Source: Candidatus Omnitrophota bacterium (GTDB lineage Bacteria > Omnitrophota > Gorgyraeia > Zapsychrales > JBAZNR01). Taken from it: DNA of 64,000 bases. The stretch spans positions 1,039,497 through 1,103,496 of the forward strand of contig JBAZNR010000001.1 in assembly GCA_041649175.1 (NCBI GenBank), in the 5' to 3' direction. The translations under genes and the position numbers were made by a program. How positions within the stretch are numbered: the stretch's first letter is position 1; every line of letters begins with the position of its first letter. Below the pieces are notes generated by a model. That model had not been told where the DNA came from. It did no database searches and saw nothing but the letters and a program-made list of their open reading frames with translations. Shown here one piece after another: positions 1 to 64,000 of the stretch.

Positions 1-1
1 C

Positions 2-244
2 GCGCAGATCACGGAAGATATTTTTAGCCGGGAACTCTATACGAAAAACTTACCTGATCCCGATCTATTGATCCGGACTTCAGGGGAAAAACGTATCAGC
101 AATTTTTTATTATGGCAGTTGTCTTACGCGGAATTTTATTTCACCGAAACACTTTGGCCGGATTTTAACGAGGCAGAATTCAAAAAAGCCTTGGATGATT
201 TCAAAAACCGGGAACGCCGTTACGGAAACGTTCCTACAAATTAA
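2..244 (+). CDS. uppS: Undecaprenyl diphosphate synthase, C-terminal fragment (5' end lies outside the window)
   Basis: In-frame translation gives ...[38 protein letters not shown]...RERRYG, the conserved UppS C-terminus. The stop is at 242-244. It is followed by cdsA-dxr-rseP in the canonical order. Confidence 0.8.
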
Positions 245-250
245 ATAAAA

Positions 251-1078
251 ATGGTCATTAATCGAACGATCAGCGCAGTACTTCTTATTGTATTAGCCGC
301 ATTAGCGGTTGTTGTTGATTGGGTTTTTATCAGCGTGATCGTTTTTTTAACGGTCGGCGGCCTCTACGAATTCTTTTATCTGATCAAAAAGAAGGGAATT
401 CCCATTTATAGCTATGTGGGAACATTCATAGGCGCCATGATCCCGCTTTCGATCTATACGCGTTTTGAACTTACAAAGAATTGGGAATTACTGTTTACGG
501 TTTTGGCATTTTTGATCATTCTTTTTATGCAATTTACTCGGCATGATAATAGCAATGCGATCGCCGGGATTTCGACAACACTTTTCGGAGTTCTGTATAT
601 TTCTTGGTTCTTTAGTTTTTTGATCAAGATCAGATTCCTTTTGCCCGATATAGAAGGCGTTAAACTTTTGGCCTTTCTTATTTTGGTGACAAAGTCCGGT
701 GATATCGGAGCTTATTTGATCGGCAACCGTTTTGGAAAACATCCGCTGTTGCCGCGCATTAGTCCTAATAAATCCGTAGAAGGTTGTTTGGGTGGATTGG
801 CCTTTAGTCTTTTATGCGCCTTTGCGGCGAAGCCGTTTTTGCCGGCCTCCATTCATTTTCCTATTTGGAATATTTTCTTTATGGGGGCATTTTTTGGCGG
901 AGTCGGCCAGTTGGGCGATTTGTCCGAATCGCTGATCAAGCGTGACTGCAATGTGAAAGATTCCGGGAAGTTATTCCCGGGTATGGGCGGTATCTTAGAC
1001 GTGATCGATAGTTTGCTTTTCTCGGCACCGGCTTTTTATCTTTATATGAGCGCAGCATTAAGCACTATTAAGGGATGA
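251..1078 (+). CDS. cdsA: Phosphatidate cytidylyltransferase (CDP-diglyceride synthase)
   Basis: 275-aa polytopic membrane protein carrying the CdsA signature SGDIGAYLIGNRFGKHPL. Synteny is uppS-cdsA-dxr-rseP. Confidence 0.9.
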   Translation: MVINRTISAVLLIVLAALAVVVDWVFISVIVFLTVGGLYEFFYLIKKKGIPIYSYVGTFIGAMIPLSIYTRFELTKNWELLFTVLAFLIILFMQFTRHDNSNAIAGISTTLFGVLYISWFFSFLIKIRFLLPDIEGVKLLAFLILVTKSGDIGAYLIGNRFGKHPLLPRISPNKSVEGCLGGLAFSLLCAFAAKPFLPASIHFPIWNIFFMGAFFGGVGQLGDLSESLIKRDCNVKDSGKLFPGMGGILDVIDSLLFSAPAFYLYMSAALSTIKG

Positions 1079-2256
1079 AATTAATAAGAGTTGCGATATT
1101 AGGGTCAACCGGATCTATCGGGATCAATGCGCTAAAGGTTATTGAACGGTTTCCCGAACGATTTAAAGTTACGGCGTTAACGGCATACAATAATTTTGGC
1201 TTACTGGAAAAGCAAGTAAGGAAATTTGCTCCTTCTCATGTTGCGGTCGGCTCTTCGGGGCGTAAGTATTTCAAGAAACATCTGAATCTTAAAAAAGTAA
1301 AACTTTATGATGCGGATGAACAAATCTCTGAGATTGCCGCGCTCAAGGAAGTGGATATTGTTGTTTTGGCCATACGAGGAAGCGCGGCGTTGCTGCCGTT
1401 TTTAAGTGCGGCGCAAGCCGGCAAAAGGATCGCGCCGGCCAATAAGGAAGCCTTAGTTATCGCGGGCGGCCTTATTGTCAAGGAAGTAAAAAAGTACGGC
1501 GCATCCATTATTCCGATTGACAGCGAACAAAGTGCTATTTTTCAGTGTTTGCAAGGGCGCGGTAAAAATGAATTAAAGAAAATTTATCTGACGGCATCCG
1601 GCGGCCCTTTGTGCGATATCAAGAAAAATCGATTTAGCCGATTATCTGTTAGGGAAGTTTTGCGTCATCCGCGCTGGAAAATGGGAAAAAAGATCACGGT
1701 TGATTCCGCTACGCTCATGAACAAAGGATTTGAAGTTTTGGAAGCGCGCTGGCTTTTTGATGTTGATGTGAAGAATATTGACGTTGTTGTTCATCCCGAG
1801 GCCGTTATTCATTCCATGGTTGAATTTAACGATGGGTCGATCTTAGCGCAGTTAGGGATCACGGATATGCGGCTTCCTATTCAATATGCTTTGACGTATC
1901 CAGATCGGCTTGCCAGCGGCCTTAAACAAATTGATTTTTTCAAATTAGCAAAGCTGACATTTAAAAAACCGGATCTTAATAAATTTCCAGCGCTGTCATT
2001 GGCATTTTACGCGGCGAAAAAAGGCGAGACTTATCCGTGCGCGCTTAATGCCGCTAATGAAGAAGCCGTCGACGCGTTTCTTAACGGTTATTTGAATTTT
2101 TCGAAGATATACGGCGTTGTGGAGAAAGTAGTTTTAGCTCATCGTCCGGTCAAAGATCCCGGTTTGCATGATATTAACTTGGCAGATCAATGGGCGCGGG
2201 ATAAAGCGAGAACACTTATATTTAGCGGCCGTTCACAGGCAAGAAAAAATAGTTAA
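1075..2256 (+). CDS. dxr: 1-deoxy-D-xylulose 5-phosphate reductoisomerase
   Basis: The N-terminus VAILGSTGSIGINAL is the Dxr NADPH-binding motif. Length is 393 aa. The ATGA overlap with cdsA indicates translational coupling. Confidence 0.93.
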   Translation: MKLIRVAILGSTGSIGINALKVIERFPERFKVTALTAYNNFGLLEKQVRKFAPSHVAVGSSGRKYFKKHLNLKKVKLYDADEQISEIAALKEVDIVVLAIRGSAALLPFLSAAQAGKRIAPANKEALVIAGGLIVKEVKKYGASIIPIDSEQSAIFQCLQGRGKNELKKIYLTASGGPLCDIKKNRFSRLSVREVLRHPRWKMGKKITVDSATLMNKGFEVLEARWLFDVDVKNIDVVVHPEAVIHSMVEFNDGSILAQLGITDMRLPIQYALTYPDRLASGLKQIDFFKLAKLTFKKPDLNKFPALSLAFYAAKKGETYPCALNAANEEAVDAFLNGYLNFSKIYGVVEKVVLAHRPVKDPGLHDINLADQWARDKARTLIFSGRSQARKNS

Positions 2257-2268
2257 AAGGATCAATAA

Positions 2269-3357
2269 ATGAGTATTTTGATTTTCCTTATTGTCTTAAG
2301 CATTTTGATCATTGTTCATGAGCTTGGACACTTTGCGACCGCGAAATCTTTGGGTGTGAAAGTTGAGCGGTTTGCTGTTGGTTTCGGGCCTAAGTTATTT
2401 TCCTTTATGTTTCACGGAACTGAGTTTGCTGTTTGCCTTATTCCTCTGGGCGGCTATGTGAAGATGTCCGGCGATGAGCGCAGCGAACATAAAGGAGAAG
2501 CTCACGAATATTATTCGAAACCACCCGGCCACAGAGCCTTGATCGTTTTGATGGGCCCGGTGGTCAACTATGTTTTAGCTCTGGTGTGTTTTTATTTTGT
2601 TTTTTTATTCGGATATCCTACGCTTTCGGCGAAAGTTGGGGAATTGATCAAAGATTATCCGGCACAAAGCGCGGGCCTTGAGGTCAATGACCAGATCCTT
2701 CGTATTAATAATAAAGAGATCAAGAGCTGGGAAGACCTGCAGCAGTATATTTCTACCTCTAAAGAATCCGAATTGAATTTTGTTTTCTTAAGAGACGGAA
2801 AAGAGAAACAGCTTGTTGTTAAGCCGAGTGTTGAAGAACTTACCAATATTTTCGGGCAGAAAGAGCGAATTCGTGTTGTCGGTATTCGCCCTCAGGAAGA
2901 GATCATCGTTCTTAAACATGGAGCGGGAGAATCGGTTGTAAAATCATTCGAGCGGTTAGGGGAAATTACGGTTACGACGTATAAAGCGCTATATCGGATC
3001 GCGACAGGTGCGATGTCGGCTAAGGATTCCATGACGGGGCCGATCGGGATTTTTTATATTATTAAAAAAGCCGCCGAAATGGGGCTGTCTTATCTTTTAT
3101 ATGTCATGGCGATCATTAGCGCGAGTTTAGCAATTTTTAATCTCTTGCCGTTGCCGGTTTTAGACGGCGGGCATCTTTTTTTGCTTGGTATCGAAAAGGT
3201 GCGCGGCAAACCTTTGTCAAATAAAGCGGACGAGGCATTAAGCCGTGTTGGGCTTAGCCTGATCCTTTGCTTGGCTGCTTTTGTCTTTTATAGTGACCTG
3301 ATCCGCTATGGTTGGTTGGATAAAATTATGGGGCTATGGCGACACTTAGGATTATAA
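2269..3357 (+). CDS. rseP: Site-2 protease RseP (regulated intramembrane zinc metalloprotease with a PDZ domain)
   Basis: HELGH (HExxH) motif in the first TM segment, a PDZ-like middle region and an LDGG motif near the C-terminus. The position after dxr is conserved. Confidence 0.9.
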   Translation: MSILIFLIVLSILIIVHELGHFATAKSLGVKVERFAVGFGPKLFSFMFHGTEFAVCLIPLGGYVKMSGDERSEHKGEAHEYYSKPPGHRALIVLMGPVVNYVLALVCFYFVFLFGYPTLSAKVGELIKDYPAQSAGLEVNDQILRINNKEIKSWEDLQQYISTSKESELNFVFLRDGKEKQLVVKPSVEELTNIFGQKERIRVVGIRPQEEIIVLKHGAGESVVKSFERLGEITVTTYKALYRIATGAMSAKDSMTGPIGIFYIIKKAAEMGLSYLLYVMAIISASLAIFNLLPLPVLDGGHLFLLGIEKVRGKPLSNKADEALSRVGLSLILCLAAFVFYSDLIRYGWLDKIMGLWRHLGL

Positions 3358-3372
3358 AAAAACGGGGGACAC

Positions 3373-4635
3373 ATGGCAGATATCATTAAGCGCAAGGTGC
3401 AAGAACATCTTATTTCTAAGACTGATTTTTTGTCCGTTAAAGATAAGCTCAATGAGGATCAGCTGCGCGTTTTTGTTTTAAACGCCATTAATGAAGTATG
3501 CAAAAAAGAGGAAATGATCCTTACCGAAGACGAGCGTGTTTTACTGATCCGGGAATTGGTAAGCGCTGTTATCAGTTTTGGCCCTTTGCGTCCTTTGATG
3601 GAAGATAATTCTATTTCAGAGATCATGGTGAACGGCCCGCGCAAAATCTATATTCAGCGAAAAGGGCACATCGGGTTGGCGGATGCTCGCTTTGACGATG
3701 ACCGCCATCTTTTGCATACAATTCAAAAGATCTTGGCGATATCCGGTTCCGGGCGCCGCGTGGATGAGTCATCTCCGTATGTGGATTTTTCCTTAAGCGA
3801 TGGTTCTCGGGTCAATATTATTTTGCCGCCGGTTTCTTTATCGGGCCCGGTCATAACGATCCGAAAGTTTTCATCAGAGATCTCAAAGATAGAAGATCTT
3901 TTAGACCGTCAAATGCTCAATAAACAGATGGCCGAATTCTTGGTTGCGTCCATTAAGGCAAAGCTCAACATCGTTTTTTGCGGGGCAACGGGAACAGGTA
4001 AAACGACGACATTAAATGTTCTATCGCGGTATATTTCCGAAGACGAACGTGTGATCACTATTGAAGATACTGCTGAGCTTCAGCTTTTGCAGGAACATGT
4101 GGTAAAATTACAGTCTAAGCCGACTAATATTGAAGGCAAGGGGGCGATCAGCATTCGGGATCTTTTTATCAATTCGCTTCGTATGCGCCCGGACAGAATT
4201 ATTATTGGAGAAGTCCGCGGGTCAGAAGCGCTAGACCTTATTCAGGCGATCACCAGCGGGCACACGGGGTCACTCGCCATTGTTCACGCGGATTCTCCCC
4301 AGGACTGTTTTAATCGCATGGTAACGATGATCTTGATCTCCGGAATTCAGCTTAGCGTTGATGAGATCCGTAAACAAATCGCTTCGGCAGTTGATCTCTT
4401 TGTGCACACCGAATTATTTTTAGACGGAAAAAGAAGGATCACTCATATCACCGATACGCGTTATTTAGCCGGAGAAAATAAAGTTGTCCTGGAAGATGTT
4501 TTTCATTTTCGTCAGCAATCCATTGAATCCGACAATCGCATTATTGGTGATTGGGTGATGAACAAAAAGAAACCCTCTTTTTACGAGAAATTTGTTAAAA
4601 GAAATGTTAAACTTCCCGATGGGTTTTTCGAATAG
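3373..4635 (+). CDS. CpaF/TadA-family type II/IV secretion system ATPase (orphan)
   Basis: Walker A motif GATGTGKTTTLN, an IEDTAEL box and RMRPDRIIIGEVRG, which are hallmarks of CpaF/VirB11-type ATPases. A GGGGA RBS precedes the ATG. No pilus or tad partners are nearby. Confidence 0.85.
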   Translation: MADIIKRKVQEHLISKTDFLSVKDKLNEDQLRVFVLNAINEVCKKEEMILTEDERVLLIRELVSAVISFGPLRPLMEDNSISEIMVNGPRKIYIQRKGHIGLADARFDDDRHLLHTIQKILAISGSGRRVDESSPYVDFSLSDGSRVNIILPPVSLSGPVITIRKFSSEISKIEDLLDRQMLNKQMAEFLVASIKAKLNIVFCGATGTGKTTTLNVLSRYISEDERVITIEDTAELQLLQEHVVKLQSKPTNIEGKGAISIRDLFINSLRMRPDRIIIGEVRGSEALDLIQAITSGHTGSLAIVHADSPQDCFNRMVTMILISGIQLSVDEIRKQIASAVDLFVHTELFLDGKRRITHITDTRYLAGENKVVLEDVFHFRQQSIESDNRIIGDWVMNKKKPSFYEKFVKRNVKLPDGFFE

Positions 4636-4652
4636 GTGAGGAGCCTTAAACG

Positions 4653-5915
4653 ATGTTGTGGTCTAATTTCTTTATTCCGACGTTAAAAGAAGTTCCTTTA
4701 GGAACCGAAGCGGTCAGTCACCAGCTGTTGCTGCGCTCCGGCTTGGTGAATATGCTCACCTCCGGTGTTTATTCGTATCTACCGCTGGGCTTAAAAGTGC
4801 TTCGCCGCATTGAGAACATTATTCGCGAAGAAATGAATGCGGCCGGCGCGCAAGAATTATTCTTGCCATGTCTACAACCCATCGAACTTTGGCAAAAAAC
4901 AGGCCGCGACAAAACACTGGCTGATGTTATGATCCGCTTTGAAGATAAACGCGGACGGGCAATGTGCCTTGGCCCGACGCATGAAGAGATCATTACGGAA
5001 TTAGTTAAAAGTTTTGTGCAGTCGTATCGCCAGCTTCCGGTCGTGCTTTATCAGATCCAAACTAAGTTTCGTGACGAAATGCGTCCGCGTTTTGGGATCG
5101 TGCGCGCCTGTGAATTTATCATGAAAGACGCGTATAGTTTTGACCGCGATAAAAAGGGATTAGAAAAGAATTATAAGCTGATGTTTGAAGCGTATCAGAA
5201 TATCTTTAAGCGTTGCGGCTTGGATGTGGTTACGATCGAGGCCGATTCGGGGGCGATGGGCGGTGATGTTTCGCATGAATTTATGGTTTTGGCCCCCATT
5301 GGAGAAGACGCTGTTTTGCTTTGTGAGGCGTGCGGTTTTACGGGCAGCGTTTCGGCAAGTCAAAATGAAGGGTTTGATTGTCCGAAATGCAAAATGGCAA
5401 AACTAGCCAAAAAAGTCGCTATTGAAATCGGCCACATTTTTCAGTTGGGAACAAAATATAGCCATGCGCAAGGGGCGCAATTCTTAGACGAAAGCGGAAA
5501 ACAACAAGATATTATTATGGGTTGTTACGGCATTGGGGTCAGCCGTCTTATTGCGACCATTGTTGAGAAAAATAATGATAGTGCTGGTATTGTTTGGCCT
5601 AAAGGCGTTGCGCCGTTCGATGTGGAAATATTACCGGTCCAAGTCAGCGACAGCGGAATTATGGAATTAGCCGACGCGTATTATGAGAGTTTTAAACGGG
5701 ACGGATTAGATGTTTTATTAGATGACCGCGACGATAGCGCCGGGAGAAAGTTTAATGACGCGGATTTGATCGGCATTCCCCTGCGCGTGGTGATCGGAAA
5801 ACGGATGCGCTTGGAGGGAAAAGTCGAGATCAAAAACCGGCGTACGGGTGAAGTGGTCGTGGTGGATAAAGATCAAGCGTTGGAAAAAGTAAAAGAACTT
5901 ATTACTCAGGCTTAA
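4653..5915 (+). CDS. proS: Prolyl-tRNA synthetase, short bacterial type lacking the INS editing domain
   Basis: Class II aaRS motifs (FRDEMRPRFGIVRACEFIMKDAYSF) and an anticodon-binding C-terminus. The protein is only 420 aa. A CxxC...CxxC knuckle (approx nt 5322-5402) sits where the INS domain normally lies. Confidence 0.88.
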   Translation: MLWSNFFIPTLKEVPLGTEAVSHQLLLRSGLVNMLTSGVYSYLPLGLKVLRRIENIIREEMNAAGAQELFLPCLQPIELWQKTGRDKTLADVMIRFEDKRGRAMCLGPTHEEIITELVKSFVQSYRQLPVVLYQIQTKFRDEMRPRFGIVRACEFIMKDAYSFDRDKKGLEKNYKLMFEAYQNIFKRCGLDVVTIEADSGAMGGDVSHEFMVLAPIGEDAVLLCEACGFTGSVSASQNEGFDCPKCKMAKLAKKVAIEIGHIFQLGTKYSHAQGAQFLDESGKQQDIIMGCYGIGVSRLIATIVEKNNDSAGIVWPKGVAPFDVEILPVQVSDSGIMELADAYYESFKRDGLDVLLDDRDDSAGRKFNDADLIGIPLRVVIGKRMRLEGKVEIKNRRTGEVVVVDKDQALEKVKELITQA

Positions 5916-5918
5916 GAG

Positions 5919-6386
5919 ATGATCGACGCATCGCTGGTTGAACGTGTTAAGGAAATTGCCGTGCCATTTTTAGAGCGGCTTAACGTTGAATTAGTGGATT
6001 TAACGGTTCGCAGCGAAAGCGGCCGCGTAGTTTTAGAGATCTTGGCCGATAAAACAAGCGGCGGTATTACGCTTGATGAATGTGCGCGGCTTAACCGGGA
6101 TATTGGCGAAGCTCTTGAAAACGCGAATTTTATAACGAGCGGTTATGCGGTTGAAGTTTCATCACCAGGCCTGGATCGTCCGCTTAAGACAGCTAAAGAT
6201 TTTTTGCGGGTTTCAAACAAGAAAATACATGTATTTCTTTCAGAGTCGGTTGCAGGTAAAATTGAGTATATCGGCCTTGTTAAGGGAGTTCAAAACGATT
6301 CGCTCATACTTGATGTTGGGCCTTGTGAGCTGAGTATTATGCTGAGCACGATCAATAGGGCTAAACAAATCATTAACGATTTTTAA
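5919..6386 (+). CDS. rimP: Ribosome maturation factor RimP
   Basis: 155 aa, positioned immediately upstream of nusA-infB. A conserved VSSPGLDRPL motif is present. Confidence 0.88.
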   Translation: MIDASLVERVKEIAVPFLERLNVELVDLTVRSESGRVVLEILADKTSGGITLDECARLNRDIGEALENANFITSGYAVEVSSPGLDRPLKTAKDFLRVSNKKIHVFLSESVAGKIEYIGLVKGVQNDSLILDVGPCELSIMLSTINRAKQIINDF

Positions 6387-6404
6387 CAGAAGGGTTTGGG
6401 TATT

Positions 6405-7604
6405 ATGGATAGTGAGTTGCTGGTCATTTTGGAACAGTTAGAGCGCGATAAAGGGATCGATAAAGAAATCCTTATTCAGGCGGTAGAAATGGCTGTTGCT
6501 TCGGCAGCAAAAAAAGTCTGTAGCGTCGATAAGGTAGAGGATATTAAAGTTGTCCTGGACCGCAAAACAGGAAAATTATCCGCGTTTGCCGGCGGCCAAG
6601 AGATCAAATCGAAAGATTTTGGCCGTATTGCCGCGCAAACAGCCAAGCAGGTCGTTATTCAAAAGATCCGCGAAGCCGAAAAAGATGTTGTCTTTAACGA
6701 ATATCAGGCTCGCGTGGGGCAAATTGTCAGCGGCGGGGTTTATCGGTTTGAAAAAGGAAGCATTATTGTCGACCTAGGTAAAGCCGAAGGATTCATTCCC
6801 AAAAGCGAACAATCTATTAAAGAAGAATTTCGCCAGGGAGATCGCATCCGCGCCTATGTTTTGGATGTTAAAAAAGACCTTAAGGGTCCGCAGATCGTTT
6901 TGTCTCGGGCTCATCCGAATTTTGTCCGTAGGCTTTTTGAGCTTGAAGTTCCTGAAATTTATGAAGGCATTATTGAAGTGAAGTCTATTTCTCGCGACGC
7001 GGGCGAACGCACCAAGATCGCTGTTTATTCAAAAGATGAGAAAGTAGATTGCGTGGGAGCATGCGTAGGGATGCGCGGTGCCCGTGTTAAAAGTATTGTT
7101 TCCGAACTTCACGGAGAAAAGATCGATATTGTCCGGTATTCCGATGATATGAAAGAATATATTCAAGCGGCGCTTTCTCCGGCGGAGCTAAGCCAAATCA
7201 TTTTAAACAAAGAGAATAAAAGAGCTCAAATTCTTGTTGCGGACGATCAGCTGTCTTTATCAATTGGAAAACATGGACAGAATGTGCGCTTGGCGTCCCG
7301 GCTTATCGGGTGGGAGCTGGATATTCGCTCAGCAGTTCAGGTCCAGGAAGAATCTGCTCGTGAAGTCGCGGAGGAAGCCATGGACCCCAAAGAAAGCGCG
7401 AAAGACGAGGGGCATTCGCTTTCGGAGTTGTCCGGTGTGGGAGAGAAACTTGTAGAGCTTTTAGAAAAGTCTGGATTTGACAGCTTGGAAAAGATTGCCG
7501 AGGCAACGATTGACGGCTTAACTGAGATTAAAGGCGTCGGCAAAGTGAAAGCTGAAAAGATCATTGAGCAGGCAAAAAAAATTATTAAAGGCAAGAAAGC
7601 CTAA
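6405..7604 (+). CDS. nusA: Transcription termination/antitermination factor NusA
   Basis: S1 and KH domains are recognisable (GxxG-type KH motifs), with C-terminal HhH repeats. The six-frame ORF begins at TTG 6396. I placed the start at ATG 6405 (MDSELL). Confidence 0.9.
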   Translation: MDSELLVILEQLERDKGIDKEILIQAVEMAVASAAKKVCSVDKVEDIKVVLDRKTGKLSAFAGGQEIKSKDFGRIAAQTAKQVVIQKIREAEKDVVFNEYQARVGQIVSGGVYRFEKGSIIVDLGKAEGFIPKSEQSIKEEFRQGDRIRAYVLDVKKDLKGPQIVLSRAHPNFVRRLFELEVPEIYEGIIEVKSISRDAGERTKIAVYSKDEKVDCVGACVGMRGARVKSIVSELHGEKIDIVRYSDDMKEYIQAALSPAELSQIILNKENKRAQILVADDQLSLSIGKHGQNVRLASRLIGWELDIRSAVQVQEESAREVAEEAMDPKESAKDEGHSLSELSGVGEKLVELLEKSGFDSLEKIAEATIDGLTEIKGVGKVKAEKIIEQAKKIIKGKKA

Positions 7605-7621
7605 AAGAAAGAGTTGTGTCA

Positions 7622-10003
7622 ATGCGCGTATCGGATTTAGCCAAAGAATTAGGGGTCAATAGTGATGTTATTTTAGCCAAATTAAAATCACTTCATTTGA
7701 AAGCCAAAGATAGTAAACAAGAGATCAATGACGCGGTGATGGTGGTTTTGCGCCGCGAATTAGGCAAGGGAATACGGGTTTCGCCGAAAACGAAAGCGGT
7801 AGAAAAATCTGAGCCTGCCGCAAAGATATCAGCTAAAGAAAAAAAGATAAAACCCGAGCCTGTTAAAAAGGCGGAGTCGAAAGCTGTTTCTAAGAGCAAG
7901 AAATCGGAAAAAGAAGAAAAGCCTAAGAAAACATCAAAATTTACAAAAGTTATCACTGAAAAAAAAGCGGCTAAGTCATCCGTTAAAGCTTCCGAGAAAA
8001 CCGTACCGACCGCAAAAACTTTGCCTCCTGTAAAAGAATCTCCGGCCGCAGAAAAGCCTCATGCAGTTCTTTCGGAAAAAGAAACCGCTCAAGTTGATAA
8101 GAAAATCGTTGAGGCTCCTCCAAAGCAGGAAGCCCCCAAGGCATTTGTTTCAAAACCATTTCCACCCCGATTTGATCCTAGGGCGAGGCGGCCGGCGTTT
8201 GTCGATTCAAAACCAAAGCCGGAGATCAAAGAAGAGCCAATAAAGCAACTCGGAGAACTTGAAATTCAGATCCCTATTAGCGTTAAGGATCTTGCTTTTA
8301 AAATTCAACAAAAACCCGGCGTTGTCCTAAAACATCTTTTGCAAATGGGGGTTTTTGCCAATATTAATCAGGCATTGGGTGAAGAAGTTATCCAAAAGCT
8401 TTCAACTGTCTTTGGGTTTACCTTATCTAAGGTGAAAACCCAGGAAGAGCAGCTATTAGATTTTCATCAAGTTCCGGAAGATCCCGCGCTTTTAAAGCCG
8501 CGGTCTCCCGTTGTAACGTTCATGGGGCATGTCGATCACGGTAAAACGTCTCTTTTGGATAAGATCCGAAAGAGTAAAGTGGTGGACCGGGAACATGGCG
8601 GCATTACTCAGCATATCGGTGCTTACTCTGTTAATATCGCGAAGGGGAAGATCACATTTCTTGATACGCCGGGCCATGAAGCTTTTACTTCAATGCGTGC
8701 GCGAGGAGCCTTGATCACCGATTTAGTTGTGTTAGTTGTCGCCGCCGACGAAGGCATTATGCCGCAAACAGAAGAAGCTATCAATCACGCGCGCGCGGCC
8801 AATGTTCCTATCATTGTCGCTTTAAGCAAGATAGATAAACGTAATGCGGATGTCGACCGTATTAAAAAAGAACTTGCCGACCATGGGCTCATGTCTGAAG
8901 ATTGGGGAGGAAAAACAATTGTGGTCGGTGTTTCCGCAGTGACCGGAGAGGGCATTGATACTCTTTTAGAGATGATCTTACTTGAAGCAGAAGTCTTGGA
9001 GCTGAAGGCCAATCATGAAAAGAAGGCCTCCGGTATTGTGGTGGAAGCCCAGCTTAGCCATAATCGCGGTCCCGTCGCGACGGTGATCGTGCAAAATGGA
9101 ACTTTACGCGAAAATGATATTGTTATTGTAGGGCCGCATTCGGGAAGAATTAAAGCTATGTTTGATGATCGGGAACGCTCTATCAAAGAGGCCGGCCCGG
9201 CACAGCCTGCGGAAATCCTAGGCCTTTCCGGAGTTCCGGAAGCGGGCGATATGTTCTATGCGGTCGATGATGAAAAGCAGGCCAAAGAGATTGTGTCCCG
9301 TCGTCAGGCGCAAATCAAAAACCAAAAGATGCAGCCTATTTCGCGTGTGACTTTGGAAGATCTGTCCGCGCAAATCCAAGCTGGAAAGATCAAAGAGCTT
9401 AATGTTATTATTAAAGCGGATGTGCAAGGTTCTTTGGAAGCGCTTAAAGTTTCTTTAGAGAAGATCCCTTCCGATGAAGTGAAATTGAAATTTATCCATA
9501 TTGGGATCGGTGAGATCAATGCCTCGGATGTTATTCTTGCCGGGGCTTCTAACGCGATCATTATCGGTTTTCATGTGGAAGCAGAAACGCGGGCAAAAGA
9601 AGAATTAGAAAAACGCCCCGTCGACATCAGAACATATCGCATTATTTATGACGCCATCAATGATGTAAAAAATGCGCTGTCCGGATTATTGGAGCCAAAG
9701 ACAAAAAAGAAAACTATCGGGCGAGTTGATATTCGCCAAGTCTTTAACTTGAGCAGATCAGGCATTGTGGCCGGATGTTTTGTGGCGAAAGGCAAAGTGC
9801 ATCGTAAGGCGAATATCGATATCCTGCGTAACGGCGATCCGGTTTTCTCAGGAACCATTTCGTCTATCAAGCGCTTCAAGGATGATGTTCGCGAAGTAAC
9901 CGAAGGATTTGAATGCGGAATTACCATTAACGGATTTACCGGCGTTGAGCCCGGTGACGTTATGGAAGTTTATGAATTAGAAAAAATCGCACGGACATTA
10001 TGA
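7622..10003 (+). CDS. infB: Translation initiation factor IF-2
   Basis: Lys/Glu-rich low-complexity N-terminal region followed by a GTPase domain ([22 protein letters not shown]). The six-frame ORF begins at GTG 7616. I used ATG 7622 ([11 protein letters not shown]). Confidence 0.93.
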
Positions 10004-10980
10004 AAAAAATAGTTTTTAGCGGTATGCGCCCCACCGGAAGATTGCATTTAGGGCACTTGGTTGGCGCATTGAGCAATTGGGTTAAGCTTCAGGAAGACCA
10101 TCAATGTGTTTTTGGTATTGTGGATTGGCACGCCTTGATGGGCGAATACGAACAAAGCAGGGAGATTCCGGAAAATATTCTAGAAATGGCCATTGATTGG
10201 ATGGCTTGCGGCATTGACCCTAAAAAATCTATTGTATTCGTTCAATCGCATGTTCCCGAACATCTGGAATTGTATATGTTTTTTTCCTGCCTAACGCCGC
10301 TAGGATGGCTTGAACGCAATCCAACTTACAAAGAACAGCTCAAAGAAATTACCACGCGTGACCTCCAAACGTACGGATTTTTGGGTTATCCTGTTTTGCA
10401 GGCGGCGGATATTTTGCTTTACAAAGCCAATGCGGTTCCCATCGGCGAAGACCAGCTTCCGCATGTTGAATTAACACGCGAGATCGCCAGAAAATTCAAT
10501 CATTTATACAAAACGAATTTGTTTCCGGACTGTAAAGCGCTGTTAACGCAGTCACCGCGCCTTTTAGGTGTTGATAACCGCAAGATGAGCAAGAGTTATC
10601 AAAATGCGGTCAATCTTTCTGATGCGCCGGAAGTAGTCCGCAAAAAGATCCAAAGCATGATCACTGATCCTAAACGGATCAAGTTAACTGATCCGGGGCA
10701 TCCGGATGTCTGCAATGTCTATGATTACTATAAAATATTTTCTCCCGATAAGAGTTCGGCCGTTCGCGAATGGTGTTCGGGCGCGCAAAAGGGCTGTACA
10801 GAATGCAAAAAGATATTAGCCGATGACATTCTGGAGCGGTTAAAACCTATTGAAGAAAAACGTAAAGCTTTAAGCGAGAATAAACGTCAGGTTATTGAGT
10901 TATTGGAAGATGGCGCAAGCCGTGCCCGCGCGATAGCGCAAAAAACCATGGCCGAGGTAAAAAAGGCGGTGTTTGGTTAA
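10000..10980 (+). CDS. trpS: Tryptophanyl-tRNA synthetase
   Basis: Class I aaRS of 326 aa with a HIGH-type motif (GRLHLGHLVG) and a KMSKS motif. The ATGA overlap with infB indicates coupling. Confidence 0.92.
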   Translation: MKKIVFSGMRPTGRLHLGHLVGALSNWVKLQEDHQCVFGIVDWHALMGEYEQSREIPENILEMAIDWMACGIDPKKSIVFVQSHVPEHLELYMFFSCLTPLGWLERNPTYKEQLKEITTRDLQTYGFLGYPVLQAADILLYKANAVPIGEDQLPHVELTREIARKFNHLYKTNLFPDCKALLTQSPRLLGVDNRKMSKSYQNAVNLSDAPEVVRKKIQSMITDPKRIKLTDPGHPDVCNVYDYYKIFSPDKSSAVREWCSGAQKGCTECKKILADDILERLKPIEEKRKALSENKRQVIELLEDGASRARAIAQKTMAEVKKAVFG

Positions 10981-11901
10981 ATGAGCGGTTATAAAGTCAA
11001 ATTAGATATGTTCGAAGGCCCGTTAGACCTTCTTTTGTACCTTATTAAAAAAGATGAAGTGAACATTTACGATATTCCGATTGCTCAGGTGACTCAGCAG
11101 TATATGGAATATATCGAGATGATGAAGCTTCTTAATCTTGATGTCGTTGGAGACTTCATCGTGATGGCGGCAACACTTTTACAGATCAAGTCACGGATGC
11201 TTTTACCGCCGGATCCATCAACGGAAGAAAAGCCAGAAGAAGATCCACGCGATGAATTAGTGCGCCGGCTTTTGGAATATAAGAAGTTCAAGGAAATTGC
11301 CGACGATCTGCGCAGTAAAGAAGTTGCCCGACAGGATCTTTTTTCCCGTATCGTGGACCAAGAAAAAACCAAAGAACTTAAAGAAGACGCTAAGGAAACC
11401 TATTTTGAAGCCAGTCTTTTTGATCTGATTTCGGCGCTCACTCAGGTGTTAAAAACTGTTCCGCGTGAAGTATTTTACGAAGTCATGAAAGAGGAGTTTA
11501 CCGTCGATAAGAAGATCCATGACATCTTGCATATGCTTTTAGACACATCGCGCATTTTATTGGTTGACCTTTTTAAAATGTCGAAAAGCCGTTTGGAAAT
11601 CATTGTAACGTTCATTGCGGTCTTAGAGCTTATCCGGCTTAAAGAAATTTTAGTTTTGCAAAAGCGAGTTTTTGGCGATATTGAAGTGGTGCGCAATCGC
11701 GTTAATATCGCGGCTAATTCTGAACAGGATCCTAGCGAAGAAAATACTGAAGCAGATACCCAAGAACAGCCTGCCGAAGAGCAGCAAAAAGCCGAAGAGA
11801 TTCAGCAAAACCAAGAAAGTCCTGCTCCTTCGCAGGATCAAGGACAAGATAATGTCGACGACGGATCCAAGACACAAACTGCTCCTGACCCAGGAAACTG
11901 A
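10981..11901 (+). CDS. scpA: Segregation and condensation protein A with an unusually long acidic/Gln-rich C-terminal tail
   Basis: N-terminal FEGPLDLLLYLIKKDEVNIYDIPIA is the ScpA signature. The last ~70 aa are a low-complexity E/Q/D-rich tail. Confidence 0.85.
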   Translation: MSGYKVKLDMFEGPLDLLLYLIKKDEVNIYDIPIAQVTQQYMEYIEMMKLLNLDVVGDFIVMAATLLQIKSRMLLPPDPSTEEKPEEDPRDELVRRLLEYKKFKEIADDLRSKEVARQDLFSRIVDQEKTKELKEDAKETYFEASLFDLISALTQVLKTVPREVFYEVMKEEFTVDKKIHDILHMLLDTSRILLVDLFKMSKSRLEIIVTFIAVLELIRLKEILVLQKRVFGDIEVVRNRVNIAANSEQDPSEENTEADTQEQPAEEQQKAEEIQQNQESPAPSQDQGQDNVDDGSKTQTAPDPGN

Positions 11902-12892
11902 AGAAGACGCAGTTATCAGCCTGTCTTTACGCCCTGCCAAATTGACCGATTTTATCGGCCAGAAAGATTTAGTCGAAAGCCTTAAAGTCTCTATCCAGGC
12001 GGCTAAAGAACGTAGTGAGCCGATCGAGCATATGCTTTTTTCCGGCCCACCGGGCTTAGGGAAAACCTCTTTGGCGTATATCGTCGCCCACGAAATGAAT
12101 GCCCGCATCACGGTAACATCCGGCCCAGCTATTGAACGCGCGGGAGACTTAATTGGGATCTTAACGAACTTAGAAAAAGGGGATATTCTTTTTATTGACG
12201 AGATCCATCGCCTTTCAAAAACAGTAGAAGAATTTATGTATCCGGCGATGGAGAATTTTCAAATTGATTTTGTGGTGGATAAAGGCCCTTATGCCAAAAC
12301 GATCAAATTTAACTTAAAACCGTTTACGCTGATTGGAGCAACGACCCGTAGCGGGCTTTTAGCGTCTCCTTTACGTGACCGTTTCGGGATTTTTCATCAT
12401 TTGGATTTTTATAACCCTCAGGAGTTATCGGTGATCGTTCGCAATTCTTCGCAAAAATTGAATTTAGCCATCGAACCTGACGCGGCTGAAGAGATCGCAC
12501 GGCGCGCCCGGGGAACGCCGCGGGTAGCTAATCGACTGCTTCGTCGCGTACGGGATTACGCGCAAGTTAAAACAGAAAATAAAAAGATCAATAAAGCCGT
12601 CGTTGAAAAAGCGATGGGAACATTAAATATTGACGAAGCCGGGCTTGACGAATTCGATCGAAAATTCATTAAAGTCATTCAAGATTTCTATCGCGGAGGG
12701 CCGGTAGGTATTGAAACACTTGCGGCGACTCTTAACGAAGAGATCGATACCCTTGCTGATGTTGTAGAGCCGTTTTTGCTTAAAATAGGGTTTCTAAAAC
12801 GGACATCGCGCGGGCGTGAATTAGGCGAAGCCGCTCTCAAATATCTTAAAAACCTTCCTCTCAAGGATTCAAAGCCCCCAAAAGAATCCTAA
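11852..12892 (+). CDS. ruvB: Holliday junction branch migration ATPase RuvB
   Basis: LRPAKLTDFIGQ...GPPGLGKTSLA...FIDEIHRL...GATTR match RuvB motifs. The six-frame ORF begins at 11672. I placed the start at ATG 11852 (MSTTDP), which leaves a 50-nt overlap with the scpA tail. Confidence 0.88.
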   Translation: MSTTDPRHKLLLTQETEEDAVISLSLRPAKLTDFIGQKDLVESLKVSIQAAKERSEPIEHMLFSGPPGLGKTSLAYIVAHEMNARITVTSGPAIERAGDLIGILTNLEKGDILFIDEIHRLSKTVEEFMYPAMENFQIDFVVDKGPYAKTIKFNLKPFTLIGATTRSGLLASPLRDRFGIFHHLDFYNPQELSVIVRNSSQKLNLAIEPDAAEEIARRARGTPRVANRLLRRVRDYAQVKTENKKINKAVVEKAMGTLNIDEAGLDEFDRKFIKVIQDFYRGGPVGIETLAATLNEEIDTLADVVEPFLLKIGFLKRTSRGRELGEAALKYLKNLPLKDSKPPKES

Positions 12893-12945
12893 AACAATAT
12901 TCTATAGAGTTTATTCGCAGATTTTGTATTGCAGAGGTAGATAAG

Positions 12946-13158
12946 ATGGATACAGGAAAAGCTTTTATCTTGGTTGGCGCCGGATTGATTTTGCTGGGAA
13001 TCTTTCTTTGTTTTTCCGGAAAAATTCCGTGGATAGGAAAATTGCCGGGAGATATTATCATCAAGAAAGAGAACTTTACATTTTACTTTCCGCTGGCGAC
13101 GAGCATTTTGATCAGCATTGTTTTAAGTGTTTTCTTATTTCTATGGAACCGAAAATAA
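12946..13158 (+). CDS. DUF2905-family small membrane protein
   Basis: 70 aa with two TM helices flanking a GKLPGDI motif. Confidence 0.7.
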   Translation: MDTGKAFILVGAGLILLGIFLCFSGKIPWIGKLPGDIIIKKENFTFYFPLATSILISIVLSVFLFLWNRK

Positions 13159-14315
13159 CCCGACTTCTTACGATCTTTTGTTTTGTATTTATTTTAGCCA
13201 CCGGCTATTTGCGGGCGGCGCCGGAGCCTACGTATGCCTCGAAAGCAGTTCGCGTGGCTATTTTGCAGGATAAAAAGGAATTTAAGTTGGCGATCCACGG
13301 GAAATTTTCGATTCACGATGATAAAGATCATCAAACTCTTTTCGAAGATCGATTATTGCGCAAGGCCAATGTCAAAGTGACCGAGTATGGTTTTTTGATC
13401 GGAGACATGCCTTATTCTCAAAGGAAGATTAGGATCATTTCCGCCAAAGATGCCACCATTGATATTGACGGGCGCCGTTATCGCGGAGAAATCGATATTT
13501 TGCGCGATAGCAACAATCGCCTTTTAGTCATCAACATTGTTGGCTTGGAGGACTACGTTAAAGGCGTCCTTTATCACGAGGTTTCGCACCACTGGCTTTT
13601 GGAGGCCTTGAAGGCTCAGGCTGTGGCCGCCAGGACTTATGCGCTTTATCGCATGGAGCTTTCCAAGAATAAAAGCTATGATTTAACAAGTGATATTTAT
13701 TCGCAAGTTTACGGGGGAAAGAATTCCGAACGGTTTCGTACCAATTTAGCCGTCGATAAAACGCAAGGATTGATCCTGACTTTTAAGGGAAAGATCTTGC
13801 CGGCATATTATTCGGCAACATGTGCCGGAGCAACAGAAGATGCCGCTGAACTCTGGAAGGAAAATTTACCGCCTTTGAAAGGTGTTGTTTGTGACTATTG
13901 CAAGAACTCCCCTCACTATTTTTGGGTGAAAAACTTTAGACTTAAAGATATTCAGGATAAACTCAATGCCCGCGGTTATGAGCTGGGATTGATCGAAACG
14001 ATCACTATACTGGAGCGCAATGAAAGCGGGCGCATCAAAACCTTAGAGATCAAGACTCGAGACGGGAAGGTCATGAATATTTCGGGAAAAGATTTTCGTA
14101 ATATCGTCGGGCCGAATGCGATCAAGAGCAATAATTACGCGATCGAAATGAAAGGTTATTATATGGATCTGGTTGGAAAAGGATGGGGACATGGCGTGGG
14201 CTTATGCCAGTGGGGAGCGCATTTTATGTCCCAGGCCCGTTTTACTTATGAGCAGATCTTAAAATATTATTATCCCGGGGCGGAGATTGTTTCGTATGAA
14301 GCTAAGGGATTTTGA
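13143..14315 (+). CDS. SpoIID/LytB-domain protein (secreted amidase-enhancer-like)
   Basis: A signal-peptide-like N-terminus (MEPKITRLLTIFCFVFILATGYL) is followed by a SpoIID-type domain. The start was moved from 13008 to ATG 13143 so that the protein begins with the signal peptide. Confidence 0.75.
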   Translation: MEPKITRLLTIFCFVFILATGYLRAAPEPTYASKAVRVAILQDKKEFKLAIHGKFSIHDDKDHQTLFEDRLLRKANVKVTEYGFLIGDMPYSQRKIRIISAKDATIDIDGRRYRGEIDILRDSNNRLLVINIVGLEDYVKGVLYHEVSHHWLLEALKAQAVAARTYALYRMELSKNKSYDLTSDIYSQVYGGKNSERFRTNLAVDKTQGLILTFKGKILPAYYSATCAGATEDAAELWKENLPPLKGVVCDYCKNSPHYFWVKNFRLKDIQDKLNARGYELGLIETITILERNESGRIKTLEIKTRDGKVMNISGKDFRNIVGPNAIKSNNYAIEMKGYYMDLVGKGWGHGVGLCQWGAHFMSQARFTYEQILKYYYPGAEIVSYEAKGF

Positions 14316-15315
14316 TTATGATCTACCCAAAGAGCTGATTGCGCAAGAGCCGCTTTTAAAGCGTGATCAAGCGCGGCTGATGATCGTTGATCGCAAGGCA
14401 AAAGAAATTCGACACGATGTTTTTGCCAATATCGGAAAATATTTACCCCCCTTGAGTACGATCGTTGTTAATGATAGTAAAGTTATTCCTGCCAGGATTT
14501 TCGGGAAAAGGGAAACCGGAGGAAAAACTGAAGTTTTTTTGTTGAATCGTTTAAGCGATGGATATTCTTTTGAGGCATTGATTCGCCCCCTAAAGCGTTT
14601 AAAAATCGGAGAAAAAATTTATGTGGGCCCAAATGGCTCCGAGAGAGCCATTTGGGCCCAACTTATTGACCCTCATAGAAAAATAGTCCGCTTTAATAAG
14701 AAAAATATTTTTCCCTATTTAAACAAAATCGGCCATATGCCCTTACCGCCGTATATTAAAAGGGAAGACACAAAGCAGGACCAAGAATATTATCAAACTG
14801 TATACGCAAAAAATGCCGGCTCAGTCGCATCGCCGACGGCAGGATTGCATTTCACCAGAACTTTATTGTCAGATCTAAAGAAAAGCGGGCATTCCTTAAA
14901 GAAAGTGACGCTTCATGTGAACTTCGCGACGTTTAAAGCCGTTGAAGAAGAAAATATCACAAGCCACCAAATGCATTATGAAAGTTATTCTTTGTCATCG
15001 GCGACCCTTGCCTCTATTCAGAAAACGAGATCAAACGGAAGAAAAATTGTTGCCGTTGGAACAACCAGCTGCCGTGTTTTAGAAACGGTGGCTCAGAAAA
15101 AGAAATTAATGGGTGATACAAATATCTTTATTTATCCGGGCTATCAATTTCAAATGACGGATTGTTTGATCACCAATTTTCATCTTCCCAAAACAACTCT
15201 TTTTATGCTTGTTTGCGCCTTTGCCGGAAAAGACCTTATGCAACACGCATACCAGGAGGCAATTCGGGAGAAATACAGATTCTTTAGTTATGGCGATTGC
15301 ATGTTTTTAGCTTAG
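14296..15315 (+). CDS. queA: S-adenosylmethionine:tRNA ribosyltransferase-isomerase
   Basis: The N-terminus MKLRDFDYDLPKELIAQEP is the canonical QueA start. Length is ~340 aa. The six-frame ORF begins at TTG 14287. Confidence 0.9.
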   Translation: MKLRDFDYDLPKELIAQEPLLKRDQARLMIVDRKAKEIRHDVFANIGKYLPPLSTIVVNDSKVIPARIFGKRETGGKTEVFLLNRLSDGYSFEALIRPLKRLKIGEKIYVGPNGSERAIWAQLIDPHRKIVRFNKKNIFPYLNKIGHMPLPPYIKREDTKQDQEYYQTVYAKNAGSVASPTAGLHFTRTLLSDLKKSGHSLKKVTLHVNFATFKAVEEENITSHQMHYESYSLSSATLASIQKTRSNGRKIVAVGTTSCRVLETVAQKKKLMGDTNIFIYPGYQFQMTDCLITNFHLPKTTLFMLVCAFAGKDLMQHAYQEAIREKYRFFSYGDCMFLA

Positions 15316-15336
15316 GGCAGTTTTGTCACTTTTTTA

Positions 15337-15364
15337 TTGACAAAATTTATTTTTGGTAGATAAT
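15337..15364 (+). promoter_or_regulatory. Near-consensus sigma70 promoter upstream of the Rrf2 regulator gene
   Basis: TTGACA at 15337-15342, a 16-17 nt spacer, then GATAAT/ATAATC at ~15359-15365. Confidence 0.6.
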
Positions 15365-15365
15365 C

Positions 15366-15379
15366 GCATATAGATATGC
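15366..15379 (+). promoter_or_regulatory. Palindromic operator-like site GCATAT-AG-ATATGC abutting the -10 element
   Basis: Perfect 6-2-6 inverted repeat immediately 3' of the -10. The sequence is related to the site upstream of nirK. Confidence 0.5.
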
Positions 15380-15414
15380 TATTATTGATCAAAGACAAGA
15401 TTTGAGAAGAGACC

Positions 15415-15810
15415 ATGCTAAATAAAACAAGCTTGCAAACCGTTAAAGCACTCATTGAACTTGCCAGGCTTCCTCGCGGCCAATGGGAAGGAGCCGCGAG
15501 TATTGCCAAAAAGATCCGTGCCCCGCAAAATTATTTGAGTAAAGTTTTGCAGTGGCTTTGTAGTAAGAAAATCGTTGAATCTCAAAAAGGGTTTGGCGGA
15601 GGGTTTCGTTTAGCTCGTGACGCCCGCAAGATCTCTTTATTTGATGTTGTAGAGCCCATTGAAAAGGTGAGCCGTTGGGGAGGTTGCTTCTTAGGAAAAA
15701 GGAAATGTTCTGATACTGCTCCTTGCTCGGCTCATCATGAATGGTCAGGCGTGCGAGAGAAGTATCTGGAGTTTTTAAAAATAACGACTTTAGCCGATTT
15801 GCTGGACTAA
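15415..15810 (+). CDS. Rrf2-family transcriptional regulator, NsrR-like (putative NO/nitrite-responsive repressor with Fe-S ligand cysteines)
   Basis: 131 aa with an Rrf2 wHTH N-terminus and three clustered Cys residues (CFLGKRKCSDTAPC). It lies directly upstream of nirK-nnrS. Confidence 0.8.
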   Translation: MLNKTSLQTVKALIELARLPRGQWEGAASIAKKIRAPQNYLSKVLQWLCSKKIVESQKGFGGGFRLARDARKISLFDVVEPIEKVSRWGGCFLGKRKCSDTAPCSAHHEWSGVREKYLEFLKITTLADLLD

Positions 15811-15818
15811 TTTTTTTA

Positions 15819-15843
15819 CGCATAAATAGCATACAAATATGCG
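15819..15843 (+). promoter_or_regulatory. Nested palindrome CGCATA-AATA-GCATA-CAAA-TATGCG between the Rrf2 gene and nirK (candidate NsrR-like operator)
   Basis: Outer CGCATA/TATGCG and inner GCATA/TATGC inverted repeats. It overlaps a putative TTGCTG-16-ATAAAT promoter 22 nt upstream of the nirK ATG. Confidence 0.5.
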
Positions 15844-15864
15844 ATTACAACCCAAGGAGGCGAT

Positions 15865-17025
15865 ATGAATACATTCAAGAGAGTGGCATCCTTTTTTCGA
15901 TTGGGATCTTTATTTTTTGTATTTTTCTTTATCTTAACGGGATTAAGTTTGGCTCAGGGGAAAATGCATCTACGTTTACCGGCTTTAACCGAAAAGGCTA
16001 TTTTGACCTTTGCTCCGGAAGTGCCGCCGCCGATCACCAGAAAAAAACCGGCGGTGGTTGAAGTTCGCTTAAATTCCAGCGTGGAAACAGCGGAAATCAA
16101 AACAGGCCTGCAATATAAATATTGGACCTTTAACGGCCGTGTGCCGGGGCCTTTTATCCGAGCGCGTGCCGGCGATGTGCTTGAAATTCATCATACCAGT
16201 AGTGACGCCAGCGGAATGCCGCACAATGTTGATTTTCATGCGGTAACAGGGCCTGGGGGTGGCGCACCGGTGACAACAGTTGTGAAGGGGGAAGAGCGGG
16301 TGGCGTGGTTCAAGCTTTTAACTCCGGGGCTTTTTATCTATCATTGTGCCGCGCCGCCGGTGATGGACCATATCGCCAATGGTATGTATGGGCTTATTTT
16401 GGTTGAGCCAGCGCAAGGTTTACCAAAAGTTGACCGTGAATTTTATGTTTTACAAAGTGAGTTTTATACCAATAAAACTGAGTCGATGGAAGCAAAACCC
16501 GTCGATCATGAGAACATGGACAAAGAAGGACATCAAGATGATTTTTGGGGCGAAGAGGCAGGAAAAGAAACGGGGCCGACTTTGTTGCAATTTTCGCATC
16601 AGGCCGGGCTTGATGAGCATCCGACGTTTGTCGTCTTTAACGGAAAGTACAATTCGCTTGTGGGAGGAGGGGCTTTAAAGGCGAAGGTTGGTGAAAAGGT
16701 GAGAATTTATTTTGGAAATGCCGGCCCCAATTTGATATCTTCTTTTCATGTGATCGGGGAAATCTTTGACAAAGTTTATCGCGAGGGAGATCTGCTTTCT
16801 TCGCCCGGACGCGGTATTCAGACAACGCTGGTTCCGGCTGGTGGATCGACGGTGGTAGAATTTGCGTTAGATGTTCCCGGAACGTTCACATTGGTTGACC
16901 ATGCTATTTTTCGCGTAGAAAAAGGGGCTGTTGGGTTTCTAGATGTCGAAGGCAAAGTAAATCCCGAAATCTATACTTCTGATCAGGATGCGGTGGTTTG
17001 CAAGGGATGCATGGTTCATCCATAA
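15865..17025 (+). CDS. nirK: Copper-containing nitrite reductase (NirK)
   Basis: Signal peptide, HNVDFHA type-1/type-2 Cu ligand block and a C...H...M cupredoxin motif (CAAPPVMDHIANGMYG). Length is 386 aa. Confidence 0.85.
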   Translation: MNTFKRVASFFRLGSLFFVFFFILTGLSLAQGKMHLRLPALTEKAILTFAPEVPPPITRKKPAVVEVRLNSSVETAEIKTGLQYKYWTFNGRVPGPFIRARAGDVLEIHHTSSDASGMPHNVDFHAVTGPGGGAPVTTVVKGEERVAWFKLLTPGLFIYHCAAPPVMDHIANGMYGLILVEPAQGLPKVDREFYVLQSEFYTNKTESMEAKPVDHENMDKEGHQDDFWGEEAGKETGPTLLQFSHQAGLDEHPTFVVFNGKYNSLVGGGALKAKVGEKVRIYFGNAGPNLISSFHVIGEIFDKVYREGDLLSSPGRGIQTTLVPAGGSTVVEFALDVPGTFTLVDHAIFRVEKGAVGFLDVEGKVNPEIYTSDQDAVVCKGCMVHP

Positions 17026-17034
17026 GGGAAAAGC

Positions 17035-18240
17035 ATGAGTAAAAAATTTAGCAATTGGTGGGAAGCGGCTTGCCGGGAACCGTACCGGATCTTTTTTCCG
17101 TTGGGAGTATTGGCGGGAACGATCGGGATAGGGCATTGGCTTTTTTATGCGTTTCATTGGCTGCCGAAATATTCGGGATTTTTTCATTCGTCCATTCAAA
17201 TGATGGTTTATATGAATTGTTTTGTGGCCGGGTTTCTGATGACGGCTATTCCTCGTTTTACCGGCACTCCAACCGCCGAATCACGTGAGGTGCTTAGCTT
17301 TCTATTGATCTTAGGCGGTATGGCCACGTTTCTTTCCTTGGAACAATGGATCGTCGCGGAAGGGATGTTTATCGTCTGGCTTGTTTTATTGATGGCATTT
17401 GTAGGAAAGCGCATTGTGGCGCGGATCAGAGCCGGTTCGTCTGGCCAAAAGCCTCCGCTTGAAATGATGTGGGTTCCTTTAGGGATGATGACCGGGATAA
17501 GCGCGACGGCTTTACTGATGTTGGGGCAATTAGAGATCCTTCCTCGCTGGTCTTTGACGATTGGTAAACCGATGATGGATCAAGGATTTTTGCTTTGTGT
17601 GGTTTTGGGGATAGGCGGCTTTCTTATTCCTAGAGTTATGGGGACATATGCGCCTTTGCCATCTTCCGGACGTCTTTACGCCACCTTGTTCTTAGTTTTT
17701 ATATTTACTTTTATTTTGGAGGGAATGCAGTTGTTTTCTTGGGCTTACGGCTTGAGAGCTTTTGTGATGACGGTTGTTTTTATTCGCGCTAGAATTATCT
17801 CTAAACTGCCGGTTGCGAGAAGTTTTTATATCCGCTTGGTTTGGATTTCTGCGTGGATGACGGCCTTAGGATTATGGGGTGCGGCTTTTCTCCCGGATTA
17901 TCGCATTGTTTGGTTACATGTGACATTTATCGGCGGATTTAGCCTCATGGTTTATGCTATTGCTACGATGGTCATTATGTCGCATGCCGGCGAGGGAGAA
18001 CGATTACAAAAACCTCTGTGGATTTTCTGGATGATAGGCTTAGGAACGGTGATCGTTCTTATCAAGAGGTCTTTCGTGGCGTTTTTTCCGGATCAATATT
18101 TTCAATTTTTAGGGATGGCAGCTGCTGTTTGGCTTATCGTCGCAACAAGCTGGTTTGTTTTTATTATTCCGAGCATTCTAAAAATTCCCCGAGAAGATGA
18201 ATTCGGGAAAATGCATGAGCGAGCCGTAAGAGAAAAGTAG
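17035..18240 (+). CDS. nnrS: NnrS-family heme-copper membrane protein (NO-stress associated)
   Basis: ~12 predicted TM helices across 401 aa with conserved His residues. It is positioned immediately after nirK, as in denitrifiers. Confidence 0.75.
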   Translation: MSKKFSNWWEAACREPYRIFFPLGVLAGTIGIGHWLFYAFHWLPKYSGFFHSSIQMMVYMNCFVAGFLMTAIPRFTGTPTAESREVLSFLLILGGMATFLSLEQWIVAEGMFIVWLVLLMAFVGKRIVARIRAGSSGQKPPLEMMWVPLGMMTGISATALLMLGQLEILPRWSLTIGKPMMDQGFLLCVVLGIGGFLIPRVMGTYAPLPSSGRLYATLFLVFIFTFILEGMQLFSWAYGLRAFVMTVVFIRARIISKLPVARSFYIRLVWISAWMTALGLWGAAFLPDYRIVWLHVTFIGGFSLMVYAIATMVIMSHAGEGERLQKPLWIFWMIGLGTVIVLIKRSFVAFFPDQYFQFLGMAAAVWLIVATSWFVFIIPSILKIPREDEFGKMHERAVREK

Positions 18241-18293
18241 GTTTTTTTCGCTTTTAAGAATATTGCTTTGATCATGAAATGATGTTTTTTAGA

Positions 18294-18341
18294 GGGCGTC
18301 CTTGACGTCTTGTGAAACAAGACGTCAAGGACGCCCTTTTT
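18294..18341 (+). terminator. Rho-independent terminator after nnrS
   Basis: 19-bp perfect stem GGGCGTCCTTGACGTCTTG / CAAGACGTCAAGGACGCCC with loop TGAAA, followed by TTTTT. Confidence 0.85.
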
Positions 18342-18412
18342 GCTTTCTATATTTCTCATTGACAGCCCAGGGCTATATTGTATGCTACTATGCATCTTAA
18401 AAAGAAAATTGA

Positions 18413-20268
<1,856 letters not shown>

Positions 20269-20322
20269 GAATATTAAGATTATCCCAAAAGAAACGGGAT
20301 TCATTCAAGGAGGTTGGATTAA

Positions 20323-20688
20323 ATGGCTGGTAGCGTGGTAGAAAAAATAAAATTAGTTGAACAAAGCTTTGTTAAAAAAGTCCCTTCTTTTAACGTCGGC
20401 GATACCGTTCATATGATGGTTAAGGTTGCCGAGGCTGACAAAGTGAGATTGCATCCTTTTGAAGGAACGATCATCGCGAAAAACGGAACCGGTATTAAGG
20501 CATCGTTTACGGTAAGAAAGATCTCATTTGGTGAAGGTGTTGAACGGGTATTTCCTCTTTATTCTCCCATGATCGAGAGCATCAAAGTTGTCAATAAGGG
20601 TATTGTGAAGCGCTCCAAGCTGTATTATTTGCGCGGTAAGGCCGGTAAAGAAAGCCGCGTTAAAGTTGAGCAGCAATCCTCCTCTTAA
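20323..20688 (+). CDS. rplS: 50S ribosomal protein L19
   Basis: 121 aa with a conserved L19 core (FNVGDTV...GTIIA). A GGAGG RBS is present. It follows trmD, as in the canonical operon. Confidence 0.92.
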   Translation: MAGSVVEKIKLVEQSFVKKVPSFNVGDTVHMMVKVAEADKVRLHPFEGTIIAKNGTGIKASFTVRKISFGEGVERVFPLYSPMIESIKVVNKGIVKRSKLYYLRGKAGKESRVKVEQQSSS

Positions 20689-20699
20689 GTAAGTGACGG

Positions 20700-21323
20700 A
20701 TGTTCTATCACGAAAACAAAGCTAAAGAAAACGGGTTTGAGTTTATCGTTGGTATTGACGAAGCCGGGCGAGGCCCTCTGGCCGGTCCGGTCGTAGCTGC
20801 CGCTGTTCTTCTAAAAACACAAGAATTCCAAAATAAAATTCGCGATTCAAAGAAATTAAGCGCTTCTCAGCGTGAAAAGGCATTTGTGGAAATTCGCAAT
20901 AATGCCTACGTTGGTGTGGGGATCCTTAACGAGGGGATCGTTGATTCGCTTAATATCTTGCGCGCGTCTCATCAGGCCATGTCGATCGCTGTTTCCCAGC
21001 TTATTGAAAAACTGCCGAAAACCGAAACCTTACGAAAAGACTTTGAGCAAAAGGTTTTTCTCTTGATAGACGGAAATTCTTTTGATTCGGATCTGCCTTA
21101 TGCGTACCAGCCGATCGTCGGCGGAGATAGTTTGAGCTGCTCGATCGCCGCGGCTTCTATTATTGCCAAAGTCACCCGAGACAGGATCTTGAATATTTAT
21201 GACCGCATTTTTCCTCAATATGGATTTAAAAAGCATAAAGGTTATCCGACTCAGGCTCATCGGCTGGCAATCCAGCAATTTGGGCTATCTAGAATTCATC
21301 GAAAAACATTTAAACATTTATAA
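20700..21323 (+). CDS. rnhB: Ribonuclease HII
   Basis: VGIDEAGRGPLAGPVVAAAV is the RNase HII catalytic N-terminus. Length is 207 aa. Confidence 0.92.
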   Translation: MFYHENKAKENGFEFIVGIDEAGRGPLAGPVVAAAVLLKTQEFQNKIRDSKKLSASQREKAFVEIRNNAYVGVGILNEGIVDSLNILRASHQAMSIAVSQLIEKLPKTETLRKDFEQKVFLLIDGNSFDSDLPYAYQPIVGGDSLSCSIAAASIIAKVTRDRILNIYDRIFPQYGFKKHKGYPTQAHRLAIQQFGLSRIHRKTFKHL

Positions 21324-21707
21324 ATGAGTTTTCAAACGATTGCCCGAGGACGTTACGGGGAAGATGTTGCCGCTCAATTCTTGGTCAAAAGCGGCTATCG
21401 TATTTTAGAAAAAAACTTTAAAACACGACTAGGGGAAATTGATATTATTGCCAAAGACGGGCGAACCATCTGTTTTGTGGAAGTGAAAATGCGGCGAACA
21501 AAGCAACAAGGTTCGCCCTTAGAAGCCGTTACAAAGAAAAAACAGCTGAAACTTTCGCGTTTGGCGCTCATTTATCTTAAAAATAAAGATATGATGGACC
21601 AACAAGCACGTTTTGACGTGGTGGCGGTTTCTAAAAACCAAAATGGGGACGATGAGCTTACCTTAGTTAAAGATGCTTTTGAGCTGTCCGGCGGTTATTC
21701 TTACTAG
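21324..21707 (+). CDS. yraN: UPF0102/YraN-family endonuclease
   Basis: 127 aa with a G.YGE...FLV..GY.IL..N.....GEIDII....T..FVEVK pattern. The rnhB-yraN pairing is conserved. Confidence 0.85.
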   Translation: MSFQTIARGRYGEDVAAQFLVKSGYRILEKNFKTRLGEIDIIAKDGRTICFVEVKMRRTKQQGSPLEAVTKKKQLKLSRLALIYLKNKDMMDQQARFDVVAVSKNQNGDDELTLVKDAFELSGGYSY

Positions 21708-21738
21708 CGAAATTTGGGTAAAAAAATGTAAGAAGATG

Positions 21739-21767
21739 TTGAAAAATATTTTTCTTAAGGTTATGAT
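21739..21767 (+). promoter_or_regulatory. Putative sigma70 promoter for the FTCD_C-folD operon
   Basis: TTGAAA at 21739-21744, a 17-nt spacer, then TATGAT at 21762-21767. Confidence 0.5.
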
Positions 21768-21867
21768 TAATCGTAGGTTAGATACTGTTGTTGCCTAAAA
21801 ATAAGTTTTAAAACCAATCCTTCCGGAAAATTTAAAGGTTAAGTTCTCATCTTTTAGTTTACCTTTC

Positions 21868-22353
21868 ATGAAAAAGTTCAAAAATCACACACTGCAAGAG
21901 TATCTAAAACAGCTTTCCTTAAAGGTTCCTGTTCCGGGCGGCGGTTCGGCTGCTGCGCTCGTCGGCTCATTAGGGGCGGCGCTTATCTCGATGGTAGCGA
22001 ATTACTCTATCGGAAGAAACAAGCCCAAAGACGTTGAACGTAAGATCAAGGATATTTTGAAAAAGAGCGAATCTATTCGCTTACGATTGATGGAATTAGT
22101 TGACCTAGATGCGCAGGCGTATTTAAAGGTTGTGAAAACCCGTCATGCGAGCCCTCAAATTAAAAAAGCCGCTCTTAAGAAAGCCGCGGGGGTTCCGGCT
22201 GAAGTTTGCCGTTTATGTTATGAGGCGATTTTGCTCACGCCATTTTTAGTGGAAAAAGGCAATCGTTATTTAGTCAGCGACATCCAAGTTGCCACCGAAA
22301 TGCTCTTGGCCGCTTTTAATTCCGCCATTATCAATGTTGAGGTCAATCAATGA
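21868..22353 (+). CDS. Cyclodeaminase/cyclohydrolase-family protein (FTCD C-terminal domain-like; putative methenyl-THF cyclohydrolase / formimino-THF cyclodeaminase)
   Basis: PVPGGGSAAALVGSLGAALISMVANYS matches the FTCD_C signature. It is directly followed by folD, with which it overlaps. Confidence 0.8.
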   Translation: MKKFKNHTLQEYLKQLSLKVPVPGGGSAAALVGSLGAALISMVANYSIGRNKPKDVERKIKDILKKSESIRLRLMELVDLDAQAYLKVVKTRHASPQIKKAALKKAAGVPAEVCRLCYEAILLTPFLVEKGNRYLVSDIQVATEMLLAAFNSAIINVEVNQ

Positions 22354-23213
22354 GCGCCAAGCTTTTAGACGGAAAGCTTCTCGCCGCCAACTTAAAGCAA
22401 TCGTTAAAACAGGAAATTGAAACGCTCAAAAAAAAGACAGGAACAGCGCCTTGTATCGCTAATATCCTTTTGACGGATGATCCGGCTTCTTTAGCGTATG
22501 CCAATTCTCAGAAGAATGCGGCTGAATCCGTCGGTATTCAATATCGGATGATCAATGTTGCCGCCAATTCTTCCCAAAAAGAATTAGAAATTCAGATACA
22601 AAAACTTAATCAGGATAAAGCGATCCACGGGATCATGCTTCATAAGCCTGTTCCTGCGCAGATCAATTATTCAGCGGCTGTTAATGGCATTGATCCCGTT
22701 AAAGATGTTGAAGGGATGGGTGTTGCCAATATCGGAAAATTAGTTTTAGGGACAACGAAGATCATCCCGTGTACGGCGGCCGCGGCCATGGAGCATATCC
22801 GCTCAACGGGCGTTGCTTTACGCGGCAAGGAAGCCGTTATCGTCGGGCGAAGTGAGATTGTTGGCAAACCGCTAAGTTTATTATTACTGGCTGAATCGGC
22901 GACCGTTACCATTTGCCATACCGGAACGAGCCAGGCCGGCACATTAGAAGCCCATGTAAAACGAGCTGACATTGTTGTAGCGGCTGTCGGAAAGCCGGGA
23001 TTTGTTAAAGGCGAATGGATCAAAAAAGGTGCTATCGTTATCGATGTCGGCATTAATAAGATTGACGGAAAAATAGTAGGCGATGTTGAATTTGAAGCGG
23101 CTGCTGGGAAGGCTGCGTTCATTACGCCTGTTCCCGGAGGCGTTGGGCCTGTAACCGCGGTGATCATCATGAAAAATACTTTAGAGGCTTTTAAAGCTCA
23201 AATGGGAATTTAA
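22350..23213 (+). CDS. folD: Bifunctional 5,10-methylene-THF dehydrogenase / methenyl-THF cyclohydrolase
   Basis: 287 aa with THF-DHG_CYH domain architecture (GRSEIVGKP, PGGVGP). Confidence 0.92.
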   Translation: MSAKLLDGKLLAANLKQSLKQEIETLKKKTGTAPCIANILLTDDPASLAYANSQKNAAESVGIQYRMINVAANSSQKELEIQIQKLNQDKAIHGIMLHKPVPAQINYSAAVNGIDPVKDVEGMGVANIGKLVLGTTKIIPCTAAAAMEHIRSTGVALRGKEAVIVGRSEIVGKPLSLLLLAESATVTICHTGTSQAGTLEAHVKRADIVVAAVGKPGFVKGEWIKKGAIVIDVGINKIDGKIVGDVEFEAAAGKAAFITPVPGGVGPVTAVIIMKNTLEAFKAQMGI

Positions 23214-24496
23214 TGGCAGAAATAAAAAAAATCCTTATTTTAGGGCAGTCGGTAGCCGGTGCGGCGTTCATTGAACGATTAAGAGCGGTGGATACCGAAA
23301 GCTCCGTTACGGTTATTTCGTCCGGAAACTCTTTAGCGGCGAAGCGCGAATTGTTTGCGGCATTTTTGGCTAAGGAGATCAAGGAAGACCAGGTACTTTT
23401 TAAAGCGAAGAATTTTTACGAGCAGAATAAGGTTCAGCTTGTCTTCGGGAAAAAAGTGATCCGCGTTGATTTTAAGCGTAAGCGTGTTGTTACGGAAGAA
23501 AAAGAGCAATTTGACTTTGATATCCTGATCATAGCGGATCTCGGAATTCGCTTTCCGGAAATTAAGGGAGTGAATAAAGCGGGTGTTTTTAGTTTACGCA
23601 ATCTCGATGCTGTTAAGGATGTGGTCGATCTGTTACCACTGGTCGAATCGGTAGCTATCGAGGATGATAGTATCTGGGCAGTTCAAACTGCTTTAGCTTT
23701 CGCGAAAAGGGGCAAAGAAGTTATTTTTGTCGTTTCTTCCAATGATATTCTCGCGTCTATGGTCGAGGAGGAGGCTTCGCGGGTTTTAGCTCAGCAATTA
23801 GAGAAAAATAATGTCAGGATCATTAAAGAAAATAAAATTCAGGAGATCTTAGGAGAAGGTGAAGTAAAAGCCGTTCGCCTTAAAACCGGAAAAGTCTTGG
23901 CTTGCCAGATCGCTATTATCGGAAATACAAAAACAGATCTGCGTTTGTTTGCCGAGTCAGTGTTGCAAATCCAAAATGGAATTTTAACTAATGGTGAGTT
24001 CCAAACAAATCTGGAAAATGTTTTTGCGGCAGATACGGTTTGTGAATCTGAGGCATCGGCATTGCCCTTGGAGGAGCAGGGGCGTATGATCGCGCAAAAA
24101 ATAAGCGATCAGGAAATATCGGCCAAGCCGTTATTAAGAACAGAGGTATTTGACCTTTTGGGATGTCCGGTTGCCTTTATTGGAACGACACGGTCATCAG
24201 CGGACACGCAGAAATTTACGGTTCACAATGAAGCGATGGGAAGCTTTGCCCAAATATTTTCTTCGCAAAATATTTTAGTCGGAGCAGTTTTGATCAACAC
24301 AGCCTTATCTCAAGAAAAAATTGTCCGCTTGATCCAGGAAAAAATCGATATTTCCGGATCGGAAGAACAGATCTTTAATGATCAGAATAGTTATGAACAC
24401 ATTGTTAGCTTGTCACAGGAAAAACGCGCTTGCGCGCAGCCTGAACAGGAAACTTTTGCTGCTACCCAAACCGATCAAAAACCAGAAAGCCTATGA
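23213..24496 (+). CDS. Pyridine nucleotide-disulfide oxidoreductase-fold protein with degenerate dinucleotide-binding motifs (probable pseudo-enzyme), translationally coupled to folD
   Basis: Overall similarity to NADH oxidase / nitrite reductase FAD-NAD folds. The first motif GxGxxG reads GQSVAG, and the second motif has EDD in place of GGG (VAIEDDSIWAV). The start is coupled through TAATG at 23211-23215. Confidence 0.6.
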   Translation: MAEIKKILILGQSVAGAAFIERLRAVDTESSVTVISSGNSLAAKRELFAAFLAKEIKEDQVLFKAKNFYEQNKVQLVFGKKVIRVDFKRKRVVTEEKEQFDFDILIIADLGIRFPEIKGVNKAGVFSLRNLDAVKDVVDLLPLVESVAIEDDSIWAVQTALAFAKRGKEVIFVVSSNDILASMVEEEASRVLAQQLEKNNVRIIKENKIQEILGEGEVKAVRLKTGKVLACQIAIIGNTKTDLRLFAESVLQIQNGILTNGEFQTNLENVFAADTVCESEASALPLEEQGRMIAQKISDQEISAKPLLRTEVFDLLGCPVAFIGTTRSSADTQKFTVHNEAMGSFAQIFSSQNILVGAVLINTALSQEKIVRLIQEKIDISGSEEQIFNDQNSYEHIVSLSQEKRACAQPEQETFAATQTDQKPESL

Positions 24497-25386
24497 AAAT
24501 TTTACTTGCCAAACAGCCCTTTGTATATTATCTTCACTACCAGAAGGAGTTTGCAACAATTACTCGAATCTTCAAGTCATTCCTCATCTTCTTCTTTGTG
24601 TTTTTTGCCTTTCAGTCTGTTGTCTTTGCGGGATCCAAGGAAAGCTCAGCTAGGGAATATCACCTCAAAGGCTACGAAGCTCAGCAAAAAGGTAATCTGC
24701 AAGATGCCTTATCTTTTTATATTAAGGCTGCTTCTTTAAGTGAAGAAAATCCTGCTATCCTCAATGATGTCGCGATTTGTTATGAAAAATTGGGGATGCC
24801 TGAGAAAGCCGAAGAAAATTACTTAAGGGCTATTGCGGTTGATCCGGATTATTTGCCGGCTTATTCGAATTTAGCGTACTTTTATGCCAGGCAAGACAAT
24901 ATTCCTCGGGCCATAGAATTTTTTAAACAGCGTATTGAGCTGGGCGATGCGGATGACCCTTGGACGCAAAGGGCCAAAGACGATCTGTTGTCGGTCGGGG
25001 AAGATTTTCCCGTCGTAAAAAAGTGGTTATTGCAGCAAGAGGCAGTCGAACTAAGCCAAAAGCTCATTGAAAAGTCACGGAAAGATTTCTATAACAATGT
25101 TGAACAATCCCAGAAATGTGTTCAAGCGGCTCAAAAGCTTGAGCTGAAAAAGAAATACAGGGAAGCAGTTGAACAGTACAATAAGGCGCTCTCATTTACT
25201 CCGGAAAATCCCAAAATTATTAAAGCAAAGAAGCGGGCCATGCTTCGCATGGCCCAGGAAGAGATTGCGCAGCACTACGGCCTAGCCATGAAATCATTAG
25301 ATATGGGAGATACGGCTTCCGCCCTTGTTGAATTTCGTTATATACTCACCTTGATCCCGAACGAACCTGTTCAAGTATCTGAATAA
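24493..25386 (+). CDS. TPR-repeat protein with an N-terminal signal/TM segment
   Basis: Hydrophobic N-terminus followed by several 34-aa TPR-like repeats (AxxYxxLG motifs). The ATGA overlap with the upstream gene indicates coupling. Confidence 0.7.
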   Translation: MKILLAKQPFVYYLHYQKEFATITRIFKSFLIFFFVFFAFQSVVFAGSKESSAREYHLKGYEAQQKGNLQDALSFYIKAASLSEENPAILNDVAICYEKLGMPEKAEENYLRAIAVDPDYLPAYSNLAYFYARQDNIPRAIEFFKQRIELGDADDPWTQRAKDDLLSVGEDFPVVKKWLLQQEAVELSQKLIEKSRKDFYNNVEQSQKCVQAAQKLELKKKYREAVEQYNKALSFTPENPKIIKAKKRAMLRMAQEEIAQHYGLAMKSLDMGDTASALVEFRYILTLIPNEPVQVSE

Positions 25387-25428
25387 ATCAATCAATGGGC
25401 CTGACCAATATTCCTTAAGACTTAAAAC

Positions 25429-28008
25429 ATGCCGAATTCTAAATTATTCCTGATCGATGCCCACGGTTTATGCTACCGAGCGTATTTTGCTGTTAAAAAT
25501 TTATCAACTAGCTATGGCCAAGCGACTAATGCCGTCTTTGGGTTCACCAATATTCTAAAGAAGATCTTGCGTCAGCATAAGCCGGAATATATGGCTGTAT
25601 GTTTTGATGTCGGTAAAAAAACACATCGTCAGGAAAAATTTGCGGAGTATAAAATTCATCGGCCAGCCATGCCGGATAGCTTAATCAGCCAGATACCGAT
25701 CATTAAAGATCTTGTTTCCGCTTTCAACCTCCCGATGTTTGAGCTTGAAGGTTTTGAAGCCGATGACCTTATCGCGACGATCACCGAAAAGGTTAAAAAG
25801 GACAATCTAGACATTGTGATCGTGAGTGGTGATAAAGATATGATCCAGCTGGCAGAAAAAAACGTGAAGATCTTTAATGTCCGTAAAGACGAAGTCAGCA
25901 GTTATGAAGAATTAAAAGATGCTTTTGGCATTGATCCCGAAAAAATCGTCGACTACATTGCCTTGGCCGGTGATCAAAGCGACAATATTCCCGGTGTTGT
26001 CGGGATCGGCGAAGTGACGGCGCGGCAATTGATCAATCAGTTCGGCAGCTTAGAGGATATCTTAGCGAACGTGGACAGAATTGAATCATCAAAAGTTAAA
26101 GAAAAGCTTATGGCGCAAAGAGAGCAGGCGGTCTTTAGTAAAGAATTAGCGATGCTTGACCGCAAGGTTCCTATTCGGTTCGATCTTAAGTCTTTGAAAG
26201 TGCCCGAGCCTGACACGCGCAAGCTTTTTGAACTTTTTCAAAAATTAGAATTTAGAAAGTTTGCCGAAGAAATTTCCGGAGAAGTTTTGACAACGGGGAA
26301 AGAAGAAAAGGCCGCCAAGCCCAAAAATCTGGCAAGCTCTAGCGATTTTGAGAATTTTTATTCAAAGGCTCAAAAAAAAGGTGATATCGTCTTTCTTTTA
26401 GACCGCCCCGAAGAATCTCAGGATATTTTGTTTCCCGGTTTAATGGCCGCCATTGGTAAAGAGTTATTCTTTATTTCGGAAGATAAAATTGGTGAAGCGA
26501 AGGCTGTTTTTGAAAGTCCGGATATTGTTAAAATTACTCATGATGTCAAAGAGGCTATGAAGTTTTTATCCAGGCACGATATTTCTATCCATGGCGAGAT
26601 CTTTGATTGTATGCTGGCCGGATATTTATTAGCTCCGGCGCAAACCTCGTTTGATATCGCAACGCTATCGTGGAATTATCTTAAAACGACCATTTCTTCC
26701 GATGGGAATTTGGCAAAGAAAACAGAAGCTATTTTAAAGATATTTCCGGTCTTAAAAGAAGAATTGGTATCAAAATCGCTTTTAAAATTATTTCAAGAGA
26801 TCGAAATTCCTTTGGCGTATGTTTTGTTTAAGATGGAAGAGCAGGGTGTGTGCATTGACGAAGCCTTATTAGGTGAGCTTTCCAAAGATGGTGATGCCAA
26901 GATCCAGGAATTAACGGTCAAGTTGTTTGAAATGGCCGGGGTAGAATTTAATTTAAATTCTCCTAAGCAGTTAGCTCAGATCCTCTTTGAGAAATTAAAA
27001 TTACCCGTTGTTAAGAAAACAAAAACAGGATTTTCAACCGATGAAGGTGTTTTGGCGAAATTAGCCGAAAAACATCCGCTTCCGGCGCTTATTTTAGAAT
27101 ACCGTCAATTAGCAAAATTAAAGTCAACCTATATTGACGCTTTGCCAAAATTGATCAACCGCAAAACCGGACGTGTTCATGCTTCGTTTAATCAGGCCGG
27201 GACAGAAACAGGGCGATTAAGCTCCAATAATCCGAATTTGCAAAATATCCCTATTCGCACAGAGCTAGGGCGAAAGATCCGTAAAGCTTTTGTGGCATCT
27301 CAAAAAGACCGCATCATTGTTTCGGCCGATTATTCGCAGATCGAATTAAGGATCTTAGCTCATCTTTCTCAGGATAAAAATCTTTTTAAGGCATTTAAAA
27401 GCGATCAGGATATCCACGCTTATACCGCGGCGCTTATTTTTGACGTGAAAGAATCTGCAGTCACCTCTGAGATGCGCAATACCGCCAAGAGGGTTAATTT
27501 TGGGATCATTTACGGAATCAGCGCGTTTGGCTTAGCCAAAGACTTAAAAATTTCTCAAACACAGGCGCAGGATTTTATTGATAAGTATTTCGACCGTTAT
27601 CCGGCTGTTAAGCAATTTATGGATGACGAAATAAAGAAGTGTGAGAAAAATGGGTTTGTCCTGACTTTGCTTAATCGGCGCCGGTATTTGCCGGAAATTC
27701 ACAGCGATAATGCCAATATCAAGCAATTTGCTCAGAGACAGGCGATCAATACACCGGTTCAAGGTTCGGCGGCGGATCTGCTCAAGCTTGCCATGATCAA
27801 TATTCAAAATGAGCTTGAAAAGAATTGTTCGGAGTCAAAAATGATCATTACGGTCCACGACGAGCTTGTCTTTGATGTTGTCGAAAAAGAGCGCGAAGCG
27901 TTGACGGTGATGATCAGAGATAAAATGGAACATGCCTTATCGTTGTCTGTTCCTTTAAAGGCAAGCGTTAAGATCGGACGAAACTGGTTGGACATGCAAG
28001 AAATATGA
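25429..28008 (+). CDS. polA: DNA polymerase I
   Basis: 859 aa with an N-terminal 5'-3' exonuclease region (GDxSDNIPGV) and C-terminal polymerase A motifs (RRxAKxxNFGxxYG, HDEL). Confidence 0.93.
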   Translation: MPNSKLFLIDAHGLCYRAYFAVKNLSTSYGQATNAVFGFTNILKKILRQHKPEYMAVCFDVGKKTHRQEKFAEYKIHRPAMPDSLISQIPIIKDLVSAFNLPMFELEGFEADDLIATITEKVKKDNLDIVIVSGDKDMIQLAEKNVKIFNVRKDEVSSYEELKDAFGIDPEKIVDYIALAGDQSDNIPGVVGIGEVTARQLINQFGSLEDILANVDRIESSKVKEKLMAQREQAVFSKELAMLDRKVPIRFDLKSLKVPEPDTRKLFELFQKLEFRKFAEEISGEVLTTGKEEKAAKPKNLASSSDFENFYSKAQKKGDIVFLLDRPEESQDILFPGLMAAIGKELFFISEDKIGEAKAVFESPDIVKITHDVKEAMKFLSRHDISIHGEIFDCMLAGYLLAPAQTSFDIATLSWNYLKTTISSDGNLAKKTEAILKIFPVLKEELVSKSLLKLFQEIEIPLAYVLFKMEEQGVCIDEALLGELSKDGDAKIQELTVKLFEMAGVEFNLNSPKQLAQILFEKLKLPVVKKTKTGFSTDEGVLAKLAEKHPLPALILEYRQLAKLKSTYIDALPKLINRKTGRVHASFNQAGTETGRLSSNNPNLQNIPIRTELGRKIRKAFVASQKDRIIVSADYSQIELRILAHLSQDKNLFKAFKSDQDIHAYTAALIFDVKESAVTSEMRNTAKRVNFGIIYGISAFGLAKDLKISQTQAQDFIDKYFDRYPAVKQFMDDEIKKCEKNGFVLTLLNRRRYLPEIHSDNANIKQFAQRQAINTPVQGSAADLLKLAMINIQNELEKNCSESKMIITVHDELVFDVVEKEREALTVMIRDKMEHALSLSVPLKASVKIGRNWLDMQEI

Positions 28009-29417
28009 AAATACTTTTTTGTTCAGCGGAAGTGGCACCCTTTGCGCAAACGGGTGGGCTAGGAGAAGTTTGCGGAGCTTTGCCGTTGGCTTTGGAAAAG
28101 CGGGGAATTGATGTCAGCATCATTTTGCCTCGGTATCGATGCGTTGATGTAAAGAGATTTGCTATCGAGCGGCTCAATAAGGATATTTCAACGGCAACGA
28201 TCGGCAAAAATATCAAAGTTTACTTTATTGAGAACGACGCCCTTTATGACCGCGACGGAATTTACGGAGATAAGTGGGGCGATTATGTGGATAATTTAGA
28301 CCGTTTTTCTTATTTTTGTAAAGCGTCCTTGAACGCTGCCAAGCAACTTAATCTAAGGCCGGATGTTATTCATTGCCATGATTGGCAGGCGGCGCTTATC
28401 CCGGTTTATTTAAAATCAATTTACGCGAATGACGCGTTTTATAAGAAGACGAAATCTATTTTAACGATCCATAATTTGGCTTACCAGGGTATTTTTGATA
28501 AAGAGGAATTTGATTCGTTGGAACTTAATGAAAAATTATTCAGCATTGAAGGTTTTGAATTTTATGACTACATCAACCTTTTAAAAGGGGGAATTCTATT
28601 CAGCGACTTGGTGACCACTGTTAGCCAGCAATACGCCAAAGAAATTCAAACAGATGAATTTGGCTGTGGTTTAAACGGGGTTTTAGGCAGTCGTCCTTTT
28701 CCGGTTACCGGTATTTTAAACGGCATAGATTATGATGCCTGGAACCCGCAGACAGATTCTCTGATCGCTAAGCGCTATTCGGCCGCGACATGGGAAGACA
28801 AATATGCCAATAAGAGCAAAGTGCAGCAAGAATTCAAACTTAAGGTTGACCGCAATATTCCTTTATTTGGTTTTGTGGGTCGTCTTTCGGCGCAAAAAGG
28901 CATCGATCTTCTTTATAGGTCCATTGATGCTATTGCGAAATTTGATCTGCAGATCGTTTTCTTAGGCGTTGGCGAGGAAAAATACTACAAAATGCTGGAG
29001 AAGATGTCGGAAAAATATCCTCGAAAAATTTCCTCCGTTCTAAAGTTTGACGAAACACTTTCGCACAAGATCTATGCCGGAGCTGATATTTTCTTGATGC
29101 CTTCGGTCTATGAGCCTTGCGGATTAAGCCAGATGATCAGCCTTAAATACGGAACAATTCCTCTGGTTTTCAAAGCCGGCGGGTTAGCGGAGACGATCAT
29201 TCCTTTTGATCCGGTAAGCGGCCAGGGAAATGGTTTTGCTTTTGAGAGGTATGAAAAGGTTGATTTGGTAAAAACTGTTAAATTAGCCGTTGATACATAT
29301 CGTCAAGCGGATGTTTTTAAACGTTTGGTTCGAAAAGCTTTTGATTATGATTTCTCCTGGGGAAAATCCGCGGCAGAATATGAGAAGATCTATAAACAAT
29401 GCTCATCGTCGGTATAA
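28005..29417 (+). CDS. glgA: Glycogen synthase (GT5)
   Basis: N-terminus MKILFCSAEVAPFAQTGGLGEV (KxGGL motif). Length is 470 aa. Confidence 0.9.
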   Translation: MKILFCSAEVAPFAQTGGLGEVCGALPLALEKRGIDVSIILPRYRCVDVKRFAIERLNKDISTATIGKNIKVYFIENDALYDRDGIYGDKWGDYVDNLDRFSYFCKASLNAAKQLNLRPDVIHCHDWQAALIPVYLKSIYANDAFYKKTKSILTIHNLAYQGIFDKEEFDSLELNEKLFSIEGFEFYDYINLLKGGILFSDLVTTVSQQYAKEIQTDEFGCGLNGVLGSRPFPVTGILNGIDYDAWNPQTDSLIAKRYSAATWEDKYANKSKVQQEFKLKVDRNIPLFGFVGRLSAQKGIDLLYRSIDAIAKFDLQIVFLGVGEEKYYKMLEKMSEKYPRKISSVLKFDETLSHKIYAGADIFLMPSVYEPCGLSQMISLKYGTIPLVFKAGGLAETIIPFDPVSGQGNGFAFERYEKVDLVKTVKLAVDTYRQADVFKRLVRKAFDYDFSWGKSAAEYEKIYKQCSSSV

Positions 29418-30010
29418 CAGGAAGTTTGGCGACCGGAAAAACAACGGTTGCGAAAATGTTCAAAAGGTATGGCGCAAAAATTCTTGATGCCGACCAAATG
29501 GCGCATCAGGCCCTTGATTCAAACAGGCAATGTTTTCTTTCCATTGTAAGATATTTTGGGAAAGAAATCTTAGACGGCAAACGCATTGATCGAAAGAAGT
29601 TAGCGGATATTGTTTTTGAAGATCCTAAAAAGTTAAAAAAGCTTGTATCGATCATTCATCCGGTTGTTGTAAAAGAGATCAGAGCGCAAGTTACTCAATT
29701 AAAAAAAAGCAAGAAATCCGGCGTGCTTGTTTTAGATGTTCCGCTTTTGATCGAGGCTGGTTTACATAAATGGGTTGATTTTCTTATTGTGGTCAAAGCA
29801 GGACAAAAAAAGCAAGTTGAGCGGGCGGTTAAAGGAAAAAATATTGCCTCGCAGCAAGCCGTTCAAAGGATCAAATCTCAAATGCCGTTAAGCGAAAAGA
29901 TAAAATTAGCCGATATTGTTATTGATAACAATAAAAGTTTAACCGAGACAAGAAGGCAAGTTAGTGCGATCTGGGCAAGATTGCGCAAAAGCCAGACAAG
30001 TCAAAACTAA
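29399..30010 (+). CDS. coaE: Dephospho-CoA kinase
   Basis: The P-loop [12 protein letters not shown] begins right at the N-terminus. Length is 203 aa. Confidence 0.9.
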
Positions 30011-30024
30011 GGGGGAAACAAAGC

Positions 30025-31299
30025 ATGGAAGATAAGATAGTTGAGCAGTTGGACATTACGAAGCTTAAGGACATGAAAATGTCCGAGCTTAACAAAATAG
30101 CCAAAGACATGAATGTCAATGGCTTAAGCGGAATAAAGAAGCAGGATCTTATTTTTAAGATCCTGCAAGGCCAGGCCGAAAAAGAAGGATTGATGTTTGG
30201 CGAAGGGACTTTGGAAATCTTGCCTGAAGGGTTCGGGTTTTTGCGTAGTGCTAATTATAATTATCTGCCGTGCCCGGATGATATTTATATTTCTCCATCT
30301 CAGATCCGAAAGTTTGACTTGAAAACCGGCGATAGTGTCAGCGGCCAAATTCGTCCGCCCAAAGAAGGTGAAAAGTATTTTGCTCTTTTAAAGGTTGAAG
30401 CGGTCAATTTCGAAAATCCGGAAAAGTGCAAAGACAAGATCCTTTTCGACAATTTAACGCCGCTTTATCCCAATCAACGAATTCTTCTGGAAACGAACAA
30501 CGAAGAAATTTCAACGCGCGTTATGGATTTGCTTACCCCCTTAGGCAAAGGCCAGCGCGCTTTGATCGTTGCTCCTCCGTATAGCGGCAAAACGGTTCTG
30601 TTGCAAAAAATTGCCAACGCGATCACCACCAATCATCCGGATACTATTTTGCTCGTTCTTTTGATCGATGAGCGTCCCGAAGAGGTGACCGACATGCAGC
30701 GCGGTGTCAAAGGTGAAGTTATTTCTTCCACTTTTGATGAACCTGCCGAGCGTCATGTTCAAATTGCCGAAATTGTTCTGGAAAAAGCCAAACGCCTGGT
30801 GGAGCATAAGCGTGACGTGGTTATTTTGCTCGATAGCATTACTCGGTTGGCCCGCGCATATAATACGGTGGTTCCTCATAGCGGAAAGATCCTTTCCGGC
30901 GGTGTTGACTCCAACGCGCTTCATAAACCAAAAAGATTTTTTGGCGCCGCGCGCGGCGTGGAAGAGGGTGGGAGTTTGACGATCATTGCCACCGCTTTGG
31001 TTGATACCGGAAGCCGTATGGATGAAGTTATTTTTGAGGAATTCAAAGGAACCGGTAATATGGAATTGCAGCTCGATCGGTCGCTTTTTCAGCGCCGCAT
31101 CTATCCGGCTATTGATATTCGCCGTTCCAATACCCGCCACGAAGAATTGTTGATCGAAAAGGATGAATTGCAAAGAATTTGGCTTTTACGCAAAGTCCTT
31201 AACGATCTTAATTCGGCCGAGGCGATGGAGCTTTTGATCGAAAAGCTCAGTAAGTCTAAATCGAACGCAGAGTTTTTAAAGAACATGAACAAAGGATAA
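30025..31299 (+). CDS. rho: Transcription termination factor Rho
   Basis: N-terminal RNA-binding domain ([14 protein letters not shown]) and RecA-like ATPase motifs (GKTVLLQ). Length is 424 aa. Confidence 0.93.
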
Positions 31300-31340
31300 T
31301 TGATCAATAATTTAATAAGACACAAAAGGAGAGAAGAGAA

Positions 31341-31544
31341 ATGAAAGACAAGATCCATCCCTCATATGAGGAAACAACCATTACCTGCGCGTGCGGGGAA
31401 GTTATTCATACGCGCTCAACACGGAAAAATATCCGCGTTGAAATTTGTTCCAAATGCCATCCCTTTTTTACCGGAGCGAAAAAGTTCGTTGATAGCGCCG
31501 GACGCATTGACCGTTTTGCGAAGCGTTATGGCAAGAAAGGCTAA
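31341..31544 (+). CDS. rpmE: 50S ribosomal protein L31 (zinc-binding type)
   Basis: 67 aa, MKDKIHP...CxC...CxxCHPFFTG. A strong AAGGAGAG RBS is present. Confidence 0.92.
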
Positions 31545-31546
31545 GC

Positions 31547-32611
31547 ATGTTAAGCAAGCTTGCGACAGTCGAGAAGCGCCTCGAAGAATTAGAGGGATTG
31601 CTTTCTGACCCGAAGATCATTTCGGACCAGGGGCAATATCAGAAGTTCGCTAAGGAACTTTCGGATATTACGCCGGTTGTCACAGCTTTTCGTGCTCACC
31701 GTAAAGTTATTGCGCACATTGATGAACTTAAAGAATTGCTCAAAGAAAAACACGATAAGGATTTTGAGCAGTTGGCGAAAACTGAATTGGAAGATCTCTC
31801 CAACCGCAAAGCAGAACTAGAGAGTAAAATAACCGAGCTGCTTAACCCGGTTAAAAAAGAAAAGGATCTTGATATTATCATTGAGATCCGCGCCGGAACA
31901 GGCGGAGCCGAAGCTAGTCTCTTTGCCGGAGATCTTTATCGGATGTACACCAAATACGCGGTAACGAAGGGCTGGAAAGTAGACTTGATGAACAGCCATC
32001 CTGCGGAGGCTGGTGGGTTTAAAGAAGTTGTTTTTGGCGTTAGCGGACGGGAAGCTTCCCGTCGTCTTAAATGGGAAAGCGGAGCTCATCGTGTTCAACG
32101 CGTTCCGGCGACGGAGGCTTCAGGGCGAATTCATACTTCGGCGGCGACAGTTGCGGTTTTGTTTGAGCCGGAAGAAGTAGAATTGACCATTGATCCAAAG
32201 GATCTGAGGATCGATATCTTTCGTTCTTCGGGGCCGGGCGGGCAGAGCGTTAATACGACGGATTCGGCTGTTCGGCTTACACATTTACCGACTGGAACAG
32301 TTGTTATTTGTCAGGATGAGCGTTCTCAGCTAAAAAACCGTATCAAGGCTATGCGTGTTTTACGCGCGCGTATTTTGGATAAAATGCAATTGGATGCTTT
32401 GAATAAGGCTTCGAAAGAAAGAAAGTCACAAATTGGCACGGGTGATAGAAGTGAGAAAATTCGTACCTATAACTTTCCCGACCGAAGAATTACGGACCAT
32501 CGCATTGGATTTACCACGCATCAATTGGTGAATGTTTTAGACGGCAACATGGACGAGCTTACGGATGCGCTTTTAAAAGCGGAAGCAGAGCTTCAGGTGC
32601 AAAGCAAATGA
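31547..32611 (+). CDS. prfA: Peptide chain release factor 1
   Basis: [16 protein letters not shown] (GGQ motif) and a PxT-type tripeptide region. Length is 354 aa. Confidence 0.93.
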
Positions 32612-33408
32612 CGGAGCAAGAACTTATTCTAATCGATCTTTTAAAGTGCCGCCGCGTTGATCTGTACGCCAGGGATGTGGATCTTACGCAAAATCAGGAA
32701 GAACAATTATCTAAAATTCAAGATCGTCGGAAGTCAGGCGAGCCTTTGCAGTATATTTTAGGGCGAACAACATTTTTAAATACAGAACTTTTGGTTGATG
32801 CGCGTGTTCTTATCCCTCGTCCTGAAACGGAATTGCTGGTAGAAGCGCTGATAAAGAAATCAAGATCATTTAAGCGAGATTTAAGAATTCTTGATATTGG
32901 GACTGGCAGCGGGAATATCGCCATTGCTTTGGCTAAAAATATTCCAAATGCTTTTTTGACAGCTGTTGACATTTCTTTGGACGCTTTAGATTTGGCAAAA
33001 GTTAATGCGCAGCTTAACGGCGTTAGTGATAAAATAAATTTTACTCAAAGTGATCTATTTTCAGGATTAGAGCAAGAGGCGATCAGCGAGAAATTTGATA
33101 TCATTGTTTCCAATCCGCCGTATATCAAAAAAGAAGATATTGGCCGATTACCGGCAGATGTGCGAAGAGAACCGGTGATAGCCTTAGACGGTGGAGAAGA
33201 CGGGCTTGAGTTTTATAGAAGAATTATCGCCCACGCGCAGGGTTTTTTAAATCCCGGCGGGTTCTTAGCGCTGGAGATGGGAGATGGGCAAAAATTTTTT
33301 CTGGAAAAAATTTTTGCCCAGCATAAAAATTTTCAAGTAACAGAATTCATTAAAGATTATGTCAATACGGATCGTATCATCATCGCGGAGCTAAAAATTT
33401 ATGGATAA
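32608..33408 (+). CDS. prmC: Release factor glutamine N5-methyltransferase
   Basis: NPPY motif and a SAM-binding DIGTGSG motif. The ATGA overlap with prfA is typical for prmC. Confidence 0.9.
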
Positions 33409-34663
33409 ACTTATCATTGAGGGCGGCAGGGCTTTAAAAGGCGAAGTGAATATCAGCGGGGCAAAAAATTCAGCCTTACCGATCATGGCGGCAACACTTT
33501 TGACCGATGACACGTGCATTATTCGCAATGTGCCAAGGTTGCGTGATACCTTAACCATGGCGCGATTACTACGGTCTTTAGGAAAGAATGTGGATATTAC
33601 TGCCGATAAAGTGACCATTTCTTCCAAAGGAGAACATCAGTACATCGCCGATTACAAGTTAGTTTCTACCATGCGTGGGTCATTTTGTGTTTTAGGGCCG
33701 ATTCTCGCAAAACTTAAGAAAGCCAAAGTATCTTTACCCGGAGGTTGCATTATCGGTGTTCGCCCGGTCGATCTTCACATCAAAGGATTAGAGGCTTTAG
33801 GCGCGAAAATCACCGTTGAAAATGGCTATGTGACCGCCAAGGCGAATCAGTTAAAGGGAACAAGCATTTATTTGGGTGGTTCGTTCGGTTCATCAGTTTT
33901 GGCGACGGCCAATGTCATGATGGCGGCAACATTAGGCAAAGGAACAACGGTTATTGAGTCGGCGGCTTGTGAGCCTGAAGTTGAAGATCTGGCTAACTTC
34001 CTTGCATCCATGGGCGCCAAAATAAAAGGACAAGGCTCTCCTCAAATTTCGATCACAGGTGTTAAGAAACTTCATGGCACGGATTATAAGATTATTCCCG
34101 ACCGCATTGAAACCGGAACATTTGTTTTATTTGCTGCCGCAACGAGAAGCAATATTGTGATCAAAAACGGTTGTTACAATCATATTTTAGCTTTAGTTGA
34201 TCGGCTTCGCATTGCCGGAATTGATGTCATTGAAGAAAATAATTCCATTAAGATAAAATATCGTAAAGATATAAAGCCCGTCAGCCTTTCAACGTATCCT
34301 CATCCTGGTTTTCCAACGGATCTGCAGGCGCAATTTATGGCGCTGATGGCGATGATCCCCGGAGTAAGTGTTATTACCGATAAAGTTTATCCGGATCGCT
34401 TCATGCATATTGCCGAGCTTATTCGTATGGGAGCGAATATCCGCCGTGAGGGTAGCAGTGCTATTATTCAGGGAGTTTCATGTTTGCGCGGTGCTCCAGT
34501 TATGGCTTCTGACTTAAGGGCTTCCGCGGCTTTAGTTTTAGCCGGTTTGGCGGCCGAGGGAAAAACAGAGATCGGCCGCATCTATCATCTTGACCGCGGC
34601 TATGAATTGATCGATGAGAAATTAACAAAACTTGGCGCCAAGGTGCGCCGGGAAAAAGAATAA
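33401..34663 (+). CDS. murA: UDP-N-acetylglucosamine 1-carboxyvinyltransferase
   Basis: 420 aa of EPSP-synthase fold with the catalytic Cys region (SGAKNSALP..., LPGGCIIG). Confidence 0.93.
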   Translation: MDKLIIEGGRALKGEVNISGAKNSALPIMAATLLTDDTCIIRNVPRLRDTLTMARLLRSLGKNVDITADKVTISSKGEHQYIADYKLVSTMRGSFCVLGPILAKLKKAKVSLPGGCIIGVRPVDLHIKGLEALGAKITVENGYVTAKANQLKGTSIYLGGSFGSSVLATANVMMAATLGKGTTVIESAACEPEVEDLANFLASMGAKIKGQGSPQISITGVKKLHGTDYKIIPDRIETGTFVLFAAATRSNIVIKNGCYNHILALVDRLRIAGIDVIEENNSIKIKYRKDIKPVSLSTYPHPGFPTDLQAQFMALMAMIPGVSVITDKVYPDRFMHIAELIRMGANIRREGSSAIIQGVSCLRGAPVMASDLRASAALVLAGLAAEGKTEIGRIYHLDRGYELIDEKLTKLGAKVRREKE

Positions 34664-34675
34664 AAAGAGCAGACA

Positions 34676-35239
34676 ATGATCCTTGTTATTGATAATTACG
34701 ATTCGTTTACATATAACCTTGTTCAATATTTGGGTGAATTGGGCGCTGATCTAAAAGTCTATCGCAACGATAAAATTTCTGTTGAACAAATAAAGAAACT
34801 TAAACCCGACCGCATTGTTATTTCTCCCGGGCCAGGCCGCCCCGAGGATGCCGGAATTTCTGTGGCTGTCATCAAAGAATTATCCGGAAAAATCCCTATC
34901 TTGGGTGTTTGCTTGGGGCATCAGGCTATCGGTTTCGCCTATGGCGGAAAAATCATTCAAGCCAAGAAATTGATGCACGGAAAAACCTCGCAGATCTATC
35001 ATGATAAAAAAAGAATTTTCTCAAAAATAGATAATCCTTTTGAAGCAACGCGTTATCATTCCTTAGTGATCGAGAAAAAAAGTTTGCCGTCGTGCCTGAC
35101 TGTGACCGCTTGGACAAAGGACGAAGAAATTATGGGAGTTGTTCATAAAGATTTTCCGCTGTGGGGCGTTCAATTCCATCCTGAATCAATCTTAACCAAG
35201 TCAGGATTGGGTTTACTCAAAAATTTTCTTACCCTTTGA
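34676..35239 (+). CDS. trpG: Anthranilate synthase component II / aminodeoxychorismate synthase glutamine amidotransferase
   Basis: Class I GATase of 187 aa with a GVCLGHQ catalytic Cys and a terminal HPE motif. Confidence 0.9.
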
Positions 35240-36252
35240 TGAATAACTACATTGATAAGCTTCAGAAAAAACAGAACCTTACATCCTTAGAGATGGAAGA
35301 GGTGATGCGCTCTATCATGTCGGGAAAGGCTTCTCAAAATGATATCGCATTATTTCTAATGGCGCTGCGTGATAAAGGCGCGACGGTTGATGAGATCACC
35401 GGAGCCGCCAAGATCATGCGGCAGTTTGTGGTCCCTGTCCAAAGTAAGCACGCTGTCATTTTGGATACTTGTGGCACCGGTGGAGACCGCCTGCGAACAT
35501 TCAATATATCGACGATCGTTGCTTTCGTTGTGGCGGCCGCGGGGGTAGCGGTGGCGAAACACGGCAATCGCTCGGTTTCCAGCAAATGCGGAAGCGCCGA
35601 TCTTCTTGAAGCCTTAGGTGTTAATCTTGACGCGGAATCAAAAAACTTAAGCACTTGTTTAGATAAGATCGGTATTGTATTTTTATTCGCTCAGAAGCTT
35701 CATCCCGCTATGAAACACGCCGCACCGGCACGAAAACAATTAGGCGTTGAAACGATCTTCAATGTCTTAGGCCCTTTGACAAATCCGGCTCAAGCGACGC
35801 ATCAGATGATGGGCGTTTATCAAAATGACCTGACGGAGCCGATGGCGCAAGTTCTCAAGAATTTGGGATTGAAGAAGGCATTGGTGGTCCACGGCGCTGA
35901 TGGATTAGATGAAGTCACCACAACACGTGAAACATTTGTCAGTGAATTTAACGGAAAAGATATTAGTTCGTATACGATCGACCCCAAAGAATGCGGAATA
36001 GCGCTTGCCTCCCTGGAAAACTTAAGAGGCGGCGATGCGTCGACCAATTCTCGGATCGCTTTAGAGATTTTGAAAGGAAAAAAAAGCGCTAAACGCGATA
36101 TTGTTGTTTTTAACGCGGCTTGCGCGCTTTATATCGCGGAAAAAGTCAAGGCGATCCCCGATGGAATAAAAATAGCCGAGGATATGATCGATACAGGGAA
36201 GGCTTTAGACAAGTTGGAGGCTTTAAAGGAATTTACGCATTATGCCCAATGA
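35236..36252 (+). CDS. trpD: Anthranilate phosphoribosyltransferase
   Basis: DTCGTGGD and [15 protein letters not shown] motifs. Length is 338 aa. Confidence 0.92.
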
Positions 36253-37030
36253 CTTTTTAAAACAGATCATTGAATATAAACAAAGCCTTCTAAAAGAAAA
36301 GAAGGCATTCTATGAGACTCTTAAAAATAAGATCAGGAAGGAAAAGCTATCCCGTTATTGTATTTTTAAGAAAGCTATTTCTGCGCCCGGGCAAGTTAAT
36401 TTGATCGCCGAAATAAAGAAAGCCTCGCCTTCCAAGGGAATTATCCGCCCTAATTTTGATTGCTTGCAACTGGCAAAAGTTTATGTCAAAAATGGCGCGG
36501 CGGCCTTATCGATCTTAACGGAAGATAAATTTTTCTTAGGTAAAATTCCGTATTTGCGCCAAGTAAGCGAGAATTTAAGCGTTCCGGTCTTAACGAAAGA
36601 TTTCATCATTGATGAAGTGCAAATCTATGAAGCGTTTTATTTCGGAACAAGCGCTATTCTTTTGATCGTTGCCATCCTGGACGACAAACAACTAAGAAAC
36701 TTGATGAATGTGGCGGCCGATCTGGATTTAGATTGTTTAGTCGAAATTCACAATGAAAAAGAACTAAACCGTGCTTTAAAAGCTAAAGCGGAAATTATCG
36801 GGGTCAACAACCGAAACTTGCGCACCTTTGAAGTGGATTTAAAGGTCAGCGAGAAACTTATTCCCCAAATCCCCAAAGACAAGGTTATTGTGGCGGAAAG
36901 CGGGATCAAGGCTCATCAAGAAATAAAGGTTTTAGAAAAACTTGGGGCTCATGCGGTTTTGATCGGAGAAACATTCTTACGCGAAGCGGATGTAGCAGCT
37001 AAAGTGAAGGAAGTGATGCATGGCGAATAA
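36242..37030 (+). CDS. trpC: Indole-3-glycerol phosphate synthase
   Basis: IAEIKKASPSKG and an NNRNL motif. Length is 262 aa. Confidence 0.92.
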   Translation: MPNDFLKQIIEYKQSLLKEKKAFYETLKNKIRKEKLSRYCIFKKAISAPGQVNLIAEIKKASPSKGIIRPNFDCLQLAKVYVKNGAAALSILTEDKFFLGKIPYLRQVSENLSVPVLTKDFIIDEVQIYEAFYFGTSAILLIVAILDDKQLRNLMNVAADLDLDCLVEIHNEKELNRALKAKAEIIGVNNRNLRTFEVDLKVSEKLIPQIPKDKVIVAESGIKAHQEIKVLEKLGAHAVLIGETFLREADVAAKVKEVMHGE

Positions 37031-37646
37031 AGTTAAAGTTAAGATTTGCGGCATAACTAATGAGTCGGATGCTCTTTTTGCGTGTGAACTTGGCGCTTGG
37101 GCGCTGGGGTTTGTTTTTCACAAGAAAAGTCCGCGCTATATTTCTCCGTCGAAGGCAAAAAGAATTATTGAGGCGCTTCCTCCGTTCGTCACGCCAGTCG
37201 GCGTTTTTGCCAACTTAAGAGAAGGCGCGGTAAGAGATATCGCGCGGTTTTGTTCGTTACGAACTTTGCAATTCCACGGGAATGAAACGCCGCAGTATTG
37301 CGGGCGCTTTAGGGATCATTCCGTCATAAAAGCGTTTCGTGTCGGGAATGATTTCGATATTAGTAGCTTAAGCCAATTTAAGACATCAGGTTATTTGTTC
37401 GACACTTTCCAAGAAGATGTTCAAGGCGGAACGGGAAAGACATTTAATTGGGACATTATCAAGGATAAAAAATTTACGCGGCCGGTTATTTTGTCGGGTG
37501 GCTTAAACCCCCAGAATGTTGCGCAAGCCATTGGAGAGATCAAGCCTTACGCGGTTGACGTTAGTAGCGGCGTTGAGCAAACGCCGGGTAAGAAAAGCGG
37601 AAAATTGTTGATAGAATTCTTTCAAATTGTTAATTCTCTTAATTAA
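37020..37646 (+). CDS. trpF: Phosphoribosylanthranilate isomerase
   Basis: VKICGIT N-terminus and the QFHG motif. Length is 208 aa. Confidence 0.9.
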   Translation: MANKVKVKICGITNESDALFACELGAWALGFVFHKKSPRYISPSKAKRIIEALPPFVTPVGVFANLREGAVRDIARFCSLRTLQFHGNETPQYCGRFRDHSVIKAFRVGNDFDISSLSQFKTSGYLFDTFQEDVQGGTGKTFNWDIIKDKKFTRPVILSGGLNPQNVAQAIGEIKPYAVDVSSGVEQTPGKKSGKLLIEFFQIVNSLN

Positions 37647-37658
37647 GGAAAAGAAGCT

Positions 37659-38330
37659 ATGAGCAAAGTGATCTTTGATGTGGAAACGGTGGGGCAGGAT
37701 TTTGAAACCTTGGATGATACGTCAAAAGAGTATTTCTTAAAATTCGCCGAAACCGACGAAAAAAAAGAAGAAGCCAAGAATTCCTTAAGCTTTTATCCTT
37801 TGACCGCGCAAATTGTTACCATTGCCATGCTGGACGCCGAAACCCAAAAAGGATTTGTCTATTTTCAGAACAAGACAGGTAAGCCGGAGAAGTTTGTTGA
37901 GGGCGAAACACTTTATTTGGCGGGTACCGAACAGGATATTCTTAATAACTTCTGGGTCCAAATAAGAAAATATACGCATTTTATAACGTTCAACGGAAGG
38001 GTTTTTGATTGTCCGTTCGTGATGTTGCGTTCGGCCATAAACGGTATTCGTGCCGGTAAAAATCTTATGCCGTATCGTTATAGCCACACAGAGCATATTG
38101 ACTTGAGCGATCAGCTGACATTTTATGATGCGATGCGGCGTAAATTCAGCCTACATATGTGGTGCCAGGCTTTTGGCGTTAAAAGCCCAAAAGAAGAGGG
38201 AATTACCGGGCTTCAGGTCAAAGACCTCTTTAAAGAAGGGCGTTATCACGATATCGCGCGCTATTGTTTTCGTGATGTTCAGGCAACAAAAGAGCTTTAT
38301 CAGTATTGGGAAAAAAACCTTAGGTTTTAG
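37659..38330 (+). CDS. Predicted DEDDy 3'-5' exonuclease, RNase H-like fold (PolB-exonuclease-domain-like)
   Basis: IFDVETVG (Exo I), FNGRVFDCPFV (Exo II-like) and YCFRDVQATKELY (YxxxD Exo III). 223 aa. It is embedded between trpF and trpB. Confidence 0.65.
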   Translation: MSKVIFDVETVGQDFETLDDTSKEYFLKFAETDEKKEEAKNSLSFYPLTAQIVTIAMLDAETQKGFVYFQNKTGKPEKFVEGETLYLAGTEQDILNNFWVQIRKYTHFITFNGRVFDCPFVMLRSAINGIRAGKNLMPYRYSHTEHIDLSDQLTFYDAMRRKFSLHMWCQAFGVKSPKEEGITGLQVKDLFKEGRYHDIARYCFRDVQATKELYQYWEKNLRF

Positions 38331-38385
38331 TTTTATTTTTCAGCCTCGTCGATAGAAAGCCCTTTCTTGAGCGCGGGTAGCCACC

Positions 38386-38414
38386 TTGTCGAGTTTAGAA
38401 AAGTATGCTATATT
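38386..38414 (+). promoter_or_regulatory. Promoter of the candidate small RNA
   Basis: TTGTCG at 38386-38391, a 17-nt spacer, then TATATT at 38409-38414. The predicted +1 (~38421) coincides with the first base of the RNA closing helix. Confidence 0.55.
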
Positions 38415-38420
38415 CTTATT

Positions 38421-38616
38421 AAGCCGATAAAGGTAAACCCGTTGAAAGACGGGGACGCAAAGCCTACAGACCTAATGTGTCGGATGCTCAAAGAGGCTCG
38501 CGGTGGTGCTGGCGGGCGACAAAAGCCGGGTACGGCTTATGGCTGACGACAAGATGGTGGCTGGGTTGCCGAAGTGACGCGGGAGCGATATCCCGATCTT
38601 TGTCGGCTTCTTTTTT
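38421..38616 (+). ncRNA. Candidate structured small RNA of ~195 nt, identity unassigned (possibly 6S-like or another trans-acting sRNA)
   Basis: GC-rich island (~58% GC) in an AT-rich intergenic region. A 14-bp closing helix joins 38421-38434 with 38596-38609 and ends in UUUUUU. Internal hairpins are recognisable: 38438-38453 with a GAAA tetraloop, 38523-38538 with a GGUA loop, and 38580-38595. The RNA has its own promoter and is followed by a second terminator hairpin. Confidence 0.55.
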
Positions 38617-38627
38617 AAACACCTTTT

Positions 38628-38656
38628 AAAACCCTCTTCAATGAGGGTTTTTTATT
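38628..38656 (+). terminator. Rho-independent terminator downstream of the candidate sRNA
   Basis: 9-bp stem AAAACCCTC / GAGGGTTTT with a TTCAAT loop, followed by a T-run. Confidence 0.75.
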
Positions 38657-38731
38657 TTTATGCCATCCTTAAGCTAATCTTTCTTCTGCATTCTTTTTGT
38701 TGTGAAAAATCATTTTCTAGGCAATAGGTTA

Positions 38732-38740
38732 TGGTATAAT
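38732..38740 (+). promoter_or_regulatory. Extended -10 promoter (TGGTATAAT) for the Zn-ribbon/M20 operon
   Basis: TGnTATAAT at 38732-38740. The first in-frame ATG lies at 38749, only ~8 nt downstream. This suggests a leaderless or near-leaderless mRNA. Confidence 0.5.
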
Positions 38741-38748
38741 TGTGCCCA

Positions 38749-39051
38749 ATGAATATCAAATTTTTAAGGGTTTTTAAACGCGTTGATGTCGACGATGTCA
38801 AGGGGCATCTATTGATCTGCGGAGACCTTTCGGCCAGCTGTTCGAAATGCGCGGCTGTAGGGATAAAACTTGATAGCAGCAAGTGCCCTGAATGCCAAAC
38901 AGATTTTCGTTATGTTACTTTCCGAAATATAAAAGAAAATATGCCTAAAGTTCAAAGGTTAAGCGAACCTCCATTGGCTTTGTCGGTCATTGATTTTGAT
39001 GATTATAAGAAAATTACCGGAGCGCAAAAAGCTGAGGATTTCTTTAGATGA
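38749..39051 (+). CDS. Small Cys4 zinc-ribbon protein of unknown function
   Basis: ~100 aa with CSKC...CPEC. Its stop overlaps the start of the M20 peptidase gene (ATGA). The six-frame ORF begins at TTG 38740, inside the -10 element, so ATG 38749 is preferred. Confidence 0.55.
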   Translation: MNIKFLRVFKRVDVDDVKGHLLICGDLSASCSKCAAVGIKLDSSKCPECQTDFRYVTFRNIKENMPKVQRLSEPPLALSVIDFDDYKKITGAQKAEDFFR

Positions 39052-40190
39052 TCAATAAAAAAAGATTAACGGCATTAACTCAAAAGCTGATCGGGATCAA
39101 TTCTGAAAATCCTCCGGGACGAGAATGGGACATAGCCGAATTTATCCGTAAAGATATGCTGTCTTTAGGGCTGGATGTTAAGACATATACATTCCAAAAG
39201 AAGCGGCCGAATATTGTGGCGACTTTGCGGGGCAAATTGCCCCGCAAAGTCGCCAGCTCTCAAGCTATCTTGCTTTCGCCGCATATTGATACGGTTCCGG
39301 CGGGCAAGGGTTGGCGATTTGGTCCGTTTTCCGGGAAAATCCACCAAGGGAAAATTTATGGGCGTGGGGCTAGCGATGATAAGGGTAATTTAGCTTGTTG
39401 CATGGAAGTTTTAAGAAGCTTGATGGAAGACGGTGTTTCTTTCCAGAAAGATATTATCATGGCCGCAACGGCGGATGAGGAAACGGGGAGCCATTTTGGC
39501 ATTGTGCCGCTTTTGGCTAAAAAGATCCTGAAGCCAAAAGCGGCACTCATCATGGATTCCGACGAATTTCATTCTATTATCGCGCAAAAAGGGCTTATCC
39601 ACTGCCGGGTTCAGATTTTTGGGAAAAAAGCTCATGGCGCTTATAACTGGCGCGGTATTAATGCCATTGAACAAGCCGGCCGCATAATCAATCAAATAAA
39701 ACAACATAAGTTTTCTTTTAAAAAACATACGCTTTTGCACGCGCCGACGGTCAATGTTGGGACGATCAAAGGCGGAGACAAAGTCAATATGGTCGCGGAT
39801 TTCTGCGAATTTTCTTTAGATTTTCGTTATTTACCCGGCACAGATCCAAAATCTGTTTTAAATATTCTTAAGAAAACCATTCGATCCGAGGCAAAGAAAT
39901 TCAAGATCATCATCGACGATCTTCAATATCCTTATGAGATTGATACTGATCATTCCCTGGTTAAAACTTTTTCTGCTACCTGTAAGAAAATGGGATTTAA
40001 ATCGCAACTAACTGGCAGTGAAGGCGCAACAGTCATTTCGTTCTTTAAGCGTTTTGGTATTCCGGCTATTGCAACAGGTTTTGCGGCGGAAGGCACAGCG
40101 CATATCACGGATGAATATGCGGTGGTGAACGATCTGTATCATGGCTCGCAAGTCTTAGAACAGTTTTTAAAGGACTATGACCAAATATGA
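39048..40190 (+). CDS. M20-family metallopeptidase (ArgE/DapE-like deacylase)
   Basis: HIDTVPAG and GASDDKGNLA metal-binding motifs. Length is 380 aa. Confidence 0.8.
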   Translation: MINKKRLTALTQKLIGINSENPPGREWDIAEFIRKDMLSLGLDVKTYTFQKKRPNIVATLRGKLPRKVASSQAILLSPHIDTVPAGKGWRFGPFSGKIHQGKIYGRGASDDKGNLACCMEVLRSLMEDGVSFQKDIIMAATADEETGSHFGIVPLLAKKILKPKAALIMDSDEFHSIIAQKGLIHCRVQIFGKKAHGAYNWRGINAIEQAGRIINQIKQHKFSFKKHTLLHAPTVNVGTIKGGDKVNMVADFCEFSLDFRYLPGTDPKSVLNILKKTIRSEAKKFKIIIDDLQYPYEIDTDHSLVKTFSATCKKMGFKSQLTGSEGATVISFFKRFGIPAIATGFAAEGTAHITDEYAVVNDLYHGSQVLEQFLKDYDQI

Positions 40191-40660
40191 GTCCGGCGAA
40201 ACATGTGATTGCTTCGGGTGTTACCAGTGTTGTTTTTATGGTTTTGTTTAAATCCTGGGCGGGTGCCGTGGCGTGTTTTTTAAGCGGTATTTTGATCGAC
40301 GTGGATCATCTTTGGGATTTTTATTTAGGAACTAAGAAAATCAGCTTTAGTGTTCAGGAGCTGGATGATTTTTGTTCCCGCGATGAAAAAGGAGGAAAGC
40401 TTTATCTTTTTTTTCACTCCTATGAGTTTTTAGCGGTATTATGGGGCATTGTATTTTATTCTCAATTTTCTCCCGTTTTAACCGGTATTGTTCTTGGAAT
40501 GAGCGTTCATTTGTTGCTTGATCAAATAACTAACGCAGTTTATCCTTGGGCATATTTCTTTTTTTATCGCGCAAGGTTTGGCTTTCCGCAGGAAGTTTTC
40601 TTTAAGGAACGGTTTTTGAAAAGATTTGTTTGCGCAAACGAGACCTCATATGAGAAATAG
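40187..40660 (+). CDS. DUF457/YdjM-like membrane-bound metal-dependent hydrolase-family protein
   Basis: 157 aa with 3-4 TM segments and conserved His/Asp positions (IDVDHLWD, HLLLDQ). The ATGA overlap with the M20 gene indicates coupling. Confidence 0.55.
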   Translation: MSPAKHVIASGVTSVVFMVLFKSWAGAVACFLSGILIDVDHLWDFYLGTKKISFSVQELDDFCSRDEKGGKLYLFFHSYEFLAVLWGIVFYSQFSPVLTGIVLGMSVHLLLDQITNAVYPWAYFFFYRARFGFPQEVFFKERFLKRFVCANETSYEK

Positions 40661-41411
40661 TAAAATATTTTTAACGGCTCTATTCTTTCTGCTTGGATCG
40701 ATGACTTCTTGTTCATCTGAATCCGATCATTTCTCGCAAAATCAAAAAAACAAAGAAGCATTCAACCAAGGCCAACAAACATTTTCTCCTTTTCTTCCTG
40801 GTGAAACGATCAAGTATTCCATAAAAAATCTTGGCATTAATGCCGGAGAAGCGACGATTACTTTTGAGGGGATCAAGAAAATTAACGGCAAAGATTTTCT
40901 CCTGATTGTTTTTAAGGCCAATGCCATTAATTTCTTTGACGAGGAAAAGATATATTCCGATCCGGAAACTTTTTATCCTTTGATTGTTGAGCGTGATTTG
41001 AATATTTTCGGGAAGAAAGAAAAGATCACTGAGGTCTATGATCAGAAAAATGGTGTTATCAGAATTATCAAGAAAGCGGGCGGAAAAACGACGGAACAAA
41101 CGATCAGCAAACAAGGTGCTATTGATAACATCTATTGTTTTATTTATCGTTACCGGCAATCAGGAAAATTTCAAGTTGGCGAATCATTTTCTGTCAAGCT
41201 TCCCACAAAGGATGTTATTATAAACCTAGTGAAGGAAACGAAGATTAAAGCAGCCGGGAAAGAGTACAGTAGCTATTATCTCCAAACAAATCCGGCGCAA
41301 TATAAGGTGTGGATCGATACAAGTGAGAAAAAAGTTCCTTTGCGTATCAATGGGGCAGTTGGGGTCAGTTCAACAGCGATGATCATGAACGCATATCAAG
41401 ACGGAAAATAA
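40650..41411 (+). CDS. DUF3108-like lipoprotein
   Basis: Lipobox LLGSMTSC after a signal peptide. The mature region is beta-rich with the [19 protein letters not shown] pattern typical of DUF3108. The six-frame ORF begins at 40626. I used ATG 40650. Confidence 0.55.
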
Positions 41412-41412
41412 A

Positions 41413-42591
41413 ATGAGTTTACCAGATAAGCAAGGACATTTCGGAGAGTTTGGCGGGAAATTTGTTCCTGAGACGCTGATGTCGGCTTTAGCGGACCTAG
41501 AAAAAGTTTTTTACGCTCTAAAAAAGAACAAAAAATTCAAAGAAGAGTTTAATTTCTATCTTCGTGAGTATGCCGGACGGCCGACTAATCTTTACTTGGC
41601 CAAGCGGCTTAGTCGTCATTTAAAACATCTCAAGGTTTATCTCAAGCGCGAAGATCTTCTTCATACTGGCGCGCATAAGATCAATAATACTTTAGGTCAA
41701 ATTCTGATCGCCAGAAATATGGGGAAAACCCGTATTATTGCTGAGACGGGTGCTGGTCAGCATGGTGTGGCGACCGCGACCGCTGCGGCTTTGTTCGGCT
41801 TGAAATGTGAAATCTATATGGGCGAGGAAGACATCGAACGTCAGGCGCTTAATGTTTTTAGAATGAAACTTTTGGGCGCGAAAGTTATTCCGGTCACTAG
41901 CGGCTCTAAGACGCTTAAAGACGCGATGAATGAAGCTATTCGCGATTGGGTGACGAATGTGGCCAATACTTTTTATATTATCGGTTCCGTTGCCGGCCCT
42001 CATCCGTATCCGGTGATGGTGCGTGATTTTCAATCCGTGATCGGACGGGAAGCCCGAAAGCAAATTCTAGCCAAAGAACATCGTTTGCCGGATTGTATCG
42101 TCGCTTGTGTTGGCGGCGGTAGCAATGCTATGGGGCTTTTTCATTCTTTCTTTAACGATAAAAGCGTAAAGATGATCGGCGTAGAAGCGGCTGGATTAGG
42201 GATGAATACGCGCATGCATGCGATCTCTCTGGGGAAAGGGAAAACGGGGGTTTTGCATGGAAGTAAAAGCAGTCTTTTGCAAGAAAACGATGGCCAGGTC
42301 AAAATCGCCCACTCCATTGCGGCCGGATTAGATTATCCCGGAGTCGGGCCGGAACACGCGTATTACAAGAAAATTGGCCGGGCAAATTATGTTTCCGTGA
42401 CAGACCAAGAAGCTATTAAGGGTTTAAAACTTCTTTCACAAACGGAAGGGATCATTCCTGCCCTGGAATCGGCACATGCAATCAGCTATTTAGAAAAATT
42501 AGCAAGGAAAGTTAAGGGAAGCGCCACCGTTATTGTTTGTTTGTCAGGGCGCGGTGATAAAGATGTCAGTTCGATCAAAGATTTGATCTAG
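41413..42591 (+). CDS. trpB: Tryptophan synthase beta chain
   Basis: [12 protein letters not shown]-lysine motif and a GGGSNA motif. Length is 392 aa. Confidence 0.94.
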
Positions 42592-42604
42592 TGAAAGAAC
42601 AAAT

Positions 42605-43396
42605 ATGAATCGCATTGATAAAAAATTTAAAGAGCTTAAGATTGGACGAAAGAAAGCTTTCGTTGCATTTATCACGGCTGGCGATCCGGATCTGAAAACG
42701 ACCGAAAAATTAGTTTTGGAATTTGAGAAATCCGGCGTTGACTTGATCGAATTAGGCGTGCCTTTCTCTGATCCATTAGCCGACGGCCCGACTATTCAAG
42801 CCGCTTCTTTTAGAGCGCTTAAAAAGAAAGTTACTTTAAAGAAGATCTTTGAATTGGTGCGTTGTATCCGTCGGAAATCCCAAATCCCTATTTGTTTGAT
42901 GGGTTACTATAATCCCGTGTTTCATTTTGGCGAAGAGAAGTTTATTAAAGAAGCAAGTCGTTTTGGCGTTGATGGTGTGATCATTCCTGACCTGCCTCCG
43001 GAAGAAGCCGGCCGGTTAATTTCTGCGGCGCAAAAATACAATGTGGCAACTATTTTCTTTTTGTCGCCGACAACCACAAAAAAACGGGCTGAAAAAGTTA
43101 TTCGCGCTTCCAGCGGTTTTATTTACTATGTTTCCTTGGCAGGGGTGACGGGCACGCGCAAGGCTTTGCCGAAAACAATTATCAAGAATGTTCGCGCGGC
43201 AAAGCAGTTAACTAACAAGCCGATCTGTGTTGGCTTTGGTGTTTCCAATCCTTCTCAAGTGAAGTTGATCGGCACCATTGCCGATGGTGTTATTGTCGGA
43301 AGCGCGATCGTTAAAGAGATTGAGCGAAATGCAGGAAAAAAAGATTTAGTGAAAAATGTTTCGCGTTTTGTGAAGAAGTTAGCCGTATCTCTGTAA
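42605..43396 (+). CDS. trpA: Tryptophan synthase alpha chain
   Basis: ELGVPFSDPLADGPTIQ motif. Length is 263 aa. Confidence 0.93.
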   Translation: MNRIDKKFKELKIGRKKAFVAFITAGDPDLKTTEKLVLEFEKSGVDLIELGVPFSDPLADGPTIQAASFRALKKKVTLKKIFELVRCIRRKSQIPICLMGYYNPVFHFGEEKFIKEASRFGVDGVIIPDLPPEEAGRLISAAQKYNVATIFFLSPTTTKKRAEKVIRASSGFIYYVSLAGVTGTRKALPKTIIKNVRAAKQLTNKPICVGFGVSNPSQVKLIGTIADGVIVGSAIVKEIERNAGKKDLVKNVSRFVKKLAVSL

Positions 43397-43408
43397 AATG
43401 AATTTAAA

Positions 43409-43438
43409 GGCGGTTGAGGCGCATGCGCCTCAACCGCC
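43409..43438 (+). terminator. Perfect 30-nt palindrome (14-bp stem) 13 nt after the trpA stop; probable terminator or attenuating hairpin
   Basis: GGCGGTTGAGGCGC-AT-GCGCCTCAACCGCC followed by TTT. It lies between trpA and the M16 peptidase gene. Confidence 0.6.
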
Positions 43439-43460
43439 TTTGACTAAACGAAAGGTTTTT

Positions 43461-44738
43461 ATGTATCAAAAGACAGATTTGCCTAATGGGCTTCGTGTTG
43501 TCAGTTATGAAATGAAAGACCGAGATAGTATTTCTATAGGAATTTGGATCAATGCCGGCGGCCGCTATGAAGAAGATAAGGTAAAAGGCGCCGCGCATTT
43601 TTTAGAGCATATCCTCTTTAAAGGAACTAAGAATTATTCCTGCGAAGCGATCAAAGAGCTTATTGAAGGTGTGGGCGGAATGCTCAATGCCTTTACCTCC
43701 GAAGAAAATACCTGTTATTTTGCCAAAGTTCCGGCCAAGCATTTAAACCAGACTTTTGATGTTCTGGCGGATATGGTTTTATCGCCGCTGATCACTAAAG
43801 AGGATGTTGATAAAGAGCGCGGTGTTATATTAGAAGAAATAAAGATGTACCATGATCTTCCGCAGCATTTCGTTTTAGAGCTTTTAGACGAACTGGTGTG
43901 GCCTGACCACCCTCTGGGAAAGAATCTCGCTGGAAGCTTTGAAACCGTTGGGCAGATGAGCGAAAAAGATCTGCAGGGATTTCATCGAGGCCAGTATATT
44001 TCCAAAAATATTGTCGTGGCGGCCTGCGGAAAGTTCAAGCATAAAGATTTATTAAAACTTGTTACGAGGAAATTTCGTAATCAGGCAAAAAAACAAACCG
44101 AAAGTTTCCTTAAATTCGAGAACAGGCAAAATAGTCCGCAAGTTAAATTATTTCGTAAAGACATTGAGCAAATGCATTTAGCTTTAGGAATGCATGGGTT
44201 GCCTTACGATCATAAGGATAAATATATCTTAAATCTGCTCCATGTGATTTTGGGGGCTAATATGTCCAGCCGCCTTTTTGACGAAGTTCGGGAAAAGCGA
44301 GGGCTTGCCTATGCTATCGGCAGTTCCGTTAAATCTCTCCAGGATACGGGCCTTTTTATGGTTCGTGCCGGCGTTGATAATAAAAAGATCGTTGAGGCGG
44401 TTAAAGTTATTCTAGAAGAGTTATCCAAGATCAAAAAAGAGAACGTCACGAAAGATGAATTTACGCGCGCCAAAGATTATTATTTAGGACAAATTCTTTT
44501 AGGATTGGAAGATACACTAGAACATATGCTTTGGTTAGGGGAGTCGGTGACAGCTCTTAATAAAACGCGTACTTTAAAAGATATTCTTAAAGAAGTAAAG
44601 AAGATCGAAATATCCGATATCCGGCGGGTTGCCGGTCAGATCTTAAACGAAAATCATTTCAACCTTTCCGTGGTCGGACCATTGGCTGAATCCCAGGAAA
44701 AAGACCTGCGGCGATTAGTGGGTGTTTCTGGTAGTTAA
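43461..44738 (+). CDS. M16-family zinc peptidase (insulinase/pitrilysin-like)
   Basis: Inverted zinc-binding motif HFLEHILFKG (HxxEH). A start at ATG 43461 (MYQK) is preferred over 43398, because the palindrome would otherwise fall inside the coding sequence. Confidence 0.8.
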   Translation: MYQKTDLPNGLRVVSYEMKDRDSISIGIWINAGGRYEEDKVKGAAHFLEHILFKGTKNYSCEAIKELIEGVGGMLNAFTSEENTCYFAKVPAKHLNQTFDVLADMVLSPLITKEDVDKERGVILEEIKMYHDLPQHFVLELLDELVWPDHPLGKNLAGSFETVGQMSEKDLQGFHRGQYISKNIVVAACGKFKHKDLLKLVTRKFRNQAKKQTESFLKFENRQNSPQVKLFRKDIEQMHLALGMHGLPYDHKDKYILNLLHVILGANMSSRLFDEVREKRGLAYAIGSSVKSLQDTGLFMVRAGVDNKKIVEAVKVILEELSKIKKENVTKDEFTRAKDYYLGQILLGLEDTLEHMLWLGESVTALNKTRTLKDILKEVKKIEISDIRRVAGQILNENHFNLSVVGPLAESQEKDLRRLVGVSGS

Positions 44739-44762
44739 AACTGCTTTTAACGTCACGTTGAT

Positions 44763-45440
44763 ATGAAACGATTATTTCTGATTTTGATCACGATATTTCT
44801 GGTCAATTTTTTCATTAATCCGCAGGCTGGCCTTTACGCCCACGAAGAGGAAATCCAAACAACCAAAGAAGGCATTCAGTACGCTGTTCGTTTTCCGGAG
44901 AAATTTAAGGAAAGCGAGAGCTATCCGGTGCTTTTTTGTTTTCATCATCGCGGAGACGGTGTTGAAACAACCCGTATTTTCTCCTACGCGGCTTATAAGT
45001 TGAATTGGTTCATCGTAGGATTTAAAGATATTGTTTTTTCTGACCTGGATAAAGAAACCTGGCCCAAAGTGATCAAAGCCCAAGAATCCGTTTTGAAAGA
45101 TGTCCGAAATAAATATAATGTCCGCAATAACCGGCTTTATGCGGCAGGTTTCGCTAACGGAGCAACGATGGCCTATGATTTTGCTTATCGTCATCCGGAG
45201 AAGTTCAGGGCCATCATTGCTTTTGGCGGCGGCCTAGGATTGGATAAGCCCACATATTCGGTGGCGGTCTATCAGGCTGTCGGCGAAGATGATTTTAATT
45301 TAGACCAGGTTCAGCGCGCGGACAGCAAGTTAAAAGTTTTAGGAGTTAAGTCGCAGTTGCGTATTTTTAAAGGCGGCTATGGATGGCCGCCCGAAGAAAT
45401 CGTCAATGAAGCCCTTGAGTGGATCAGCCGGATAAAATAA
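44763..45440 (+). CDS. Secreted alpha/beta-hydrolase-fold protein (phospholipase/carboxylesterase-like) whose nucleophile elbow reads GFANG
   Basis: Signal peptide. The fold is similar to carboxylesterase/PHB-depolymerase-type esterases. Ser is replaced by Ala at the GxSxG position (AAGFANGATMA). Confidence 0.55.
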   Translation: MKRLFLILITIFLVNFFINPQAGLYAHEEEIQTTKEGIQYAVRFPEKFKESESYPVLFCFHHRGDGVETTRIFSYAAYKLNWFIVGFKDIVFSDLDKETWPKVIKAQESVLKDVRNKYNVRNNRLYAAGFANGATMAYDFAYRHPEKFRAIIAFGGGLGLDKPTYSVAVYQAVGEDDFNLDQVQRADSKLKVLGVKSQLRIFKGGYGWPPEEIVNEALEWISRIK

Positions 45441-45484
45441 TTTCGTATTTTGAATAAAAATCCAAATATTTACATACGAATATA

Positions 45485-45513
45485 TTGACAAAGAAATGAA
45501 TATCAGCTAGACT
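45485..45513 (+). promoter_or_regulatory. Consensus sigma70 promoter driving the 55-aa ORF
   Basis: TTGACA at 45485-45490, a 17-nt spacer, then TAGACT at 45508-45513. It is embedded in TATATTGACA, the same 10-mer seen at 53141-53150. Confidence 0.6.
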
Positions 45514-45635
45514 CTTATTTGTCTTTCGGTAAGTTTCCGGCAAGAAGGAGAATTGCGGATATGCCCTAAGATGAAGTAAACGGACTAATATATTCACGGT
45601 TAAGTTCAATCATCTAACCACAAGGAGAGAAACAG

Positions 45636-45803
45636 ATGCCAGAGTTAGAATTTTATGATGTGAAGTCCAAATCGAAATTTAAGTCGTCTGATTTCAAAGT
45701 AAGAGAAAAGAGCGGACGTTTCTTCGCCGTGACCAAAGCCAAAAGCGGCCCGCATGAATGCTGGCGTGTTTTGTCGAAAGACCAAGCAGCAAAATTGAAG
45801 TAA
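45636..45803 (+). CDS. Small basic (Lys-rich) hypothetical protein of 55 aa
   Basis: AAGGAGAGA RBS 7 nt upstream of the ATG. It has its own promoter, a ~115-nt leader and its own terminator. The sequence is MPELEFYDVKSKSKFKSSDFKVREKSGRFFAVTKAKSGPHECWRVLSKDQAAKLK. It is absent from the six-frame list because it is shorter than 60 aa. Confidence 0.6.
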   Translation: MPELEFYDVKSKSKFKSSDFKVREKSGRFFAVTKAKSGPHECWRVLSKDQAAKLK

Positions 45804-45877
45804 GGGTTCAGCAAGCCTCTTGTGTTTTTATGTCTCAAGGGCTTAAAATCTAAAACGGATTTGCGATTAAAGAAAAC

Positions 45878-45910
45878 CTTCTTTAGTAACTAAAGAAGAG
45901 TTTTCTTTTT
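45878..45910 (+). terminator. Rho-independent terminator after the 55-aa ORF
   Basis: 9-bp stem CTTCTTTAG / CTAAAGAAG with a TAA loop, followed by AGTTTTCTTTTTT. Confidence 0.7.
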
Positions 45911-46035
45911 TAAAAGAATTCATTTAAAAGGTTTATTCTGCCATTAAAAAAACTCGCGTAAACTTAACCTCTCGTAATTTAGCCAAATTAATCGCAGGAT
46001 TTGCGCTGGATACAAAAGCGGACGATATCCTTGTT

Positions 46036-46317
46036 TTGGATATGCGCAAGTCAGTTAATTTTTGTGATTATTTTGTTATTTGTTCTGCGACTTCCGATCG
46101 AAGAATTCGTGCCATTGCCAGTAGCATTGCTGATGAATTAGCCAAGTATGGCGTTAATGCAAGCTATCGGCCCGGCTTTGAAAGCCTCACATGGCTTTTA
46201 GTGGATACGGGGGATGTGGTGGTCCACATTTTTGAAACGAATGCGCGAGAATTCTACGGCCTCGAACATCTGTGGCAAGCGGCACCCAGGATCAATTGGA
46301 AAAATAAGTCCCGCTAA
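46036..46317 (+). CDS. rsfS: Ribosomal silencing factor RsfS (Iojap); the true start probably lies upstream at a non-canonical codon (ATT 45943)
   Basis: DYFVICSATSDRRIRAIA...GDVVVHIF...EFYGLEHLW is the RsfS core. The conserved N-terminal helix and beta-strand (NLAKLIAGFALDTKADDILVLD) are encoded in-frame upstream of the first canonical start, TTG 46036. No ATG, GTG or TTG occurs between the upstream stop at 45925-45927 and 46036. Confidence 0.8.
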   Translation: MDMRKSVNFCDYFVICSATSDRRIRAIASSIADELAKYGVNASYRPGFESLTWLLVDTGDVVVHIFETNAREFYGLEHLWQAAPRINWKNKSR

Positions 46318-46339
46318 CCGATTCAACGGTCTACTCTTC

Positions 46340-48013
46340 ATGCTGCCAGATCTAGAACTGCACCTGCAAAAATCCATTGAAAAAGCTCTTCGCGAACTTT
46401 ATCCGTCCTTAGAAAAACTTCCGCCGATTAACTTAGAAGTCCCCAGCGATAAACAGCATGGTGAGTTTTCCTGCAACATTGCTATGCGCTTAAGCGCTTT
46501 GTTGAAGCAAAATCCTATTTCCATAGCCTCAACCATTGAAAAAAACCTTTCTGCGTCTGCAAAAACCGGTTTACTCAAAGAAAAAATAAACAAGATCGAA
46601 GTTAAAGCACCCGGTTTTATTAATTTTTTCTTAATGCCTAGTGCTTTATGCAATGTTCTCTATGAGGTTTTCTCAAAAGGCGAGAATTTTGGCCGTTTGG
46701 ATGAGGGAAGGGGTGAAAAAGTTCAAATTGAATTTGTCAGCGCTAATCCGACGGGGCCTTTAAGCGTTGCTCATGCGCGTCAAGCTGCGGTCGGCGATGT
46801 TTTAGCGAATATCCTCAAATTTAGCGGCTATGACGTAAAAAAAGAATTTTATGTCAATGATGAGGGTAATCAGATCAATATCCTCGGACGATCCATTGAG
46901 CTGCGCTCCAGAGAAATTTTAGGAGAGAAAATTGAATTTCCCGAGGACGGATATCAAGGAGATTACATTCGCGACATGGCGCAGATTTTCATGAAAGAGC
47001 ATCAAGTCAAAACAACGGATGATCTTGGCAAAATCGATGCGGTCGTTTTTGCACAATTTGGCGCGAGCTATCTTCTGGCGGTTATCAAAGAAGAGTTAAA
47101 AGATTTTGGGGTCAATTTTGATACTTGGTCGCACCAATCTAAAGTTGCCGCGGCAAAAAATGTTGAAACGACCTTGGAATCGCTAAAAACAGACGGTTTT
47201 GTGTATGAAAAAGATGGGGCTTGGTGGTTTCAGTCAACACGGTTTGGTGACGATAAAGATAGGGTTGTTAAGAAATCCGATGGAAGTTTTACGTATTTAG
47301 CCCCGGACATTGTCTACCATCAGAATAAATTTGATCGTGGATTTAATCGCGCCATTAATATTTGGGGCCCGGACCATCATGGATATATTCCGCGCATCAA
47401 AGCTGCTGTTCAGGCGCTGGGAATTGATCCAAAGAATTTGGAAGTTTTGATCGTGCAGTTAGCGACGATCTCTAGAGGTGGCAAGCCGCTCTCGATGTCT
47501 ACGCGCCGCGGCCAATATATTAGTCTTCGAGAAGTGCTTAATGAAGTTGGCAATGACGCTGCCAGGTATTTCTTTTTGATGCGCCATATTGAAGCACATT
47601 TAGATTTTGATCTGGAGCTTGCCAAAAAAGAAACAGCTGAAAATCCGGTCTATTATATTCAGTATGCTCACGCGCGTATTTACAGCATTCTTGATGTTGC
47701 CCAGCAATCAAAGCTGAAGTCAAAACATGACAATTTGGATCTCTTAAAAGAAGGCTCCGAGATGGATTTGATCAAAAAGATCGGGTTTTTTCCGGATGTT
47801 ATTTTGTTGTGTTCTCGCCAACGGGATCCATTTGCGCTGGCCAGCTACTTACTGGAATTAGCAGGATGCTTTCATAAATTTTATGACCAATGCCGCGTTA
47901 TTAGCGATGATAAAGAATTATCATCGCAAAGGCTTGCCCTCATCGACGCCTCCAAAATCGTTTTTGCTAACGGCCTTAAGCTTTTAGGGGTCAGTACTCC
48001 TCAAAAGATGTAA
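46340..48013 (+). CDS. argS: Arginyl-tRNA synthetase
   Basis: Class I aaRS with a HIGH-type motif (ANPTGPLSVAHAR) and a DALR anticodon-binding C-terminus. The start was moved from 46214 to ATG 46340 to remove the overlap with rsfS. Confidence 0.9.
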   Translation: MLPDLELHLQKSIEKALRELYPSLEKLPPINLEVPSDKQHGEFSCNIAMRLSALLKQNPISIASTIEKNLSASAKTGLLKEKINKIEVKAPGFINFFLMPSALCNVLYEVFSKGENFGRLDEGRGEKVQIEFVSANPTGPLSVAHARQAAVGDVLANILKFSGYDVKKEFYVNDEGNQINILGRSIELRSREILGEKIEFPEDGYQGDYIRDMAQIFMKEHQVKTTDDLGKIDAVVFAQFGASYLLAVIKEELKDFGVNFDTWSHQSKVAAAKNVETTLESLKTDGFVYEKDGAWWFQSTRFGDDKDRVVKKSDGSFTYLAPDIVYHQNKFDRGFNRAINIWGPDHHGYIPRIKAAVQALGIDPKNLEVLIVQLATISRGGKPLSMSTRRGQYISLREVLNEVGNDAARYFFLMRHIEAHLDFDLELAKKETAENPVYYIQYAHARIYSILDVAQQSKLKSKHDNLDLLKEGSEMDLIKKIGFFPDVILLCSRQRDPFALASYLLELAGCFHKFYDQCRVISDDKELSSQRLALIDASKIVFANGLKLLGVSTPQKM

Positions 48014-48017
48014 ATCA

Positions 48018-49703
48018 ATGCAAAAAAAATGGAATATCAAGCACCCTAATCCAAAACTTCAAGCCGATCTCAGCAATTCTCTTTCACTTCATCCCATTGT
48101 CGCTCAGCTTCTTTTAAATCGCGGCATCAGCACTTCGCAAGACGCCAAAGACTTCTTATCAATTAATTTGTCATCTTTGCACGATCCGCTTTTGTTCGCG
48201 GATATGGATAAAACATTAAAACGCATCCATAAAGCCAAGGAAAAGAAAGAACGGGTCCTTATTTTTGGTGATTATGATGTGGACGGGATCACTTCTTCGG
48301 TTATCCTGAAAAATATTCTGCAAAAAATAGGTCTAGATGTCATCAACTACATCCCGCATCGTATCAACGAAGGCTATGGTTTAAATCATGCGATCGTTGA
48401 TTTCGCGAAAAAAAGAGATGTTAGATTGATGATCGCCATTGACTGTGGCATTACGGCATTCAGCGAAGTCGATGCTTTAAATAATGCTGGTATCGATGTG
48501 ATCATCATGGATCATCATGAGCCGCCGGAGAAAAAACTTCCCAACGCGGTAGCCGTCATAAATCCAAAACGCCATGATTGTAAGTATCCTTTTAAGGGAT
48601 TGGCTTCCGTTGGTCTAGCGTTTAAGCTTGCTCAGGCATTATTGGGGAAGGCGTGCGAAGACTACCTTGATCTGGTGGCGCTAGGGACGGTGGCAGATGT
48701 GGCTGAACTTTTAGGAGAAAATAGGGTTTTTGTTAAGTTTGGATTAGAAAAATTGAGCCACACCAAAAATAAAGGTTTAATGGCTTTAATGGATGTGGCG
48801 CGCATCAAAGGGAAGAAATTAAAGCCGCATTCGATCGGATTTGTTTTGGGCCCGCGGATCAATGCCAGCGGCCGCATGGGGTCAGCAGAAAAATCTTTAC
48901 AGCTTTTGCTAAGCGAAGAAGAACATGAAGCGTATTCATTGGCTAAAAGCTTGGAAGAAGAAAATCAGAAACGCCAAAAAATGCAAGGCAATATCATTGA
49001 AGAAGCCTTAAGCGTTGTTGAACGAGAAATAAATTTTAAAGATCATCGCATTATTGTTTTGAGCAAAGAAGGCTGGCATCGGGGCATTGTGGGTATTGTC
49101 GCTTCGCGTATTATGGATACATTCTATCGGCCGACCATTGTTATTTCGCTGGAAGATGGGCTTGGAACCGGTTCGGCACGATCGATTGACGGCTTTCATA
49201 TGTATGAAGCTTTAAAACACTGTGAAGCTTTGTTAGAAAATTTTGGCGGACACGAACACGCGGCGGGGTTGACGATCAAAAAAGAGAACATTGAGAATTT
49301 CAACAATTTGATCAATCAATTTGCGAAAGATCATATGGATGTCCAGAGTTTAATTCCAACACTTGATATTGATTGCGAGATCTCATTATCCAGCTTGACC
49401 TTAGAGCTTGTCGAGGCGGTTAAATCTTTGGAGCCCTTTGGTGAAGGAAATCCCTCGCCGGTTTTCTGTTCAAGGCAGTTAACAGTCAAGACGCCGCCCG
49501 TCATCTTAGGGCGCGATACCATTAAATTCTGGGTGAGTGACGGGAAAGTTGTTCTTCAAGCGGTTGGATTTGGACTGGGAAGATTCTTTGACCTGGTTTC
49601 CGGAGGCACAAAATTAGATCTGGCGTACGCGGTTTCCACTGATGATTGGAATAAAGACCCTATTATACAATTGGAAATAAAAGATATTAAAGAGGCTGAT
49701 TAA
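48018..49703 (+). CDS. recJ: Single-stranded-DNA-specific exonuclease RecJ
   Basis: DHH motifs (IFGDYDVDGITS, DHHEP) and a DHHA1 domain. Length is 561 aa. Confidence 0.9.
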   Translation: MQKKWNIKHPNPKLQADLSNSLSLHPIVAQLLLNRGISTSQDAKDFLSINLSSLHDPLLFADMDKTLKRIHKAKEKKERVLIFGDYDVDGITSSVILKNILQKIGLDVINYIPHRINEGYGLNHAIVDFAKKRDVRLMIAIDCGITAFSEVDALNNAGIDVIIMDHHEPPEKKLPNAVAVINPKRHDCKYPFKGLASVGLAFKLAQALLGKACEDYLDLVALGTVADVAELLGENRVFVKFGLEKLSHTKNKGLMALMDVARIKGKKLKPHSIGFVLGPRINASGRMGSAEKSLQLLLSEEEHEAYSLAKSLEEENQKRQKMQGNIIEEALSVVEREINFKDHRIIVLSKEGWHRGIVGIVASRIMDTFYRPTIVISLEDGLGTGSARSIDGFHMYEALKHCEALLENFGGHEHAAGLTIKKENIENFNNLINQFAKDHMDVQSLIPTLDIDCEISLSSLTLELVEAVKSLEPFGEGNPSPVFCSRQLTVKTPPVILGRDTIKFWVSDGKVVLQAVGFGLGRFFDLVSGGTKLDLAYAVSTDDWNKDPIIQLEIKDIKEAD

Positions 49704-49945
49704 GACTTGAAACTTCGCTGGGCTTTAGTTATTTTTCCGGCTTTGATACAGCGGCTGCAGACCAAAGCGGTTTGAACGGTACCGTTAAGAATGATCTTAA
49801 CTTTTTGCAGATTAGGTAAATAGTGGCGCAGGGTCTTTCCGGTGATCTTTTGACCGGCGCCGCCTTTGGCTTTCGCCATACCGCGTCGGACGTATTTGTT
49901 TCCCCGTATAGAACCTTTGTTGCAGATTTTGCAGAATTTTGCCAT
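49700..49945 (-). CDS. rpmB: 50S ribosomal protein L28
   Basis: MAKFCKICNKG...RHYLPNLQKVK matches the L28 signature (LPNLQ). This is the only minus-strand gene in the window, and its 3' end converges on recJ. Confidence 0.85.
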   Translation of the reverse strand: MAKFCKICNKGSIRGNKYVRRGMAKAKGGAGQKITGKTLRHYLPNLQKVKIILNGTVQTALVCSRCIKAGKITKAQRSFKS

Positions 49946-50114
49946 AGTTTTTTCGTGTTTGTAGGTTTTAAAAAATATTTGAACGACGAACTGATGAAGT
50001 ATACTTGAAAATAGAATTTTGTCAATAATATTTTACGGGCGGCTTTCGCTCGGAATTTCTCCGGGGATCGTAAATCAGGCTCATAAAAAGTTCTGTGGTA
50101 TTCTTTAGAAGAGA

Positions 50115-50120
50115 TATAAT
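50115..50120 (+). promoter_or_regulatory. TATAAT -10 element 7 nt upstream of the helicase-nuclease ATG (candidate leaderless transcript)
   Basis: TATAAT at 50115-50120, ATG at 50128, and no room for a Shine-Dalgarno sequence. The -35 region (TTCTGT) is weak. Confidence 0.4.
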
Positions 50121-50127
50121 ACGTTAA

Positions 50128-53043
50128 ATGGCTAATCCCATCCTAAAAGATCTTAATCCTCAGCAAAAAAAATCCGTTATCCACGAGCAGGGGCCGCTTC
50201 TTATCATTGCGGGAGCCGGCACGGGGAAGACAACGGTCATTACGCATCGTATCGCGCATTTGATCGTTGATAAGAAGATCCGTCCCGACCAGATCTTGGC
50301 CCTTACGTTTACCGATAAGGCGGCATTTCAAATGCAGGAAAAAGTTGACATCTTAGTGCCGTATGGATTTACGGATACCTGGATCTATACGTTCCATGCC
50401 TTCGGAGACAAGATTTTACGCGAAAATGCTTTGGAATTAGGTATGAACCCTGATTTTAAAGTTTTGACCCGTCCCCAAACTGTTGTTTTTTTTAGGGAAA
50501 ATTTATTTAAATTTCCGCTGAGCTACTATCGCCCCCTAGGAACGCCGACGAAATTCATTGATGCGATGATCTCACTTTTTTCGCGCGCCCGCGACGAAGA
50601 CATTTCTCCTCAAGAATATCTCGGGTATGCCCAAAAACTTCTCATAAAAGCCCGAGAAGGCACGGACAATGCGCTTACTGAAGAGGCGATGCGGGAAATG
50701 GAATTGGCAAAATGCTACGAGCAATATCAAGAATTATTGTTAAAAGCCAACAAAATCGATTTTGCCAATCAATTCTATTTAACGCTTAATTTGTTTCGCC
50801 AGCGGCCCAGTGTTCTTCGGCGTTATCAAAACCAGTTTAAATATATTCTGATCGATGAATTTCAAGACACGAATTATGCGCAATTTGAGCTCGTGAAGCT
50901 TTTAGCGGGAAAAGATTGTAACTTAACGGCTGTGGCCGACGATGATCAGTCTATCTATAAATGGCGAGGAGCTGCCGTCAGTAATATTTTAAACTTTATG
51001 AAGGTGTATCCTAAAAGCGAGAAGATCGCCCTGACAAAGAATTATCGCTCGGTTCAGCCTATTTTAGATTGCGCTTATCGTATCATTCAAAATAATAATC
51101 CGGACCGTTTTGAAGTGCAGGCCAAGATCAATAAGCGCCTGATCGGGATTTCCAAGAAGGGAAAGCCGGCCAAGCATATGCATTTTGATACCTTATCTTC
51201 GGAAGCGGATTGGGTGGCGGAATGTATCGAAAAAAAAGTTAAATCCAAGAAAAATGATTACTGTGATTTTGCTATTTTGGTCCGCTCTAACTCTGACGCG
51301 GATGCGTTTTTACAAGCACTTAACATGCGCGGGATCCCTTGGCAGTTTAGCGGTAATCAAGGGCTTTATTCGTGCGACGAGATTCGCTTGTGTATTGCGT
51401 TTTTACGGCTGATGATCAACCCATCAGATTCTCTGAGTTTGTATTTCTTATCGACATCCGCTTGTTATCAGCTCCCGATCGTTGAACTGACCAGGGTAAT
51501 GAATCTAGCTCAACGCAAACAATGGGACCTTTTTTATATTTTACAAAAACCAGAAGCGCTAAACGGGGCCGGAGAGTTGTCCGGCGAGTTTTTATCAGCG
51601 AAAACAAAAATTATTAAGGATATTTCCAGCTTTTTAGAATTATCCAAGACACATTCGGCAGGGAAACTACTATATCTTTTTTTAACACAAACAGGGTTTA
51701 TCAAAGATCTTGCGCAAGATCAAAACGCGGACAATGAACAAAAAATAAAGAATCTGGCAAAGTTTTTTGACATCATTAAAGAATTTGAGTCCGTTTCCGG
51801 TGAGAACCGGGCGATCGCCTTTGTGAATTATTTGGACATGCTGATCAATGTTGGCGATGACCCACCGGTGGCGCAAGCTGACTTGGATGCGCGCGCGGTC
51901 AACATCCTGACGATCCATAAAGCCAAGGGTTTGGAATTTCCGGTTGTTTTTATGGTGTCTTTAGTGGAGCGCCGCTTTCCGTGGCCTTTACGCCGAGAGC
52001 CTATTGAAATTCCGGAAGACCTGATCAAAGACATTCTTCCTGTCGGTGATTTTCATATTCAAGAGGAGCGAAGACTTTTTTACGTCGGAATGACACGCGC
52101 CGAAAAGGAACTGTATTTGACCTCAGCCTCGGATTACGGAACAAAGCGTCCTAAAAATGTCAGCCGTTTTGTCTTGGAAGCGGTGGCGGACAAAAGGCTA
52201 GTTCAAGCTATAAAGAAAAGTGCTTTAGAAGCCATTGAACGCAATGCTCCCCGCGCTAAAGCGCAAGCATTGGCTTCGTCGTCGGTCATTGATGACGAAC
52301 AGATCCTTAATCTAAGTTATTTCCAGATCGATGATTATTTGACTTGTCCGCTAAAATATAAATATGTCCATATTTTACGCGTGCCGATCATGGCGCATCA
52401 TACAGTTCTTTACGGCAAAGCTCTTCACGACGCGGTGCAGTATTATCACCAAAATAAGATCAAAAATTTACCAATTTCGGAAGATGATGTTGTTAAGGTT
52501 TTCGAAGAATCATTTCGCCGTGAAGGGTTTTTGTCGAGAGAGCATATTGAGTTGCGTTTAAAATCCGGCACGCAGGCGATCAGGAATTTTTATCAGGATC
52601 AAGAAAGGTCAAAAGTCACTCCGGCTTATGTTGAAAAGGATTTCTCTTTTCTTCTGGGAAATAACCGGATGATCGGGCGCTGGGATAGAATTGATATTGT
52701 TGACGGGCAGGTCATTATTATTGATTTCAAATCTTCAGCGGTAGAAACGCAAGAAAATGCTGATCGCCAGGCAAAAGAGAGCTTGCAACTTTCCTTATAC
52801 AGCTTGGCGTATGAAAAAATATTCGATCAAATTCCTTCCTATAAAGAGCTTCATTTTCTTGAAACCGGATTAGTAGGGCGGGCGCAGGTTGCCGCGGTAA
52901 ATGCGGAAAAAGTTACCGAAATAGTTTTAAAGGCATCTTCCGGTATCCGTTCGGCGGATTTTGCGGCCAAGCCAACGCGCATGGCTTGTCTTTTCTGCGC
53001 GTATAATCAGATCTGTCCGTCTGCGGAAATCCATGAAAGATAA
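50128..53043 (+). CDS. UvrD/Rep-family SF1 helicase fused to a C-terminal PD-(D/E)xK nuclease with a Cas4/AddB-type Fe-S Cys cluster
   Basis: Walker A motif GAGTGKTTV and UvrD motifs (DEFQDTN, helicase C-terminal TIHKAKGLEF). The C-terminus has DYLTCPLKYKY ... CLFCAYNQICPS, a C...CxxC...C ligand set. Length is 971 aa. Confidence 0.8.
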   Translation: MANPILKDLNPQQKKSVIHEQGPLLIIAGAGTGKTTVITHRIAHLIVDKKIRPDQILALTFTDKAAFQMQEKVDILVPYGFTDTWIYTFHAFGDKILRENALELGMNPDFKVLTRPQTVVFFRENLFKFPLSYYRPLGTPTKFIDAMISLFSRARDEDISPQEYLGYAQKLLIKAREGTDNALTEEAMREMELAKCYEQYQELLLKANKIDFANQFYLTLNLFRQRPSVLRRYQNQFKYILIDEFQDTNYAQFELVKLLAGKDCNLTAVADDDQSIYKWRGAAVSNILNFMKVYPKSEKIALTKNYRSVQPILDCAYRIIQNNNPDRFEVQAKINKRLIGISKKGKPAKHMHFDTLSSEADWVAECIEKKVKSKKNDYCDFAILVRSNSDADAFLQALNMRGIPWQFSGNQGLYSCDEIRLCIAFLRLMINPSDSLSLYFLSTSACYQLPIVELTRVMNLAQRKQWDLFYILQKPEALNGAGELSGEFLSAKTKIIKDISSFLELSKTHSAGKLLYLFLTQTGFIKDLAQDQNADNEQKIKNLAKFFDIIKEFESVSGENRAIAFVNYLDMLINVGDDPPVAQADLDARAVNILTIHKAKGLEFPVVFMVSLVERRFPWPLRREPIEIPEDLIKDILPVGDFHIQEERRLFYVGMTRAEKELYLTSASDYGTKRPKNVSRFVLEAVADKRLVQAIKKSALEAIERNAPRAKAQALASSSVIDDEQILNLSYFQIDDYLTCPLKYKYVHILRVPIMAHHTVLYGKALHDAVQYYHQNKIKNLPISEDDVVKVFEESFRREGFLSREHIELRLKSGTQAIRNFYQDQERSKVTPAYVEKDFSFLLGNNRMIGRWDRIDIVDGQVIIIDFKSSAVETQENADRQAKESLQLSLYSLAYEKIFDQIPSYKELHFLETGLVGRAQVAAVNAEKVTEIVLKASSGIRSADFAAKPTRMACLFCAYNQICPSAEIHER

Positions 53044-53144
53044 GCGGGACATTCTCTCTTACGATTTGCAGCGGCATTTTTTCCGTATCTCGTAGAGATA
53101 AAACGTGATAGTAAAACTTTTGCAAAGGGGCTTCACGAAATATA

Positions 53145-53172
53145 TTGACAGAAAGTTGTCCATAGCTATAGA
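53145..53172 (+). promoter_or_regulatory. Consensus sigma70 promoter for the 73-aa protein gene
   Basis: TTGACA at 53145-53150, a 16-nt spacer, then TATAGA at 53167-53172. An AAAGGAG RBS precedes the ATG at 53203. Confidence 0.55.
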
Positions 53173-53202
53173 ATAAGGCAAATCCTGAAGAAAGGAGCAT
53201 CA

Positions 53203-53424
53203 ATGGCTAAGATCGATCTTAAAGAGTTATTGAAGGACAAGAGAGTTGTCGAAGAGATCAACCGACATCTCTGGATTGAAAGCGAAAAGGCCGGCTATGA
53301 TATTGGTTTTGAAAAGGCGGCTGAAGACTGGCTCAAGCGTTTTTCCGCAGAATGGGTCAAGTTTCACGCGACTAACGGGGCTGACGCAAAAAAGGCACGT
53401 AGCGCAAAATCGTATTTCAAATAA
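53203..53424 (+). CDS. Small hypothetical protein of 73 aa
   Basis: Strong RBS and its own promoter. The protein is charged and predicted helical (MAKIDLKELLKDKRVVEEINRHLWIESEKAGYDIGFEKAAEDWLKRFSAEWVKFHATNG...). Confidence 0.6.
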   Translation: MAKIDLKELLKDKRVVEEINRHLWIESEKAGYDIGFEKAAEDWLKRFSAEWVKFHATNGADAKKARSAKSYFK

Positions 53425-53603
53425 CAGCCTGTTGTACCGAATTTTTCTTAGGATATTGTTTTTCTTATTTTTGTCAATCATCCCGCCTGTAGGTTATGCC
53501 CACTTTAAAAAGATTTAAAATAATCTCTTTTTATGATTACGGCATAAAATAGATACGCCAGATTTGAATATCAACAGCAGCATGAAATCTACGAGGAAAT
53601 TTA

Positions 53604-55235
53604 ATGTCATTTAACTTATCAAAATTAAACAATTTCAAAACAAGGCCTGGTCCGCTTTTATTGATCATCTTAGACGGAGTTGGCTTAGGAAAACGCGATA
53701 ATTCCGACGGAGTTTTTATGGCGAAAACGCCGTGCTTAGATGAGCTTATGAAAGGCAAGTTATATACAACGCTTAAGGCTCATGGAACAGCTGTTGGAAT
53801 GCCCAGCGATGAAGATATGGGCAATAGTGAAGTTGGCCATAATGCTTTAGGGGCGGGGCGGGTTTTTGCGCAAGGCGCTAAACTTGTCAGCGAGGCGATT
53901 AACGCGAAGCGAATATTTCAAACACCTCTCTGGGGAAAGCTTATCGCGCAAGCCAAGCATGATAACAAGTCTCTGCATTTCATCGGCCTTCTTTCTGACG
54001 GCAATGTTCATTCGCATATCGATCATTTGTTCGCGCTTTTAAATCAATGCGTTAAAGAAGAGGTAAAAAAGGTCAGGCTTCATATTCTTCTTGACGGACG
54101 CGACGTTGGGCAGAAATCCGCGCCGATCTATTTAGAAAAAACCGAAAAGCTTTTAAGCGAGATCAGCAAGCAAAAAGGTTTTGATTACCGCATTGCGTCC
54201 GGCGGCGGGCGTATGGTAACTACCATGGACCGCTATAATGCCGACTGGACCATTGTCAAGCGCGGTTGGGATGCTCACGTGCTTGGAAAAGGGCGTCAGT
54301 TTTCTTCGGCAATGGAAGCCGTTTCAAAATACTATGAAGAAGATGAAAAAATTACGGATCAATATCTAAATGCTTTTGTTATCGCGCAAAACGGACAACC
54401 CATTGGAGAAATTAAAGACGGTGACGCGGTTGTCTTTTTTAATTTTCGTGGTGACCGGGCGATCGAGATATCCCGCGCGTTTGAAGAAAAAGATTTTAAC
54501 GAGTTCGATCGAGAGCGCTATCCAAATGTCCTATATGCCGGAATGATGCAATACGACGGCGATTTGATGATCCCGAAAAATTATTTGGTCAGTCCGTCTC
54601 AGCTTGACAAAACTATCAGCGAATATTTGTGCGCTAATAAGATCAGTTCTTTTGCGATCTCTGAAACGCAAAAATTCGGGCATGTGACTTATTTTTGGAA
54701 CGGAAATAAATCCGGTTATATTGACAAAAGCCTGGAAACCTACGTTGAAGTTCCGTCGGACAAGATCCGTTTTGACCTAGCGCCAAAAATGAAGGCTTTT
54801 GAAATTACCGAGAAAACCATTGAGCTTTTGAAAAGCGGAAAATACCGTTTTGGCCGCCTTAATTTCCCTAACGGAGACATGGTCGGGCATACAGGTGTTG
54901 AAAAAGCTATCATTACCTCGGTTGAAGCCGCCGATGTTTGTACGGCGCGTCTTATCGCGACTGTTAACGAACTAAAGGGAATTACTGTCATCTTGGCCGA
55001 TCACGGCAATGCCGACGAAATGTTTGTTGTTAAAGACGGCAAAAAAGTCGTCAAGACGTCCCATTCACTTAATCCTGTTCCGTTCGCTATCGTTGATTCG
55101 CAGTATAGCGGCGAATATGAAATGGCCAAATTAGAAAAGCGCGGGCTCTCTAACGTAGCAGCGACCTTGCTTAATCTTCTTGGTTTTGAAAGCGTTAAAG
55201 AATATGATCCGTCGCTGGTCACCTTTAAATCATAA
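53604..55235 (+). CDS. gpmI: 2,3-bisphosphoglycerate-independent phosphoglycerate mutase
   Basis: iPGM motifs (LLIILDGVGLG, GNSEVGHNALGAG, DGRD). Length is 543 aa. Confidence 0.92.
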   Translation: MSFNLSKLNNFKTRPGPLLLIILDGVGLGKRDNSDGVFMAKTPCLDELMKGKLYTTLKAHGTAVGMPSDEDMGNSEVGHNALGAGRVFAQGAKLVSEAINAKRIFQTPLWGKLIAQAKHDNKSLHFIGLLSDGNVHSHIDHLFALLNQCVKEEVKKVRLHILLDGRDVGQKSAPIYLEKTEKLLSEISKQKGFDYRIASGGGRMVTTMDRYNADWTIVKRGWDAHVLGKGRQFSSAMEAVSKYYEEDEKITDQYLNAFVIAQNGQPIGEIKDGDAVVFFNFRGDRAIEISRAFEEKDFNEFDRERYPNVLYAGMMQYDGDLMIPKNYLVSPSQLDKTISEYLCANKISSFAISETQKFGHVTYFWNGNKSGYIDKSLETYVEVPSDKIRFDLAPKMKAFEITEKTIELLKSGKYRFGRLNFPNGDMVGHTGVEKAIITSVEAADVCTARLIATVNELKGITVILADHGNADEMFVVKDGKKVVKTSHSLNPVPFAIVDSQYSGEYEMAKLEKRGLSNVAATLLNLLGFESVKEYDPSLVTFKS

Positions 55236-55242
55236 TGGTTCA

Positions 55243-55845
55243 ATGACCACTGAAGAAAAAATTCAGAAAATTGAAAAGTTACGCGCCCAGATCGCGAAAT
55301 GTCAGCGTTGCCGTTTGCATCAAACCCGTACCAATACTGTTCCCGGCGAAGGCGATGTAGAGGCAAAGATCTTATTTATCGGAGAAGCCCCCGGGCGTAA
55401 CGAAGATTTGCAGGGAAAGCCTTTTGTTGGGCGAGCGGGAGATGTTTTTGACCGGCTTTTAGAGTCCATCGGACTTACCCGTCAGACCATTTATCTTTGT
55501 AATATCTTAAAATGCCGCCCTCCGGAAAATCGCGCTCCTTTAAGCGATGAAATACAAGCCTGTGTGGGAAGCTTAGATATTCAACTAAAAGTCGTTGACT
55601 CGCCGGTGATAGCCCCGATGGGAAATTTTGCCGTGACGTATATTTTTCAGAAATTTTCTATTCCGTTCAAGAAGATCAGCGATGTTCACGGAAAAGTATT
55701 TCAAGCCGAAACACCGTTTGGCGTAAAAAAAGTTGTTCCTTTATTTCATCCGGCAGTTGCGACATATGACAATAAGAAAATTGATATTTTATTGAAAGAT
55801 TTTCAGGTTCTTAAAGATTTTCTCGTAAAGGAAATTGCTGCTTAA
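55243..55845 (+). CDS. Family-4 uracil-DNA glycosylase (Fe-S-type UdgA)
   Basis: CQRCRL...GEAPG motif A and an HPAV-type motif B (LFHPAVATY). The start was moved to ATG 55243 to remove the overlap with gpmI. Confidence 0.85.
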   Translation: MTTEEKIQKIEKLRAQIAKCQRCRLHQTRTNTVPGEGDVEAKILFIGEAPGRNEDLQGKPFVGRAGDVFDRLLESIGLTRQTIYLCNILKCRPPENRAPLSDEIQACVGSLDIQLKVVDSPVIAPMGNFAVTYIFQKFSIPFKKISDVHGKVFQAETPFGVKKVVPLFHPAVATYDNKKIDILLKDFQVLKDFLVKEIAA

Positions 55846-56579
55846 TGGATATCAGCTTATCTCTGATCGTTAAAATTATTTTCGGATTGGGATTTCTTGT
55901 TTTTATCGTTGCTTCGTTCTGCGTTTTCTTCGATCAAGCTGTCTTGACCCGTAAGGAAACGATCTACCGCGTTAAAACTCCCCAAAAAAGAATCGCGCTT
56001 ACCTTTGATGACGGTCCGTCTCCGGTTTGGACGCCTCAAATATTAGATGAATTAAAAAAAGCTAACGTTAAGGCTACTTTTTTTATGATCGGCCATCATG
56101 TTAAAAAATATCCGGATATTGCCAGACGGGTTGCCGACGAAGGGCATTTGATCGGCAATCACGGGTATGCCCATAGCGTTTTAATGTATTACACGCCGGA
56201 AGAATTAGAGGAAGAAATTAAATACACGGAGCATGTCATTCGTGAGATCACCGGGCAGACGACTAAATATTTCCGTCCGCCCAAAGCTTGGTTGGGAAAA
56301 AGAGAAAAAGAAATTATTAAATCGATCGGCTATGAGGTTGTTTTGTGGTCTTTGAATTCTAAAGACTGGGTAACCTTTGATGACAAATATATCATCCGCT
56401 ATATTCTGCGCCACATTAAAAATGGCGATATTCTTCTTTTTCATGATAGCGGCGGAGTTTTTAAAGCTGAAGGCGGAGACCGTCGGGAGACGGTTTCGAC
56501 AATGCCATTGCTGGCCGAAAAGCTGAAAGAACGCGGCTTTCAATTTGTAACCATTGAGGAGCTTATTCATGGGCAATGA
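55845..56579 (+). CDS. Polysaccharide deacetylase (NodB-homology, CE4)
   Basis: N-terminal TM segment plus TFDDGP and HGYAH motifs. Confidence 0.85.
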   Translation: MDISLSLIVKIIFGLGFLVFIVASFCVFFDQAVLTRKETIYRVKTPQKRIALTFDDGPSPVWTPQILDELKKANVKATFFMIGHHVKKYPDIARRVADEGHLIGNHGYAHSVLMYYTPEELEEEIKYTEHVIREITGQTTKYFRPPKAWLGKREKEIIKSIGYEVVLWSLNSKDWVTFDDKYIIRYILRHIKNGDILLFHDSGGVFKAEGGDRRETVSTMPLLAEKLKERGFQFVTIEELIHGQ

Positions 56580-58239
56580 TTTTTTTGCAAAACTTAGTCA
56601 CGGAAAGTTAGTTTTAGCTCTTGTGGTTTTATCTTATATTTTTCTGATGTTCGGCAATGGGATCATTAGTTTGACGCATCCTGATGAGGTTTTTTATATT
56701 CAGACCGCCAAGGAGATGATGACGCATAAAAGTTGGATGACACCGTATATTTTTGATCAGCCACAATTTGAAAAGCCAATTTTTTCCTATTGGTTATTTA
56801 TTTTTGCGCTTAAGATCTTTGGGTTTACGCCGTTCGCGGCGCGTTTTGCACCGGCTTTCTTTGGGATTATCGGCGTCGTAGCGACTTATGCAATAGCTTA
56901 TATGCTTTTTCAAAACAAACGGTTAGCGTTTCTGTCAGGGGTCATCTTGACAACAAGTTTTATTTATATCGCGCTTTCTCGGGCGGTTTTAACCGATATG
57001 ATCTTTTCTATTTTGGTTGTTTTATCGCTGGGAGCTTTTTATTGGGGATATATCAATAAAGAAAAGCGCAGTTTAGGGGTTTTGGCATGCTTTGCTTTTT
57101 CGGGAGTGGCTGTTTTGGCAAAAGGGCTCTTAGGCTTTGTTTTTCCGGCTGGGATTATCGGCGCATTTTTGATCTATAAAAAAGACGGGGCGTATTTTAA
57201 GAGAGGTTCGACGCTTTTAGGGATTTTAATTTTCGCGGCTATTGCCATTCCTTGGCATGTTTTGATGTGGAAATTGTATGGATATCAATTTATTGATGAA
57301 TATTGGCACAATGATCATCTCCGCAGGATCTTTGAAGCCGAACATATGAAAAGCAATACGTGGTATTTCTATCTAGGAACTATGATCGGCGGACTTTTTC
57401 CTTGGACGCTATTTTTTCTGGCAGCTATTTTTACTGCTTTTAAGAATTTCTACCGTGAATCTTTGCAAAAAGAAAAATTAGTTTTCCTTCTTTTTTGGGT
57501 AAGCGTTGTTTTTATTGTTGTCCAGTCGGCGCAATCAAAATTAGCCAGTTATATTTTTCCTGTATTTCCGGCCTTGGCTATTGTTCTTGCCCGATATTTT
57601 GAGAATGCGTTCGGCACAAATGCCGATCAACCGGCGCAAAGATCAATAAAGATCATTTCTCGTATAATGGCGTCTGCGTTTTTCTTGGCGCCGTTTGCGA
57701 TCATCATTTTAAGCAAAAAATATTCTAACCTGATCGATGATATGGTTCCTATCTATGTCTTTTCCTTCTTGGCCTTGATCATCGCGAGCCTTTTATTTGT
57801 GTTCGCCAAAAAACCGCGGGTGGTTTTTGCGGTGGTTTGTTGCGTGACCGTAGCCGTTTTAGCTATTTTCTTTCTGGGGCGCGGTTCTGCGGAGCCTTGG
57901 GTATCTTGCCGGCACATTAGCGAAGAGCTTAACGCGGTCAATCGCGCGGATTCTACGGTTATTTGTTCAAAATTTTATTCGCGCGGCGTGCGATTTTACA
58001 CGGATAGGCCGATCGCAGTCATGGATATGAATGGTAAGGGATTTTTTAGTCCTCATCCGGTCCCGATGTTCCATAATGATGATCAAGTTTTTGCATTCTT
58101 GAATACTCAGGATCGAACCTTTGCCATTGTCAAGAAATCGGATTTTGAGAATCTTAAACGTATTTCGCAAGGGCAATTTTCTCTGGAATTGATCAAGGAA
58201 ATTGGCGGAAAATATTTATTAAAGATAGAAAAACAGTAA
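56569..58239 (+). CDS. GT-C-fold glycosyltransferase of the ArnT/PMT family (undecaprenyl-phosphate-sugar-dependent)
   Basis: ~13 TM helices with a periplasmic loop motif HPDEVFY after TM1. Length is 556 aa. Confidence 0.8.
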   Translation: MGNDFFAKLSHGKLVLALVVLSYIFLMFGNGIISLTHPDEVFYIQTAKEMMTHKSWMTPYIFDQPQFEKPIFSYWLFIFALKIFGFTPFAARFAPAFFGIIGVVATYAIAYMLFQNKRLAFLSGVILTTSFIYIALSRAVLTDMIFSILVVLSLGAFYWGYINKEKRSLGVLACFAFSGVAVLAKGLLGFVFPAGIIGAFLIYKKDGAYFKRGSTLLGILIFAAIAIPWHVLMWKLYGYQFIDEYWHNDHLRRIFEAEHMKSNTWYFYLGTMIGGLFPWTLFFLAAIFTAFKNFYRESLQKEKLVFLLFWVSVVFIVVQSAQSKLASYIFPVFPALAIVLARYFENAFGTNADQPAQRSIKIISRIMASAFFLAPFAIIILSKKYSNLIDDMVPIYVFSFLALIIASLLFVFAKKPRVVFAVVCCVTVAVLAIFFLGRGSAEPWVSCRHISEELNAVNRADSTVICSKFYSRGVRFYTDRPIAVMDMNGKGFFSPHPVPMFHNDDQVFAFLNTQDRTFAIVKKSDFENLKRISQGQFSLELIKEIGGKYLLKIEKQ

Positions 58240-58312
58240 TAGCGGAATATAATAATTCTCTAGAGAGCGGGAGCTGATTGTCTAAAAGCAAAGAAATTCG
58301 TAAATAAAATTT

Positions 58313-59662
58313 ATGAAAATACCTAAGAATATCGATAGCCTTATTTTTAATGACATTAACGTCGGTGTTTACCGCAATACGCCCGGCACGCATGGAAAAT
58401 TTATCCGCGTTAATGATGCGCTAGTTCGCATGTTCGGCTACAGCAATCAAAAGGAATTCTTAAAAAAGGTTCGCCCGTCCGATGTTTATTTTTATTCCGG
58501 CGATCGCAAGAAATTTAGCGAACTACTTGCCAAAAAAGGTTTTGTCCGAAGAAAAGAGCTTGTCTTAAAACGTCGAGACGGAACATTGGCGTATGTGCAA
58601 ATTACGGCAACAGCGGTGAAAGACAAAAGAGGGAAAGTCCGTTGGTTTGATGGGATCATTGAGGATGTAACGAAGTTTCGCCGGGAACAGGAGCGGTTTC
58701 GCCATATTTTTGAAAATTCACCCGTTGCCATCTGGGAAGAAGATTTATCGGCTGTTCTTCAGCTTATCAGGCGCTTGCAGAAACAGGGGACAAAAGACCT
58801 GCGAAAATATTTCTTGAGTCATCCTGCGATCGTTGCTCATGCTTTTCGGAATATTAAAATTTTAGATATCAATAAGGCTGCCTTGCAACTTTATGGAGCG
58901 AAGAATAAAAAAGAATTAGTTAAAAATTTTGGAAAAACATTTGCCGCCGGCGCTTTAGAGATATTAACGGATGAATTTCTTACCCTGGCCAAAGGTGAAA
59001 AGAATTTTTCCACAGAGTTAAAAAGTAGAACCATTGATGGCAAGATGCGCGATGTGCTTTTGCGCGTCTCAGTTCCTGATGGTTACGAAAGAAGCCTTTC
59101 CCGTGTTATTGTTACCTTGGAAGATATTACAGAACGTAAACAGCTTGAGCGGCATTTAAAAAAAGTTGCTCAGCAAGACGGTTTGACGAAATTATTCAAC
59201 AGTCGCGCCATATCCAAGCGGCTGGATGAAGAGCTTATTCGAGCCAAGCGCTATAATCTTAATCTTTCCTGCCTGATGCTGGATGTTGATTATTTTAAAG
59301 TGATCAATGATAAATTTGGACATCAAAAAGGCGATCAGATCTTAAAGCGTGTTGCGACCTTGATCAAAACGAGCTTGCGCCGCTCGGATATTGTCGGCCG
59401 TTATGGAGGCGATGAGTTTCTGGCGATCTTGACCCAAACGAAACCTGAAAATGCCAAGATCGCCGCCGAGCGTATCCGCCAATTGGTTACCGCGCAAAGG
59501 TTTCCTTCATATAAAAATATTCCAACCAAGATTACGGTCAGCATCGGTGTCAGCGGTTATCCTCATAAGGATGTTAAGGATTTTCGGAATTTGATCTCAA
59601 ATGCTGATAAAGCGCTTTATCTTGCAAAAGGTTCCGGCCGAGATTGCGTTATTTTGTCATAA
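58313..59662 (+). CDS. PAS-PAS-GGDEF diguanylate cyclase with an intact GGDEF active site and RxxD I-site
   Basis: C-terminal motif ...RRSDIVGRYGGDEFLAIL... The N-terminal ~270 aa are PAS-like repeats. Confidence 0.85.
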   Translation: MKIPKNIDSLIFNDINVGVYRNTPGTHGKFIRVNDALVRMFGYSNQKEFLKKVRPSDVYFYSGDRKKFSELLAKKGFVRRKELVLKRRDGTLAYVQITATAVKDKRGKVRWFDGIIEDVTKFRREQERFRHIFENSPVAIWEEDLSAVLQLIRRLQKQGTKDLRKYFLSHPAIVAHAFRNIKILDINKAALQLYGAKNKKELVKNFGKTFAAGALEILTDEFLTLAKGEKNFSTELKSRTIDGKMRDVLLRVSVPDGYERSLSRVIVTLEDITERKQLERHLKKVAQQDGLTKLFNSRAISKRLDEELIRAKRYNLNLSCLMLDVDYFKVINDKFGHQKGDQILKRVATLIKTSLRRSDIVGRYGGDEFLAILTQTKPENAKIAAERIRQLVTAQRFPSYKNIPTKITVSIGVSGYPHKDVKDFRNLISNADKALYLAKGSGRDCVILS

Positions 59663-59692
59663 GGTACTTTAAGGTTTTTTCTTCATTTTCTT

Positions 59693-60655
59693 ATGTTTAA
59701 ACGAATACTAAAATATATTATTCTTGTCATCCTTTGCGTAGTCGGGTATTTGTCTACGTTTGGTTGGCATTTTCAGAAGAGTTCTGCCGGAGTTTATTCC
59801 TCTCAAGAAGAATCTCTGGCTGAATCCTTAGAAAGACACGTCTACGCCTTGTCCCATGATATCGGCTGGCGTAGTGTTGCTGAATATGAAAATCTGCAAA
59901 GATCCTACCAATATATCGCTGATCAATTTAAACAATTTGGATTAGAGGTATCAACCCAAGAGATCAGCGTGGATGGAAAAAGTACGTATAATATCATTGC
60001 GGAGAAAAAAGGCTTTAAGCATCCTGAGGCGGTTATCATCGTCGGAGCTAATTATGATACTTATTCCAATCCTGGAGCGAACAACAATGCAAGTGGGGTG
60101 TCGGCCTTAATCGAACTGGCGCGCATTTTTTCCGCGCAATTTCCGGAAACAACAATTCGTTTCGTAGCTTTTGTGAATAAAGAACCCCCCTTTGCCGGGA
60201 CGGACCAGATGGGAAGCATGGCCTATGTCAAGCTTGTCAAGGAAACAAAGCAACCCATCGAGGCGGTCATTATTATGGATGGGATTGGCTGCTATTCCTA
60301 TAAAGACTACTCGCAAAGATACTTTCCGTTTTTGGGATTATTTTATCCGGATAAGGGAAATTTTGTCATGGCATCGTCAAACATTAATTCCGCGGGACTT
60401 TTGAAAACAGTGATGGCAGCCTTCCGCAAAAAAACATCTTTCCCTATTCGATGGTCTGTCGCTTTCGATTTTGTTGATTCTGATCACCGTGTGTTTTGGC
60501 GGGAAAAATATCCTGCCGTTTTGATCAGCGATACAGGGTCTTACCGCAACAAGCATTTCCACAGTCTTTCGGATACTTATGAGAAGCTTAATTTCCGTAA
60601 TATGTCTCAGGTGACTTATGGAATAGCCGCTGTTTTGCGAGTGCTCGCCTGGTAA
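59693..60655 (+). CDS. M28-family peptidase (aminopeptidase-like), secreted or membrane-anchored
   Basis: N-terminal TM/signal segment. M28-type metal ligand blocks are present (IIVGANYDT, NNNASGVSALIELAR, DGIGC). Confidence 0.75.
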   Translation: MFKRILKYIILVILCVVGYLSTFGWHFQKSSAGVYSSQEESLAESLERHVYALSHDIGWRSVAEYENLQRSYQYIADQFKQFGLEVSTQEISVDGKSTYNIIAEKKGFKHPEAVIIVGANYDTYSNPGANNNASGVSALIELARIFSAQFPETTIRFVAFVNKEPPFAGTDQMGSMAYVKLVKETKQPIEAVIIMDGIGCYSYKDYSQRYFPFLGLFYPDKGNFVMASSNINSAGLLKTVMAAFRKKTSFPIRWSVAFDFVDSDHRVFWREKYPAVLISDTGSYRNKHFHSLSDTYEKLNFRNMSQVTYGIAAVLRVLAW

Positions 60656-60711
60656 GACAAAATAGACAAAGAAGGCTTGGGTTATTTTTATCCGCCTTAA
60701 CGCTTTTAGCC

Positions 60712-60740
60712 TTGACTATTTGAGGGATGAATAGTATAAT
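60712..60740 (+). promoter_or_regulatory. Consensus sigma70 promoter of rpsO-pnp
   Basis: TTGACT at 60712-60717, a 17-nt spacer, then TATAAT at 60735-60740. A ~63-nt leader precedes the rpsO start. Confidence 0.7.
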
Positions 60741-60803
60741 TGCTTGAAAATTAAGGAATAACGTCAAACAGATCACAGCTTTAGACAAGGAGGAAAGAAA
60801 CAA

Positions 60804-61073
60804 TTGGCTTTAGTTAAAGAAAAAAAGACCGAGATCATTGATAATTTTAAGGTTCATACGAAAGATACCGGCTCTGCCGCAGTTCAGATTGCCGTTTTAA
60901 CCGAAAAAATCAACTATCTCTCTGAACATTTTAAAGTTCACAAGAAAGATTTTCATTCCCGCAGGGGGCTTCTGATGATGATTGGAAAAAGACGCCGTCT
61001 TTTGACCTTCCTCAAAAAATCCGACCCTAAGAAATACGAAGAAACAATCAATAAGCTCAATTTACGTAAGTGA
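60804..61073 (+). CDS. rpsO: 30S ribosomal protein S15 (TTG start)
   Basis: 89 aa with the S15 core ([17 protein letters not shown]). A GGAGG RBS is present. Confidence 0.92.
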
Positions 61074-61083
61074 GGTTTATTTT

Positions 61084-63180
61084 ATGGAGTTACAACGCGT
61101 TGAGATTCCTTTCGGATCTCAAAATCTGATTATTGAAACAGGAAAATTTGCCAAGCAGGCCAATGGTGCGGTGACCGTAACGTACGGAGGCACCGTTGTT
61201 CTGGTAACCGCTTGTATGTCAAAAGACAAGCGAGAGGGCATTGATTTCTTTCCTCTTACCGTTGAATATCAAGAAAAAACATATGCCGCTGGGCGCATTC
61301 CCGGTGGATTTTTTAAGCGAGAAGGACGCCCAACCGAAAGCGCGATCCTTGCTTCTCGCGTTATTGACAGGCCGATCCGTCCGTTGTTCCCTAAGGGTTT
61401 TTTGAATGATGTTCAAGTTGTTGCCTTGGTTTTAAGTAGCGATGGCGAACATGACCCGGATATCTTAGGGGTTGTTGGAGCTTCAGCAGCGCTTATGATC
61501 TCGGATATTCCTTTTGACGGGCCGATCGGGGCGCTTCGCGTAGCGTGGGTGGATGAACAGATGGTCATTAACCCGACTTATGTGCAAAGGGACGCAAGTC
61601 TTTTAGATTTGATCATCGTCGGTGGAAAAGACGGAGTTGTCATGATCGAAGGCGAAGCTAAAGAAGCCTCGGAAGAAAAGATCTTAGAAGCTATTCGTTT
61701 TGGCTTTGATAAATTGCAGGCTGTTTGTTCAATGCAGCAGGAACTTGCAAAAGCGGTTGGCTTAAAGAAAGCAAAAGTTGAACTAGAAGAGGTTGATCCA
61801 AAATTCCTCAAAAAGGTCGAAGAATTATCTGTCGGAAAGCTTTCTCAGATCTACAAGATTTCTGATAAAGAAGGCCGTGAAGAAGCGTTAGATCTATTAG
61901 CAAAAGAACTTACCAAAGATTTAACCATTTTCGACGCATTTAAAACAGACGGAAAAGAAATTACGGCCGGGCAGGTTAAGGCGATCTTGCATGAAATTGA
62001 AGCGCATCAGGTCCGCCACATTATTTTAAGCGAAAAACGAAGAATTGATGGGCGCGGGCTAAAAGACATTCGTTCCATTTCTTGTGAAACGAATATTTTG
62101 CCCAGAACTCATGGTTCCGGCTTGTTCACCCGCGGTCAAACGCAAAGTTTAGCGATCGCAACTTTAGGTACGCGCAGTGATGAGCAGATCATCGAAGACT
62201 TGGAAGGCAAGTCGAAGAAAACATTCATGCTCCATTATAATTTTCCGTCGTTTAGCGTCGGAGAAACGCGTCCGATGCGCGGTCCTGGCCGCCGTGAGAT
62301 CGGCCATGGCGCTTTAGCGGAAAAAGCCATTCGAGCTATTATTCCTAACAAGGAAGAATTTCCTTATACGATTCGCATTGTTTCTGAAGTTTTAGAATCC
62401 AACGGTTCTTCCAGCATGGCGACTGTTTGCGCCGGGACACTTTGCCTTATGGACGCGGGCGTTCCTATCAAAGACGCTGTAGCCGGAATATCGGTCGGGT
62501 TAGTTACTAAGGATAAAGAAGCTGTTTTGCTTACGGATATTATGGGCGTTGAAGATCATTTTGGCGATATGGATTTCAAAATTGCCGGAACTCGCAAGGG
62601 AATAACGGCTATTCAGCTGGACCTTAAGATCAAAGGGATCAGCATTGACCTTTTGACGCAAGGGATGCAACAAGCCAAAGATGCTAGGTTCATTATTTTA
62701 GATAAAATGCACGCAGCGATTTCTGCGCCGCGCGCTGAGCTCTCTTTATACGCGCCGCGTATCACAAAACTGCATATCAATCCGGAAAAGATCGGCGATG
62801 TCATCGGCCCCGGAGGAAAAATTATTAAGAAAATCATTGAAGAAACGGGTGTTTCCATTGATATTGAAGATGATGGAACAGTTTTAGTGGCTTCCACTAA
62901 CCAGGAAAGTTCTCAGAAAGCGATCGGCATCATCAAAGGCTTAACGGAAGAGGTCGTTGTTGGGACCATTTACCACGCAAAGGTCAAGCGTGTTGTGAAT
63001 TTCGGCGCTTTTTGTGAGATCTTGCCCGGCAAAGAAGGACTTGTTCATGTTTCTGAATTGTCGAATACTTTTGTCAAAGATGTAACAAAGGTTGTTAAAG
63101 TTGGCGACGAGTTCAAAGTAAAAGTCATAGAAATTGATGAATTGAATAGGGTGAACTTAAGCAAAAAACAGGCTGAATGA
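61084..63180 (+). CDS. pnp: Polynucleotide phosphorylase
   Basis: Two RNase PH domains followed by KH and S1 domains. Length is 698 aa. It follows rpsO, as in the canonical operon. Confidence 0.94.
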   Translation: MELQRVEIPFGSQNLIIETGKFAKQANGAVTVTYGGTVVLVTACMSKDKREGIDFFPLTVEYQEKTYAAGRIPGGFFKREGRPTESAILASRVIDRPIRPLFPKGFLNDVQVVALVLSSDGEHDPDILGVVGASAALMISDIPFDGPIGALRVAWVDEQMVINPTYVQRDASLLDLIIVGGKDGVVMIEGEAKEASEEKILEAIRFGFDKLQAVCSMQQELAKAVGLKKAKVELEEVDPKFLKKVEELSVGKLSQIYKISDKEGREEALDLLAKELTKDLTIFDAFKTDGKEITAGQVKAILHEIEAHQVRHIILSEKRRIDGRGLKDIRSISCETNILPRTHGSGLFTRGQTQSLAIATLGTRSDEQIIEDLEGKSKKTFMLHYNFPSFSVGETRPMRGPGRREIGHGALAEKAIRAIIPNKEEFPYTIRIVSEVLESNGSSSMATVCAGTLCLMDAGVPIKDAVAGISVGLVTKDKEAVLLTDIMGVEDHFGDMDFKIAGTRKGITAIQLDLKIKGISIDLLTQGMQQAKDARFIILDKMHAAISAPRAELSLYAPRITKLHINPEKIGDVIGPGGKIIKKIIEETGVSIDIEDDGTVLVASTNQESSQKAIGIIKGLTEEVVVGTIYHAKVKRVVNFGAFCEILPGKEGLVHVSELSNTFVKDVTKVVKVGDEFKVKVIEIDELNRVNLSKKQAE

Positions 63181-64000
63181 CACGTCAATACGTTAACGAA
63201 ATTAAAGCCATCGTTATTTTGGCGGCTGCTGTTATTCTATTCTTGAGCTTCGTTTCGTTTGTTCCCGAAGACCTCTCTTGGTATACCTCGCATCCGAATG
63301 TTCCTGCCAAAAATCTCATTCGCATCGTCGGCGCTTATGCGGCCGGAACTCTATTTTTCATATTTGGATATAGCGCGTATGCGGTTACTCTTTTCCTATT
63401 TTTCTGGGGATGGAATAAGATCTCTTCTTTAGATCTGCGTTTCTCATTTTCTAAAGGTGTGAGCTTTATAACACTTTTGTGCGTCTTAAGCTCTTTGTTC
63501 AGTATGGTTGGCAGCCAGGTTTCTTCGCTTCGTTTCCAACGTTCGGGGCTTGTGGGATTTTTTATTTCCGATTTCTTTGTTCAGTATTTTGGGCGCGTTG
63601 GTGCGTATATCTTTTTGATTCTCTTTGGCATGGTGGCTCTTATTCTGATCGGTGAATTTCTTATTTCACCTTTCTTGTTTAAAGTCTCCGGTGCTGTTAA
63701 AGATTCTATGGGGATCATCAAAGATAAAGTTCAAGACGGCAAAGAAAAGGCTTCTTTGTTCCGTCCTCGCGTTCAGGAAAAAGAGGACGCAAAACAAAAG
63801 GCGCCGCCCAAATCGCTTTTTCCTCAAAAAGAAAAACCTGCTAAAGAAAATCAAAAAGATGTTAAGGCGCCTGCTGAGCCCAAGCCTGCTTTTAAAGATT
63901 CAGCCAAGCCCAATATTCGTGTTGCTGCGCCTCCCGTGAAAGAGGAGCGCTCAGCTCTCATTTCGAAGCCGCGTACTGTTGGCGAATACCATTTACCTTC
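63177..64000 (+). CDS. ftsK: DNA translocase FtsK, N-terminal membrane domain and linker (3' end lies outside the window)
   Basis: Four TM helices followed by a Lys/Pro-rich linker. The open frame runs to the window end. The ATGA overlap with pnp suggests coupling. The call rests on architecture only, so confidence is moderate. Confidence 0.55.
   Translation, partial: MTRQYVNEIKAIVILAAAVILFLSFVSFVPEDLSWYTSHPNVPAKNLIRIVGAYAAGTLFFIFGYSAYAVTLFLFFWGWNKISSLDLRFSFSKGVSFITLLCVLSSLFSMVGSQVSSLRFQRSGLVGFFISDFFVQYFGRVGAYIFLILFGMVALILIGEFLISPFLFKVSGAVKDSMGIIKDKVQDGKEKASLFRPRVQEKEDAKQKAPPKSLFPQKEKPAKENQKDVKAPAEPKPAFKDSAKPNIRVAAPPVKEERSALISKPRTVGEYHLP

Follow-up and report, generated by a model that had tools for sequence, protein, structure and literature searches.

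Two copies of a predicted 24-bp operator in an rrf2-nirK-nnrS module of Candidatus Omnitrophota point to an NsrR-like nitrosative-stress switch

The NO-sensing Rrf2-family repressor NsrR occurs in E. coli, Bacillus, Streptomyces, Neisseria and Nitrosomonas, and its regulon comprises hmp, ytfE/dnrN, nnrS and hcp, joined in some species by nirK/aniA and norB. Asp8 provides the fourth cluster ligand of Streptomyces NsrR, while the related IscR, a [2Fe-2S] protein, regulates the biogenesis of Fe-S clusters. Repression of nirK by NsrR is documented in Nitrosomonas, control of nirK (aniA) has been predicted for Neisseria, and in many bacteria nnrS and dnrN are under NsrR as well (PMC1274295). The locus described here resembles these systems in several respects: its regulator shares the winged-helix fold and three conserved C-terminal cysteines of NsrR, its predicted operator is likewise palindromic, about 23-24 bp long, built around GCAT...ATGC and placed over promoter sequence, its candidate regulon also takes in NnrS, NO reductase, NirK and hemerythrin-domain proteins (compare DnrN), and the regulator gene adjoins its predicted target, as is often the case for nsrR.

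The window, that is, the whole 64,000-nt stretch of DNA that was analysed, comes from a Candidatus Omnitrophota MAG and carries an Rrf2-family gene, nirK and nnrS in that order (Table 1). A first-pass annotation had described this module and a very strong terminator at its end, and both descriptions hold, as all three genes are in place with profile matches (NnrS scores 102.8 bits against PF05940, gathering score 28, over residues 14-382) and the terminator stem at 18293-18337 comprises 20 pairs in the scan and 23 pairs in the fold, with -42.4 kcal/mol and z = -9.1. Only 9 nt separate the end of nirK from the start of nnrS. The NirK protein carries a signal peptide, about 25 aa of acidic/His-rich sequence inserted internally, and at its C-terminus a CxGC[LM]VHP tail; insert and tail are conserved across five Omnitrophota NirKs, and the motifs HNVDFH, YHCAAPPVMDHIANGMYG, SSFHVIG and LVDHAIF are invariant in the five sequences and align to AniA; by analogy with known NirK structures, individual residues within them may be assigned to the two copper sites. 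Among solved structures, those of Neisseria AniA come closest (5tb7 and 1kbv; E about 4e-102), and the window nirK has a putative Rrf2-repressor palindrome on its 5' side as predicted in Neisseria (PMC1274295). AniA, however, lacks both the insert and the conserved tail, and the window nirK differs in being co-transcribed, by our reading, with its regulator and nnrS, with no NO reductase nearby: tblastn of the 64-kb window found no qNor, hemerythrin, NnrS-DUF1858, COX, NrdD or radical SAM gene. In composition, checked for horizontal transfer, there is only a slight rise in GC (0.46-0.49 vs 0.41-0.44).

Table 1. Coordinates of features in the rrf2-nirK-nnrS module (window positions)
Feature	Position	Strand	Details
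rrf2 promoter	15337-15364	+	-35 TTGACA 15337-42, 16-nt spacer, -10 GATAAT 15359-64; 11/12 matches
Operator 1 (predicted) TAATCGCATATAGATATGCTATTA	15361-15384	.	0 mismatches to TAATnGCAT-N6-ATGCnATTA; 29.5 bits
rrf2 regulator gene	15415-15810	+	131 aa; Pfam Rrf2 3.4e-27
Candidate weak nirK promoter	15799-15827	+	TTGCTG 15799-804, 17 nt, ATAAAT 15822-27; 6/12 matches; putative
T-tract	15811-15817	+	directly 3' of rrf2 stop codon
Operator 2 (predicted) AAATAGCATACAAATATGCGATTA	15824-15847	.	1 mismatch; 27.7 bits
nirK ribosome-binding site AAGGAGG	15854-15860	+	read from sequence
nirK, copper nitrite reductase (AniA type)	15865-17025	+	TIGR02376 323.1 bits, cut-off 296.3
nnrS, NnrS membrane protein	17035-18240	+	401 aa; Pfam NnrS (PF05940) 3.4e-29
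Intrinsic terminator	18293-18343	+	long G+C-rich stem then T-run; scan and fold

Two related palindromes had been noticed in the module, one behind a near-consensus rrf2 promoter and one in the gap before nirK, and both prove to be copies of a single 24-bp operator-like palindrome, TAATnGCAT-N6-ATGCnATTA. The relatedness stands, since half-sites are shared and the two operators are alike at 20 of 23 nt in inverted orientation, but the site is 24 bp long and not 14. At the rrf2 promoter, which was correctly called, GCATAT-AG-ATATGC occupies 15366-79, one base past the -10, so that Operator 1 overlaps the last 4 nt of the -10 together with the predicted transcription start. Operator 2 lies in the 54-nt rrf2-nirK gap (15811-15864), with 17 nt left between its end and the start codon of nirK. 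A nested palindrome had been described in this gap, composed of CGCATA (15819-24), GCATA-CAAA-TATGC (15829-42) and TATGCG (15838-43); its inner part is where it was described, but the outer CGCATA arm is conserved in neither of two close relatives (L081 and L089), so it was rejected as part of the operator and is probably a chance match. Exact GCATA-N4-TATGC occurs twice in the 64 kb, both times in the module, against 0.03 occurrences expected, and no shuffle of 100 contained two or more. No further site of 8 bits or above was present in the 64-kb window, the best of 100 shuffles reaching 17.1 bits, and a three-mismatch match at 19405 inside tgt fell below 8 bits and was taken as chance.

The candidate nirK promoter was read off the sequence and is absent from the list of the promoter scan; it stands in the same register to its operator as the rrf2 promoter, and the counterpart of its -10 in L081 is AATAAT. 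The T-tract behind the rrf2 stop codon keeps its spacing to the second operator in many phyla (63-83% T at -15..-7, 36 loci). We rejected it as a terminator because the RNA of the gap has no significant fold (z = -0.6), and no hairpin or terminator was found in the gap.

Conservation of the palindromes in orthologous regions had been set beforehand as a test of their significance, one that they pass clearly in the closest relatives and in a comparison set of 80 related rrf2 loci drawn from at least six phyla. L089 (78% identity) and L081 (74%) retain both sites, and in L084 (70%) the upstream site is kept and nirK-nnrS follows after a 37-nt gap without a second site; in these closest relatives rrf2-nirK is retained with its sites and the genomic surroundings differ. 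Across at least six phyla the operator precedes rrf2 in 49 of the 80 loci and follows it in 36. Matches with three or fewer mismatches number 88 in the 16 kb of expected positions vs 8 in the remaining 657 kb, a 453-fold density, and half of those eight precede qNor or a hemerythrin-rrf2 operon. In an unbiased 8-mer count, CATGCGAT is present in 36 of 79 upstream windows vs 0.16 expected. The weight matrix behind the bit scores in Table 1 was built from other genomes only, with sites picked by the window-derived pattern, a circularity that the inverted match, the density and the 8-mer count offset only in part. A TTGACA box stands at a fixed 10-11 or 18-20 nt 5' of the operator, which places the -10 inside the operator or at its edge, and TTGAC lies 18-20 nt 5' of the operator in all eight scorable Omnitrophota loci. 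The upstream neighbours, taken as a control, are mutually unrelated, with 85 families among 72 genes and each family in at most three loci.

The regulators of these loci form a tight subfamily (52-78% identity) found in Omnitrophota, Planctomycetota, Ignavibacteria, Zixibacteria, Hydrogenedentota and Bdellovibrionales. We found no paper describing the subfamily or its operator, and no member on plasmids of cultured bacteria, where the best match has 37% identity. The window Rrf2 had been called a three-Cys regulator; the protein contains four, of which C91, C98 and C104 are the conserved ones, and these three residues and H107 are invariant in 33 subfamily sequences, giving the spacing C-X6-C-X5-C with invariant His107 and Trp110. 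The recognition helix APQNYLGK and the wing SQKGxGGGFRL are almost invariant across phyla, which fits the conservation of the operator. An AlphaFold2 model (pLDDT 92.9) has the Rrf2 winged-helix-turn-helix fold, and Foldseek gives TM 0.7-0.8 to CymR, IscR, RsrR and NsrR alike, the fold being without power to separate them.

It is conceivable, though on balance unlikely, that the window Rrf2 is no more than an ordinary NsrR orthologue from phyla that have received little study. The fold, the three cysteines, the GCAT/ATGC-core palindrome and the regulon logic are all shared, E. coli NsrR is a slightly stronger pairwise BLAST match (29% identity, 53 bits) than IscR of the same species (25%, 38.5 bits), and nsrR has been reported, without regulon analysis, in Hydrogenedentota and Sumerlaeota genomes (PMC10866078), a gene that may or may not belong to the window-Rrf2 subfamily. 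Against this, the window protein scores 42.8 bits with the NCBIfam NsrR model (NF008240), which is enterobacterial and hence strict, vs a cut-off of 182, and 33 of 33 subfamily members fall far below that cut-off (E 5e-16 or worse) and match only the Rrf2 superfamily model. The operator TAATcGCAT-N6-ATGCgATTA has one spacer base more than the NsrR site gATGyAT-N5-ATrCATc and other flanks, TAATc vs gAT (Rodionov 2005). E. coli NsrR has the spacing C-X4-C-X5-C and lacks His107, the subfamily has no residue of the Asp8 type of Streptomyces NsrR, position 8 being variable, and a PDB sequence search with the window Rrf2 did not retrieve the Streptomyces protein. 'NsrR-like' fits the function and the logic, and the protein itself is outside canonical NsrR as judged by curated models and the published motif.

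Downstream families at the related loci include hemerythrin in 18, NnrS in 17-20 (13 with DUF1858), COX1 in 6 (4 of them qNor), COX2 in 6 and cytochrome c in 4, with radical SAM in seven loci, two of which (L027 and L035) have operons that run on into nrdD-nrdG-nirK; hmp did not turn up among the 71 genes downstream. Overall, the operator precedes genes for NnrS-DUF1858, hemerythrin and qNor, a radical SAM-nrdDG-nirK operon and heme-copper oxidase genes. We consider it rather improbable that the protein and its operator are correctly paired and the signal is oxygen, redox state or Fe-S/iron, as for regulators of the IscR, RsrR or RirA kind, within a general anaerobic-respiration regulon. The resemblance to IscR is real: the window's Cys-Cys-Cys-x2-His (C91, C98, C104, H107) and following Trp align with Cys92, Cys98, Cys104, His107 and Trp of IscR and not with E. 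coli NsrR, SufR-like and IscR HMMs score slightly above NsrR, and several members carry the automatic JGI annotation IscR. Furthermore, some of the candidate targets, the anaerobic ribonucleotide reductase and COX2-COX1-COX3, are not specific to NO and would also be compatible with a signal from oxygen or redox state. On the other hand, the window protein stays well under the IscR cut-offs (58 bits vs 207.55 for TIGR02010 and 37.3 vs 275 for NF008110), and the conserved operator appears unlike the type 1 and type 2 motifs to which IscR binds. An isc/suf neighbourhood was not seen in the 80 loci, and no isc/suf family stood among the 25 commonest families listed on each side (71 downstream and 72 upstream genes, 143 flanking genes), with no upstream family present in more than three loci. 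De-repression by oxygen would also switch anaerobic enzymes on at the wrong time, and the commonest targets are the classic NO-regulon families, namely NnrS, hemerythrin-domain proteins (compare DnrN), qNor and NirK (PMC1274295).

A regulator-blind metagenome scan for the perfect palindrome gave a mixed picture: of 54 matches only 14 adjoin rrf2, about 28 belong to an unrelated repeat, with TAACGCATTAA units recurring in ORF-poor AT-rich contigs of a few related samples, and the rest are hairpin-like. That the window palindromes are likewise chance inverted repeats, RNA hairpins, repeat elements or another factor's sites, as such repeats, terminator-like hairpins and the unconserved outer arm might suggest, is scarcely credible given the excess of exact matches over chance, the lack of a significant fold in the gap RNA, rrf2 itself as the sole gene common to all these sites, and above all the position-specific conservation beside rrf2 in six or more phyla, by which this view is largely refuted.

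The model that best accommodates these observations is that the module is a self-contained nitrosative-stress/denitrification switch under an Rrf2 protein with two operators, which we regard as quite probable. An Rrf2 dimer with an iron-sulfur cluster, for which Cys91, Cys98, Cys104 and His107 are the probable ligands on the IscR pattern, would bind both copies of the palindrome, so that the window Rrf2 is the presumed ligand of Operators 1 and 2. When bound at Operator 1 the dimer would cover the -10 and the transcription start, blocking RNA polymerase and making rrf2 self-limiting; it is from this overlap that we infer repression rather than activation. When bound at Operator 2 it may block the weak internal promoter or, as the rrf2-nirK gap is without a terminator, stand in the way of polymerase reading through from the rrf2 promoter, and the weakness of the promoter at this site makes its mode of action uncertain. 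NO, the likely signal for the window Rrf2, would attack the cluster, DNA binding would be lost, and rrf2-nirK-nnrS would be transcribed up to the terminator. The sequence evidence therefore lends support to the autoregulation and NO-responsive repression of nirK-nnrS that had been suggested at the outset, and the recurrence of one operator before NO-handling genes in at least six phyla argues for a real NO stress switch that is NsrR-like yet separate. A stronger version, that this Rrf2 lineage is no NsrR orthologue at all and instead evolved NO sensing independently, at an IscR-like Cys3-His cluster site, with its own N6 24-bp operator and an often leaderless autoregulated mRNA, heading an undescribed nitrosative-stress regulon across all six of the groups named above that counts anaerobic ribonucleotide reductase and an operon for a heme-copper oxidase among its members, is put forward tentatively, as a serious possibility that falls somewhat short of an even chance.

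This work supplies a concrete predicted operator, regulator and regulon for NO handling in phyla that are scarcely or not at all represented in culture. They are commonly met with in groundwater, sediments and wastewater, settings in which the turnover of NO and N2O is important. In hundreds of genomes, Rrf2 genes that now bear a generic label or the name IscR can be connected with NO stress, and the operator may serve to locate more NO-responsive genes in genomes that have the subfamily. For Fe-S sensor chemistry it offers a natural comparison, an NsrR-like job performed with an IscR-like ligand set. As for the Omnitrophota organism itself, reduction of nitrite to NO appears to proceed only as tight feedback allows; NnrS is encoded beside the reductase, and the 64 kb contain no NO reductase.

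We propose a model for the rrf2-nirK-nnrS module in which a dimer of the holo-regulator would occupy two operators, one before the regulator gene rrf2 (site 1) and one in the gap between rrf2 and nirK (site 2), and, so bound, would repress its own gene and nirK-nnrS until damage to its cluster by NO leads to its release. The first-pass annotation had suggested autoregulation and NO-responsive repression of nirK-nnrS by the Rrf2 protein, and this reading is supported by evidence that is computational throughout. Its conserved sites and NO-related partner genes are borne out directly, and we infer the remaining steps, namely binding, repression, the presence of a cluster and NO as the signal. 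The promoter, the GCATAT-AG-ATATGC element and the palindrome in the 54-nt gap all lie where that annotation had placed them.

Features of the module and of related loci (window positions unless a locus is named)
Feature	Position	Remarks
queA	14287-15315	left neighbour of the module
rrf2 promoter	TTGACA 15337-42, GATAAT 15359-64	16-nt spacer; 11/12 matches
Site 1	15361-84	0 mismatches to TAATnGCAT-N6-ATGCnATTA
GCATAT-AG-ATATGC	15366-79	
Rrf2-family regulator	15415-15810	131 aa; Pfam Rrf2 3.4e-27; co-directional with nirK, nnrS
T-tract	15811-15817	
CGCATA-AATA-GCATA-CAAA-TATGCG	15819-43	inside the 54-nt rrf2-nirK gap
Site 2	15824-47	1 mismatch to TAATnGCAT-N6-ATGCnATTA
Copper nitrite reductase NirK	15865-17025	TIGR02376 323 bits (cut-off 296); co-directional with rrf2, nnrS
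NnrS membrane protein	17035-18240	Pfam NnrS 3.4e-29; co-directional with rrf2, nirK
Promoter-like TTGACA-16-TATGCT	18359-18386	10/12 matches; directly past the terminator, ahead of tgt
tgt	18431-19609	right neighbour of the module
L001, rrf2 and oxidase operon	5001-9143	
L027, rrf2 to nirK operon	1485-6743	
L035, rrf2 to nirK operon	5001-10353	
L139, 44-nt palindrome	3478-3521	intergenic; contig without rrf2
L145, 44-nt palindrome	9898-9941	intergenic; contig without rrf2

Exact GCATA-N4-TATGC occurs twice in the 64 kb, both times at the module, against 0.03 expected. A repeat finder given no prior pattern showed that the two sites are alike in inverted orientation over 23 nt (20/23), which makes each of them a 24-bp palindrome, TAATnGCAT-N6-ATGCnATTA. 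With a weight matrix built from 85 sites, those of the window left out, sites 1 and 2 score 29.5 and 27.7 bits, although the two window sites had supplied the seed for this matrix, a circularity that the repeat finder, the position densities and an 8-mer count offset only partly. No other stretch of the window scores as much as 8 bits; among 100 shuffles the highest score was 17.1.

The operator is conserved together with its regulator. Scanning one genome per species yielded 263 stretches encoding relatives, and the best 80 of these, kept as loci, come from Omnitrophota, Planctomycetota (Gemmataceae, Thermoguttaceae and others), Ignavibacteria, Zixibacteria, Hydrogenedentota, Bdellovibrionales and a few further groups. 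Within this subfamily identity is 52-78%, C91, C98, C104, H107 and W110 are invariant, and the recognition helix (APQNYLGK) hardly varies, nor does the wing (SQKGxGGGFRL). Most of the 80 loci carry the operator: it lies just before rrf2 in 49, 25-60 nt past its stop codon in 36, and in both places in 24. The 16 kb of expected positions contain 88 matches with at most three mismatches and the remaining 657 kb contain 8, so that density differs 453-fold; half of those eight precede a quinol NO reductase (qNor; loci L065 and L077) or a hemerythrin-rrf2 operon (L067 and L077). In a count made without any pattern, the 8-mer CATGCGAT or its complement is present in 36 of 79 upstream windows versus 0.16 expected, and related words head the list for downstream windows. 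The palindromes are also retained in the orthologous regions of the closest relatives, where absence would have spoken against the first-pass annotation: both sites accompany rrf2-nirK in L089 (78% identity) and L081 (74%), and in L084 (70%) rrf2-nirK-nnrS has retained just the upstream site, its gap measuring 37 nt.

A regulator-blind scan of metagenomes for the perfect 24-mer palindrome returned 54 matches, 14 of them directly beside a subfamily rrf2, in many cases with hemerythrin, qNor or NnrS next. Another 28 or so belong to a repeat in ORF-poor, AT-rich contigs from a few related samples (L093, L094, L100, L101, L103, L105, L107, L108, L110 and others; metagenome contigs Ga0056114, Ga0056129, Ga0056130 and related samples). 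There the 24-mer is embedded in TAACGCATTAA/TTAATGCGTTA units that recur, seemingly an unrelated family of repeats and possibly one from a eukaryotic host genome. The remaining matches are hairpin-like. On the contigs L139 and L145 the perfect operator forms part of the 44-nt palindrome gcaagtcaaaTAATCGCATATCAATATGCGATTAtttgacttgc.

Before rrf2, a TTGAC box keeps a constant distance to the operator, in one or the other of two registers 8 bp apart. At 10-11 nt (23 loci, in Ignavibacteria, Zixibacteria and about half of the Planctomycetota) the -10 box falls on operator positions 7-12 and is often a perfect TATAAT, and at 18-20 nt (17 loci, including the window and all eight scorable Omnitrophota) it consists of two bases plus the first TAAT of the operator. 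In both registers the operator covers the predicted -10 box and transcription start, the classical position of a repressor. As the rrf2 start codon follows the operator by 0-8 nt in 15 of the 49 loci (L007, L023, L056, L065 and 11 more), and so comes within a few bases of the predicted start of transcription, the regulator mRNA of these loci is likely leaderless. Site 2 stops 17 nt short of the nirK start codon, and the candidate nirK promoter in the same register (TTGCTG, 17 nt, ATAAAT) is weak, with 6/12 matches, and absent from the promoter-scan output. Since, in addition, the gap in the window holds no terminator and no significant RNA fold, most transcription of nirK-nnrS probably reads through from the rrf2 promoter, and site 2 would provide a second block, against read-through or against nirK's own weak promoter. 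Operators following rrf2 are preceded at a set distance, 7-15 nt upstream, by a T-tract (63-83% T) and then a G/C-rich 6-mer in 36 loci of several phyla; before rrf2, TTGACA takes the place of the T-tract. The same lack of a terminator or significant fold rules out the window's T-tract as a terminator.

The genes behind the operator form a small set. The first gene after rrf2, in 71 loci, encodes hemerythrin in 18, NnrS in 17 by Pfam or 20 by clustering (with DUF1858 in 13), radical SAM in 7, COX2 in 6, COX1 in 6 (four of these qNor) and cytochrome c in 4. The commonest target is an NnrS of about 620-630 aa with one or two DUF1858 domains fused to it (L005, L008, L015 and some 17 more loci); the 401-aa NnrS of the window has no DUF1858. 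By a count separate from these families, nirK is nearby in only 2 of the 80 loci and an NnrS-like gene directly follows rrf2 in one. Operons include rrf2-hemerythrin-qNor (L024), rrf2-radical SAM-nrdD-nrdG-nirK (L027 and L035) and, in L001, rrf2 and the operator followed by a COX2-COX1-x-COX3 heme-copper oxidase operon, whose COX2 gene also starts the operons of L007 and L018. Anaerobic ribonucleotide reductase genes thus stand between regulator and nitrite reductase genes in L027 and L035. As a control, the 72 genes upstream of rrf2 fall into 85 families, none present in more than three loci, and no isc or suf family occurs among the 25 commonest families of either the upstream or the downstream list. 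The sole conserved partners of the regulator are therefore genes for the production, removal or tolerance of NO.

In the window the module ends with a hairpin (-42.4 kcal/mol, z = -9.1) and a T-run, and it parts queA from tgt, both genes of queuosine synthesis. Its GC content is slightly raised (0.46-0.49 vs 0.41-0.44), and its genomic setting differs from that in all three closest relatives (L089, L081 and L084), which together hint that it was inserted as one unit. Neither the operator weight matrix nor a search for regulon-type genes yielded other regulon candidates in the 64-kb window. The closest structures to the window NirK are those of the Neisseria nitrite reductase AniA (E about 4e-102), with the copper-binding motifs intact. 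Two features are common to it and four other Omnitrophota NirKs, an acidic, His-rich insert of about 25 aa (residues about 206-235) that AniA lacks and a C-terminal tail (residues about 379-386), invariant in these NirKs as C-x-G-C-[LM]-V-H-P, before which the AniA alignment stops; these may form an extra metal or redox site.

The regulator is like NsrR in its proposed function, yet it scores 42.8 bits against the NsrR model (cut-off 182) and 58 against IscR (cut-off 207.55), all 33 subfamily members tested match the Rrf2 superfamily model only, and its identity with the E. coli proteins is 29% for NsrR and 25% for IscR. A sequence search of solved structures matched IscR and RsrR weakly and did not retrieve Streptomyces NsrR; the predicted fold (pLDDT 92.9) is equally close to CymR, IscR, RsrR and NsrR. 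The operator shares the GCAT/ATGC core of the published NsrR motif, gATGyAT-N5-ATrCATc (Rodionov 2005), but its spacing is N6 and its flanks are TAATc, and the ligand region, C-X6-C-X5-C-x2-H..W, aligns with the Cys3-His set of IscR rather than with E. coli NsrR. The protein may be a very divergent NsrR orthologue. One metagenome study lists nsrR, not analysed further, for genomes of Hydrogenedentota and Sumerlaeota (PMC10866078). We found no paper describing this Rrf2 subfamily or its operator. Model scores, identity, operator spacing and flanks, and the ligand region together favour an NO regulon that resembles that of NsrR but has a distinct Rrf2 subfamily as its regulator. NsrR control is documented for nirK in Nitrosomonas and predicted in Neisseria, and in many bacteria it extends to dnrN and nnrS (PMC1274295); by the same logic, NO would here induce the NO-producing NirK together with NnrS.

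Follow-up and report, generated by a model that had tools for sequence, protein, structure and literature searches.

The 3.75 kb of DNA between trpF and trpB in this genome reflect, in our preferred explanation, an ancestral Omnitrophota gene order of three transcription units rather than an insertion into a tryptophan cluster; taken as a whole, we consider this explanation somewhat better than an even bet. In the first unit, trpGDCF and a PolB-like exonuclease gene would be the distal genes of a long housekeeping string without a tryptophan-specific leader. In the second, a c-di-GMP-I riboswitch would be read from a promoter of its own. In the third, an extended −10 promoter would launch a leaderless mRNA encoding a zinc-ribbon protein (ZnR), an M20 deacylase, a YdjM-like membrane protein and a DUF3108 lipoprotein, which would run on over a 1-nt spacer into trpB–trpA and probably also into an M16 peptidase gene. 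Tryptophan synthase would thus be expressed from the distal end of an operon that otherwise holds envelope and hydrolase genes. Judging from the genomes compared, the gene order is old, common to dozens of Omnitrophota species and ancestral among the members of the phylum that were sampled; the arrangement is not a new kind of system.

We checked the gene calls in the region with Pfam and NCBIfam; "the window" denotes the whole 64-kb stretch analyzed. The first unit ends with the following genes.
33401..34663, + strand: murA (PF00275, 353 bits)
34676..37646, + strand: trpG-trpD-trpC-trpF, overlapping or abutting (Pfam GATase, Glycos_transf_3, IGPS, PRAI)
34676-35239, + strand: trpG (TIGR00566, trpG_papA)
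35236-36252, + strand: trpD (Glycos_transf_3)
36242-37030, + strand: trpC (IGPS)
37020-37646, + strand: trpF (PRAI)
37659..38330, + strand: PolB-like 3′-5′ exonuclease, DEDDy type (PF10108, 72.9 bits)

The housekeeping genes polA-glgA-coaE-rho-rpmE-prfA-prmC-murA form a co-directional string that has murA as its last member and leads into trpG, and intergenic gaps are at most 41 nt throughout from polA (25429) to the exonuclease gene (38330). The window sequence gave a murA–trpG spacer of 12 nt, confirming the initial annotation that trpG directly follows murA. Its further claim that no leader lies there also held: the gap was ≤20 nt in 10/16 relatives, a promoter motif preceded trpG in 0/16, and, apart from the riboswitch, neither a T-box nor a leader nor any further Rfam family was detected in the window or in the loci of 15 relatives. 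The exonuclease gene starts 12 nt after trpF, a succession repeated in 16 relatives, and by our reading a weak A/U-rich hairpin with a T-run covers its stop codon (about 38314-38345). The reported absence of trpE is correct for the neighborhood, as a six-frame scan of the 64-kb window for the TrpE signature motif returned no match and ten large ORFs elsewhere in the window had other Pfam identities, but it does not extend beyond: trpE was found in 174–176 of 176 complete Omnitrophota genomes (preprint, bioRxiv 10.64898/2026.06.07.730766). We predict that trpE lies elsewhere in this genome, apart from trpG.

The gap of 409 nt after the exonuclease gene holds two promoter-like and two terminator-like elements and is therefore not empty. 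The initial annotation had placed a candidate sRNA in it; an RNA element is indeed present, but its identity is that of a c-di-GMP-I riboswitch.
38386..38414, + strand: predicted riboswitch promoter (TTGTCG, 17 nt, extended −10 TGCTATATT)
38422..38573, + strand: c-di-GMP-I (GEMM-I) riboswitch aptamer (RF01051, 59.4 bits against a gathering score of 35, E 4e-9)
38596..38616, + strand: predicted terminator T1, read from the sequence as switching sequence S1′ AUCUUUGUCGGCUU (38596-38609) plus U-run UUCUUUUUU
38628..38660, + strand: predicted second intrinsic terminator T2, AAAACCCUC-UUCAAU-GAGGGUUUU, then UUAUUUUU

All 13 of the 13 relatives carrying the riboswitch also passed the Rfam gathering score, and our own covariance model detected it, single-copy and on the same strand, in 28/65 loci. 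Across the aptamer, 97% of cells were paired and 16/26 pairs showed compensatory changes, a level that 0/500 shuffles equaled; its second hairpin carries an extra stretch of ~65 nt. By our reading, the equivalents of G20, A47 and C92, whose roles in c-di-GMP-I aptamers have been described (PMC6140456), are canonical. A PAS-GGDEF cyclase of c-di-GMP signaling is encoded in the same window, and a literature search found no published description of this riboswitch class in Omnitrophota.

The putative promoter ends ~7 nt before the conserved 5′ sequence of the RNA, AGCCGAUAAAGG, and the layout cTTGyy / TGnTATrnT / ~7 nt / AGCCGAU recurred in 29/29 riboswitch copies. S1′, directly preceded by a variable hairpin (38580-38595), is complementary to the 5′ end of the RNA, S1 (38421-38434, the P1 5′ strand plus junction). 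S1:S1′ comprised 10–15 contiguous pairs in 29/29 copies, one locus (L063) had compensating 1-nt deletions on both strands, and the helix formed in the minimum-free-energy fold of the full transcript in 7/8 species tested. In the ligand-free RNA, the aptamer 5′ strand, which includes P1 and the junction with the ligand-contacting G, would pair with S1′ ahead of the U-run to form T1; bound c-di-GMP would keep this strand in the binding pocket and suppress T1, so that we predict an ON switch. This polarity is tentative because T1 has no U-run in 8/29 copies, the tail being U-rich in the other 21/29. T2 would follow T1; it looks unconditional in folding, and a comparable second hairpin with a U-run was present in ~20/29 copies. 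A unit with one or two terminators, followed by a gene with a promoter of its own, is unlike a classical cis-riboswitch, and its effect on the genes from ZnR to trpBA may therefore be nil; read-through into the ZnR operon is possible, though we would sooner expect it not to occur.

The third unit comprises the following features.
38732..38740, + strand: predicted extended −10 promoter TGGTATAAT, ending 8 nt before the ZnR ATG
38749..39051, + strand: ZnR, 100 aa, CxxC...CxxC, first gene of the predicted operon
39048..40190, + strand: M20 ArgE/DapE-family deacylase (TIGR01910, 243 bits against a cutoff of 217.6)
40187..40660, + strand: multi-pass membrane protein, 157 aa, weakly YdjM/DUF457-like (PF04307 below cutoff)
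40650..41411, + strand: DUF3108 lipoprotein (PF11306, 54 bits; start as in database protein P0001)
41413-42591, + strand: trpB (TIGR00263, 632 bits)
42605-43396, + strand: trpA (PF00290, 309 bits)
43398..44738, + strand: M16 (insulinase-type) peptidase (PF00675, PF05193)
43406..43441, unstranded: palindrome of 36 nt with perfectly complementary 16-nt arms, directly after trpA

The TGnTATAAT motif ended 7–10 nt before the ZnR ATG in 34/56 loci, which predicts a leaderless mRNA; in 6 more of the 56 it lay farther upstream, together with a Shine-Dalgarno sequence. Loci without the riboswitch also have this motif, directly behind the terminator of the upstream gene, and the only two intergenic matches in the 64-kb window are the ZnR and riboswitch promoters. 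No Shine-Dalgarno sequence precedes the ZnR ATG in the window, and the ZnR mRNA probably starts at this first ATG. A TTG at 38740 was rejected as the ZnR start in favor of ATG 38749, which gives a protein identical to database protein P0121. Most likely the same leaderless mRNA carries trpBA as distal genes: DUF3108 and trpB are adjacent, as initially annotated, with a spacer of one base, no terminator separates them in this genome, and no conserved promoter motif precedes trpB (matches in only 5/57 loci). Internal promoters of other types may exist in the operon.

The stop/start overlaps within the block are as first described, that between ZnR and M20 being ATGA. In ZnR, C31, C34, C46, C49 and a DFDD motif were invariant among nine homologs; the protein matched no Pfam or NCBIfam family, and its structure model (pLDDT 40) was too low for use. 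For the M20 protein, the nearest solved structures are E. coli ArgE and DapE, and no NCBIfam equivalog model reached its cutoff. The DUF457 label given earlier to the membrane protein can be kept only as a sub-threshold match to YdjM (E 0.003, 17.5 bits against a cutoff of 29); the protein is an optional block member, detected in only 15/54 loci. The DUF3108 signal peptide ends ...LLGSMTSC, a lipoprotein signal, and the AlphaFold model (pLDDT 90) has a LolA-like open beta-barrel fold, with Foldseek matches to DUF1849, YmcC-like, LolA/LolB, LprG and VioE folds. Signal and LolA/LolB/LprG-like fold together place its predicted work outside the cytoplasm, as an exported LolA-like lipoprotein on this model.

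We then compared 65 Omnitrophota species-level genomes or loci. The order ZnR–M20–(YdjM-like)–DUF3108–trpB–trpA–M16 was conserved, answering positively whether the block travels with trpBA. Downstream of DUF3108, trpB was found in 55/59 loci; ZnR (by tblastn) and M20 lay upstream of it in 52/54, and trpA was present in 43/43 loci with enough downstream sequence, each with M16 kept behind it. This order persists despite low protein identity (DUF3108 40–58%, ZnR 32–63%). With trpF or the exonuclease as marker, murA–trpGDCF–(exonuclease) was found further upstream in 21/33 loci; the flanks thus vary while the block stays intact. The DUF3108–trpB gap was ≤30 nt in 23 loci and 31–160 nt in 15, and it held >700 nt of other genes in nine species; some species (L046, L047, L055) have hairpins in this spacer. 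Co-transcription of DUF3108 and trpB is therefore not universal.

These comparisons bear on how the region came about and what it does. The initial annotation regarded the 3.75 kb as an insert that splits the trp cluster. It was confirmed that trpF and trpB stand 3.75 kb apart, with tightly packed genes between them, and that marks of mobility are lacking, but in this genome there is no insert into a once-contiguous cluster: the same order runs across the sampled Omnitrophota, and instead of a single block it comprises three distinct units. That a recently acquired genomic island or mobile-element remnant interrupted a contiguous trpGDCFBA would fit the canonical operon, where trpF stands beside trpB, and the variable cargo that relatives carry on both sides of the riboswitch and before trpB. 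It is nonetheless already contradicted, and we give it next to no credence, as trpF was directly beside trpB in 0/65 loci, the block sat at the same place in 52/54 species, and the region lacks integrase and transposase domains, has short imperfect repeats but no flanking ones, and shows no compositional break (GC 0.36–0.45 in the insert against 0.41–0.47 in the flanks). On another reading, which extends the functional linkage first suggested, selection would keep together a pathway that joins M20, DUF3108 and their partners to tryptophan synthase, for example by acyl-amino-acid deacylation or by indole/serine salvage feeding TrpBA. Adjacency kept at low identity, the spacer of ≤30 nt in 23 species, DUF3108–trpB adjacency in two loci without M20 and ZnR (L010, L031) and the lack of a detected separate trpB promoter all speak for such a link; VioE, an enzyme of a tryptophan-derived pigment, also has a LolA-like fold, but with TM-scores of only ~0.3. 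Against it, DUF3108 carries a lipoprotein signal and resembles lipid/lipoprotein carriers, so that it should act outside the cytoplasm, where TrpBA is not found; the M20 protein is of the ArgE/DapE type, a family of arginine and lysine/DAP biosynthesis; M20 and ZnR are dispensable in the two loci above; L063 keeps ZnR–M20–DUF3108...M16 and lacks trpBA; and at least 17 species have unrelated envelope genes and peptidases in the DUF3108–trpB slot (among them a 177-aa ORF, a PD40 propeller, an M48 peptidase and a 1385-aa secreted protein). The region also groups clearly unrelated genes (rho, prfA and murA with trpG), so adjacency says little about shared function. The proposed link thus found no support, and we judge it improbable.

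The riboswitch unit might instead be self-contained, without effect on the genes from ZnR to trpBA here. It would then be a small RNA that binds c-di-GMP and either acts in trans or serves as a ligand sponge, or else a docking site controlling nothing but the variable cargo genes that some species have behind it. A putative promoter of its own precedes the unit, one or two predicted terminators end it, and the stretch up to the next promoter lacks an ORF (window, L029, L006, L016, L008); pairing between the 5′ and 3′ ends closes the RNA into an sRNA-like structure. In other species, large secreted or surface proteins are encoded behind it (L059, 2397 aa; L007, L015, beta-helix/LamG/ricin domains; L046, OmpA; L035). 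The classical cis layout of L035 and L007, where the secreted-protein ORF comes so soon after the terminator that a promoter would not fit between them, speaks for our preferred explanation. Several observations make us doubt that the unit stands alone: ZnR follows it within 450 nt in ~20/29 species, it stays with ZnR where genes are inserted toward the exonuclease (L002, L032, L036, L006, L012), it has no known trans target, and intrinsic terminators are rarely complete, so that read-through into the ZnR operon is possible.

The aptamer scores far above the curated threshold of RF01051, the class of Vibrio cholerae Vc2 and Clostridioides difficile Cd1; both the P2 GAAA tetraloop hairpin and its second hairpin show covariation, and the ligand-contacting set is the canonical c-di-GMP one, not that of the A20 cGAMP variant. 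Also shared are a terminator-based expression platform and, in relatives, downstream genes for surface or secreted proteins, which are typical c-di-GMP targets. In contrast to this class, the second hairpin is ~65 nt longer here, and one subgroup of relatives has an additional hairpin inserted at the junction. The partner of the switching sequence is the extreme 5′ end of the transcript, so that their helix would close the RNA as a whole, and the unit has its own putative promoter and usually two predicted terminators before an independent promoter.

Pseudomonas trp genes are reportedly split into trpE, trpGDC, trpF and trpBA, and trpE is likewise unlinked from trpG here, with trpBA apart from trpGDCF; as in the Bacillus subtilis aro supraoperon, where trp genes are embedded in a larger operon, they lie within longer operons of mixed function. 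Unlike in these systems, no TrpI, TRAP sites, T-box or attenuator was detected, trpBA would be the tail of an envelope/hydrolase operon with a most likely leaderless start, and a second-messenger riboswitch sits at the boundary of the two trp halves. A small zinc-ribbon protein translationally coupled to an ArgE-like M20 protein recalls LysW/LysK-type amino-group carrier systems. LysW uses an acidic EDWGE-type tail for substrate attachment, whereas ZnR matches no LysW model and ends ...AEDFFR without such a tail, and no LysX, LysZ, LysY or LysJ partner genes lie near ZnR–M20.

Downstream of trpA, the 36-nt palindrome has no U-run on the + strand and is possibly an mRNA-end or stability hairpin. 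For the M16 gene, ATG 43462, with AAAGG ahead of it, is probably the true start.

The region was mapped by ORF listing and profile searches, which confirmed the gene order proposed in the initial annotation, including a murA-trpG spacer that reads as 12 nt in the sequence. All 32 ORFs of at least 300 aa in the 64-kb window lie on the + strand, and from polA to the exonuclease gene no intergenic gap in the ORF listing exceeds 41 nt.

Features of the trp region in the window
polA, glgA, coaE, rho, rpmE, prfA and prmC, then murA at 33401-34663, + strand (ORF listing, profile searches)
34676-35239, + strand, trpG, then trpD, trpC and trpF (end 37646) (ORF listing, profile searches)
37659-38330, + strand, PolB-like DEDDy exonuclease (profile search)
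409 nt, gap between the exonuclease gene and ZnR
38749-39051, + strand, ZnR, a zinc-ribbon protein of 100 aa
39048-40190, + strand, M20 ArgE/DapE-family deacylase
40187-40660, + strand, 157-aa membrane protein
40650-41411, + strand, DUF3108 protein (ATG 40650 start set by homology search)
41413-42591, + strand, trpB; 42605-43396, + strand, trpA
3' of trpA, + strand, M16 peptidase, then an esterase-like protein

By sequence reading a single base separates the DUF3108 gene from trpB, and trpF and trpB lie 3.75 kb apart in the window. The intervening genes had initially been read as an insert splitting the trp cluster. A scan with a DUF3108 alignment, using one genome per species, retrieved 65 loci (designated by L numbers), exclusively from Omnitrophota, onto which the window's proteins were placed by tblastn; the DUF3108 protein and ZnR of the window are themselves identical to proteins from a Candidatus Omnitrophota metagenome-assembled genome. 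Among loci with enough sequence, trpB lies 3' of DUF3108 in 55 of 59; of the exceptions, one copy is partly masked (L037), the sequence ends in two loci (L008, L039) and only L063 truly lacks trpBA. Gaps between DUF3108 and trpB measure at most 30 nt (23 loci), 31-160 nt (15), 161-700 nt (eight) or more than 700 nt (nine). Next come trpA and the M16 gene in 43/43 loci. On the upstream side, DUF3108 is preceded by ZnR and M20 in 52 of 54 loci and, farther out, by trpF or the exonuclease gene in 21 of 33; the 157-aa protein was found in just 15. Across these loci, tblastn showed the linkage of the block (ZnR, M20, the optional 157-aa protein, DUF3108) to trpBA to be conserved. Identities to the window are low (DUF3108 40-58%, ZnR 32-63%, M20 53-67%), which argues for deep conservation and excludes recent common descent.

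Because trpF is directly next to trpB in none of the 65 loci and the block is deeply conserved, we regard the order as ancestral to the Omnitrophota sampled here rather than as an insertion in this genome. Arrival as a genomic island or mobile element is rejected by the distribution, which is not patchy, and by the window itself: profile searches found no recombinase genes, a repeat search yielded only short chance-level matches as flanking direct or inverted repeats, and there is no compositional break around the 3.75 kb. The absence of mobility marks had already been recognized in the initial annotation. The guessed insert is accordingly replaced by a defined architecture, conserved across the sampled Omnitrophota, whose transcription-unit boundaries are testable.

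The 409-nt gap does contain an RNA element, as the proposal of a candidate sRNA had anticipated; its identity, however, is that of a c-di-GMP-I riboswitch. Rfam placed the aptamer (RF01051) at 38422-38573 (59.4 bits; gathering score, 35), and 13/13 copies submitted from relatives passed the gathering score (36-68 bits). A covariance model of our own, made from nine copies and run on the 65 loci, detected a single full copy in 28, always on the trp-gene strand, plus one partial match. Across 30 sequences, 97.1% of cells were paired and 16 of 26 pairs had changed on both sides, in an alignment that was fitted to the model and so leans slightly toward the structure; none of 500 shuffles attained these values, and slid controls stayed at or below 46.5%. 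The binding-site segments of the window (AAAG-GU-AAACC, GACGC-AA-AGCC and GGGUU-GC-CG) hold the equivalents of G20, the intercalating A47 and C92, the canonical c-di-GMP set, with Vc2 numbering mapped by eye. Roles of G20 and C92 in ligand contact have been described (PMC6140456), and the G20 position, an A in cGAMP sensors, is a G in 29/29 copies. A cGAMP-sensing or GGC-variant aptamer was ruled out by the binding-site nucleotides together with a sub-threshold score (53 versus 59).

By sequence, the element clearly belongs to the c-di-GMP-I class; its expression platform is unusual, and the second hairpin of its aptamer carries ~65 additional nt. A subgroup in six relatives (L006, L007, L012, L015, L016 and L029) bears an extra ~40-nt hairpin (e.g., L007:1293-1488) between P2 and the junction bearing the A47 equivalent, and the four of these copies run through Rfam scored 37-41 bits. 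Since a PAS-GGDEF diguanylate cyclase is encoded in the window (58313-59662, ~20 kb from the riboswitch), the organism is expected to make c-di-GMP. Our literature search turned up no paper describing c-di-GMP riboswitches from Omnitrophota or this locus, and nothing relevant on c-di-GMP-I together with tryptophan synthase; the element recorded here occupies a fixed syntenic site in the phylum where none was found described.

The aptamer is part of a unit with its own predicted promoter and terminators. The promoter (cTTGyy, ~17 nt, TGnTATrnT; 38386-38414 in the window) is kept in 29/29 copies and ends ~7 nt 5' of the invariant AGCCGAUAAAGG. On the 3' side of the aptamer, a variable hairpin is followed by a near-invariant CUUU(A/G)UCGGC(U/C), the exact complement of the transcript 5' end, which comprises the P1 5' strand and the junction with the ligand-contacting G. 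The resulting helix can form 10-15 contiguous pairs in all 29 copies, is preserved in L063 despite the loss of one nucleotide on each strand, and appeared in the RNAfold minimum-free-energy structure of seven of eight species. The complement is followed by a U-rich tract (predicted terminator T1) in 21 of 29 copies, and a strong hairpin with a U-run (T2; 38628-38660 in the window) is present in ~20; no copy lacks both. In the ligand-free RNA, the complement would capture the 5' strand and transcription would stop at T1, whereas with c-di-GMP bound the pocket would hold the 5' strand and T1 would be suppressed. We infer this polarity as the simplest reading of the pairings. For T2, no antiterminator was evident in these copies, and a search for a pairing linking the switching sequence (S1') to T2 gave none that was convincing.

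Immediately 5' of ZnR lies a second, distinct promoter candidate. A TGGTATAAT box at 38732-38740 stands 8 nt before the ZnR ATG, no Shine-Dalgarno sequence precedes that ATG in the window, and both the spacing of TGnTATAAT (an 8-nt gap) and this lack are those of leaderless mRNAs. In 34 of 56 loci, the distance from the end of TGnTATAAT to the ZnR ATG is 7-10 nt; six more have the motif farther 5' with a Shine-Dalgarno sequence behind it. Riboswitch-free loci carry the motif as well, directly 3' of the upstream gene's terminator, and in a locus without ZnR and M20 (L010) it precedes the 157-aa gene. Intergenic matches to the motif in the 64-kb window number just two, the ZnR box and the riboswitch promoter. 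Strong comparative evidence therefore points to the box as a promoter giving a leaderless mRNA with a predicted start, and for Omnitrophota as a phylum the comparison makes a clear case that operons can start leaderless. Internal genes such as the exonuclease gene have ordinary GGAGG sites. No conserved promoter motif precedes trpB (5/57 loci), trpG (0/16 relatives) or the exonuclease gene, so that trpBA most likely forms the tail of the ZnR operon, and trpGDCF that of the housekeeping string.

This organization departs from the canonical trp operon, in which trpEGDCFBA are contiguous behind a Trp-responsive leader, whereas here trpE is missing, trpF and trpB are separated, and the short murA-trpG spacer has no detectable leader. 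The reported absence of trpE next to trpG held: the window and each of the 65 loci lack a trpE motif. Among 176 complete Omnitrophota genomes surveyed, trpE, trpG, trpD, trpA and trpB are reported from 174-176 (bioRxiv 10.64898/2026.06.07.730766), which makes it most likely that trpE is encoded elsewhere in this genome. The claim that there is no attenuator or T-box also stood: besides c-di-GMP-I, Rfam found no T-box, attenuator-type leader or other family in the window and 15 relatives' loci. A match to the Rfam 'trpB motif', which belongs to Firmicutes and Fusobacteria, was dismissed as a chance match resting on a generic terminator (24 bits versus 59, E 0.38). It is well known that trp operons can be split, with trpE unlinked and trpBA apart, for instance in pseudomonads (reportedly covered in a 2003 review by Xie et al.), and that trp genes can sit within larger operons.

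We then considered whether the block is functionally tied to tryptophan synthase. The DUF3108 protein (PF11306, 54.2 bits versus a Pfam gathering cutoff of 26) has a lipoprotein-type signal, and its model (pLDDT 90) matches DUF1849, YmcC-like, LolA/LolB, LprG and VioE open-barrel folds, which suggests that it is exported and carries hydrophobic ligands. The M20 protein passes the NCBIfam subfamily model TIGR01910 (243 versus 217.6) and falls below cutoff for all ArgE/DapE equivalog models; by convention it would be expected to act in the synthesis of arginine or diaminopimelate. ZnR had no recognizable family match in Pfam and NCBIfam profile searches, its homology search returned nine proteins, all from Omnitrophota, and the structure model from that nine-sequence alignment reached pLDDT 40. 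A LysW/LysK-like role for the ZnR-M20 pair was rejected on the missing family match and on the C-terminus: the LysW amino-group carrier has an acidic C-terminal attachment motif, whereas ZnR ends in ...KAEDFFR without an acidic tail. The DUF457 label of the 157-aa protein was not upheld, its match to PF04307 (YdjM/DUF457) being sub-threshold (17.5 bits versus a gathering cutoff of 29, E 0.003) and its likeness limited to small size, several membrane passes and the presence of His and Asp motifs.

In relatives, the DUF3108-trpB slot can hold a 177-aa ORF, a PD40 propeller, M48 peptidases or a 1385-aa secreted protein; M20 is missing in L010 and L031, and DUF3108-trpB adjacency persists even where other block members are lost. 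The flavour of the neighbourhood is that of envelope and peptidase genes (M20, M16, M48, S8, PD40, OmpA, giant proteins), with trpBA embedded. Functional linkage had been proposed, for example through a salvage pathway; the linkage itself is conserved, and signals, folds, families and relatives' gene content gave no support for the pathway or for another functional link of the block to tryptophan synthase. Since rho, prfA, prmC and murA are likewise kept joined to trpG in this region, the conserved adjacency appears to reflect long mixed operons in a compact single-strand region, not shared biochemistry; in a streamlined single-strand genome, tight conserved adjacency is weak evidence of the latter. 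The conserved 177-aa ORF (MGQFKDL...LREY...), which has no Pfam family, lies directly 5' of trpB in at least 12 species (L029:9717-10250; equivalents in L013, L015, L022, L024, L025, L028, L041, L044, L048, L050 and L063) and is missing from the window. The sole clear case of a block uncoupled from trpBA is L063:1351-6500, with ZnR-M20-DUF3108, a PD40 protein, the 177-aa ORF and M16.

The riboswitch unit lies at most 450 nt 5' of ZnR in ~20 of 29 species and stays with ZnR where genes part it from the exonuclease (L002, L032, L036, L006, L012). In other relatives, cargo genes occupy the space between riboswitch and ZnR.

Cargo between riboswitch and ZnR in relatives' loci
L059, 1146-8339, 2397-aa ORF without Pfam domains
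L007, 1582-7675, two ~1000-aa ORFs
L015, 4066-7713, beta-helix/LamG/ricin protein
L046, OmpA-family protein
L063, ABC ATPase
L035, 250-aa secreted protein
L037, L047 and L061, small Cys-rich CxxCxxCC ORF (...CxxCGACCG...DPCEHL...)

Decay of the riboswitch into a relic is excluded, since species that lack cargo genes still conserve its promoter, aptamer and switching sequence. In four further loci (L052, L054, L058, L060), ORFs of more than 2600 aa lie directly 5' of ZnR (upstream of ~8400) and run off the locus edge. Omnitrophota are known for large and giant surface-protein genes, and these arrangements suggest that some of them sit behind a c-di-GMP riboswitch. Sizes of the large and giant cargo ORFs in relatives run from 1000 to more than 2700 aa, and most of these ORFs have no Pfam domains. 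L035 and L007 show the classical cis arrangement: the ORF after the terminator leaves no room for a promoter, and the products are surface-type proteins, as is usual for c-di-GMP-I riboswitches. Aptamer and ZnR in the window are parted by two predicted terminators and a distinct promoter, and the riboswitch may tune read-through into the operon or act as a self-contained c-di-GMP-binding RNA.

A wider joint reading has three parts, and we consider it improbable as a whole. It holds that c-di-GMP would act through the riboswitch on a leaderless envelope/hydrolase operon ending in trpBA; that tryptophan synthase, possibly in a Chlamydia-like indole salvage, would be switched with surface remodelling during host attachment; and that the riboswitch site would be an entry point bringing giant surface-protein genes under c-di-GMP control, in what it calls host-associated, giant-protein-bearing bacteria. 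The interest of the locus lies mainly in the fixed place of the riboswitch beside the giant surface-protein slot and in the conserved leaderless promoter; in some species, the site provides a handle on the possible regulation of the large and giant surface-protein genes nearby.

Several local structures were also observed. The small Cys-rich ORF of L061 begins 1 nt 3' of a TATAAT box (GTATAAT), too close to its ATG for the box to serve as a leaderless start. An A/U-rich weak hairpin (AAAACC-UUA-GGUUUU) with a T-run overlaps the exonuclease stop codon (38314-38345) and may terminate the long operon that lies upstream; with fewer than three G-C pairs, it was overlooked by our terminator scan. 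Directly 3' of the trpA stop lies a 36-nt palindrome whose 16-nt arms are perfectly complementary (AAAGGCGGTTGAGGCGCATGCGCCTCAACCGCCTTT; 43406-43441); it may be an mRNA end or stability element. The M16 ORF as listed (start 43398) spans this palindrome, and its real start is probably the ATG at 43462, with AAAGG upstream. Two perfect inverted repeats lie within the M20 coding sequence, at 39217-39255 (19-nt arms, 1-nt loop) and 39504-39546 (15-nt arms, 13-nt loop).

Follow-up and report, generated by a model that had tools for sequence, protein, structure and literature searches.

A c-di-GMP-I (GEMM-I) riboswitch aptamer encoded within the trp gene cluster of a Candidatus Omnitrophota MAG represents a known aptamer class whose arrangement is unusual and probably autonomous. 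Judging from the sequence and its relatives, we lean towards the view that the aptamer constitutes a self-contained transcription unit which would act as a c-di-GMP-responsive small RNA, with RNA isoforms as its output. A more far-reaching proposal, that this is a phylum-wide autonomous gene for a c-di-GMP-sensing sRNA in which a change from a ~195-nt to a ~240-nt isoform would expose the invariant 11-nt CUUUAUCGGCU, is put forward tentatively. The combination of features looks new: a terminator that is built from the leader and encloses the aptamer, a conserved second terminator (T2) and a variable or absent downstream gene, found together in many Omnitrophota lineages. Literature searches found no published account of an Omnitrophota GEMM RNA.

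Analysis covered a 64,000-nt stretch of the genome (hereafter the window, with coordinates counted from its first nucleotide). An Rfam scan of the whole window returned a single match at gathering score, c-di-GMP-I (GEMM-I, RF01051) at 38422-38573 on the plus strand, with 59.4 bits against a gathering threshold of 35 and E = 4.3e-9. The match spans the full model (positions 1-87), with the second hairpin (P3) extended at its tip by 68 inserted nt. Membership of the structured RNA in the GEMM-I family is secure. An initial annotation, made by eye from the sequence, had called the RNA unassigned and had proposed an Rfam scan; GEMM was absent from its list of riboswitches checked, and the scan overturns that label.

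Vc2 numbering was placed on the Rfam model using what we take to be the sequence of the Vc2 construct. In the resulting alignment G20 corresponds to G38432, C44 to C38456, A47 to A38459, G83 to G38560 and C92 to C38569, and all five equivalents are invariant among 15 homologous sequences. These are the contact residues (G20, A47 and C92) and the inter-helix pair (C44-G83) named for Vc2 (PMC4744006), and the numbering used fits an NMR study that puts Vc2 G14 and G94 in P1a (PMC11705072). The leader holds the 5′ strand of P1 (C38425 and G38426, equivalent to Vc2 C13 and G14), J1/2 and G38432. Within canonical P1 only C38425-G38571 and G38426-C38570 can pair, and this 2-bp helix is kept in all 15 sequences; in the same set the tail residues C92 and G94 are invariant and C93 is nearly so. 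The outer pairs of P2 are 38433/38458 and 38434/38457, its GAAA loop lies at 38444-38447, and CCUAAU (38471-38476) and GAUGG (38553-38557) form receptor-like flanks in P3. By sequence, the GAAA tetraloop of P2 and the receptor-like motif of P3 thus appear to make up the P2/P3 arrangement of the GEMM-I type. The distal end of P3 (about 38481-38548) is the 68-nt extension, which is lineage-specific and includes the GGUA hairpin at 38523-38538. The features of the unit are collected in Table 1.

Table 1. Features of the Omnitrophota GEMM-I RNA unit and of the promoter that follows it in the window.
Feature	Coordinates	Strand	Description
Promoter of the RNA	38386..38414	+	-35 TTGTCG 38386-38391, 17-nt spacer, extended -10 TGcTATATT 38406-38414
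5′ leader AAGCCGAUAAAGGU	38421..38434	+	Invariant; 5′ strand of the long closing/terminator helix
c-di-GMP-I (GEMM-I) aptamer	38422..38573	+	RF01051; compensatory changes in P2 and P3
P2 hairpin with GAAA tetraloop	38438..38453	+	Rfam alignment and MFE fold
P3 with tetraloop-receptor-like CCUAAU...GAUGG	38461..38567	+	Rfam alignment
3′ tail GCCGAAG	38568..38574	+	C38569 = C92 (ligand contact); C38570 and G38571 = 3′ strand of P1
Variable G-rich hairpin CGGGA-GCGAUA-UCCCG	38580..38595	+	Stacks directly on the closing helix
T1: distal strand AUCUUUGUCGGCUU and C-U6	38596..38616	+	Distal strand 38596-38609, complementary to the leader; C-U6 38610-38616
T2: second canonical intrinsic terminator	38628..38661	+	9-bp stem 38628-38651, U-rich tail
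Separate promoter of the downstream gene	38732..38751	+	TGGTATAAT 38732-38740; 8 nt before ATG 38749

Related RNA classes were considered and set aside. cGAMP-sensing GEMM-Ib RNAs reportedly have A rather than G at position 20, as Kellenberger and Nelson are said to have described in 2015. All 15 aligned sequences have G at this position, so the RNA is not of the cGAMP type. The c-di-GMP-I-GGC variant (RF03167) scored 53.3 bits, below its gathering threshold of 59; its consensus has G at position 47, after GACGC, and the RNA is not of this variant because position 47 is A in the window. In the window RNA a G-G mismatch falls where the GGC-variant model has its outer P1 pair. A match to the trpB ncRNA motif (RF04312), a candidate described from Firmicutes and Fusobacteria (PMC11109978), reached only 24.4 bits (E = 0.38, gathering threshold 59) and covered T1-T2 alone. 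Other weak matches over T1-T2, to the rnk leader (22.2 bits), the Phe leader and CRISPR repeats, also fell far below gathering, and we attribute the weak matches in this segment to generic hairpin and U-tract shapes. The idea that the 68-nt P3 insertion forms a further aptamer or domain was rejected: Rfam gives no separate match for it and its interior has no alignable consensus, with covariation confined to the stems adjoining the receptor. The host plausibly makes c-di-GMP, since the window also encodes a PAS-GGDEF diguanylate cyclase (58304-59662, 162.8 bits).

Base composition and folding agree with a discrete structured RNA as the initial annotation had drawn it. The GC-rich island it described has 57% GC at 38425-38574 against 31-40% in the flanks. 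Its TTGTCG-17-TATATT promoter was found by a sigma-70 consensus scan, which predicts a start (+1) at about 38421, where the leader begins; the -10 was counted as extended because of the TG at 38406-38407. Folding of 38421-38616 gave an MFE of -76.6 kcal/mol (z = -2.83), and 2 of 200 shuffled sequences were as stable. The 14-bp closing helix (38421-38434/38596-38609), which runs into C-U6, is present in both the MFE and the centroid structures, as are the three internal hairpins (38438-38453 with GAAA, 38523-38538 with GGUA and 38580-38595). The second terminator that had been claimed lies 19 nt beyond the closing helix, with T1 and T2 about 20 nt apart, and has a stem energy of -12.2 kcal/mol, and the extended -10 reported before the downstream gene was likewise recovered. 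Consensus scans for promoters and terminators showed only mild enrichment, so the case that these elements exceed chance rests on their conservation.

Related loci were collected through the protein encoded downstream of the RNA, a Zn-ribbon protein (ZnR; L001-L032), and through the protein encoded upstream, an exonuclease (exo; L150-L158), and 23 non-redundant copies of the RNA, the window included, were compared. The aptamer was matched at gathering score in 24 related loci (36-68 bits, duplicate contigs counted); the copies at L016 and L158 have large insertions in or beside P2 that put them below the Rfam filters, with all other motifs present. The covariation score was 0.239 against 0.148 in shuffled alignments, and none of 500 shuffles reached 0.239. 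Compensatory changes fall in P2 and P3, where six pairs have changed on both sides; among the 15 sequences, three of these changes on both sides are in inner P2, and a U-A pair in the P3 stem adjoining the receptor has become C-G in six sequences. All 22 testable loci have an extended -10 (TGnTAnnnT) whose distance to the following GCCG is 7-8 nt, together with a properly spaced -35 TTG. Variation in the RNA tracks its helices, and the lengths of the insertions differ widely among loci.

The helix formed by the leader and the distal strand is uninterrupted over 11-17 bp in 22 of the 23 loci, with one mismatch in the remaining copy (L024), and it is present in the MFE of each of the 15 RNAs that were folded. 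A U-rich tract follows it in 20/23 loci. The leader (A)AGCCGAUAAAGG and the distal core CUUU(A/G)UCGGCU are essentially invariant, and covariation of this helix is nearly absent because neither strand varies; the helix is supported by conservation and one variable pair, not by rich covariation. At this terminal pair a leader A is matched by U in 5/6 loci and a leader G by C in 4/5, a pattern that is no more than suggestive, since related genomes contribute several of the G-C cases. Covariation in homologs, which the initial annotation had named as a check on the structure, thus bears out P2 and P3 through compensatory changes and leaves the closing helix, with its near-invariant strands, resting on a single variable pair. 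A hairpin of differing sequence occupies the position equivalent to 38580-38595 in nearly all loci. Two loci (L153 and L158) keep the distal complement after losing the U-tract, so the helix would have a role beyond termination. A separate strict terminator follows T1 in 17 of the 23 loci, often with a similar CCCU...AGGG stem. Of the loci syntenic with ZnR, three with full upstream sequence (L005, L008 and L027) have no T2, and read-through into ZnR would be possible there.

The trp-cluster setting noted by the initial annotation is borne out by the genes on either side. Upstream on the plus strand lie prmC, murA, trpG, trpD, trpC, trpF and the PolB-like 3′-5′ exonuclease gene exo (37659-38330); downstream, also on the plus strand, lie the gene for the 100-aa ZnR (38749-39051) and genes for an M20 peptidase, a YdjM-like protein, DUF3108, trpB, trpA and an M16 peptidase. 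A contig look-up by exact protein with the M20 gene gave no match. The promoter at 38732 lies outside the RNA and marks where the RNA unit ends; since it is 8 nt from ATG 38749, the mRNA of the downstream gene would be of the leaderless type. About 10 of 14 syntenic loci have a TGnTATAAT belonging to ZnR itself, 7-10 nt before its start codon, and this motif is also present in loci without the RNA; within the window this start-proximal layout is unique to ZnR. The lack of a Shine-Dalgarno sequence at ZnR says little, because Shine-Dalgarno use is weak genome-wide.

The RNA and its neighbours do not always travel together. Synteny between the RNA and ZnR is seen in 15 non-redundant loci (the window, 13 loci sampled through ZnR, and L150), and the block ZnR-M20-(YdjM)-DUF3108-trpB-trpA is conserved with or without it: the RNA is absent from 8 non-redundant loci that have the same ZnR operon and at least 500 nt of upstream flank. 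L016 and L017 share gene-proximal sequence, and only L016 has the RNA. Sampling through exo found the RNA 3′ of exo in 8/9 loci, with differing genes after it. At L150 this gene is ZnR; at L153, L155 and L158 it encodes a small CxxCxxCC protein and carries a start-proximal promoter of its own, and at L152 a gene of the CxxCxxCC type sits between the RNA and ZnR. At L154, L156 and L157 genes for giant proteins of 1559-2769 aa begin several hundred nt past the RNA, with a separate extended -10 before the giant gene in two of the three (L154 and L156). At L015 the RNA is an orphan, on the opposite strand and about 2.5 kb from ZnR. A REC-GGDEF-MshEN gene converges on it there, and the stop codon of this gene is overlapped by the 3′ end of the RNA; the gene upstream of the RNA is divergent here, as it is at L016.

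Taken together, the RNA's own promoter (22/22 loci), T2 (17/23), the variable next gene, the 8 syntenic loci without the RNA and the L015 orphan argue for autonomy. On this comparative evidence an independent transcript is plausible rather than a leader of the downstream operon, a preference that the initial annotation had expressed and that the comparison supports.

The architecture suggests a mechanism. The leader-distal helix pairs nucleotides 38425-38432, which comprise P1, J1/2 and G20, and would thereby exclude the ligand pocket, so that T1 and the ligand-bound fold are predicted to be mutually exclusive. When c-di-GMP is absent, the distal strand would capture the leader, transcription would stop at T1 and a closed RNA of ~195 nt would result. 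When c-di-GMP is captured co-transcriptionally, the leader would stay in the aptamer and T1 would be weakened; polymerase moving past T1 would run ~45 nt to the constitutive T2, and the distal strand of the resulting ~240-nt RNA would be left unpaired. The output would be mainly an RNA isoform or conformation and not a fixed downstream ORF. Candidate actions of such an RNA are pairing in trans, buffering of the messenger and, in the L015 layout, antisense read-through.

Folding energies bear on how such a switch could operate. A holo-type fold, with the Rfam helices enforced and the pocket unpaired, costs 13-30 kcal/mol relative to the closed fold when ligand energy is excluded, so switching would have to be kinetic, with the ligand captured before the distal strand is transcribed. 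Kinetic ligand capture is usual for transcriptional riboswitches. The closed RNA, once released, may be incapable of binding ligand. In the holo-type fold of the window RNA a local 8-bp hairpin (38572-38579/38601-38609) can still precede the U-tract, and T1 is thus expected to be weakened, not necessarily abolished; in the window RNA it might be active in both states. A local terminator between the tail and the distal strand was rejected as a conserved form of T1: it is absent from the MFE in all 15 RNAs (no tail-distal pairs), and its pairing in holo folds is unconserved, with 0-11 distal nucleotides paired across loci in the holo-constrained folds and no conserved hairpin before the U-tract. 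Vc2 requires an adequate length of P1a for stable binding (PMC11705072), and by analogy the base of the leader-distal helix may double as an extension of P1.

The same observations must be weighed under other explanations. In 15 non-redundant loci ZnR directly follows the RNA and shares its strand, even though the ZnR proteins are only 44-62% identical, and a promoter just 5′ of an aptamer is normal for riboswitches. These facts would suit a conventional cis-acting ON riboswitch, in which c-di-GMP relieves T1 and polymerase passes a leaky T2 into ZnR-M20-YdjM-DUF3108-trpB-trpA, as would the 40-59-nt ZnR leader with a Shine-Dalgarno-like sequence at L005 and L008, which lack T2. We nevertheless regard this reading as unlikely, given that T2 is present in 17/23 loci, that in most loci, RNA-less ones included, a promoter of ZnR itself stands 7-10 nt before the start codon, that the operon occurs without the RNA in 8 loci and that other lineages have an unrelated or convergent gene after the RNA; a physiological link between c-di-GMP and tryptophan synthase is also not obvious. 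The upstream operon offers another partner. No terminator was found between the exo stop codon and the RNA promoter in the window and the exo-sampled loci, so T1 and T2 would also end the trpGDCF-exo operon, and by this sequence criterion the RNA is also the predicted 3′ end of the upstream exo operon. It could then be primarily a 3′-end module of trpGDCF-exo, in which the bound aptamer tunes 3′-end formation or the stability of upstream RNA. The RNA is found 3′ of exo in 17 of 18 non-redundant exo loci (9/9 among the window and the ZnR-sampled loci with exo upstream, 8/9 among the exo-sampled loci), and Vc2 in Vibrio cholerae provides a precedent (bioRxiv 10.1101/617340). As the primary role this is quite improbable: all 22 testable loci keep the RNA's own promoter, and the RNA is kept without exo upstream at L002, L005, L016 and L015, the last two with a divergent upstream gene.

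Two further readings leave the RNA as a separate transcript and alter what it does. In one, the lower 5-6 bp of the closing helix (AAGCCG/CGGCUU) extend P1 in both states, T1 always fires and c-di-GMP unzips the upper 8 bp only, making the RNA an always-terminated, stand-alone aptamer that serves as a c-di-GMP buffer or sponge. It would account for a canonical P1 of just 2 bp, where Vc2 needs a longer P1a (PMC11705072), and for the loci that retain the distal complement without a U-tract (L153 and L158), and a buffer or sponge has been hypothesised for merRNA (PMC3627812). The conservation of C93 and G94 in the tail, expected if canonical P1 forms, and a closed fold far more stable than the open one, a poor property in a sponge, make this very improbable in our estimation. 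The other is a novel trans-acting or 6S-like sRNA family unrelated to riboswitches, which the initial annotation had entertained. The RNA's own promoter, its closed 5′ and 3′ ends and its terminators are what such an RNA would have, but the idea is refuted by an RF01051 match that covers the full model, lies far above gathering and includes all signature nucleotides, and its probability is negligible.

The ligand-responsive, self-contained unit that we favour can be set against several known systems. Like Vc2 and other RF01051 members, the Omnitrophota RNA has a GAAA tetraloop on P2, CCUAA...AUGG in P3 and equivalents of G20, A47, C92 and the C44-G83 pair. It differs from them in that P1 is down to 2 bp, the P3 tip bears the variable 68-nt extension, some relatives carry large insertions within P2 or next to it, the terminator takes its 5′ strand from the aptamer's own leader, so that the aptamer lies inside the terminator loop, and there is no fixed downstream ORF. 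A closer parallel in termination is Bc1 of the Bacillus cereus group, in which c-di-GMP unfolds T1 and T2 stays folded, masking any effect on downstream genes (PMC11218506). Both RNAs have two serial rho-independent terminators past the aptamer, spaced by a few tens of nt, and the Omnitrophota RNA has the dual-terminator layout in which the first terminator overlaps the aptamer-competing sequence, with a ligand response of T1 that is predicted; the proposed behaviour, with T1 weakened and T2 kept, matches the Bc1 measurements. However, T1 of Bc1 is a local hairpin whereas that of the Omnitrophota RNA is long-range, and Bc1 is a 5′ UTR with the RBS and AUG in its expression platform, whereas the gene next to the Omnitrophota RNA varies and has a separate promoter.

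In its probable autonomy the RNA resembles merRNA of Bdellovibrio bacteriovorus, a 445-nt RNA with massive attack-phase expression that was not found outside Bdellovibrio and was proposed to act on c-di-GMP itself and not on a gene (PMC3627812). merRNA places a GEMM-I aptamer in a discrete non-coding transcript without a conserved downstream ORF, and the genomic architecture of the Omnitrophota RNA would fit such a layout. Unlike merRNA, the Omnitrophota RNA would be ~195-240 nt long, it is kept across many Omnitrophota lineages and in its predicted ground state the pocket would be occluded. Unconventional placement also has precedents, in Vc2-terminated sRNAs, where a c-di-GMP riboswitch works at the 3′ end of a transcript (bioRxiv 10.1101/617340), and in antisense-placed c-di-GMP riboswitches, which are convergent with a gene rather than in its 5′ leader (PMC9943018). 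The order exo-RNA and the convergence of RNA and GGDEF gene at L015 are comparable, as far as gene arrangement alone reveals; unlike these RNAs, the Omnitrophota RNA has its own promoter.

If the unit is indeed autonomous, Omnitrophota would follow Bdellovibrio, with its merRNA, as only the second lineage reported to have a c-di-GMP aptamer as a gene of its own, and this would be the first such aptamer gene conserved widely enough for comparative and biochemical dissection. The product under the control of such a riboswitch would be its own RNA. An exposed CUUUAUCGGCU could then act in trans, and read-through could act antisense where genes converge as at L015. A conserved RNA receptor provides a concrete handle on c-di-GMP signalling in Omnitrophota, an uncultivated phylum with essentially no known c-di-GMP effectors. 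The use of the leader as a terminator strand is also a compact way to couple ligand to termination, one that could be reused in synthetic switches. Should the RNA prove to be merely a leaky ordinary riboswitch, the finding would be one of routine annotation.

Some further sequence matches were examined. The clade-specific 17-mer AGCCGATAAAGGYAAAC matched 117 IMG/VR contigs, a viral context that proved unrelated: neither the P2 hairpin nor the distal strand occurs among the 80 matching loci listed, most of which share one conserved phage sequence that stops just short of an RBS, the rest being scattered chance matches. Matches to AGCCGATAAAG with at most one mismatch number 7 in the window against 1.7 expected; two are the RNA's own strands, and the remainder, in coding regions or on the wrong strand, were uninformative as trans targets of the distal strand within the window. 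Two small ORFs, at 38367-38546 and 38477-38629, overlap the RNA.

The RNA, a c-di-GMP-I (GEMM-I, RF01051) aptamer, lies within a conserved insert that divides the trp genes into trpGDCF and trpBA and that comprises, in order, a PolB-like exonuclease gene, the RNA, and genes for a Zn-ribbon protein, an M20 peptidase, a YdjM-like protein and DUF3108. This order was maintained in many Omnitrophota MAGs. The 100-aa Zn-ribbon protein matched no Pfam family, and a word-based protein search recovered only 9 relatives.

A conserved extended -10 element (TGnTATAAT) was found just 7-10 nt 5′ of the Zn-ribbon start codon, a spacing which implies that the predicted mRNA is leaderless. Among the genes of the 64-kb window this start-proximal layout was unique to the Zn-ribbon gene. 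By contrast, the Zn-ribbon leaders at two related loci (L005 and L008) were 40-59 nt long and carried a Shine-Dalgarno-like sequence.

In several lineages the gene directly 3′ of the RNA instead encodes a small Cys-rich protein (~90-100 aa; motif C..CG.CCG...DPCEHL) and has its own start-proximal TGnTATAAT; at one such locus (L155) the gene caller had annotated an opposite-strand ORF in its place. In Aceula-type genomes the RNA is followed by giant genes (1559-2769 aa), and in their long 5′ region a short motif resembling a hairpin, TYCCGCCACGGAAA, is conserved.

In some relatives, aptamer helix P2 is interrupted or flanked by insertions of 50-90 nt, which either replace or add to the P3 extension. 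These copies scored at or below the Rfam gathering score, indicating that standard annotation would miss them. Separately, freshwater phage contigs belonging to one large family (L033-L112, IMG/VR) have AGCCGATAAAGGCAAACATTTTAAAAAAGGTGG in common, just 5′ of a gene whose small protein product is rich in Ala, Pro, Met and His; its 17-nt match to the riboswitch leader is due to chance, and the sequences are otherwise unrelated.

Coordinates of features in the window and at related loci (L)
Feature	Location	Positions	Strand
Split trp cluster	Window	34676-43396	
Zn-ribbon gene extended -10	Window	38732-38751	
Equivalent extended -10	L001, L003, L004, L016-L021, L024, L025, L027, L150		
PAS-GGDEF diguanylate cyclase gene	Window	58304-59662	
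P2-region insertion	L016	2765-2825	
P2-region insertion	L024	510-570	
P2-region insertion	L152	about 3800-3880	
P2-region insertion	L158	about 3920-4010	
Small Cys-rich protein gene	L152	about 4200-4500	
Small Cys-rich protein gene	L153	about 4078-4350	
Small Cys-rich protein gene	L155	about 3990-4280	
Small Cys-rich protein gene	L158	about 4280-4560	
TYCCGCCACGGAAA motif	L154	about 4180-4200	
TYCCGCCACGGAAA motif	L156	about 4240-4260	
TYCCGCCACGGAAA motif	L157	about 4400-4420	
REC-GGDEF-MshEN gene	L015	5316-6779	+
Orphan RNA copy	L015	about 6755-6935	-

The window also encodes a PAS-GGDEF diguanylate cyclase (GGDEF domain, 162.8 bits), and the presence of this gene shows that the genome has the predicted capacity to synthesize c-di-GMP. 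At another locus (L015) an orphan copy of the RNA is convergent with a REC-GGDEF-MshEN gene, the stop codon of which is overlapped by the terminator strand of the RNA. Read-through would run antisense to this c-di-GMP signalling gene, and could constitute a feedback loop.

Follow-up and report, generated by a model that had tools for sequence, protein, structure and literature searches.

The small gene described here is a genuine protein-coding gene under strong purifying selection. Its promoter is conserved across Omnitrophota loci, and its 55-residue product belongs to a family that is new by sequence and would be of a known functional kind. With about even confidence, we read the gene as a monocistronic housekeeping gene whose product would be an abundant nucleic-acid-binding protein, small, basic and with a predicted SH3-like barrel, most probably a nucleoid-associated protein of the Cren7/Sul7d-like type.

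A translated small gene with its own promoter

The gene lies in the window, that is, the whole stretch of 64,000 nucleotides of Candidatus Omnitrophota DNA that was analyzed. Its elements, in positions of the window, are:

45485-45490, + strand: -35 hexamer TTGACA, seen in the sequence and recurring in related loci
45508-45513, + strand: -10 hexamer TAGACT, separated from the -35 hexamer by a 17-nt spacer
45520-45635, + strand: 5′ leader of ~115 nt, its start near 45520 inferred from the promoter
45544-45552, + strand: internal SD-like element GAAGGAGAA within the leader, from clade comparison
45561-45569, + strand: mini-ORF of 2 codons, ATG CCC TAA, 3′ of the SD-like GAAGGAGAA
45571-45579, + strand: mini-ORF of 2 codons, ATG AAG TAA, 3′ of the SD-like GAAGGAGAA
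45622-45630, + strand: SD site AAGGAGAGA, with GGAG 8 nt 5′ of the ATG
45636-45803, + strand: coding sequence of 55 aa plus stop, MPELEFYDVKSKSKFKSSDFKVREKSGRFFAVTKAKSGPHECWRVLSKDQAAKLK, from the ORF list, homology and codon-level conservation
45870-45911, + strand: intrinsic-terminator-like hairpin, with a 9-pair core stem at 45878-45898 and a T-run at 45901-45911
45424-45609, - strand: ORF of 61 aa with a TTG start, from the ORF list, with no support as a gene
45653-45838, - strand: ORF of 61 aa with a TTG start, from the ORF list, with no support as a gene

The initial annotation of this stretch had proposed a promoter, a ~115-nt leader, an SD site, a 55-aa ORF and a terminator, all of which are present where it had placed them. 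The single Cys and single Trp that it ascribed to the product are C42 and W43; its estimate of a pI above 10 was somewhat high for a protein with a computed pI of 9.87 (6.38 kDa; computed net charge about +6.6), and its statement that the region holds no ORF of 60 aa or longer passed over the two 61-aa frames on the minus strand.

Comparison of related loci bears directly on the coding status of the gene. None of the 85 loci has a frameshift or stop that breaks the ORF, which clearly favors a protein; across 82 distinct nucleotide versions the entropy is 0.56, 0.38 and 1.42 at the first, second and third codon positions, respectively, and the pairwise pN is 0.18 against a saturated pS of 0.89. 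Across the Omnitrophota loci the small protein is 69–91% identical to that of the window, as compared with 43–69% for the flanking M16 peptidase, RsfS, ArgS and RecJ of the same genomes. Hence, the earlier suggestion of a dual-function sRNA fails, given the intact frame and the variation at third positions; the conserved promoter and the codon-level conservation uphold that of a small protein translated from a transcription unit of its own with strong signals for expression.

Distribution and sequence conservation of the family

A search of 5.8 billion proteins recovered 719 clusters at E≤0.01, the best 120 of which are 75–91% identical to the query and 55–60 aa long, except for single sequences of 67 and 91 aa. 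Named matches are few and carry the label 'hypothetical protein', mostly in Candidatus Omnitrophota MAGs; the exact database match of the 55-aa sequence is WC676_04550. Scanning GTDB species-representative genomes with two narrow peptide patterns, we confirmed 302 loci, so that at least 302 such genomes encode the small protein; the Omnitrophota as a phylum have roughly 700 species representatives (bioRxiv 10.64898/2026.06.07.730766). An exhaustive HMMER search of 1.84 billion representatives yielded 74 clusters with the common motif FYDVKxKxKF...GRxFAV...G..ECWR. Over this broad family F6 and F15 are invariant, D8, F30, A31 and V32 are nearly so, and K10, K12, K14, Y/F20, K25, R28, K34, W43, R44 and K48 are strongly kept. 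On visual inspection we regarded two of the representative hits as spurious, P0173 (ankyrin repeats) and P0191 (low complexity). The notion that short contigs bearing the gene are transcript assemblies was likewise set aside, the one short contig considered being labeled a metagenome scaffold. The source material of the family is groundwater, sediment and lake metagenomes.

Searches of family databases with the query and 60 members returned no assignment: Pfam gave no match at E≤10 for the query and none at E≤1 for the 60 members, and scans against NCBIfam and PHROGs identified no family. In particular, neither Pfam nor NCBIfam matched the query to the CSD, CsrA, Hfq or ribosomal protein families, and no model of either database, these families included, was common to the 60 members. 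Sequence searches of the PDB with the single protein and with a profile found nothing, a LolA match at E 1.3 being noise. We found no published description of the family in the literature.

A conserved near-consensus promoter

The pattern TTGACA-N17-TAnACT occurs at a single site in the 64-kb window, namely this promoter, with 0.01 sites expected by chance; the looser TTGACA-N17-TAnnnT likewise finds only the same site (0.40 expected). Recurrence at orthologous loci puts the signals of the gene well beyond what chance would give: TTGACA-17-TA[G/A/C]A[C/A]T precedes the gene in 58 of 80 related loci. When TTGACA-N17-TAnA[CA]T was sought on both strands of 438,676 bp of related loci, all 58 sites lay upstream of the small gene, 57 of them within 300 nt and one at 440 nt (L014). 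The -10 consensus over the 58 loci is TAgACT, in which the non-consensus G3 and C5 are themselves conserved; the spacer is conserved too (..taTc.g.), and an upstream T-rich tract, ttTTTTnAa, belongs to the consensus, although it is absent upstream of the window's own promoter. AGGAG or GGAGG stands 5–10 nt 5′ of the ATG in nearly all orthologous loci. In a second bacterial lineage (L059, L069, L070, L073), where the gene adjoins nth, it is driven by an extended -10 element, TGGTATAAT.

The promoter is thus conserved across the Omnitrophota loci, and to judge from its sequence the gene would be highly expressed. For another member of the phylum, Ca. Velamenicoccus archaeovorus, per-gene TPM and riBAQ tables exist, without annotation (PMC12583861, supplements).

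A predicted SH3-like barrel

An AlphaFold2 model of the window protein, built on a 60-sequence alignment (pLDDT 86.4, pTM 0.61), has predicted strands at residues 4–8, 13–17, 21–25, 28–34 and 41–46 and a helix at 48–54. The model of P0150, a 35%-identical member, has the same secondary structure (pLDDT 87.2). We compared both models with 350,542 PDB chains using Foldseek, with 50 matches listed per model; the E-values are not significant for either, which is common with domains of this size. Among the 50 matches listed, the highest TM-scores for both models are to Cren7-DNA complexes (4r55_A, TM 0.64/0.66 and 0.59/0.64, rmsd 2.1 Å; 6a2i_A, TM 0.55/0.57). Both lists also contain Sul7d-derived scaffolds, namely the Nanofitin 9qog_B, the Affitin 4cj2_C and the Sso7d-based binder 5zau_B; the sequences of 4cj2_C, 5zau_B and Nanofitin C10 of entry 9qog (for example, chain 9qog_A) were tied to Sso7d. 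Tudor and SH3 domains are also among the 50 matches listed, and none of the top 50 PDB matches belongs to the CSD, CsrA, Hfq or ribosomal families. The two models, both of good confidence, suggest a five-stranded SH3-like barrel with a C-terminal helix, closest to Cren7 and Sul7d.

Relationship to Cren7, Sul7d and bacterial nucleoid proteins

By sequence, the small protein shows no homology to either archaeal family: hhalign gave a probability of 0.1–0.2% against Cren7 and a 28-sequence Cren7 profile and of 0.3% against Sso7d (the reference sequences were checked against PDB chains, Sso7d being 1bnz_A), and neither the query nor the 60 members match PF11520 (Cren7) or PF02294 (Sul7d) in Pfam. 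We therefore describe it as a protein that would work like the Cren7/Sul7d type, and do not count it among the members of either family.

The likeness to Cren7 begins with size and conservation, both proteins having ~60 aa, being basic and being highly conserved over a phylum-level lineage (for Cren7, 64–98% identity among 70 clusters). It may extend to the five-stranded SH3-like barrel predicted by the models, with TM 0.59–0.66 and rmsd 2.1 Å over 47–49 columns among the matches listed. For comparison, the accepted relation between Cren7 and Sac7d has an rmsd of 2.6 Å over 44 residues (PMC2275093), and the modeled fit of the small protein to Cren7 is at least as close. Unlike the small protein, Cren7 has a long flexible β3-β4 loop and no C-terminal helix (PMC2275093); both of our models have a 2-residue β3-β4 turn and the helix 48–54, and so differ from Cren7 in loop and helix. 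The matching chain 4r55_A is itself the 'GR' mutant, which at 55 residues has five fewer than the wild type; from this length and the loop mutants described in PMC5906684 we infer that it is a loop-shortened, Sul7d-like Cren7 variant. Such a reading of 4r55_A fits the 2-residue turn of the small protein. Further differences are that Cren7 is confined to Crenarchaeota and Bathyarchaeota (PMC5906684), the small protein occurring in Omnitrophota and DPANN-like archaea, and that the small-protein family is devoid of Cys pairs hinting at the zinc-ribbon ancestry proposed for Cren7 (PMC5906684). Cren7 itself is an abundant protein with a preference for dsDNA, and it constrains negative supercoils.

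With Sul7d (Sso7d/Sac7d) the small protein shares ~7 kDa size, Lys-richness and, as predicted, the same order of elements, a β-hairpin, a three-stranded sheet and a C-terminal helix (for Sac7d, PMC2275093), and in both models, as in Sul7d, only a short hinge separates β3 from β4. The Sul7d-derived scaffold 9qog_B ranks 1 and 9 among the Foldseek matches of the two models. On the other hand, TM-scores to Sul7d scaffolds are just 0.41–0.48 among the 50 matches listed, Sul7d is restricted to Sulfolobales (PMC2275093), and its hosts are thermophiles, whereas the small protein is known from metagenomes of groundwater, sediment and lakes.

Bacterial nucleoid-associated proteins (HU/IHF, histones; PMC11390915) resemble it in being small, basic, lineage-conserved and encoded in a single-gene unit with a strong promoter; their genes typically form single-gene operons (PMC11390915). 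The small protein accords with this description in its 6.38 kDa, its pI of 9.87, its own promoter and, in the window, its terminator, and departs from it in fold, a predicted β-barrel instead of an HU or histone fold.

Fusion proteins

Some members carry the small-protein domain next to other modules. In P0171 it follows an SSB-like N-terminal domain (phrog_18154, E 7.6e-7; a second phage SSB family, 1.4e-5); in P0170 transmembrane segments and a Lys-rich linker precede it; P0165, P0166, P0180 and P0190 have coiled coils and Lys-rich linkers; and P0188 joins a TIR domain to the family domain (E 1.4e-25). Relatives of Cren7 are likewise fused to coiled-coil domains, including CdvA-like ones (PMC5906684). 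When the coiled-coil fusion P0165 served as the seed of a homology search, no protein other than P0165 was recovered. The fusion proteins carry modest weight because they are mostly singleton metagenome clusters.

Proposed function and genomic context

The basic character of the protein, its predicted SH3-like barrel and its SSB-like and Lys-rich fusions make nucleic-acid binding, as the initial annotation had suggested, the best reading. In the mechanism that we propose, a housekeeping sigma factor, assumed to be of the sigma-70 type, would start transcription at the near-consensus promoter and yield an mRNA of ~390 nt with its 3′ end at the hairpin near 45900, to go by the sequence and the conservation of the promoter. 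The strong SD would drive translation of a 6.4-kDa protein with a net charge of about +6.6, which is predicted to fold as a five-stranded SH3-like barrel with its C-terminal helix as a cap. Y7, K10, K12, K14, Y/F20, K25, R28, K34, W43, R44 and K48 would then bind nucleic acid, the target probably being duplex DNA without sequence specificity. Both the DNA binding and the architectural role are thus putative, drawn from sequence and models. Omnitrophota also have IHF-like proteins (PMC11390915), so that there is no vacant role that the small protein would have to take. A tblastn search for HU and CspA in the window and related loci found only a cspA-like ORF in L083, in a sample too small for any inference that HU is absent.

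The principal alternative is that the protein binds RNA or associates with the ribosome, as an RNA chaperone or translation factor, and that its position beside rsfS and argS is functional; we consider this rather unlikely. SH3-like barrels also bind RNA and peptides and are common among ribosomal and RNA-binding proteins, and the order of five strands and a C-terminal helix also recalls CsrA. In Omnitrophota the gene, marked X, stands in the block trpB-trpA-M16 peptidase-X-rsfS-argS-recJ, with rsfS directly downstream in 61 of 79 loci. The rsfS and argS neighbors named in the initial annotation are therefore confirmed, with recJ also downstream and the M16 peptidase and trpBA upstream. In addition, the archaeal fusion P0170 is encoded between aIF1A and ribosomal S8e, and in L083 the cspA-like ORF lies directly upstream of the small gene. 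Against this, the gene comes with a promoter of its own and, in the window, also with a terminator; the block also contains trpBA, the M16 peptidase and recJ; and in other lineages the gene sits beside nth, Metallophos genes, CTP synthase or integrases. Because the functions in the block are unrelated and the promoter is its own, a place beside rsfS and argS says little about what the gene does, and the link to ribosome and translation genes that the position had suggested is weak. Nor do the 60 members match any ribosomal, CSD or CsrA model in Pfam or NCBIfam, and a partner specific to the bacterial ribosome is not expected at 70–87% identity in archaea. The presence of the protein in both domains suits a generic nucleic-acid binder better than a partner of the ribosome of one domain.

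Archaeal homologs and probable inter-domain transfer

In eight loci labeled archaeal, neither the synteny nor the bacterial promoter is present. Five of these 8, and 0 of the 72 other loci, have a AAGCTTTATAAA-type box, A[AG]CTT[TA]A[TA]A[TA], 72–102 nt 5′ of the conserved Phe codon (residue 6), which by its sequence looks like an archaeal BRE/TATA promoter element. The locus of the divergent member P0170 is unambiguously archaeal, as its gene lies between those for aIF1A and ribosomal S8e. The archaeal-labeled proteins are 70–87% identical to the nearest syntenic Omnitrophota protein, and the Omnitrophota small proteins are among themselves 76% identical on average (minimum 60%). Since the archaeal values fall within the Omnitrophota spread, sequence identity points to inter-domain transfer rather than ancient common ancestry. 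Precedents exist for the cross-domain transfer of chromatin proteins. Mobile elements are a possible vehicle, because divergent members adjoin integrase, Rep_1 and methylase genes (L093, L095) and one copy is found on an IMG/VR viral contig. The one described species of Omnitrophota is reported to attach to archaea and lyse them. In the proposed scenario, the family would have spread between Omnitrophota and small archaea, with a strong promoter of the host-domain type in each.

The integrase, Rep_1 and methylase neighbors and the viral-contig copy could also be taken to mean that the protein is a sequence-specific regulator or a factor derived from mobile elements, such as a DNA-binding accessory protein spread by viruses or plasmids, a reading that we consider improbable. 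Cross-domain spread does require a vehicle; one member is a TIR-domain fusion, and in BFVD the best structural neighbors (TM up to 0.76, E 0.025) are viral proteins of small size. However, the core Omnitrophota gene is chromosomal, syntenic and single-copy in the window, its product is more conserved than those of argS or recJ, the viral copy is found on 1 of 2.9 million contigs only, and the promoter looks constitutive, being near consensus with no obvious operator. 

Leader and terminator

The length of the leader is not a family feature: the distance from the -10 hexamer to the ATG is 33–50 nt in most orthologs and 64–259 nt in a minority that includes the window, the length being clade-specific. 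The initial annotation had recommended folding the leader in search of conserved structure. Its fold is no better than that of shuffled sequence (MFE -21.3 kcal/mol, with shuffles averaging -22.0; z 0.22), and with Rfam 15 at permissive thresholds every match in the region 45380-46000 was far below the gathering threshold, the sole gathering-level match in the window being a c-di-GMP-I riboswitch elsewhere. A structured leader was rejected on the result of the folding. As the leader is neither conserved nor structured, the reading as an sRNA or a structured leader fails.

An internal SD-like sequence marks many of the longer leaders. Of 18 long leaders, 11 have AAGGAGGTG or GAGGAGGTG at the corresponding position, as compared with 0 of 45 short leaders, and the 11 take in the whole of the clade nearest the window; in the relatives, no start codon follows the element. 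By analogy, the element resembles a STAB-SD-type stabilizer or a ribosome standby site. STAB-SD elements are 5′ mRNA stabilizers from the Bacillus cryIIIA literature. It would share with them an SD-like leader sequence complementary to the 3′ end of 16S rRNA and the lack of a start codon at initiation distance; it differs in being limited to the clade nearest the window, whose own copy, GAAGGAGAA, is weaker than the AAGGAGGTG of relatives and is followed by the 2-codon mini-ORFs. That the transcript is mainly a non-coding or dual-function RNA with a regulatory leader is very improbable and already largely refuted: the ~115-nt leader and the clade-conserved SD-like element with no start codon after it could suggest as much, but leader length and sequence are not conserved, the fold and the Rfam search give no sign of structure, and it is mainly the protein that is conserved, third codon positions being free to vary.

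The claim of a dedicated terminator stands for the window, with its 9-pair stem and T-run (-16.7 kcal/mol for the extended hairpin), and not for the family: a conserved intrinsic terminator was rejected, as convincing examples occur at only a few orthologous loci. The terminator reads on both strands, because an A-run lies 5′ of the hairpin.

Significance

The Omnitrophota, a widespread phylum, consist of ultra-small bacteria that are in part predatory and have hardly ever been cultured. The small protein, among the most conserved that they have, is unannotated, a 'hypothetical protein' absent from Pfam and NCBIfam, and its gene is easily lost by gene callers because the product has 55 residues. 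The conserved promoter provides a first empirical picture of how a strong promoter of this phylum would look: a T-tract, TTGACA, 17 nt with a G at -14, and TAGACT. The Sso7d scaffold has been used to improve polymerases and to build binders, and the small protein could be a non-thermophile alternative to it.

In our widest and more tentative reading, one that we put below even confidence, these proteins may form an unrecognized cross-domain family of ~6–7 kDa SH3-like chromatin proteins, which would be the main small coat proteins of the Omnitrophota chromosome and a bacterial counterpart of Cren7/Sul7d, repeatedly exchanged with DPANN-type archaea and expressed from near-consensus promoters of the host type. 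Such exchange may have taken place via mobile elements or through epibiotic or predatory contact between Omnitrophota and archaea. If the small protein is a Cren7/Sul7d-like DNA binder, minor-groove β-barrel chromatin proteins would cease to be peculiar to Crenarchaeota, and the family would clearly exemplify the exchange of chromatin proteins between bacteria and archaea.

Promoter and leader of the small gene

The gene for the 55-aa basic protein has a -10 hexamer (45508-45513) whose non-consensus G3 and C5 (TAgACT) are retained across dozens of genomes in the promoters of 58 related loci, and the silent sites of the genomes sharing it are saturated. The promoters of these loci likewise retain G at position -14 and, ahead of the -35 element, a T-tract. 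These features may show what the housekeeping sigma factor of Omnitrophota prefers, or may belong to a binding site that overlaps the promoter.

The long 5′ leader downstream of this promoter contains a further element:

45544-45579: internal Shine-Dalgarno (SD)-like element with mini-ORFs (window copy GAAGGAGAA)

The SD-like element is clade-specific, reading AAGGAGGTG in the relatives (L001, L006, L007, L009, L010, L011, and L014) and GAAGGAGAA in the window. It is not followed by a start codon in the relatives, and the window leader additionally has two 2-codon mini-ORFs (MP* and MK*). The element could serve to stabilise the mRNA or to hold ribosomes on standby. In L014 the promoter-to-ATG distance reaches about 440 nt, with the leader enlarged by GC-rich palindromic repeats (e.g., cccccccaccgctttgcttcgcaaagcgaagcagtggggggg), as if a small repeat element had inserted there.

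Flanking genes and a distal riboswitch

The small gene is flanked in the window by the following features:

44763-45440 (+): ORF of 225 aa with a hydrophobic stretch at its N-terminus, between the M16 peptidase gene and the small gene

45928-46317 (+): rsfS, with its conserved N-terminal part (…SRNLAKLIAGFALDTKADDILVLDM…) encoded from 45928 on

Of the 80 loci compared, L026 alone shares the 225-aa ORF with the window (43% identity), and the ORF thus represents an insertion into the conserved block of genes running from trpB to recJ; a secreted protein of esterase type would be no more than a guess at its product. On the other side, the earliest ATG, GTG, or TTG in the rsfS frame is a TTG at 46036. 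Translation probably starts at a non-canonical codon, for example the ATT at 45943, only about 30 nt past the terminator of the small gene. The rsfS gene calls are shortened to 90 aa in L001-L003 and are of 126 aa in L004.

Elsewhere in the window we detected a c-di-GMP-I riboswitch (score 59.4 bits, gathering threshold 35) upstream of two overlapping ORFs:

38422-38573 (+): c-di-GMP-I riboswitch (RF01051)

38740-39051: 103-aa Cys-rich, zinc-ribbon-like ORF, about 170 nt downstream of the riboswitch

39048-40190: 380-aa ORF, its start overlapped by the preceding ORF; by its sequence it looks like an M20/ArgE-type peptidase

Possible viral connections and archaeal occurrence of the small protein

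Among the matches listed, predicted viral proteins from BFVD superpose on the AlphaFold model of the small protein (mbd157b23261b) better than any PDB chain. They include a Myoviridae protein named ‘TFIIE alpha finger’ (TM 0.76, rmsd 1.3 Å, both structures being predicted), a Marseillevirus protein, and four proteins with the common accession prefix A0A1X6W (A0A1X6WF81, WF93, WFK4, and WGD4), which may stem from one genome.

Turning to genomic settings, the archaeal homologue on a Woesearchaeota-labelled contig (L083) has directly upstream a cspA-like ORF (2693-2875; 50% identity to Escherichia coli CspA over 64 aa, E = 1.5 × 10–12). A single viral-classified contig (L092; IMG/VR UViG_3300031566_010600) carries a 69%-identical copy at 4001-4165, directly behind another ORF and devoid of its own promoter, and divergent copies in L093 and L095 adjoin Phage_integrase, Rep_1, and DNA-methylase genes. 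Such viral and mobile-type neighborhoods are possible vehicles for the spread of the small gene across domains.
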